Positions 1 through 25,786 of a DNA stretch of 25,786 nucleotides are shown in pieces; the stretch's first letter is position 1; every line of letters begins with the position of its first letter. The translations under genes were made by a program, and so were the position numbers. The stretch is taken from positions 1 to 25,786 of IMG/VR virus record IMGVR_UViG_3300037419_002575; one strand, 5' to 3'. Origin of the DNA: a virus (Duplodnaviria > Caudoviricetes). The notes beneath the pieces are model-generated. The model ran no database searches. It saw only the letters and a program-made list of their open reading frames with translations, and was not told the DNA's origin.

Positions 1-3000
1 GCCTGTTCCAAAGCCTTCGGGCCGGTCAATTTGTCAAAGTTGGCAATATCGCCGTACCGGCCCTTTTGAGACATCATGACCTTAATTGCCTGCTCGTAGC
101 GCGCAGGCTTATTAAGGCCAGCAATCCAATTGAACATGGTCGAACCGATTAGGTTGGTCATTTGGTGGCCGGTGAAACCACCATAAATTGTCAGACCAGC
201 CTTAATTTTCGACATGACATGGTCGAAATACTGAAGCGACTTTGCGCTTGGCGTAGCTATTTGTTCCATCATGGAAACTACTTGCTGAGCCTGGCGTGCA
301 CCTTCTTGGGTGAAATAGAAACCCTTCAGGCGTGGGTGGTTGACGCCAAACTTTACATCACCGTGCTTTACGTCGCTGGCGAAACGCGAAACCATGTCAT
401 CGAAAAGGTTCTTTTCGCGAACGGTGTATTCGATGGCGTTCTGGAACCTGTGCAGGAATTCGTATGGGTTTTTGACGTTCCAGGTTTCCCAAGACTTCAG
501 CCAATCAACTCCCTTCGACAAATCGTGAACGACGCCTGCGGCATCCTCCACCTTTTTGCCGTTCTCGAATTTGAAGCTACTCAGACCAAATCGCTTCAGG
601 TTCCGATTGAGCTCATCCATGAGAAGGCGATTACGCCCAACGACAGTACTGTCAGAAATTGCACCGTCGCGCAGCCCGGACCCGCCAACCAAGTTTTCCA
701 TCGTCTTGGCAATTTCGGACTGAAGTTCCGCGACTCGGCCATCTGAAATTCCGTTCTGTTGGGCTGTGCGAAAAGCCTCATTCCAAAGGTCAACGTCACG
801 CGGAGGAAAGCGGCGACCCAGATCATTGATGATTTTCGCCCTTCGCGCAGTCGTGGCCATGGCAGAAGCGTTTGCCTTGATGAGCATGGGGCTCATGTCC
901 TGAATACCGTAGGACGCGTTAAATCGTGCACCTGCCCAATCGGAAACCCTTGCAGCCAAACCAGTCAGGCCACTGAGGTTTTTAGGTGAGGGCAATCCAG
1001 ATGCCTTTGTAATGGCGCTTGTCACGGACTTGACGAAATCGGGCTCGTTGATTACGCCCTTTCCCGTCACTGCGACTTTTCCCAGCCAGGCCTCAGTCTT
1101 CAAACGATTTGCACGCATGGCGGCATTGATTGCATCATTCTCACCGAGCAAATTACCGGTAAAGGTCTTTGCAACGTGTGCACCGACATCACCGGATCCA
1201 GCGGCAGCCGCAGTTTCCCCAGCCGTTTTGACAGCCTGGGCCATCAAATCCTTTTTGCGGCCAACGCTCAAATTAGCCTTAGCTATTTGGTCGGCAAGGT
1301 CCTTACCGGTCTCAATTCCACGATTTGTAGCCGGTGCGGCGGCGACCGCCTCATGCATTCTCAAATCGTGAAGCTTTGTAATTTCCTCCGGGGTAAGGCT
1401 TTGCAGAGCCTTGGGGTGGCCTGCCAGAATTTTGGTGATGAGTTCGTGGGAATTTCCGAACCGCTGCGGCCCAAGAGCCTGCGCAACGTCCGAAAGTCGA
1501 AGCGGTACAGCTCCGGGCCATTCTCCCTTTCCGGCAATTGAGGCGGCGCTGTGAGGAATTACTCCCTTCGTGATGAAATAATTTTCGACGGCTCGGGAGA
1601 TTCTGGCAGCCTTGTCAAACTTTGTGGCTCCAGCGAATTTGAGCTGTGAGGTGATGTAATTCCAAATGCGCGCTTGCTGGGGACCTGAATACCGCACGTT
1701 ATCCCCGGCGGCAATTGCGCGGGCAAGTCCTTCTCCAGTGCCTGGAGCGCGAGCACTTCCAAAAATTTCACGTTCAAACTTCCTGATCGCTCGGTTTGCA
1801 ATTCGAGCTTCGGCAACTTTAAGAAGCGGTGCACCAATGCGAACCGAAACGTCGGTCTTCGTGTTCAGGGGAAGCCGTGCAGAGTCTTCACCACGCGTGG
1901 GCAAAGTTCGCGCGGCTTCGACATCTTCTGCAATGTACTTTCGCAGAACCGGTGCAAGACCATTTACACCGCGAGGACCAAGTTTCTTAATTACCTCGTC
2001 GGCCTTTTGGAGGAGCGCTTCAGTTTTGGTCCATTCGACCTTCGAGCTGGCATTTCGCAGAAGGTCCGCAGCTTTGTACGCCCAGGTTTTGTCACCGCTA
2101 CCGGCCCACGTCAGAATTTTCTTCGCCAGGTTCAGCTGAGAAACCGAACCGTTGGGGGCGCTCAGGGGAATTTCGAGACCCTGGGCGGGAATGTTCTCAC
2201 TTTTGCGGGATGCTGCGGCCATCAAATCGCCGAGCCAGTCATTACCCTTTGGCGAGACATTTGGAATGCCGCCAGCAATTTCACCAGGCTGGGCAATTTT
2301 GCTCACCGATTGAGCAGCGGCCTCGGGGGTGGCTTCGGCAATTCCCGTAACCGGCGCAGGCGCATTTAGCGCACCCTTGAAAGCCTCGGGTGTCCTGCTG
2401 GCCTTTGAATTCAGTCCGGCTAGAATTGCGTCGGTCGTGCCCTTTGCGCCCCGAGCGGCATCGACGCCCTCGGTAATATCCTTTGCGGCCTTAGCTCCGC
2501 CGCCAAATCCACCAGTAACAAAATTCAGCGGGTCCGCGCCAATGTCGGATGGAATTCCGGCAAGCATGGTATTGCGCAGGTAATTTTGCTGCGCATTCGG
2601 CGAATCAAGGTTGTCTGGAATGAAAAGCTCGAAGAAGGTTTTGTCGAACAGCCCCTTCTTGTTTGCAGCCTCCAGTTTCGGCTTAACCTTGGCCCAGTTT
2701 TCAGGGTTTGCTGCGTCAGCTGTGGAAAGTCCGGTTTCCTTGCGAATGGCGACATCCGAGAAATGGGTTTTGTCGGTGGGGTCACTTTGCCATTCGTCAT
2801 TGATGTCTACGCCGGGCAGTGCATCGAGAATTCCCGTAGCACCGCGCAAACCAGCAAGGCCACCCTTTACTCCGCCTTCGACTCCATGCAGAAGCGTTTC
2901 GCCAATATCATGCAGAACCGAATCGTTCGAATCCTTTTGGTGGGCGGCCAAACCCTCATCGAGCGCATTCGCAATTCCATACAGCGGCGTCTGAAGCAAA

Positions 3001-3215
3001 TCGAAAACGCTACCAAGAAAAGTCTGCTTGTGGGCAGAATTGTATGCAGCCTGCGCTTCCTGCTGAGCCTTCTTTTGCGCAGCGGCAATTGCATCCATGC
3101 GCTCTTTTGACCAGCCAGCATTAGACATGATGAATTGCGCGGTGTTGGCTATGTTTGACTGCTGCTGACCGTAACTTTGAAGAAAGTTCAAATTGAGGGG
3201 AGTGTACTTTGCCAC
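1..3215 (-). CDS. Large putative internal virion/ejection protein, >1070 aa, runs off the left edge (absent from ORF track)
   Basis: GTG at 3215 follows the RBS-like AAGGTGAGG and lies 1 nt after the upstream TGA. It reads MAKYTPLNLNFLQSYGQQQ...DIGADPLNFVTGGFGGGAKAAK, and the same frame is open at the edge (RYGDIANFDKLTGPKALEQ). The middle was not translated codon by codon. Function is inferred from position after the nozzle gene. Confidence 0.8.
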   Translation of the reverse strand, partial: MAKYTPLNLNFLQSYGQQQSNIANTAQFIMSNAGWSKERMDAIAAAQKKAQQEAQAAYNSAHKQTFLGSVFDLLQTPLYGIANALDEGLAAHQKDSNDSVLHDIGETLLHGVEGGVKGGLAGLRGATGILDALPGVDINDEWQSDPTDKTHFSDVAIRKETGLSTADAANPENWAKVKPKLEAANKKGLFDKTFFELFIPDNLDSPNAQQNYLRNTMLAGIPSDIGADPLNFVTGGFGGGAKAAKDITEGVDAARGAKGTTDAILAGLNSKASRTPEAFKGALNAPAPVTGIAEATPEAAAQSVSKIAQPGEIAGGIPNVSPKGNDWLGDLMAAASRKSENIPAQGLEIPLSAPNGSVSQLNLAKKILTWAGSGDKTWAYKAADLLRNASSKVEWTKTEALLQKADEVIKKLGPRGVNGLAPVLRKYIAEDVEAARTLPTRGEDSARLPLNTKTDVSVRIGAPLLKVAEARIANRAIRKFEREIFGSARAPGTGEGLARAIAAGDNVRYSGPQQARIWNYITSQLKFAGATKFDKAARISRAVENYFITKGVIPHSAASIAGKGEWPGAVPLRLSDVAQALGPQRFGNSHELITKILAGHPKALQSLTPEEITKLHDLRMHEAVAAAPATNRGIETGKDLADQIAKANLSVGRKKDLMAQAVKTAGETAAAAGSGDVGAHVAKTFTGNLLGENDAINAAMRANRLKTEAWLGKVAVTGKGVINEPDFVKSVTSAITKASGLPSPKNLSGLTGLAARVSDWAGARFNASYGIQDMSPMLIKANASAMATTARRAKIINDLGRRFPPRDVDLWNEAFRTAQQNGISDGRVAELQSEIAKTMENLVGGSGLRDGAISDSTVVGRNRLLMDELNRNLKRFGLSSFKFENGKKVEDAAGVVHDLSKGVDWLKSWETWNVKNPYEFLHRFQNAIEYTVREKNLFDDMVSRFASDVKHGDVKFGVNHPRLKGFYFTQEGARQAQQVVSMMEQIATPSAKSLQYFDHVMSKIKAGLTIYGGFTGHQMTNLIGSTMFNWIAGLNKPARYEQAIKVMMSQKGRYGDIANFDKLTGPKALEQ

Positions 3216-3216
3216 T

Positions 3217-4587
3217 TCACCTCACCTTTCCAAGGTACGCTTCGAGAGCCGCTAGCGCTGCATTAATGTCAAGCGGGTTATTAGCGTACGGCGAATTCAT
3301 TAGCTCCTTTCGGAGCAAACCCTCCATGTACTGCTGACCAACGTCAGAATACTTTGGATCCTTGCCGAGCGACGGATCTCCCGGCTGCAGAATGAATTTA
3401 CCCTGCTTCACTGTCTTGTCCGAAAGCACGTTCTGAATCAGATCCATCAGCTGATTTGCATGGATTGGCTGATTCGGAAATTGAGACGCAAGGTAATTCG
3501 AAGCACCGGGAAGACCGGTCGTCAGCCCAGAAAGACCACCGCCACCGCTGCCCCCAAAACCGGAACCCTGAAGGTGATTAGCCTTTGCCGCGTCATTTTG
3601 GGCCTGAAGCTGGAAATTGTACAGCTTCATCATGTTGTCGAATTGCTGCTGACCCTGCTGCTGAACTCGCTGCTGATCCTGCATTTGGAGCTGCTGAAGC
3701 AGTGCGGCAATTGCCTGCGATTTACCGGCCGTCAGTGAATCGAGCTGACCGCCAGCCTGGTCCAAATAGTCGCTGAGCTGCTGGTCAATTGACTGAGCCG
3801 TATTTTCACCGGCCATGCGAGAACTGTTGCCCAAATTACGGGCGTAATCCGTCTCGGCCATTTGCTGCTGAGCCAGGGCATTCAGAGCATTCTGCTGATC
3901 CAAATTGCTCTGGTTCTGGAAATAAGCCTGATCGTCCTTTGACTGCTGCGAAGCGTCGGGAGCGGCGGCCTGAACTCCAAGCTGCTTCAAAACGGCATCC
4001 TGCTGTTGAGCATTCTGCTGATACTCATTTTGCATTTGCTGCTGCGCCTGATCGTAGCGCTGATTTGCCTCATCATCCTGCGCCTTGTATTGCGCGGTAA
4101 TGTCGGGCAGCTGAGCCAAATAGTCTTTCGCCAGGCTGCCGTACATGTCGCGAGCCGTTTGCTCGGATCGCTTGCCACGCTTTACGTGCGTCTTGATTTC
4201 GTTACTGACGGCAGAAATCTGCGGATCGTACTGCGCGGCAACCTGCTGTTCGGCAAGCTTACGCAATTGCTCCAGTGGGGTGGCTGCAACCGAAATAGAA
4301 TTGGCCGCGTTGAAAAGCTGGTTCTGGAGCGCAGTGAAAGGATCAGTTCCGGTTCCTGTCGGATTTTGCTGGACCTGTGCATCCTGACCGGCCGCCTGCC
4401 GTTCAATTGCTTCGGCAAGGGAAGTTGGGCTGGGTCCAGCCGTCAGCAAACCATTTGGAGCAACGAGACCCTGAATGTTCTTGATGGCGTTGTTGATGTC
4501 AAAAAAGCTGCCACTGCTCTTTGAAGAAGACTTCTTCTTACCGCCCCCGTTCATGGAGGCGTAAGCATTTGGAGGAGCTACACCCAT
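3217..4587 (-). CDS. Gln/Ala-rich coiled-coil virion protein, probable ejection protein (456 aa)
   Basis: Long ORF with a TAA-ATG junction to the upstream gene; Q/A-rich helical composition; position in the post-tail cluster. Confidence 0.75.
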   Translation of the reverse strand: MGVAPPNAYASMNGGGKKKSSSKSSGSFFDINNAIKNIQGLVAPNGLLTAGPSPTSLAEAIERQAAGQDAQVQQNPTGTGTDPFTALQNQLFNAANSISVAATPLEQLRKLAEQQVAAQYDPQISAVSNEIKTHVKRGKRSEQTARDMYGSLAKDYLAQLPDITAQYKAQDDEANQRYDQAQQQMQNEYQQNAQQQDAVLKQLGVQAAAPDASQQSKDDQAYFQNQSNLDQQNALNALAQQQMAETDYARNLGNSSRMAGENTAQSIDQQLSDYLDQAGGQLDSLTAGKSQAIAALLQQLQMQDQQRVQQQGQQQFDNMMKLYNFQLQAQNDAAKANHLQGSGFGGSGGGGLSGLTTGLPGASNYLASQFPNQPIHANQLMDLIQNVLSDKTVKQGKFILQPGDPSLGKDPKYSDVGQQYMEGLLRKELMNSPYANNPLDINAALAALEAYLGKVR

Positions 4588-5178
4588 TTAAATCCCCAAT
4601 TGAGCCGCGCGCCGACGAATGGCGTCCTGCTTTGCATTGTTCATTTCGATTTGAAGCTGCTCAAGGAAACTCTTCTTCTGAGCTGCCAAATCCCCTAGCT
4701 GATCCGTCCGCCCATTCGTGAGTGAAGCCATTCGAGCGTTGAAATCAGTGTTGTAATCTCCGAGAGCTTTTGCGAAAACTCCAGAGTGAAGGATTCCTCT
4801 TCCGGCAAAATCGTTTTGCTGGTCGAGTCTGTCTTGGGCTCCCTGACGATTGAGCTGTCGGGTGCTTTCGGCGTAGTCTCTATTTACAATTCCCGATTGG
4901 CGAGTGTAGTTGGAAAGGTAATCTGCCTTTGACTTATTGTAATCAGCCAATTGCTGCTGATACGTCGTGTCGCCAGCCAAATACTTCTGCGTCGCCGACG
5001 GCTTTTTCGGCTTAGCCTTTTCCTTCGCCGGTCGGCTTCCCGTCTTATTCGACGGCGTCACTTTGGTCGTCTTAGGCGGAGCTGGCGGCTTCGGTGGGGG
5101 AGTGGCGCCCACATTTGAAACCTTCGGGTGCAGCGCTCCCAGAACCGTTTGAATTGGAGTCGTCACGGAATCGCCCAC
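4588..5178 (-). CDS. Putative internal virion protein (196 aa)
   Basis: Pro/Lys-rich N-terminus followed by a helical region with a FAGRGILHSG motif; coupled to both neighbours. Confidence 0.7.
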   Translation of the reverse strand: MGDSVTTPIQTVLGALHPKVSNVGATPPPKPPAPPKTTKVTPSNKTGSRPAKEKAKPKKPSATQKYLAGDTTYQQQLADYNKSKADYLSNYTRQSGIVNRDYAESTRQLNRQGAQDRLDQQNDFAGRGILHSGVFAKALGDYNTDFNARMASLTNGRTDQLGDLAAQKKSFLEQLQIEMNNAKQDAIRRRAAQLGI

Positions 5179-5534
5179 CCCAAACGCTTTCGAATTGCAG
5201 TGATGCGCGGATCGCTTCCGCCAATTGCGGTGTTATTCGTGGGTAGGCTTTGCATTCCGCCAGCCCATTTGGGTAGAGGCGTCTGACTGTGCCCCATAGA
5301 GCCCCAGGGTGCGGGAGCCTTAACCTTCTTCTGTACCTCGTGGTACGGCGTTCCAGGGCCCGCTCCGACCCCGAAATCGGGCCTTCCCTGACCGTACGTG
5401 TCCCATGCGGTGTATGCGCCGCCAACCTTTCGACTGCCCTTCAAATAATCGGCAGGCGTGAATGGGTCGCCCTTCTTATATCTTTTCGGTGGTGTTGGAT
5501 GCGACACTGGGGGCGTATTTGGCATAGTCGCCAT
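5163..5534 (-). CDS. Hypothetical protein (123 aa)
   Basis: GGAGG RBS and TAA-ATG coupling; fills the operon without a gap. Confidence 0.65.
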   Translation of the reverse strand: MATMPNTPPVSHPTPPKRYKKGDPFTPADYLKGSRKVGGAYTAWDTYGQGRPDFGVGAGPGTPYHEVQKKVKAPAPWGSMGHSQTPLPKWAGGMQSLPTNNTAIGGSDPRITAIRKRLGWAIP

Positions 5535-5807
5535 TTAAAAACCTCCCGTCCAGTCGGGGACCATAATATTCGGGCTCATCGGATCTCCTGACATTTGCCC
5601 ACCGAGTCTACGCAAAAGCGCGCGCTTTCGTGCTGCCGCTTTATTGTCTCGCTCGGCGTAGCCAAGTTGGTCCGATGTGGGGCCAATGTTCGGCATGCTA
5701 CGTCCACCGCCGTAATGCTTTGATCCGGCAGCGTAAGGGTTGAAACCCTGGAATCCGGGCGCTTTATTTGGGACTCGTTGGGCACCTGAAAAATTTCTCC
5801 CTAGCAT
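5535..5807 (-). CDS. Hypothetical protein (90 aa)
   Basis: Starts 1 nt after the nozzle gene stop and abuts the next gene. Confidence 0.65.
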   Translation of the reverse strand: MLGRNFSGAQRVPNKAPGFQGFNPYAAGSKHYGGGRSMPNIGPTSDQLGYAERDNKAAARKRALLRRLGGQMSGDPMSPNIMVPDWTGGF

Positions 5808-5808
5808 T

Positions 5809-7533
5809 TTAGTTCACCGCATCCGGCGTAAGTTGCTTTGCAGCAACAAAAGCTGTAATTGAGTAAAGTCTAGCAGGACCATCCACGGTATTGCCAGATG
5901 TCGTCATTTCAACTTTGAATTGCATCAGCCGAAAACGAAGGCTCCTACTGAACCGAATGAATCGGCGCACCAAACCTGAACCTTGGGGCTGCGAAACGAC
6001 GACCTGAGGAAATTCCAGGAAAGGGAATTGCCAAGTGTTCAATTGGCTCCACTGATGGGAGGTCAATTGACTCCAGGTCACTTTGTAGAAAACTGAAAAC
6101 GGGTACAGAATTCCCGTTACGTCACGCCCGGTGATGCAATCAATTCCCCAGTGCATCAAACGCTTGAATCGCTGACTCAAACCAATATCGTAGGCTTTGG
6201 TCGTCATCGAGCAGGAGATATCGACCGGCACAATTGAAATGTTACCGTTCTCCTGAATTGTATCCTCGTAGCGATCCTGCATGATGTAAATTTTCATGTA
6301 GGCTTTCCAGGCTCCGGTAGTACCGAATCCCTGAGCGTCCGAGACTTTTCCAAGAGCGCTGCAAGCGACGTAGGATTCATATCCGCGATTGAGGTCTGTG
6401 TTTGTATTGTCGAGTCGAACTGCTTTCCCGATGTAGTGAATGTTTTCGTCGTTACTTTCGTACCGCGTCCAGGCCCGAAGTCGAAGATGGTAAATGTACA
6501 TTCGATTGAAGAATCGGGCATAAAGCCTGTCACCCACCAAACTCAGACTCTGAGCAAACTTCCACCATTCGTCAATTGTGGAGGTCTGACCCTCAAATGG
6601 CGTCGTGTGGTCATATTCGAATGGCACCTTCACTGAAACGCGAGTGAAAGTGTAATTCGTCATTTCATAGACCTCGTTGTATTGAAGCATGAAAATCGAG
6701 TTTTCATAGGCTACAACACAATTTCGACCCATCACGCCAATTGTGGAACTCGCCTGCGTCAAAACAGCCTGCGGCGGACCCTGGTCATACGAAAGAACGT
6801 AGGTCTTGTTGTCTTTCATGATGACCAAATTGTCCTGGTAGACAATTAGGTCATTTACAGCATCTCCGTCGCCGGGTGCGATGTCGAAAAAGCTAGAACT
6901 CTGAAACGTTCCGAAAGTAGACAGGTCACTGAAGAAGAGGCGCGAACTATTGACAATCCCACGTCGTCCTGAAATCCAGAGTCTGTCTTTGTAAACGCAA
7001 GCTGCATAGCCTCGGGGCATATTGGGCAGCGCTGTGACCAAACCAGTGTCGAGGGCATAACTTTGTCCAGTACCGAGTGAGGCATTTCCGCCTTCCGGTC
7101 CTGGGGTGAGGTAAACCACGTCGCCGTATCGAATTGCCTCGGCGTAGGTTCCGTCGGCAATTTTAGAAAAGGCGCCCGAATTTGGTCCGCCAACGTAGTA
7201 GACGTATGCTGCATACGCTCCAGTGTGGCATGAATTGACGATGATGAATTGTACGCCCTCGTAAACGAAGCTTCCGAGGAGAAGTTGATTCGAGTCCGGG
7301 GGGAGTGATCCCGCTGCGACCGTCGTCGAGGTTCCATAGAGCAATTTCCACGGGGGTCGAGATTTGAGGCTGCCGTCCAAGTCAATATCGAAATTGACGC
7401 AGTCCGTCATTTCATTCTCAGCAATGGCCGAGACGTCGGAATATGAGTTAATTCCACCGGCGTAGGGGCCAATTTTCATTTCGCGGACTGGACTGGTCCA
7501 GCGCCGCATGCTTCCACCGATTTGGCTAGCCAT
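5809..7533 (-). CDS. Tail nozzle / tail tubular protein B-like (P22 gp10 / T7 gp12 position), 574 aa
   Basis: N-terminal GGIN...ENEMTDCVNFDIDLDGSLKSRP, beta-propeller-like YKDRLW / SRLFFSD segments and a C-terminal FRLMQFKV; follows the adaptor gene. Confidence 0.75.
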   Translation of the reverse strand: MASQIGGSMRRWTSPVREMKIGPYAGGINSYSDVSAIAENEMTDCVNFDIDLDGSLKSRPPWKLLYGTSTTVAAGSLPPDSNQLLLGSFVYEGVQFIIVNSCHTGAYAAYVYYVGGPNSGAFSKIADGTYAEAIRYGDVVYLTPGPEGGNASLGTGQSYALDTGLVTALPNMPRGYAACVYKDRLWISGRRGIVNSSRLFFSDLSTFGTFQSSSFFDIAPGDGDAVNDLIVYQDNLVIMKDNKTYVLSYDQGPPQAVLTQASSTIGVMGRNCVVAYENSIFMLQYNEVYEMTNYTFTRVSVKVPFEYDHTTPFEGQTSTIDEWWKFAQSLSLVGDRLYARFFNRMYIYHLRLRAWTRYESNDENIHYIGKAVRLDNTNTDLNRGYESYVACSALGKVSDAQGFGTTGAWKAYMKIYIMQDRYEDTIQENGNISIVPVDISCSMTTKAYDIGLSQRFKRLMHWGIDCITGRDVTGILYPFSVFYKVTWSQLTSHQWSQLNTWQFPFLEFPQVVVSQPQGSGLVRRFIRFSRSLRFRLMQFKVEMTTSGNTVDGPARLYSITAFVAAKQLTPDAVN

Positions 7534-8209
7534 AGAAACCGCCAGAGTCCAGGTACAAATCGTCTTCGGGCAGCGTTGTAATCGTCGGATAGTATTCGTT
7601 CGAAGTTACCTTTTCCTGCCCCTTCAATTTCTGGACCTTCTGGGTGTAATCCTGACTCTTCAGGTCAACCATCCAGAGGTTTTCGTCCATTTCGTACGCC
7701 TGCTTCAGGACGTACGAAACCACCGGCTCGAAATACCTGTCAGGGACCGACAAATTGTCCGTCAGTGTTGAAACGGTAGGGGGGTATTTGGCGTAGTAAA
7801 TTTTCAGGCCCGACGTGATGGACTGATTTGGCGTGGGGAAAAGCGTAATCGTTCCGCCGTACACCATGAAAACCTCGGGAGTTCCGCCTCCAAAACCACC
7901 CTGGGAAGTGGTGGCCTTGAAACCGTCAAGGTATTCATTGAACTGCGCGAAACTCAAGCCACGCAGCCTGAAATTGTTGTACATCAGGGAACGCAAAACG
8001 TTCAAATCGGCGGGAGAGCTATAATCCGGCTGCCCTGCTACGATATCCGCTGACGCTACCGTTTCGAGCAATTCCTCGTTGTCGGTGGCAATTGCATTCT
8101 GGGCAGCGTTCACCCAGGCAAGAATATCGGAATCCTTGATTTGAACCGAGTCATCATCACCAAATGTGCGTCGTACTCGGTCGCTCACTTGCTGGACGGT
8201 GAATGTCAA
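7526..8209 (-). CDS. Head-tail adaptor / tail tubular protein A-like (227 aa)
   Basis: DILAWVNAAQ helix, ITLFPTP and LKIYY motifs typical of podovirus adaptor proteins; TTG start; synteny. Confidence 0.75.
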   Translation of the reverse strand: MTFTVQQVSDRVRRTFGDDDSVQIKDSDILAWVNAAQNAIATDNEELLETVASADIVAGQPDYSSPADLNVLRSLMYNNFRLRGLSFAQFNEYLDGFKATTSQGGFGGGTPEVFMVYGGTITLFPTPNQSITSGLKIYYAKYPPTVSTLTDNLSVPDRYFEPVVSYVLKQAYEMDENLWMVDLKSQDYTQKVQKLKGQEKVTSNEYYPTITTLPEDDLYLDSGGFYG

Positions 8210-8642
8210 TCAAATCACCCCGGTGATTATAAAGCTTGTAACTGCTTTTGTTGGACCTGGCGATGGCGGCAGCCATTTCACGAGATTCTTGGCGGCGTTC
8301 ATGATTGATCTTGGCGTTATAAATTTCCTTGGCACGATTGTAATCGTCGAGCCAAGAGAGCAGGTTGCCACCTTTATTGGCCTGCTTGGCATTGAAAACG
8401 TTCGCAAGAAGTCTCTCGTCAGCCTCCATCGCTGTGCAGACCAAATATGGATGACCGTTGCGTGGGAAACAGACGACTCGAAATGGTTCGTCTTTTTCGT
8501 TTCGCCGTCCCGGAGGAATCCACTGAAGCTGCAAATTAGGATCGAAGTCCTGTAGGATTTCATTGACCCTGCGCTGCTTCTCAGAAATCCAATTGCCGTC
8601 ATTCGTGGGAAAGTAAATGTGCCCGTCGTCAGTGAGATCCAT
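8157..8642 (-). CDS. Hypothetical protein (161 aa)
   Basis: TAA-ATG coupling to the upstream gene; 53-nt overlap with the adaptor gene. Confidence 0.7.
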   Translation of the reverse strand: MDLTDDGHIYFPTNDGNWISEKQRRVNEILQDFDPNLQLQWIPPGRRNEKDEPFRVVCFPRNGHPYLVCTAMEADERLLANVFNAKQANKGGNLLSWLDDYNRAKEIYNAKINHERRQESREMAAAIARSNKSSYKLYNHRGDLIDIHRPASERPSTTHIW

Positions 8643-9128
8643 TTAGTTGATCCTCGTTGCGGAAATCGTGGCAGCGTAAATTGAACCAGCCGTGGACGCA
8701 CCATTTGCCTTAATGGCAATTGTGCCATTACCGTCGTACCGGAAAACGCGACGGTTAATTCCACCGGCACCAGCCGTTCCCGCAACACCATTGATAATGC
8801 GGCCAACGCTGGCGCCATTAACGAAAAGCTCCATATTGTCGATTTCGACGTTGGCGACGGTTGTGCCACCAATGAAAGCATGGAGTTCAATTTCATAGGT
8901 TCCCTGAGCCGGAACCGTCAGGGTTGCAATTGTGGTGCCAGCGGTCGGAGCGGCCTGCTTTCCAGTGTTGAAAGTAGAAGTTGCTCGCGACGCCACCGGA
9001 ATTGAACTTTCAATTGGTACGCCCTGATCGGCAGCTCCAAGACCTGAAACCTGAATTGCATAGCGTCCGGCATTTTGGTCAACGGTTACAAGTGCGCCAG
9101 CAAGTTTGTCATTGATGGAACTCGCCAT
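8643..9128 (-). CDS. Small beta-rich virion protein, possible capsid decoration (161 aa)
   Basis: GGAGG RBS; Gly/Ala/Thr-rich; first gene after the major capsid gene. Confidence 0.65.
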   Translation of the reverse strand: MASSINDKLAGALVTVDQNAGRYAIQVSGLGAADQGVPIESSIPVASRATSTFNTGKQAAPTAGTTIATLTVPAQGTYEIELHAFIGGTTVANVEIDNMELFVNGASVGRIINGVAGTAGAGGINRRVFRYDGNGTIAIKANGASTAGSIYAATISATRIN

Positions 9129-9145
9129 TTTCCTCCAGGTACATG

Positions 9146-9184
9146 AAAGGGGCGGCTGCGGGGATTTTCACCCACAACCGCCCC
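9146..9184 (-). terminator. Intrinsic terminator-like hairpin after the major capsid gene
   Basis: Minus strand GGGGCGGTTGTGGG-tgaaaatc-CCCGCAGCCGCCCC-TTT: a 14-bp stem whose two G-U pairs form only on the minus strand; short U tract. Confidence 0.7.
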
Positions 9185-9210
9185 GGAACCAAACCCAACG
9201 CAGAACTAGC

Positions 9211-10404
9211 TTAGCTCTCCGTGACGTCAGCCACAAGAGCCTGCGAATTCCGGCGGTGGCAACCCAGCTGACGATACGTGTAAAGCGTCGCGTCGTAGGC
9301 GTCGAAACCAATTACGCGCTGCCACTTGGAACCATCGCGGTCCATGAACGACCAGTCAGATTCGCGGTAGTACTTCAGCGCCTTTTCGTTCAGGAAGTAC
9401 AGTCGGTTTGGCTGGCAGTCGAAATCGGAGATGATGGGAATTTCACCGACATCGGTGGTGAACTTCAGACCCTTGAAACCACCCTCGAATTCGGTGACGT
9501 TCGAATATTCACGCTGCTGCACGAGCAGGTTGAAATACGAACGGCGAACACCGGGAGTGGTGGTAATCAGCGTCGTCCGTCCACCCTGCTGCCGAATGTC
9601 GTCAACAGTCTTAATCATCAGCGACTCGGAAATGGCGCGGTTCGTTCCACCGTTCGCATTTACGATGGACTTCCACTTTGCCTCAACGGCGGGGTCAATG
9701 TTGTAAAGAACACCCGTGTTGGAAACAATCTGCGAAAGGCCAATTGTCTCGCGGTTCAGGTTTCCCTGGCGAACGACAATGTCACCTACCGCGCCACCGG
9801 CAATTGCGGCGCCATCAACAACAATCGAAACACCGGTGTTTACCGCTGTGACATTTCGACCCGTGGCTCGCTGCGTAACACCCGTCGAGTCGTAAACATC
9901 GACGAACATTCCAACTTCCATGTACTGCGTATTGGTCATTGGAATGGTGTTGGAACCAGCGTAAGCACCGGTCGCAGTTCCAAGGGCACCAACCGAGGTA
10001 CCAAATACCTGGCGGTTCATGTCCTTTGCAACGTCGGTCTGAAGACCTTCCATTTCCTGGTCCAGGACCGAAGCAAAAGCCTGCGCATTCGTCTTTGCCA
10101 GTTCCATGGTCTGACCGGAAAGTCGAACCGCACCGTAAAGGTACGCGAGCGAAACACGAGCCGATGCGTAACCCTGGTTCTGGGCAGTGGGCAGCTGCTC
10201 CATTTCAAGGCGGGCACCAATTCCGTGGTTACGCTTCACGTGAATTGGAAAGACGACGTACTTTCCACCGACGTCAGAAGTGACACCCTCGGAAGTCTGC
10301 TCAAGGCGCTTTGACGTGACCAGCTCATTCATAAGCTGGTCCTGCATCTTGGGCTCGTAAATTTCCTTGAGGATATTCGTCGCGGTAGTTAGGGTTGCCC
10401 CCAT
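9211..10404 (-). CDS. Major capsid protein (397 aa)
   Basis: Follows the scaffold gene; GGAGG RBS; ILKEIY, GGKYVVFPIH, KDMNRQVFG and C-terminal LGCHRRNSQA motifs typical of HK97-fold capsids; terminator downstream. Confidence 0.88.
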   Translation of the reverse strand: MGATLTTATNILKEIYEPKMQDQLMNELVTSKRLEQTSEGVTSDVGGKYVVFPIHVKRNHGIGARLEMEQLPTAQNQGYASARVSLAYLYGAVRLSGQTMELAKTNAQAFASVLDQEMEGLQTDVAKDMNRQVFGTSVGALGTATGAYAGSNTIPMTNTQYMEVGMFVDVYDSTGVTQRATGRNVTAVNTGVSIVVDGAAIAGGAVGDIVVRQGNLNRETIGLSQIVSNTGVLYNIDPAVEAKWKSIVNANGGTNRAISESLMIKTVDDIRQQGGRTTLITTTPGVRRSYFNLLVQQREYSNVTEFEGGFKGLKFTTDVGEIPIISDFDCQPNRLYFLNEKALKYYRESDWSFMDRDGSKWQRVIGFDAYDATLYTYRQLGCHRRNSQALVADVTES

Positions 10405-10422
10405 TAGCCTCCGATTTAAATT

Positions 10423-11223
10423 CTATGGCTGATTCATCATGTGCTTGGCCATTTGCGCAACGAGATTGCGCCGGTCAACACCACTCAGCTTTGCTGGGTC
10501 AATTGCCTGAGAAGGGAGACCCGTTCCTCCACCATTTGTTCCCATTACATTGGGGGCGAATGGGCGGGGATTCTGCTGGAGGAGGCCTTGACTCATTTGC
10601 TGCCAGCGCTCACCGACCTGGTTTACGTCAAAACCGTTCACCATCAAGGCCAGTGCAAATTCTTCCGAAATGCCAGGGTACTTATCCTTGAGCTGATTCA
10701 GCTCAGCGTCAACTTCAGCTTCGGCTTCAGCTTCGAGCTTTTGCTGCTGCTGCTGAAGAATAGTCTGAGCGACCAATTCAAGGCCCTGCTGCATTTGCTG
10801 CTGCTGCGCAGTCAATTCGTCATAGCGCGGGTCCTGGAAACCGGGTTCCTGCTCTTCGGTTTCCTGAGGCTGCTGATTTGGCTGCTGGCCATATCCATAA
10901 GCCTCAGCGATAGCCTGATAAACGCCCTGGGGATTTGTATTCAGCTGGTACATCAGCTGAAGCCCCTGCTCCAAATCCTCGGGACCAATTCCATTCTCAA
11001 CAAAAGGCTTGTAGGCATCAAACTGCGAAAGCTGCTGATTGACGCTTTCAATTCGTTGCTGAGAAGCCTGGTCCCACTTTTGGAAATGTGGAGTCACTGC
11101 GGGGTGAAGCGATTCAGGAATCACGCTAAGAACGTCACTCCAAGCGGGATTTGGCCCTGGAGCATTTTCAACGGCACCGCCGTCAATTCCGCCCTGTACC
11201 TCTCCGCCTTCAATGCCGTCCAT
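10423..11223 (-). CDS. Capsid scaffolding protein (266 aa; start revised from 11283)
   Basis: ATG at 11223 (MDGIEGGEV) follows the AAGGGGA RBS; acidic, Gln-rich coiled coil; immediately upstream of the capsid gene. Confidence 0.78.
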   Translation of the reverse strand: MDGIEGGEVQGGIDGGAVENAPGPNPAWSDVLSVIPESLHPAVTPHFQKWDQASQQRIESVNQQLSQFDAYKPFVENGIGPEDLEQGLQLMYQLNTNPQGVYQAIAEAYGYGQQPNQQPQETEEQEPGFQDPRYDELTAQQQQMQQGLELVAQTILQQQQQKLEAEAEAEVDAELNQLKDKYPGISEEFALALMVNGFDVNQVGERWQQMSQGLLQQNPRPFAPNVMGTNGGGTGLPSQAIDPAKLSGVDRRNLVAQMAKHMMNQP

Positions 11224-11246
11224 AATTTCCCCTTTTCCGGCCCGTA

Positions 11247-11328
11247 CCCCTAGGAATCCCGCCCGGCTGAACCACAGCTGCAATGAATCGAAGCCGTACC
11301 GGGCGGGAAGGTCTAGGGGCCCTAGACC
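11247..11328 (-). promoter_or_regulatory. Structured intergenic leader of the scaffold/capsid genes with alternative pairings
   Basis: TCCCGCCCGG 11257-11266 / CCGGGCGGGA 11299-11308; CCCCTAG 11247-11253 / CTAGGGG 11313-11319; competing GGTCTAGG 11310-11317 / CCTAGACC 11321-11328. Confidence 0.55.
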
Positions 11329-11338
11329 CGTTTACAAG

Positions 11339-11590
11339 TTACTGCGGACCTTCAAGGTCCACAAGAGCGCTGGAGTTTGAATCTGCGGCAACGCCTCGGT
11401 TTGCCCACATCAAAGCTTCACCGAGACGTTCAATGCAAATTCGTCGGTTATCGCCCGGAGGTACATTGTCGATTACCCAGTGAGCCAGATTGGCAAAATT
11501 GGCTCTAGCCGCATTGTGAATTTCAGCCGTAATGTCAGTCGCCGGATGGTACCCAAAATCATTTGTTACACGTTCGTGCGACTGATCCAT
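11339..11590 (-). CDS. Acb2/Tad1-like small helical protein, putative signalling-nucleotide sponge (83 aa)
   Basis: The pattern FGYHP...VPPG.NRRICIERLGEALMWANRGVA matches, by recollection, the helical-hairpin signature (..LEEA.MWAN..IA) of Acb2/Tad1-related phage proteins. Confidence 0.62.
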   Translation of the reverse strand: MDQSHERVTNDFGYHPATDITAEIHNAARANFANLAHWVIDNVPPGDNRRICIERLGEALMWANRGVAADSNSSALVDLEGPQ

Positions 11591-11591
11591 T

Positions 11592-11810
11592 TCACTGACC
11601 CTTCTGCTTTGTCTTCAGCGTTGCAAGACGGTCAGCAGCCTTCTTCTTCTTTGCGGCAGCCTTCGGGTCATCCTGCTGCGGCTGCTTACCCTTCAGAAAC
11701 TGCGGGGGGATTGCCATTGGTTTGCTCCCATACTCATTTGTCCAACGGCGCGCTATCTCCGGGTGATTAGCCCAGAGATAGCGACGTTGAGACTCTGATT
11801 TGAAAGGCAT
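11592..11810 (-). CDS. Small basic phage protein (72 aa; start revised to 11810)
   Basis: MPFKSESQRRYLWANHPEIARRW is a recurrent small head-module protein motif; ATG lies 1 nt after the upstream TGA. Confidence 0.7.
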   Translation of the reverse strand: MPFKSESQRRYLWANHPEIARRWTNEYGSKPMAIPPQFLKGKQPQQDDPKAAAKKKKAADRLATLKTKQKGQ

Positions 11811-11811
11811 T

Positions 11812-12081
11812 TCACGCGGTGGACGTCGGCATGTAATCGCAAATCGTCGTCTTGTCGTCAATCGACCGAAGAGCGAAAACCATGTCGTTGACCGTCATTT
11901 GGTCGAGCTTCGCCGCCGTGTAATACGTTCCATTTGCAGCGGCGAGACGGCTTCGCAGCGAACCGACGGAAACATAGTTGGCCGGTGTGGCAAAACCAGA
12001 AGTTACGCCACCCATGTCGGGAACAGCCTTCAGGGAATTCGCGACCGTTACCCGAGTGAATCCCATCGATGCATTAGCCAT
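11812..12081 (-). CDS. Hypothetical protein (89 aa; start revised to 12081)
   Basis: ATG at 12081 (MANASMGF) follows GGGAGG and overlaps the portal stop. Confidence 0.7.
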   Translation of the reverse strand: MANASMGFTRVTVANSLKAVPDMGGVTSGFATPANYVSVGSLRSRLAAANGTYYTAAKLDQMTVNDMVFALRSIDDKTTICDYMPTSTA

Positions 12082-14332
12082 TTGGTGCACCTCCCTCTTG
12101 AGGCATTTGCTGACCAGGCTGACCAGATTGGCCAGGGCCCATTTGACTTGGGTCAGCATTTGAATCCTGTGGGCTTCCAGCAATTGCCTGAAGCATTTGA
12201 TCCGGGACCTGACCCTGATCGACTCCACCAGATGTTACCGCATTTTGGCCTTGCTGGGGAGCGGGCTGCCCAGGAATCATTCCCATTGCCATCATGTGCT
12301 GATTCACGTGCTGCTCGAAAAGCGATTTAATCTCAGGGGGAAGCTGTTCAAATTCCTGAGACTTGCGATACGTATTGTGAATCTGAATGTGCACCTGATG
12401 CGCGTCGTACGAATTGACCGGCACAATAAGTGGAGGCTCGGTGGGGTTCCCGGCCTGATCCACCAAAGGTTGGCCAGTATTTGGGTCGATCAAACCCTGA
12501 GACGGATCCGGCTGACCCGTCATTGGATCGGTCGGCACAAAAGTTTCAGCGTAAGCGCTCATTTGATCCTGCGTTACCGCAGCCATGCGCATATTTTCGC
12601 GCGAAGCTTGAGCAGAATCAATCTGTATTTCCTCATACAGTCTATTTACGCCCCCCATGTCCATGAGTTCAAGACCCTTTTCAGGCGGGATGAATCCCTG
12701 GGTCATCATGTCCATAAGGAATGCTTGCTTGGCTGCCTTTGACGTCGGCAGAGAAGAACCGGCCTCAACGCGAATGTCGGTGTTGCCCTTCAAATCAGCA
12801 CCGCTAAATGAAATTACGTTGAAGAATCCGTTCTTACCGACGACGCGAACCTTTCGCGGCATGTCCCAATACTGCTGAACATGGCAAAGGGTTTGGTAGC
12901 CAATCTTTTCAAAGGCCTCTTCAATTCCATTATGCGTCACCGAAAGCATGCTTTCGTCCTGCTCCTGCAAATAGTTGATTGCAGTGGCTGCGGTGACGCC
13001 CGAAGGAACCTGACCCTTTGAAACCTGATGCTGACCAGAAATGTCCTCGAAGTCCATCAAGAGTCGATCGATTTCCTGAAGAACGTACGCGGGCATTTGC
13101 TGCATCGGCATGGGAGTCGGAGCGGGATAACCGAGATTGTACTCAATTACCTGACCCGGCTCCGTGCTAATTTTCGAAGCCGTAACTGAGCCCTTGGCCG
13201 CCAAAAGGCGTTCATGGGCCATTTTGTTTTTGTTCTCGGTGATTTGGCCGCGCGTGCGGTTGTACTCACGCTGAATCGGAATCAAATCAGTGATTATGCT
13301 GTCAGCGTAAAAGCGACCCGTCGGAATGTGGGGGATTTTCGAAAACGGGTACTGCTGATGTTGGTACGGATTACCCTTGACGAATTGGACGAGCCTGTCA
13401 CCAACGATGGTGAACATTCCGCCGTCGGGTAGAAATTCGACGTTGCCAGGCTTTACCCACACCTCGTAGCAAACGACGGAGTCCTTGCGGAATTGTCCAG
13501 CGCCCACGAGGTTGAGGAAACTGTCGTTGATGATGTCGGACGCTTCCATGACATTTGGAGGAACGACGAGACCATAATTCAGCTTGACCCATTCCGGGGT
13601 GCGGGTTTGCAGCTGAATTACGTACGGCTGATCCTCAATGTCTTCCTGCATCAAATCAGGAACAAACAAATGGAACGGCGTCACATTATCAAAGCAGAAA
13701 TCACCGTCAGCGGGCTTTTCCTTCATACCCTGCATTTGCAGGATCAGCGCTTCCTGCTGATTCGGTGGCTGCCACTGGGAACTCTTTTTGTTGGGATCCC
13801 AGTACGTCTTGATAAAGCCAGTCCCACAGCAAAGCGTCCACAACATTGCCTGACGAAATGTTGCGTGAATCTTTTTCTCGCGGTAGACCGATTCCCAAAT
13901 TTGTTCACCAGCCTGAGCGGCTGCCAAATCAGAATCATCACTCGTGGACGGAACAATTGTCGCCGACGGTTTCTGCGACGTCAGTTTGGATAGTTCTGTA
14001 CGAATGATTGGACGAATGCGATTGATGACAGGGCGAGCGCGATAGTATGGAGCGGGGGGAATGTAAAGCCGAACGCCAACGCTAGAACCACTGCTATTCG
14101 ACGTAGGTACAAGCTGAACATTTTGCTTCCCCTGATAGAATGCCAGGTTCAAATACCACTGGCGTTCCAGCTGCATTCGGACGGTCCGGCATCGGAGGTG
14201 AGCGGACTTCGTCCATGAAATGACCTGGTTCTCAAAATCCTTATTCTTGGACCGCGAGGCCAACTCTGAAATCTGCTCCGTGGAGTAGACATTCGAATCG
14301 GCCCCAGGCACCACAGATGAATTGTTTGCCAT
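12074..14332 (-). CDS. Portal protein (752 aa)
   Basis: AFYQGKQ, INRIRPII, LIPIQREYNR, EDISGQH and SGVTAATAINYLQEQ motifs of P22-like portals; Q/P-rich tail; AAGGAGG RBS; between terminase and scaffold. Confidence 0.9.
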   Translation of the reverse strand: MANNSSVVPGADSNVYSTEQISELASRSKNKDFENQVISWTKSAHLRCRTVRMQLERQWYLNLAFYQGKQNVQLVPTSNSSGSSVGVRLYIPPAPYYRARPVINRIRPIIRTELSKLTSQKPSATIVPSTSDDSDLAAAQAGEQIWESVYREKKIHATFRQAMLWTLCCGTGFIKTYWDPNKKSSQWQPPNQQEALILQMQGMKEKPADGDFCFDNVTPFHLFVPDLMQEDIEDQPYVIQLQTRTPEWVKLNYGLVVPPNVMEASDIINDSFLNLVGAGQFRKDSVVCYEVWVKPGNVEFLPDGGMFTIVGDRLVQFVKGNPYQHQQYPFSKIPHIPTGRFYADSIITDLIPIQREYNRTRGQITENKNKMAHERLLAAKGSVTASKISTEPGQVIEYNLGYPAPTPMPMQQMPAYVLQEIDRLLMDFEDISGQHQVSKGQVPSGVTAATAINYLQEQDESMLSVTHNGIEEAFEKIGYQTLCHVQQYWDMPRKVRVVGKNGFFNVISFSGADLKGNTDIRVEAGSSLPTSKAAKQAFLMDMMTQGFIPPEKGLELMDMGGVNRLYEEIQIDSAQASRENMRMAAVTQDQMSAYAETFVPTDPMTGQPDPSQGLIDPNTGQPLVDQAGNPTEPPLIVPVNSYDAHQVHIQIHNTYRKSQEFEQLPPEIKSLFEQHVNQHMMAMGMIPGQPAPQQGQNAVTSGGVDQGQVPDQMLQAIAGSPQDSNADPSQMGPGQSGQPGQQMPQEGGAPNG

Positions 14333-14348
14333 TCACCTCCTTTTAAAT

Positions 14349-14684
14349 TTAGTTCAGTCCGAATTCATCAAGAAAGCTACTGTCATCCCGATTATAAGCA
14401 TAATTGGGATCAACACCAGCGCGCTTGAAATCCTCAGCGAGGCGATGAGCAACCGCCTCATCATTCAGCGGATTTACTGGTTCGAGGTCTGCGCTTTGGG
14501 GTTGGTGCGTCGTCATCGCCTGAAGGTTCTGAAACGTCTCCAGATTCTTCGACGTCGCCATATTCGTCAGCGTCTGATTCTGCTTCGTCAGCGTCTGAAT
14601 TTGCTTCCACATCAACCAGAGCGACAGACTCGCCACTGATGACAGGCTCACAATTGCAATTCCGAAGGATACGACGGAAGTCAT
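14349..14684 (-). CDS. Putative membrane-anchored protein (111 aa; start revised to 14684)
   Basis: ATG after GGAGATGGAGA; N-terminal hydrophobic helix VVSFGIAIVSLSSVASLSLWLMW; stop lies just before the portal RBS. Confidence 0.6.
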   Translation of the reverse strand: MTSVVSFGIAIVSLSSVASLSLWLMWKQIQTLTKQNQTLTNMATSKNLETFQNLQAMTTHQPQSADLEPVNPLNDEAVAHRLAEDFKRAGVDPNYAYNRDDSSFLDEFGLN

Positions 14685-14997
14685 TCTCCATCTCCATTGA
14701 CTTTGTGAGCAATTCGTTGTAGCGCTCTGCAATTTCGTTGTGAGCTGCCACAATCTGCTTGTTATTGTTCGTGAACCCGAGCAGCTGTGCAATTTCGGCG
14801 ATGCAGAAAGTGCAGACGTAAACGACGCCGTAGAAATCTACCGTCTTCCCGAAATCTACGAACTGTCGAAAATCGGTGCCACCAGAGTCGCCGCAAATAA
14901 AGCAAACCCCAGGCTTGAGGATTGGGACATTCGTAATCTTGAAACGGGAATTCGGATACTCCTCGGCAATTTGCTGAACGTCTACAGGCTCAATCAC
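14461..14997 (-). CDS. Hypothetical Zn-binding protein with acidic tail (178 aa)
   Basis: CFIC...CTFC pairs; GTGA start/stop overlap with the upstream gene. Confidence 0.7.
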   Translation of the reverse strand: MIEPVDVQQIAEEYPNSRFKITNVPILKPGVCFICGDSGGTDFRQFVDFGKTVDFYGVVYVCTFCIAEIAQLLGFTNNNKQIVAAHNEIAERYNELLTKSMEMENDFRRILRNCNCEPVISGESVALVDVEANSDADEAESDADEYGDVEESGDVSEPSGDDDAPTPKRRPRTSKSAE

Positions 14998-15425
14998 TGC
15001 TCGGCGTCTTCCTGCGGAGTCGAATCAAACATAGGCGATTCACTTTCGCCATGGACAGATTCAGTCGAACCATCCTGCTGCGGCTCAGACTCGTCTGAAA
15101 CCGTCGATCCTTCCGAATTACCAGACCATTCCTCGTCACTCATTCCCTCCGGCTTCATGTCGGTGCCGGTCTGAACAACGTCATTCGGCTGCTCATCGGC
15201 AAATCGAACGGGGGTGAAATTCGAGGCGACCGTTCCCGTTCGAGGATTTACCTCGGGGGTCCAATCGGGGTAGGTGTTATCCACCACAATTTCGCGCGGC
15301 TCACGGTTTTCAAGCTTTGCCGAACGGTCCTCAAGCTGCTGACGCTCAAGTCGATCCAGGCGCTCATTATTCGCAGCGGCGCCAAGGGTTTCGTTGTTCC
15401 AGATTTCGGGGTCGAGATCAGTCAT
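14994..15425 (-). CDS. Acidic hypothetical protein (143 aa; start revised to 15425)
   Basis: ATG at 15425 (MTDLDPEIW) follows GAGG and overlaps the upstream small ORF as ATGA. Confidence 0.7.
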   Translation of the reverse strand: MTDLDPEIWNNETLGAAANNERLDRLERQQLEDRSAKLENREPREIVVDNTYPDWTPEVNPRTGTVASNFTPVRFADEQPNDVVQTGTDMKPEGMSDEEWSGNSEGSTVSDESEPQQDGSTESVHGESESPMFDSTPQEDAEQ

Positions 15426-15568
15426 TTTTGCCTCACAATTTGACGAGTGCCTACGGGGTGGTGCTGACAATCGCAGCCGGTGCAGTATTTGTGACCACGT
15501 TGGGCTGCTGCATAAGAAGGATCCTGCTTCTGAAAGTCAGCCGAAGTTCTGCACGGTTTACATATCAT
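15422..15568 (-). CDS. Small Cys/His-rich protein (48 aa; absent from ORF track)
   Basis: MICKPCRTSADFQKQDPSYAAAQRGHKYCTGCDCQHHPVGTRQIVRQK; overlaps the terminase stop and the next start, filling the gap exactly. Confidence 0.68.
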   Translation of the reverse strand: MICKPCRTSADFQKQDPSYAAAQRGHKYCTGCDCQHHPVGTRQIVRQK

Positions 15569-17093
15569 CGTTCAAAATCACCCAGTCTGTTTTCCGCTGA
15601 CCAAGACGCTCGGGTGCCAAATTCGGATCGCGATTCCACGGACCAAAACCAGGCATCTTGGCTGACTGACCTCCAATTTGAGGGAGCTGTGCCCTTTCGG
15701 GCATTTTGACCTCTTGCTTCAATTCCGGCATGAAACTGAAAAAGTATCGTGCCGCATCACAAGCGTGGTCATCCTTCTTGTGAATTTGGTCATACGGGTT
15801 GTTCTGGGACTGCTGCTTTTTCGACGCCCATGTTTTCCAGCGCAGGCGACTTATTTCACGGATTAGGTTAGCGCAGTTCCGTGTGATGTGCCAGGAGGGC
15901 GTACCATCCTCGCGCAAGGTCAGATATTGATTTACCTTTTCCACGCCCGTGGCAACGTCGTTATTCCCAAGCAGCAACCCAATTCCTCGGATAGCATACT
16001 CAGTTTGAATTGAAGTTCCCGTGACGCCCTGCTTTTGTGCGAGTGCTGGGTCACAGATTCTGACTTCGGGGGTGCGTCCGTGTGCAATTTCGCGTTCCTT
16101 GATGACGGACGCGTGGTAATCGACAATTCGCCCTGATTCATAGTGTTCATCAAATGTCACTACCTGATTATCTGTGTCAGCCGCATGCCACAAAACTGCG
16201 GTCGGATTATTGAAACCGTGGTCGAGAGACATGTAATGCTTATACTGAGGTCCACGGAATTCCTCGAAATCGACGGGATCGATGACGTGGATTTTGGGGT
16301 TGAAGCTTTTATAGACGAGGCCGCCCATCTGGACGAATTTACCGGAGCCGCGCGCGTTACGTTCATCTTCAGAAAGAGAACCGAGGAAGATTTCAACTTC
16401 GTCCCTGTCGAGGTGAGGATTCTCGGTCATATCGACCTCGACAATTTCAATGCCGGGATCGCCGAGAATTCCCTTTTCGTAAACGGTGTCGTAAATCCAA
16501 GTCATGCCCTCGACGGGCGTCATTGTGATCCAGGCGTGTCCTTTTCGGTCGATGAGTCGGGCCATGTTTTCAGTGTAGATGGTTTCCGGCGGCTCTTCGT
16601 CAAAATGAACGAAATCACGACTGGTTCCTGCGAATTTATCCAGGTCCTGGTCGTAGGACATGAGTTCAACGAAGGATCCGTTTTCCAAATTGAGTGTTCG
16701 CGTAGAAGCGTCATAAGCACTGAACCAGCTACCTCCTCGCAATTGAGACGGTGGTAGCCATTGCTGGAGCTGTGGTTTGATGATTTTCTCAATTCCATTG
16801 AGAAAGTCAACCGAAATGATTCGTCCAGCGATTGGGCGATTCGGAATTTGCTGGTAAGGGTGAGTTCGTGTGAGCCACCAGATATCCTCGACAATTCCTC
16901 CTGTAGTTTTTCCAGACCGATTTCCGCCAATGTATAGGCGGATCCTTTTATTACTGTTGTGAAATTTTCGCTGCTTAGAGTGCGGCACATATGAATTGAT
17001 GTCTGGGAACTCAGCAACTCTTGCAAGGTTTTCCCCGAGGTCTCGAAATGCATCCTGGAGACTGGCAATTTTCGGAACTGTACGCTTCGGCAT
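15558..17093 (-). CDS. terL: Terminase large subunit (511 aa)
   Basis: Walker A GGNRSGKT, Walker B VHFDEEP, ITMTP coupling motif, nuclease motifs SLDHG and DDHACDAARY. Confidence 0.95.
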   Translation of the reverse strand: MPKRTVPKIASLQDAFRDLGENLARVAEFPDINSYVPHSKQRKFHNSNKRIRLYIGGNRSGKTTGGIVEDIWWLTRTHPYQQIPNRPIAGRIISVDFLNGIEKIIKPQLQQWLPPSQLRGGSWFSAYDASTRTLNLENGSFVELMSYDQDLDKFAGTSRDFVHFDEEPPETIYTENMARLIDRKGHAWITMTPVEGMTWIYDTVYEKGILGDPGIEIVEVDMTENPHLDRDEVEIFLGSLSEDERNARGSGKFVQMGGLVYKSFNPKIHVIDPVDFEEFRGPQYKHYMSLDHGFNNPTAVLWHAADTDNQVVTFDEHYESGRIVDYHASVIKEREIAHGRTPEVRICDPALAQKQGVTGTSIQTEYAIRGIGLLLGNNDVATGVEKVNQYLTLREDGTPSWHITRNCANLIREISRLRWKTWASKKQQSQNNPYDQIHKKDDHACDAARYFFSFMPELKQEVKMPERAQLPQIGGQSAKMPGFGPWNRDPNLAPERLGQRKTDWVILNDDM

Positions 17094-17237
17094 TTACCCC
17101 TTTTTATAAGAAACGAGCGGCTTCTTACATCTAACGCAAAGCCATCTCATTTTTGCGCGAGACTCAACTTTACGAACCCAGTCCTCTTTGAATTTGTAAA
17201 CTAAATCACTTGAGCAATCGCAAAGTTCTTCTTCCAT
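17094..17237 (-). CDS. Small Cys-containing protein (47 aa; start revised to 17237)
   Basis: GGAGG RBS; MEEELCDC...WLCVRCKK; TAA-ATG coupling to terL; visibly AT-richer than its flanks. Confidence 0.65.
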   Translation of the reverse strand: MEEELCDCSSDLVYKFKEDWVRKVESRAKMRWLCVRCKKPLVSYKKG

Positions 17238-17250
17238 GTAACCTCCGTTC

Positions 17251-17414
17251 GAAAACTTTAAACTCGCTTCGATTTGACGCGGGTCCCCCGAAAAGGCCAA
17301 CCCCGGCCCCTTTCAAAGGAGGCGGCCTCCACTCCTGCGTCGCTCCGGTCCGCCCCCTTTGGGTTCCAGGGTAATGGCCTTTTCCCCGCGTCAATCGGCG
17401 AGTTCAAACTTTTC
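17251..17414 (-). ncRNA. 164-nt rod-like intergenic hairpin in the late transcript
   Basis: Nested minus-strand helices: GAAAA/TTTTC, TTTGAACTCGC/GCGAGTTTAAA, CGATT/AATCG, GACGCGGG/CCCGCGTC, GAAAAGGCCA/TGGCCTTTTC, ACCCTGG/CCGGGGT, CAAAGGGGGCGG/CCGCCTCCTTTG. The G-U pairs favour the minus strand. Confidence 0.7.
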
Positions 17415-18719
17415 TCACACTGATGTTCCGTATACGGTTGTGCCGACTGCGTATTGAACGCCACCCAAATGAATTATTGTGGGGTCGGCGGTCCCACCGA
17501 ATGCCCTGACTGTGGGATTTGCAGTGGGGGTGTCTGAAATGTAAATTCGTGCGCCCTGGTACGCGTTCAAATTGGTACCATCGGTGCCGACTGAAAGCGT
17601 TTCGTGCCCGAGCATGTAGGCGCCTTTGAGGCGTGGGCGAATTCCGTCGGGCAGGGGATCGAAAAGGTTGTACGACGTGTTGCGTGTAATTGCACCCGTT
17701 GAGGGGCCGACGGTGCCGCGCCAGTAGCATTTACCCCTGTTGTCGAGGGCAATTGCAAATGGCTTTCCGGCAACAGCTGTGAGGGTCCACCCTGAAATAG
17801 CCATGCAACTATTCGGGGGAGTGATCCAGGGTGAAATGGCGTCGTGAATGGGCCGCCAGAACCAACCCCAGTTCGCATCCTTGCAGACCAAAATGTAAAT
17901 GGACTTCGTGTCGGTTTTGTAGAACCGATCGCCCAAATCATAGTCGCCGGACTGGGGGAGTGTGGTACCTGAATTTGGAGCTGTCGCCTTACGAAGCTTC
18001 TCGTAATTGTAGTTAATCCAGGTTTCGATGTCGGACATGTAATCCGTCTGGTCGGCGATATTCAATCGGTATTGCGGCGTCTGGCTTGCCCCGCCACCCA
18101 AATTGTTCGCAACGCTGGCAATTGCTCTGACGTAGCGATAGAACTCTTCGGTGCGAGTTCCGGTTTCACGGCTGGATCGCGTCCAGTCCGGAGTGAAGAA
18201 ATTGGTTCGCTGCTGGGTGGAAAGTTCAAGCTGCACACCGGCCAGGCGTCGGTTTTTGTTGGTAATATTGGTCGGATCGGAGCCATCCAATTCGGATGTT
18301 CCCGTGGAGGCATTGAAACCAGCCGCCGTCAAAGCTGCAATGACGGCATCACGATTTACCGTGTCCAAACCACCGACATAGGTTTGAGGCACGCCGGGGG
18401 TAATGTCAGCCATGCCGTGAAAACTGAAGCAGTAATTCGAATTGCCCACCATATCAAGAGCGGTGGGTTCATCAAAATTGGTTGACGTAATGTGCAGTTC
18501 ACCATTGTTGCTGGGGCGCAGCGCTTCGAAGCTGTAGAAATTGTGCCTACAGAATGCGGCGACACCGGAAGCCAATTCGGTGGTACCAATTTCAATGCCG
18601 CCGCCGTGAATGGCAATTGAAATGGCCGATGACCGCTGCTTTCGAATGTCGAGTCGCCAATCAACACCTTTAACCGTCGCTGCGGCCAGTGCTGCAAAAT
18701 TGGCGTAGAGGTCCGCCAT
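17415..18719 (-). CDS. Tail-associated protein with N-terminal poly-gamma-glutamate hydrolase (PghP/DUF867-family) domain (434 aa)
   Basis: AIHGGGIE.GTTELA, FYSFEA, LHITSTNFDEP, SFHG and GVQLELS are the PghP-type Zn-peptidase motifs; the C-terminal half is tail-fibre-like. Confidence 0.85.
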   Translation of the reverse strand: MADLYANFAALAAATVKGVDWRLDIRKQRSSAISIAIHGGGIEIGTTELASGVAAFCRHNFYSFEALRPSNNGELHITSTNFDEPTALDMVGNSNYCFSFHGMADITPGVPQTYVGGLDTVNRDAVIAALTAAGFNASTGTSELDGSDPTNITNKNRRLAGVQLELSTQQRTNFFTPDWTRSSRETGTRTEEFYRYVRAIASVANNLGGGASQTPQYRLNIADQTDYMSDIETWINYNYEKLRKATAPNSGTTLPQSGDYDLGDRFYKTDTKSIYILVCKDANWGWFWRPIHDAISPWITPPNSCMAISGWTLTAVAGKPFAIALDNRGKCYWRGTVGPSTGAITRNTSYNLFDPLPDGIRPRLKGAYMLGHETLSVGTDGTNLNAYQGARIYISDTPTANPTVRAFGGTADPTIIHLGGVQYAVGTTVYGTSV

Positions 18720-19352
18720 TTAGTACCACCACCAAATTTGGTCGAGCATGACGAAGTTTCCTCCACCCGGACCACCCAAATACTGTACGCGTAGTCGGCA
18801 ATTCGCTGCGCCGCCGGGAGCGTCAATCGTCATATACCCCGAGGCGACGACAACACTTCCAGCCGTCAAAGCGACCGCGCACGGGCAAATATGCTTGCTG
18901 CCAATTGGTTTCATCGACTGGGGAATTCCACCGGCTGCGTTGTCGTCGGTGACAAAATAGATGTTGGCCGGTGTGAAGGCCGATGCGGATGAATCGGCCT
19001 GAAACCCACCGGTCAATTGCACCATGCGCAGCAGGGAATTATTTCGCCACTTGGGCTGAAATCCGGTGCGAATTGCACGCGACGAGAACAGAGGCAAATT
19101 AGTCCAGGCGGACCAGGCGGAATCAATGTCGTCGGGCACCCGTTCCGCAGCACCATCCCAAACTGCGTAGCGGCCCGAACTGTTAATATATTCCTGGCCT
19201 GTTTCCGTCGGTGTGACCGTGGTGCCATTTTGGTACGGCGCCAATTTGGTGTCGAGCAGGTCCCAGTTTGAATTAAGCTGGGTTGCGACATTCACATTGG
19301 GGTCGAGCGGGGGGAGTGGCACAATTTTCTGGATGTTCAGGTAATCTGTCAC
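18720..19352 (-). CDS. Minor tail / receptor-binding protein (210 aa)
   Basis: N-terminal TQLNSNWDLLD attachment-like motif shared with its neighbour; beta-rich C-terminus. Confidence 0.7.
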   Translation of the reverse strand: MTDYLNIQKIVPLPPLDPNVNVATQLNSNWDLLDTKLAPYQNGTTVTPTETGQEYINSSGRYAVWDGAAERVPDDIDSAWSAWTNLPLFSSRAIRTGFQPKWRNNSLLRMVQLTGGFQADSSASAFTPANIYFVTDDNAAGGIPQSMKPIGSKHICPCAVALTAGSVVVASGYMTIDAPGGAANCRLRVQYLGGPGGGNFVMLDQIWWWY

Positions 19353-20017
19353 CCGGTCACCTCAATATTATACCGAATGCCGGTCAGCTCAATTCGGTTT
19401 TCACCGGACGACCCGGCTGATGGCTGGTTACCATAATGCTTCAGTTCCATGTGGCCGTCGGTGGCGGAAATGAAAAGCCGGGCGATGCTGTAATTGCTCG
19501 ATGTGTTGCCGCCCCACACATCGAAATACTTGTGTACGGCCGGTTTGATGGGCAACGTCGGATCGGTGGCCTGGAGGAACGTCAAATTGAAATTGATGTC
19601 GATGGGTGCCTGATTGATGTATTGCACGGCACCGCACAATTCAACTTCGGATGTCGTGCCGCCAGGCTTTTTGATGAGCCGGTACCCCATGGGAAAATCG
19701 ACGTCATCGGCGAAACCTTCAGACACCCAACTTCCGAGGGGCTGCCACGGTGTAACGTATGCGAGTGTGTCCTGTTTGAAAGTGCGCGAGCTGATTCCGT
19801 CGTAGTGCACGGCGGCGTTTGAGGACCATTTGAAAAACCGTGGCCGGTTCACGGTGACACCAGGGTCAATTACCGCGTCGGTGGCGAATTGGTACTCCAT
19901 CAATTGCTTGACGGCCGTGTCGGCGAGATTCCAATTCGCATTCAGCTGCGTATCGACATCGACAAATTCACTGGGGTCCGGTTTGTAGAACTTCAGGTTT
20001 GGCGTGTAGGTTCCCAT
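19349..20017 (-). CDS. Minor tail / receptor-binding protein (222 aa)
   Basis: MGTYTPNLKFYKPDPSEFVDVDTQLNANWNLAD is a typical tail-fibre N-terminus. Confidence 0.72.
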   Translation of the reverse strand: MGTYTPNLKFYKPDPSEFVDVDTQLNANWNLADTAVKQLMEYQFATDAVIDPGVTVNRPRFFKWSSNAAVHYDGISSRTFKQDTLAYVTPWQPLGSWVSEGFADDVDFPMGYRLIKKPGGTTSEVELCGAVQYINQAPIDINFNLTFLQATDPTLPIKPAVHKYFDVWGGNTSSNYSIARLFISATDGHMELKHYGNQPSAGSSGENRIELTGIRYNIEVTG

Positions 20018-20026
20018 TTCACCCCG

Positions 20027-20752
20027 TTACTTGTTGGGAATGCGCAGCGGTTCGCCAACCTTCAGAAGCTGAGGATTGTCGTCCACGAGCTTTTCAATAC
20101 TGATACCATACTTCTTTGCCAGCGAAGTGAAAGTGTCACCCTTGGCAATTCTGATTTCCTTGAAGGCCGGAGGCTTCGGGAAATTGGCCATAGCCCAAAC
20201 ATCCCAGTGCTGAACGTCGGGGAAATTCCAAACGTCCTTATCGACCGGCTTGGAAGTGTACTGGTGACCAATCCAGGGATGCTTGATGCGCGGCTTTCCG
20301 GCGGTGACGTAATCGGCAATCCACAGACCGTCACCAGCATTTGAATTGGTATCGACGTTCTTCCAATTGTTCACGTCGCAGTAAATGATGCACTTGTTCT
20401 TTTTGGCCGTCCGTGAAATGACGACCCACTTGTCCTTGAATTCCCGAGCCATCTGCTCCGAAATGCCGTGCTGGTCGTACCATTCCCAGTCCAGGCAAAG
20501 TGCATCACGCGGCTGGAGCTTTGTACCGATGGTGTTCACGAAATGGCTGAACTGAGTCTGCACATTCGCCGAAATGCTCGGGTAGTGGTAGAAAACAATT
20601 CGGCAGCCCTTTTCACGCGCGGCGGCCAGCTGACTCTGCCAATACGGGTTTACGTAGGTGTTTCCCTGCGTCACCTTAATTGCCACTACCTGGCAACCGG
20701 TAAAATCGGGGTGTGCGCCCTGGTAACTGGCGACATCAATTCCATGAAGCAT
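20027..20752 (-). CDS. Endolysin: GH25 muramidase with C-terminal LysM domain (241 aa)
   Basis: GIDVASYQG, IKVTQG..YVNP, FYHY, LDWE, LWIADY, HQYTS and VDKD motifs; LysM-like KGDTFTSLAKKYGISIEKLVDDNPQLLKVGEPLRIP. Confidence 0.92.
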   Translation of the reverse strand: MLHGIDVASYQGAHPDFTGCQVVAIKVTQGNTYVNPYWQSQLAAAREKGCRIVFYHYPSISANVQTQFSHFVNTIGTKLQPRDALCLDWEWYDQHGISEQMAREFKDKWVVISRTAKKNKCIIYCDVNNWKNVDTNSNAGDGLWIADYVTAGKPRIKHPWIGHQYTSKPVDKDVWNFPDVQHWDVWAMANFPKPPAFKEIRIAKGDTFTSLAKKYGISIEKLVDDNPQLLKVGEPLRIPNK

Positions 20753-20758
20753 GTTTAC

Positions 20759-20848
20759 CTACTTCGCTATTCCGGTGCCGAGGCAGAGAATCAGGAGGAG
20801 AACGAACAGAATGCAGCCGAGCAGGAAGTTCGTCACGTACGGAGGCAT
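20759..20848 (-). CDS. 29-aa single-pass membrane peptide (absent from ORF track)
   Basis: AAGGAG RBS; MPPYVTNFLLGCILFVLLLILCLGTGIAK; fills the gap and ends 6 nt before the endolysin ATG. Confidence 0.68.
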   Translation of the reverse strand: MPPYVTNFLLGCILFVLLLILCLGTGIAK

Positions 20849-20858
20849 TTCAAACTCC

Positions 20859-21245
20859 TTAAGCTGTCGTGTTGTCGTCAAAGTCGACGAAATTCTTCAA
20901 CAGGGCAATTATAGACGCCACAGCGGCATTGCCACCACGTGAGCCGCTAATCGAATATTGGTTGACAACTGCGTTTCCGGCCGGGTTCATTTGCTTCGCA
21001 CCCAGCTTTGGCGAACTAATGCCGTCGTGAATGTGATTGCCTGGCGACGCCTGGTTTCGCGAAGTCCCCAAAGTGTGGTGGTGCGCTCGGGGTGAAATAT
21101 CGGTGTCGTCCTGCGAATGATCCAGGTTACTTTCGAGTGGACTTTTGACAGGCCCAGCAGAATCGTCGTGCTGATTACTTGCGATCTGGCCAAATTCGTT
21201 CGGTTTGCCAGGTGCGCCAAATCGCGTGGGGTTCAATTCAGTCAT
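20859..21245 (-). CDS. Hypothetical, probably virion-associated protein (128 aa)
   Basis: HHHTLG..RNQASPGNHIH motif reminiscent of fibre HxH motifs; overlaps the upstream stop. Confidence 0.65.
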   Translation of the reverse strand: MTELNPTRFGAPGKPNEFGQIASNQHDDSAGPVKSPLESNLDHSQDDTDISPRAHHHTLGTSRNQASPGNHIHDGISSPKLGAKQMNPAGNAVVNQYSISGSRGGNAAVASIIALLKNFVDFDDNTTA

Positions 21246-21984
21246 CGTCGGCCTCGCCGATGGAACTAGGAATTGGAATCAAATTGTTCGACTGTACCGA
21301 ACCAGCAATTGTGCGTTGTCGCATACTTTGAGCACCAGCCATCATTTGGTTGCTCAAACCGGTTGCGAGACTTTCGGCGCTGGCAATATTTGAAAGGTCC
21401 ATCGCAATGGCATGCATCGTAATGGGGTCTTTCACGTAGCGCTGAATGACCTCGATAAAAGTGTGCAGCAATGCGCGCACGTCGATTTGCTGGTCTTCAT
21501 TTGGCCGGTAGCGGCCGGTAATTTCGTGGTGCAGTTTTGCGGCGGCTATGTTGCCATTTCGAGCGCCCTTGATAATTCCCTTGTGAGCTTCAAAAGTGGT
21601 GCTGGCCAAAAGGCGTTCGGAACGGTCCGTCAGGTACGCCGCAAATTCGTCATCCAAAAGCCACGTCGCCCATTGGCGGGTACTAATACCAATGTCACGC
21701 AGTTTCTTTTCGTCGCTCCTGCGATCGTAAGGGTCGAGCATGGTTGCAATGGCATGCATTTGCTCGTCGGTCAGTTTGTCTTGCATGGCAGGGTAAACAA
21801 TGCCACGCGCCTTGAAGCTTTTGAGTACCAGTGGGTTTTGCTTGAAGCCGGTCAGGAATTCGTCGGTGACGTTATTGAACCGCTGCTTAATTTGAGCGTC
21901 GGTGGGCGCACCGCCCGTTGAAGCAGCAAAACGCTCAATGTAGAAAATGAGATCCAGTTCTGTATTAGTGAGCGTTTCGGTCAC
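21238..21984 (-). CDS. HTH-containing protein, probable terminase small subunit (248 aa; GTG start at 21984)
   Basis: GAGGGG RBS; HTH-like RRSDEKKLRDIGISTRQWATWLLDDEF followed by ARNGNIAAAKLHHEITGRY, a TerS-like helical pattern. Confidence 0.55.
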   Translation of the reverse strand: MTETLTNTELDLIFYIERFAASTGGAPTDAQIKQRFNNVTDEFLTGFKQNPLVLKSFKARGIVYPAMQDKLTDEQMHAIATMLDPYDRRSDEKKLRDIGISTRQWATWLLDDEFAAYLTDRSERLLASTTFEAHKGIIKGARNGNIAAAKLHHEITGRYRPNEDQQIDVRALLHTFIEVIQRYVKDPITMHAIAMDLSNIASAESLATGLSNQMMAGAQSMRQRTIAGSVQSNNLIPIPSSIGEADDD

Positions 21985-22234
21985 TCTGCCCCAGCCCCTC
22001 AACAATTGCCTGCGAAACCTTGGCCTGCAAATCGTGGTGCGTTGAAAGTGGCACGGTGAATTCCCGCGTCGCTACACCAATCAAAACCATGGCCAGGTAG
22101 CCAACAACGTTGGTCCAGTCAATTTGGTTTGCCAGGTAGTCGTGCGCAATTTGCGTCGCGCACGCGATTACGAACGCATTGATGACAGGATTTCTCTTGA
22201 CGGACTTCCAAAACTTGCGAACGTACTTCACCAT
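21965..22234 (-). CDS. Holin-like membrane protein (89 aa; start revised to 22234)
   Basis: Basic N-terminus, two hydrophobic segments, then REFTVP; GGGAAGG RBS; about 1.2 kb upstream of the endolysin. Confidence 0.55.
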   Translation of the reverse strand: MVKYVRKFWKSVKRNPVINAFVIACATQIAHDYLANQIDWTNVVGYLAMVLIGVATREFTVPLSTHHDLQAKVSQAIVEGLGQSDRNAH

Positions 22235-22392
22235 TTGACGAACCTTCCCGGAATTGAACCTTCCCAATAACCCAAAGTTTTTGAGTTATCCTGCAAATCA
22301 ATTTCAGCACCCATGTCACCAGCGCTCAAATTGAAGCCGTACTCTTTCAAAAGCGCTTCGAGCTTGGCCTCGAATTCGTCCACCCGGTCCAT
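22228..22392 (-). CDS. Hypothetical protein (54 aa; absent from ORF track)
   Basis: MDRVDEFEAKLEALLKEYGFNLSAGDMGAEIDLQDNSKTLGYWEGSIPGRFVKW; its stop overlaps the holin-like start; weak RBS. Confidence 0.55.
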   Translation of the reverse strand: MDRVDEFEAKLEALLKEYGFNLSAGDMGAEIDLQDNSKTLGYWEGSIPGRFVKW

Positions 22393-22414
22393 TTGAACAC
22401 CGTTTTCATCTAGG

Positions 22415-22575
22415 TGGGTCTGGGGGCCAGCGAGCCCCTGTTCAGCCCCTAGCAGCCTCGGGAAGGTACCTGCGCGGCCGTCTCAGCCGGTTGACCCCCT
22501 CCCAGGTACTTATGGAGGGGCTTCGTCTGAACGTCGCTCAGGGAGGCGTACAGAGCCTCGCCCTCCGGGGCCAAT
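22415..22575. other. GC-rich structured non-coding element upstream of the late operon
   Basis: Nested pairs AGCGA/TCGCT, GTTCAG/CTGAAC, AGCCCCT/AGGGGCT, AGGTACCTG/CAGGTACTT, plus hairpin GAGGC/GCCTC at 22543-22559. Confidence 0.5.
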
Positions 22576-22583
22576 TTGGTATT

Positions 22584-23084
22584 TCAGACAAAACTGTCAG
22601 ACCAATTTGAATCTATCAGGTCGTACTTTTCGAGTATCTCGCGAATTTGTTTCGGCATGGTCTTCTGAATTCCGTCCTCATACTTTGAAACGAGGTCGGG
22701 GTGCACGCAGAAGTCATTCGCAAATGCCATCGGGCTCGGCCAGTAGCCACTGCGCCAGTTTTCAAAAAGCTTGTTGCCGGGCGTCGCGTCGTTCTGGCGA
22801 ATCAACTTGTGCGGTCTAATTTCCTCGACCGTCATTTGGCGCTTGAGCTTTTGAAATTCAACGTAGCGCTGCAAAGTACTCTGGGGTGTCCATCCCATTG
22901 CATTCGCCACCCAACGCAAAAGTGCCGGGTTCAAACTGCTATAGGTGCCCTGCTCGGCTCGCGAAAGGTATTGCTTACTCAAGCCAAGTCTTTTACCAAG
23001 TGCGCTCGAACTAAGCGCCAACGCCAAACGTGCTTCAACAATTGGGTTTGTGTATGACCCGACATAACTTTGGTTGACGGCCAA
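22584..23084 (-). CDS. XRE-type HTH transcriptional regulator, possibly two HTH units (166 aa)
   Basis: ARLALALSSSALGKRLGLSKQYLSRAEQG and a second SPMAFANDFCVHPDLVSKYEDG; TTG start after AGGGAGGG. Confidence 0.75.
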   Translation of the reverse strand: MAVNQSYVGSYTNPIVEARLALALSSSALGKRLGLSKQYLSRAEQGTYSSLNPALLRWVANAMGWTPQSTLQRYVEFQKLKRQMTVEEIRPHKLIRQNDATPGNKLFENWRSGYWPSPMAFANDFCVHPDLVSKYEDGIQKTMPKQIREILEKYDLIDSNWSDSFV

Positions 23085-23139
23085 TTCCCTCCCTGTATAA
23101 AATCGTCGGCCGTGCCGACCTTTTCGCTGCTTTGCTTTA

Positions 23140-23168
23140 ATTGTAAGCTACTCCTAGTTGGTTGACCA
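23140..23168 (-). promoter_or_regulatory. Possible leftward promoter for the HTH gene
   Basis: TGGTCA-N17-TACAAT on the minus strand. Confidence 0.35.
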
Positions 23169-23264
23169 GGCCTTGGGGGGTTTTGTAATTGAGTTGGATA
23201 CTTGCGCATTTCACCAACCTGGCAATTTTGTTTTCATTCGTGGTAACCGGCATAGGGTTTTTGG

Positions 23265-23294
23265 TTGACAGGCTTAAAAAGTGAAACGTAGACT
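23265..23294 (+). promoter_or_regulatory. Strong housekeeping-sigma promoter
   Basis: TTGACA (23265-23270)-N18-TAGACT (23289-23294), a match to the actinobacterial primary-sigma consensus. Confidence 0.7.
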
Positions 23295-23309
23295 GCAGTG
23301 CCGAAAAGA

Positions 23310-23356
23310 GGAAACGCGAGTGGATTTTTGGACAACATCACGGACCACACTAGGCT
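23310..23356 (+). promoter_or_regulatory. Repeat-associated promoter, copy 1
   Basis: GGAAACGCGAGTGGATTTTTGG (23310-23331) runs into TTGGAC-N17-TAGGCT. Confidence 0.55.
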
Positions 23357-23400
23357 TTGCCCCGTAAACGAAAGCAAGCGCTAATGCGGAGGGCAGTGAA

Positions 23401-23676
23401 ATGGTCGCGATTCTTCTGAGCCTGGTTCTCTCGATCCTGGGTTTCATTTCGACCCCGACTCAGAACGTGGTCACCATTCCTGCCATGCCGCAGTACTCGC
23501 CCGAGGTCGCGGAGGAAATCGAGTGGTTCGAATTCCATGACCTGGCCGTCGCCGAATACGAGGCTGAATTCACCGCGCTGTTCAACAGCTACGAATTCAA
23601 GCAAGCGAAGAATGGCGCGCCGATGATTCGTCGCCAGGGTGAGAAGTCGTTCAAGTTCGTCGCTCGCGCAAAGTAA
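23401..23676 (+). CDS. Hypothetical protein with hydrophobic N-terminus (91 aa)
   Basis: GGAGGG RBS; GC3-rich codon usage; first gene after the rightward promoters. Confidence 0.75.
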   Translation: MVAILLSLVLSILGFISTPTQNVVTIPAMPQYSPEVAEEIEWFEFHDLAVAEYEAEFTALFNSYEFKQAKNGAPMIRRQGEKSFKFVARAK

Positions 23677-23720
23677 CCCAACCAAAGGGCGTGGCCGCGC
23701 CCAAACGAAAGGTGAGAACC

Positions 23721-24023
23721 ATGTTCGACGCAAAGATCGTCGTTTCGTACAATTCGTACCTGGACGAGTACGAAATGCCCAGCCGCACCTGGGACACGTT
23801 CGACTCATTCTTCGAGTTCATCGAGCAGATCACCGCTGTCCGCGAATTGGTCGTGGCGCAGCTGAAATACTCCGTCGACTACCATTTCGTGATGGAGGCA
23901 AAGCTCAGGGTCTACTTCAAGGGTGAGCACCTGGCCACCGAAAACTTCCGGCGCGAAGGCGATCAGGTCCGCACCTGGCACAATTCGCTTTCGCAGGTTG
24001 CCAGCATTCAGGCACTGCTCTAG
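23721..24023 (+). CDS. Hypothetical protein (100 aa; start revised to 23721)
   Basis: GAAAGGTGA RBS before the ATG (MFDAKIVV); GC3-rich codons; followed by a terminator. Confidence 0.75.
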   Translation: MFDAKIVVSYNSYLDEYEMPSRTWDTFDSFFEFIEQITAVRELVVAQLKYSVDYHFVMEAKLRVYFKGEHLATENFRREGDQVRTWHNSLSQVASIQALL

Positions 24024-24031
24024 GCGCAGCG

Positions 24032-24072
24032 AATTGGTCAGCCGATCCCCCAGTCGGCTGGCCAATTTTTTT
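24032..24072 (+). terminator. Intrinsic terminator
   Basis: AATTGGTCAGCCGA-tcccccag-TCGGCTGGCCAATT-TTTTT, 8 nt after the TAG. Confidence 0.85.
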
Positions 24073-24082
24073 GGGCGTGGCT

Positions 24083-24129
24083 GGAAATGCGAGTGGAATT
24101 TTGGTGCCCAGTCGCGATCGCTGTACATT
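24083..24129 (+). promoter_or_regulatory. Repeat-associated promoter, copy 2 (predicted to drive the ncRNA candidate)
   Basis: GGAAATGCGAGTGGAATTTTGG (24083-24104) runs into TTGGTG-N17-TACATT. Confidence 0.55.
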
Positions 24130-24135
24130 GGTCCA

Positions 24136-24464
24136 TGTCAGCTGGTGGTGACGCCGTCTGATCACAAGTGAATGGACCCCGAAGCTTCAAATCGGGCCGA
24201 TGTCGAACCTTGAGAATTCAATAGCGAGCGAAATTCGAATTCCCCGAACGTTGTGAAACGTGCGCGGCATTCACAGATACATTGGTCGGAAACCCATTTG
24301 GCCACCGAATTGGTAAGTCGGAAATTGCCTTCCCTGCTGAGAAAACATGGCATACCGCATAAGTCGAAACTACCAATTCAATGGTCAGCCAAACAGGTCC
24401 GACGCGCGTAATTCGGAACGGATCGTTATGTCTAACAAGGTTCCCCGTAAGTCCACGCAGCTGG
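24136..24464 (+). ncRNA. Candidate large structured ncRNA (~330 nt), family not recognised
   Basis: At least eight nested long-range helices with G-U pairs valid on the plus strand; 5' end coincides with the predicted start site; no credible ORF. Confidence 0.65.
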
Positions 24465-24500
24465 GGTTTCAGAGGATGACAACGAATTGCGCGCATTACC

Positions 24501-24711
24501 CAACCATTTTCGGCGACGCCTTTAGGCGTAATCCCCGATTATGGTTGACCCAAAACTTGACAACGGATCACTAAGCATGCGCTTAGTCGGTTCGAGTTTG
24601 GGCGCATTCAATTCTTTACCATTGGTGCGCCCATTCTCGGTCCCATGGCCGACCCTCTTTGGTAGACTCATCCATGGGAAGCAACCGAAACAGACTCGAC
24701 CCTGAAAGGGT
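24501..24711 (+). other. Further structured modules (two hairpins, a three-way junction, an RBS hairpin)
   Basis: CAACCAT/ATGGTTG enclosing ACGCCT/AGGCGT; CTAAGC/GCTTAG; TCGAGTTTG/CAGACTCGA enclosing two stems; ACCCT/AGGGT over the RBS. Confidence 0.5.
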
Positions 24712-24718
24712 GGCCATC

Positions 24719-25786
24719 ATGGCTGAAACGCAGACGAAGACTCTGTCGGACTACTTCGAGGCAGTGTCGCCTGTTCTGCCGGAGGCGGCTGTTAAGCCTC
24801 TGAAGGATCAGATCTCGGCTTACACGGACCTGGTGACTCAGGTCAACAAGTGGATTGCTCAGGTGAATGCGGCGAAGGCGCAGGATCCTTCGAAGCCGGG
24901 TTACACGGATTACCTGGACCGGCTTTGGAAGACCGAGCAGGAGCGCGGCAATTCGCTGGTCAAGGAAATCGCAGATCGTTTCGACGCGATTGCGGAGGAG
25001 TACGAAAAGCTCAACAAGCAGCTTCGTGAAATCGCGAAGGCCAATTTCATCCCCGAAGAGCTTTCGGAGGAGAAGGCCAAGGAGACGAAGGCAAATGTGA
25101 ATGCGGCGCAGCCGACAATCGCCACGACGCGGGACACCATCAAGGCGCAGATGATGATGGTTGAGTCTGTGCTCACCATGCAGAATGTGGCACTGCCCGA
25201 GGGTGGACTGATTTCGCTTCTGCCCGAGGCCGATTCACTGAAGTCCGGTCGCGGTCGAAAGGCAGCGAGCTCTTCGGGTGGAACTCTTTACATGACGCGA
25301 GTCGATGACGTTTTCATCGATGGCGAATCCACTCGCACCGAAAAGGGTGGCAAGTTCAATTACGCCGCTGATGTTCTCTCCAAGAAGTTTGGTGCTGCGC
25401 AGCACCCGGAGAATGCGGTAACTGCCGAAGAGCTGGAGGAGGCGTACCTCAATCAGTTTGGTTACGCCGACCGCGCAGCTTCGAAGGCGGATGGTGAGGC
25501 AAAGCTGCCCCAGGAGTACGAATTCACCTTCACGAAGGAGACGGTGAAGACCAACCCGAATGACGGGGAAAAGGTCAAGGCTCCGATGATGGTTACCGTG
25601 AAGGTGATTCGCCCCGAGTCGAAGGCAAAGACGGAGGACGATTCCGCGAAGGCCACCGACGAAAAGCCTGCCGACAATTCGGCCAAGCCTGCCACGCCCG
25701 AGCCGCTCAAGATTGACACGCGGACCGAGGCCGAAAAGACGGCGGCCAATTCGAAGCCTGCTGAGGTTCCCGCCCCCGCAAAGAAG
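24719..25786 (+). CDS. Hypothetical protein, >356 aa, runs off the right edge (absent from ORF track)
   Basis: GAAAGGG RBS; the frame MAETQTKTLSDYFEAVSP...EVPAPAKK is open to the edge; helical N-half, KSGRGRK motif, Ala/Pro/Lys/Glu-rich tail. Confidence 0.88.
   Translation, partial: MAETQTKTLSDYFEAVSPVLPEAAVKPLKDQISAYTDLVTQVNKWIAQVNAAKAQDPSKPGYTDYLDRLWKTEQERGNSLVKEIADRFDAIAEEYEKLNKQLREIAKANFIPEELSEEKAKETKANVNAAQPTIATTRDTIKAQMMMVESVLTMQNVALPEGGLISLLPEADSLKSGRGRKAASSSGGTLYMTRVDDVFIDGESTRTEKGGKFNYAADVLSKKFGAAQHPENAVTAEELEEAYLNQFGYADRAASKADGEAKLPQEYEFTFTKETVKTNPNDGEKVKAPMMVTVKVIRPESKAKTEDDSAKATDEKPADNSAKPATPEPLKIDTRTEAEKTAANSKPAEVPAPAKK

Follow-up and report, generated by a model that had tools for sequence, protein, structure and literature searches.

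In a 25,786-nt stretch of DNA from a virus of the Caudoviricetes (IMG/VR record IMGVR_UViG_3300037419_002575, positions 1 to 25,786, referred to as the window from here on) we have found a gene-free leader, located behind a predicted early promoter, that contains on the plus strand at 24204-24228 a sequence matching the boxA region of actinobacterial ribosomal RNA (rrn) leaders, i.e., a boxA-like element (24204-24215) and an adjacent putative NusA site (24215-24225). This is the sole leader element found in all nine loci that we have compared. The reading that we prefer, with a probability of roughly 0.55, is that the leader would act in cis, loading the Nus factors of the host with no need for an N protein of the phage, and would carry swappable RNA modules. 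The use of boxA by phages is known from the lambdoid nut sites, which require the N protein, and if our reading is true the leader would be a protein-free route to nut-like antitermination through a host-type rrn boxA. No description of boxA in actinophage leaders was found in the open-access literature (subscription papers and supplements aside), and the available text of PMC5513430, 10.1101/2025.11.21.689395 and PMC5712189 does not contain the word "antitermination", nor that of the latter two the word "boxA".

The window covers about half of a podovirus-like genome and carries the lysin, terminase, portal, capsid and tail genes on its minus strand. The capsid protein shares 40-42% identity with its counterparts in Microbacterium phage Shocker, Cellulosimicrobium phage DS1 and the Arthrobacter Jasminevirus phages. 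We infer that the source is a soil phage of an actinobacterial host (Actinomycetota). It is solely the version of boxA that suggests Streptomyces; a search with the lysin named no host (best matches 26-28%), and the GC content of the window is 0.53 vs. 0.68-0.74 in the flanks of five candidate hosts. The leader is located at the start of the plus-strand genes, and its counterpart in Jasmine, a podovirus with 1,330-bp terminal repeats (available text of PMC5513430), is found where the genome ends and the leftward operon begins. Four further DNA runs differ at one position alone (T24278C), outside the helices. Elsewhere on the minus strand, a poly-gamma-glutamate hydrolase domain (17415-18719, Pfam E 9e-57) lies between the lysin cluster and the terminase, suggesting a polyglutamate-coated host or habitat. 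Also on this strand are two adjacent 161-aa ORFs (8157-8642 and 8643-9128), and a 228-aa ORF read in a different frame (8210-8896) overlaps both of them; none of the three had a PHROG family match.

Relatives were reached through a repeated promoter-like motif together with the family of the protein encoded downstream. There were eight distinct loci besides the window (L008, L010, L011, L013, L014, L135, L140 and L142); L001, which is 99.7% identical to the window, and L012, which does not differ from L013 over 2100 nt, were excluded as non-independent. Searches of loci with single proteins returned L001, the near-copy of the window, or nothing, and neither blastn of the region nor the downstream protein gave a match among cultured phages. 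All nine Jasminevirus-like loci have the same layout, i.e., a terminator-like hairpin, the P2 promoter motif, a gene-free leader, more promoter-like sites and the same early gene, and the whole of it is also seen in Cellulosimicrobium phage DS1. The leaders are ca. 165-470 nt long and modular, with modules gained, lost or swapped between phages; three of them are merely 165-197 nt long and contain nothing like the rod-shaped fold described below, and in L140 boxA has almost no RNA behind it. As for a small protein encoded in the leader, the longest plus-strand ORFs (in the window, 75 aa at 24347) were not common across loci.

The early region of the plus strand starts with a predicted promoter, P1 (23310-23356), recognized as a repeat of the P2 motif (GGAAACGCGAGTGGA, with a -35-like GGACA and a -10-like TAGGCT). 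It precedes the first early gene and is present in eight of the nine loci, the sequence of L014 being too short. The first early ORF (23401-23676, 91 aa, hydrophobic N-terminus) had no match in PHROG, Pfam or the Atlas; we considered it as an N-like protein and rejected it, given that its N-terminus is hydrophobic and that it occurs in loci lacking the hairpin that we call module B. A second early ORF without family (23721-24023, 100 aa) is followed by an intrinsic terminator-like hairpin with a U tract (24031-24072, z -4.89, 0 of 200 shuffles as good), which divides the leader from P1 transcription; the relatives also have a hairpin and a T run before P2. The predicted promoter P2 itself (24082-24137) was located by motif alignment, with the TGGAAATGCGAGTGGA motif, a -10-like TACATT at 24124-24129 and a predicted start at about 24136-24137; the motif, a TA..T hexamer and a TGT at the predicted start align in 9/9 loci. 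Downstream of the leader there are two more predicted promoters on the plus strand, whose motifs recur in the relatives, P3 (TTGACA, 24557-62) and P4 (TAGACT, 24663-68), the latter followed by GGGAAGC (24676-82), which stands ahead of the early gene in all nine loci. For P1 to P4 alike, promoter function is what the motifs suggest. The original prediction had placed the RNA in a transcription unit of its own, and its 5′ half holds, with a strong terminator (z -4.9) and a conserved promoter-like motif ahead of the leader; for the 3′ half, no plus-strand terminator-like site was found beyond the RNA in the window. Two minor observations concern the promoter motif: a 22-nt promoter-upstream motif is common to P1 (23310-23331) and P2 (24083-24104) and has related forms in DS1, and in Jasmine both of these positions are taken by another repeated motif.

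The segment 24204-24228 is identical at 20 of 25 positions to a Streptomyces rrn leader (10 of 12 in boxA proper), a match with a binomial expectation of 6e-4 for the window. The exact letters of the NusA site are presumably those of the 11-letter ligand in the mycobacterial NusA-RNA structure. The element lies ca. 70 nt past the predicted P2 start, in untranslated RNA, and its context is promoter-proximal (the promoter being predicted), sense strand and untranslated in 9/9 loci. In E. coli the recruitment of NusB-S10 by boxA seeds a complex that resists termination, and NusB of B. subtilis binds boxA-like RNA (available text of PMC13753749). The main contacts of NusB within boxA are G2, C5 and C/U6 (PMC3177189, available part), and in the rrn leader of mycobacteria NusA binds specifically to the sequence distal to boxA (PMC2724277, likewise). 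The window has G2, C5 and C6. Over the nine loci G2 is found in seven, C5 in four and a pyrimidine at position 6 in all, and the back half of the element (AAYUVAAYA) is kept in 9/9; phages Adat and Casserole retain the motif as well. At positions 3-4 the window has AA and the hosts mostly UU; AA at both was seen in none of 120 fetched host copies, though the search pattern left these positions free. The motif is unpaired in the consensus fold and partly paired in single-sequence ensembles.

A 19-letter pattern taken from the window matched about 12,000 GTDB stretches, nearly all of them Actinomycetota among the matches listed. From 120 host loci fetched, 18 full-length ones were checked by Rfam and 17 had a 16S gene downstream of the pattern; the 16S start was at most 400 nt away in 45 of the 47 loci with at least 300 nt of downstream sequence. 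The hosts carry a second boxA copy before the 23S gene, and these spacer copies mostly have G5. A model trained on six phage loci ranked next the three held-out phage sites and both Jasmine terminal repeats, and it found five of five host leaders and three of five host spacer copies, all weakly (E 0.1-4). Conversely, a matrix built from hosts had its top match at the boxA site, on the sense strand, in 9/9 loci, and also at boxA when the Jasmine and DS1 genomes were scanned in full, a result that is partly circular because the host leaders were fetched with the window-derived pattern. With a matrix made from spacer copies only, the boxA site came top in six of the nine loci and second in two, the site of the window fell outside the top two, and most scores were within the null range. 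The resemblance to an rrn leader comprises the identity, the distance from the predicted start, the untranslated setting and, in the window itself, G2, C5 and C6. The differences are that the match is one of sequence, in a predicted phage transcript with no rRNA after it, that positions 3-4 diverge, that the conserved hairpin lies here 3′ of boxA and that there is no conserved leader-trailer duplex. A direct demonstration of rrn antitermination in Streptomyces or Arthrobacter was not found in the accessible parts of the literature.

In the hosts the boxA word also forms a 21-bp duplex with the spacer that follows the 16S gene (-29 to -32 kcal/mol, 4/4), so that Nus binding is not the only possible reason for its being conserved there. 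By analogy, the word might be in the phages one strand of a pre-rRNA-like processing stem that pairs with 24423-24443 and from which RNase III frees modules B and C. The window does contain a partial complement, whose duplex with boxA (-17.2 kcal/mol) is reached by 10 of 300 shuffles, but the duplex is interrupted and outcompeted by another stem (module D), and in all five relatives where the test could run it was no better than shuffles. We consider a processing stem scarcely probable. As no such duplex partner is conserved among the phages tested, a single-stranded protein site is favoured.

Sites of this kind were also found in cultured phages. Blastn queries with host boxA sequences against INPHARED matched 111 and 71 phage records; among the matches listed, 53 of 60 and 55 of 60 were actinophages with the match in the early sense (minus strand). 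These 53 and 55 were either located in a terminal repeat or no more than ca. 1.5 kb away from the right end, and 50 of the 53 and all of the 55 overlapped no annotated feature. The matches are singly weak (E 0.002-5) and include duplicate records, and their weight appears to lie in the agreement of position and strand. In Bongo, phiScoe2, Alma and Dennebes the motif falls within a gene-free stretch ahead of the first leftward gene; example records are L157 (1087-1112), L158 (1393-1422), L159 (686-710) and L160 (1090-1116). In many cultured phages of Streptomyces, Mycobacterium, Gordonia and Arthrobacter the boxA word would stand near the start of the predicted transcript of the leftward early genes, with the cluster A mycobacteriophages Alma and Pioneer among the matches. 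The boxA matrix gave none at the early leaders of Shocker, ctEqG8 or L5. Alma and Dennebes each have a second, weaker boxA copy upstream. Leaders with boxA occur in both podoviruses and siphoviruses, with phages of Streptomyces, Mycobacterium, Arthrobacter, Gordonia and Cellulosimicrobium among them, and cultured phages such as Jasmine, Adat, Alma, Bongo and phiScoe2 offer tests. They provide a handle on the role of actinophage early leader RNAs and on whether the actinobacterial rrn boxA works through Nus factors.

The original prediction, made from the letters of the window, was of a single rod-like RNA of ca. 330 nt at 24136-24464. Its seven long helices are indeed complementary where they had been placed and make up the minimum-energy structure of that segment. 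Neither tRNA nor tmRNA was found by ARAGORN in the window, as had been anticipated, or in 11 loci. The expectation of a novel RNA also agrees with Rfam, which had no match in this region when the whole window was searched at E<=5 and nothing in the loci of five relatives; 24130-24480 searched alone at E<=10 had one 9-bit match, against a gathering score of 88. However, the fold of all 329 nt is weak when compared with shuffles (z -1.56, 5 of 100 equally good). The minus strand of 24136-24464 folds better (z -2.65), so that folding energy alone cannot choose the plus strand, for which G-U pairs had been invoked; it is the covariation of modules B and C and the layout in 9/9 loci that support it. 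The four outer helices (24138/24453, 24205/24436, 24221/24423 and 24234/24410) disappear on extension. If the fold ends at 24500 or 24556, their 5.7-9.9 expected pairs shrink to 0.0-0.4, since 24404-24415 now forms 10.5-10.7 expected pairs with 24483-24494; with no plus-strand terminator after the RNA, there is no reason to end the fold at 24464. The inner part with its three helices (24285-24403) holds up well (z -3.7, none of 200 shuffles as good) and covaries, except that the TGCC/GGCA pair drawn at the tip is favoured neither by folding nor by covariation, which have instead TGC 24326-28 with GCA 24357-59. The RNA is indeed structured, though not as a single rod of 330 nt, and what survives of the functional structured phage RNA that had been proposed are covarying modules in a promoter layout shared by 9/9 loci. 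The boxA-like motif, present in every one of these loci, had not been part of the original prediction.

The rod had been likened to 6S or Ms1 RNA, i.e., to a decoy of RNA polymerase with a central bubble mimicking an open promoter. Ms1 has ca. 300 nt, a central bubble and terminal hairpins, similar in outline to the fold of 24136-24464, and its homologues may evade sequence and Rfam searches (available text of PMC9130861); the boxA-trailer duplex of the window, better than all but 10 of 300 shuffles, would also fit a closing stem. We nevertheless find a decoy of this type highly improbable. The long closing stem that it needs is lost on extension, is deleted in a contig described below and in the five relatives tested is no better than shuffles, there is no Rfam match to 6S or Ms1, and three of the nine leaders (those of 165-197 nt) have no rod at all. 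The likeness amounts to the length and the outline of one predicted fold, set against an RNA that is modular and whose closing stem is neither conserved nor stable. A scaffold for the downstream protein, also suggested at the outset, has no support, since the gene occurs in loci without the rod and the protein fold had no match.

Comparison with the relatives divides the leader into modules on the plus strand. Module A (24137-24199) consists of variable 5′ hairpins. Six of the eight relatives have before boxA a stem-loop like the T-arm of a tRNA, absent from the window, made of a stem, UGCA, a 5-bp T-stem, a UUYGAGU loop and then GG (L008 4127, L011 4465, L014 699, L135, L140 2575 and L142). 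Judging from its sequence it could be a mimic of a tRNA T-arm or minihelix, and might serve as a processing mark. Module B (24237-24272), located 3′ of boxA, is a two-helix stem-loop with the cap ACGUU-GUGA-AACGU (GNRA loop). It is found in six of the nine loci, with compensatory changes in 6 of 12 pairs and 94% of cells paired, counts that come from six sequences and from a structure predicted on the same alignment. A pseudoknot between the GUGA loop and a downstream UUCAC, noticed by eye, was discarded, as in the consensus fold the bases concerned are taken up by the outer helix of this module. Module D (24404-24494) is a stem-loop closed by a 12-bp helix, weak by energy (z -1.3), that competes with the outer helices of the rod.

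Module C (24285-24403) is a 119-nt irregular rod ending in a three-way junction (z -3.7). It is present in five of the nine loci. In its three close versions 20 of 39 pairs are compensated and 96% of cells are paired (three sequences, with the structure predicted from the same alignment); none of 500 shuffles paired as well, and slid controls had 26-39% of cells paired. A model of the module recovered L010 and L011, both outside the training set, at 41 and 37 bits and gave no match in L008, L014, L135 and L140; L008 was scored as lacking the module because it has the CUUCCCUG word alone and the model with filters off returned nothing. A 991-nt contig of a relative from run X12 (a single contig, depth ca. 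5) keeps 24279-24404 with two differences, while 24143-24278 are replaced and 24405-24498, close to the extent of module D, are missing. Module C is thus a compact covarying RNA of no catalogued family (no Rfam match), and in its modelled structure the two invariant pyrimidine-rich strands left unpaired, CUUCCCU (24329-35) and AUACC (24352-56), look like its working surface. The module bears what we take to be a likeness to 16S h7-h9 or to 5S rRNA. A mimic of either was rejected, the model having no match in five rrn loci with full 16S; against five actinobacterial genomes (E<=10) it also had none, in a search that lacked a positive control.

The unpaired CUUCCCU of module C could pair with GGGAAG at the start of the P4 mRNA, making the module an antisense element that tunes the translation or stability of the early gene. 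CUUCCCUG stands at the tip in the window, L010, L013 and L142 (in L008 as a word), and GGGAAGC precedes the early gene in 9/9 loci, giving a complement of 6-8 nt; covariation is not visible because neither side varies. However, phages that lack module C also have GGGAAGC, and the word is absent from the module C tip of L011; we think this function very unlikely.

In our preferred reading of a cis-acting leader, the host polymerase would start at P2 early in infection, and the nascent boxA with its adjacent site would load NusB-S10, NusA and NusG onto RNA polymerase, which would become termination-resistant without a phage N-type protein. The long, untranslated, low-GC RNA would be shielded from Rho, and read-through would proceed into the early gene, perhaps past two tandem terminators beyond. 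In enterobacteria Rho and H-NS silence foreign DNA, and boxA is capable of promoting termination as well (available text of PMC12360218). The early gene could also be transcribed without boxA, since P3 and P4 lie downstream of it. Module B may act, by analogy, as a boxB-like helper hairpin. The order of boxA, spacer and GNRA-type hairpin resembles that of lambdoid nut sites, as does the position on a predicted early transcript upstream of tandem terminators; different are the host rrn type of the window boxA, the absence of the hairpin in three of the nine loci and the large extra RNA modules. As to an N-like arginine-rich protein, the adjacent ORFs had no family match, in a window that holds about half of the genome.

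Modules A-D would fold independently and likely outlast the message, and they are most likely cargo persisting as stable RNA pieces, by analogy with the Pleft leader of phage L5. The cluster A Pleft RNAs (L5, D29 and StarStuff) also have a long ORF-free leader, a strong early promoter and a location at the genome end, according to the available text of PMC5712189. In L5 and D29, the same text describes this leader as the most abundant phage RNA, with ca. 90% of transcripts ending after ca. 500 nt; it is processed and toxic, and one part of it is not deletable (a further source on D29, available in part, is 10.1101/2025.11.21.689395). The L5 leader ends near a T-arm-like hairpin at 51157, similar to that of six of the eight relatives of the window, and within cluster A, Alma and Pioneer are examples of phages with the boxA word. 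On the other hand, the virion type is unrelated and L5 has no boxA by the matrix.

These parallels suggest that the P2 RNA might act mainly in trans, as a very abundant stable early RNA whose boxA sequesters NusB-S10 or NusA and so deprives the rRNA synthesis of the host of them, with module C binding or decoying another host factor. The terminator isolates P2, and the next gene could be transcribed from P3 and P4, in which case the leader might not be needed in cis; module C has moved as one block in the run X12 contig, and Alma and Pioneer, both named in the available text of PMC5712189, bear boxA matches. However, there is no terminator-like site 3′ of the RNA in the window, L140 has a boxA with almost no RNA behind it, the toxic example L5 is without boxA by the matrix, and the first target of a nascent boxA should be the very polymerase that transcribes it. 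We see a mainly trans-acting RNA as the chief alternative but rather unlikely, although it is compatible with a cis-acting leader and both can hold. Also offered tentatively, and rather unlikely as a whole, is a wider proposal that many actinobacteriophages of unrelated virion types would hijack rRNA antitermination by means of a copied boxA and without any protein of their own, that the leader, once protected, launches swappable functional RNAs, and that module C is a new family freed as a stable RNA for host takeover or as a decoy. If true, it would account mechanistically for the abundant early leader RNAs found in those cluster A mycobacteriophages that bear the boxA word.

Between the leader and the early gene, a palindrome without a U tract after it (ACGCC-TTTA-GGCGT, 24516-24529, plus strand) is present in eight of the nine loci. 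It is separated from the -35 of P3 by 27-28 bp in four loci and by 38-43 bp in the other four, two spacings that differ by about one helical turn, and its sequence and position make it possibly a DNA operator upstream of P3, perhaps for the HTH protein encoded at 22584-23084 on the minus strand. The interval between P3 and P4 (24556-24700) folds strongly (z -4.35), with stacked hairpins over the -10 region of P3, and contains a TAAGCAT..GCTTAG palindrome; several relatives have one. The early gene that follows (24719-25786, plus strand, truncated by the contig end) belongs to the P0001 family, which has ca. 23 members (22 relatives among the matches listed). The protein is modelled (pLDDT 70, pTM 0.36) with a helical N-domain, a basic linker (RGRKA) and an alpha/beta C-domain, and the model had no match in PDB or BFVD at E<=0.001, the Atlas search being empty too. 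The Jasmine terminal repeat encodes an Lsr2-like protein near the counterpart of this gene, on account of which a counter-silencing role for the P0001 protein is conceivable. In the four relatives with sequence beyond the early gene there are two terminator-like hairpins after it. Past these tandem terminators, a gene-free region of ca. 500 nt conserves the GACTGAAAGGAGTGTC word in 4/4 relatives (at approximately L009 6880, L010 6764, L011 6746 and L013 6532), and might be an origin or a regulatory RNA.
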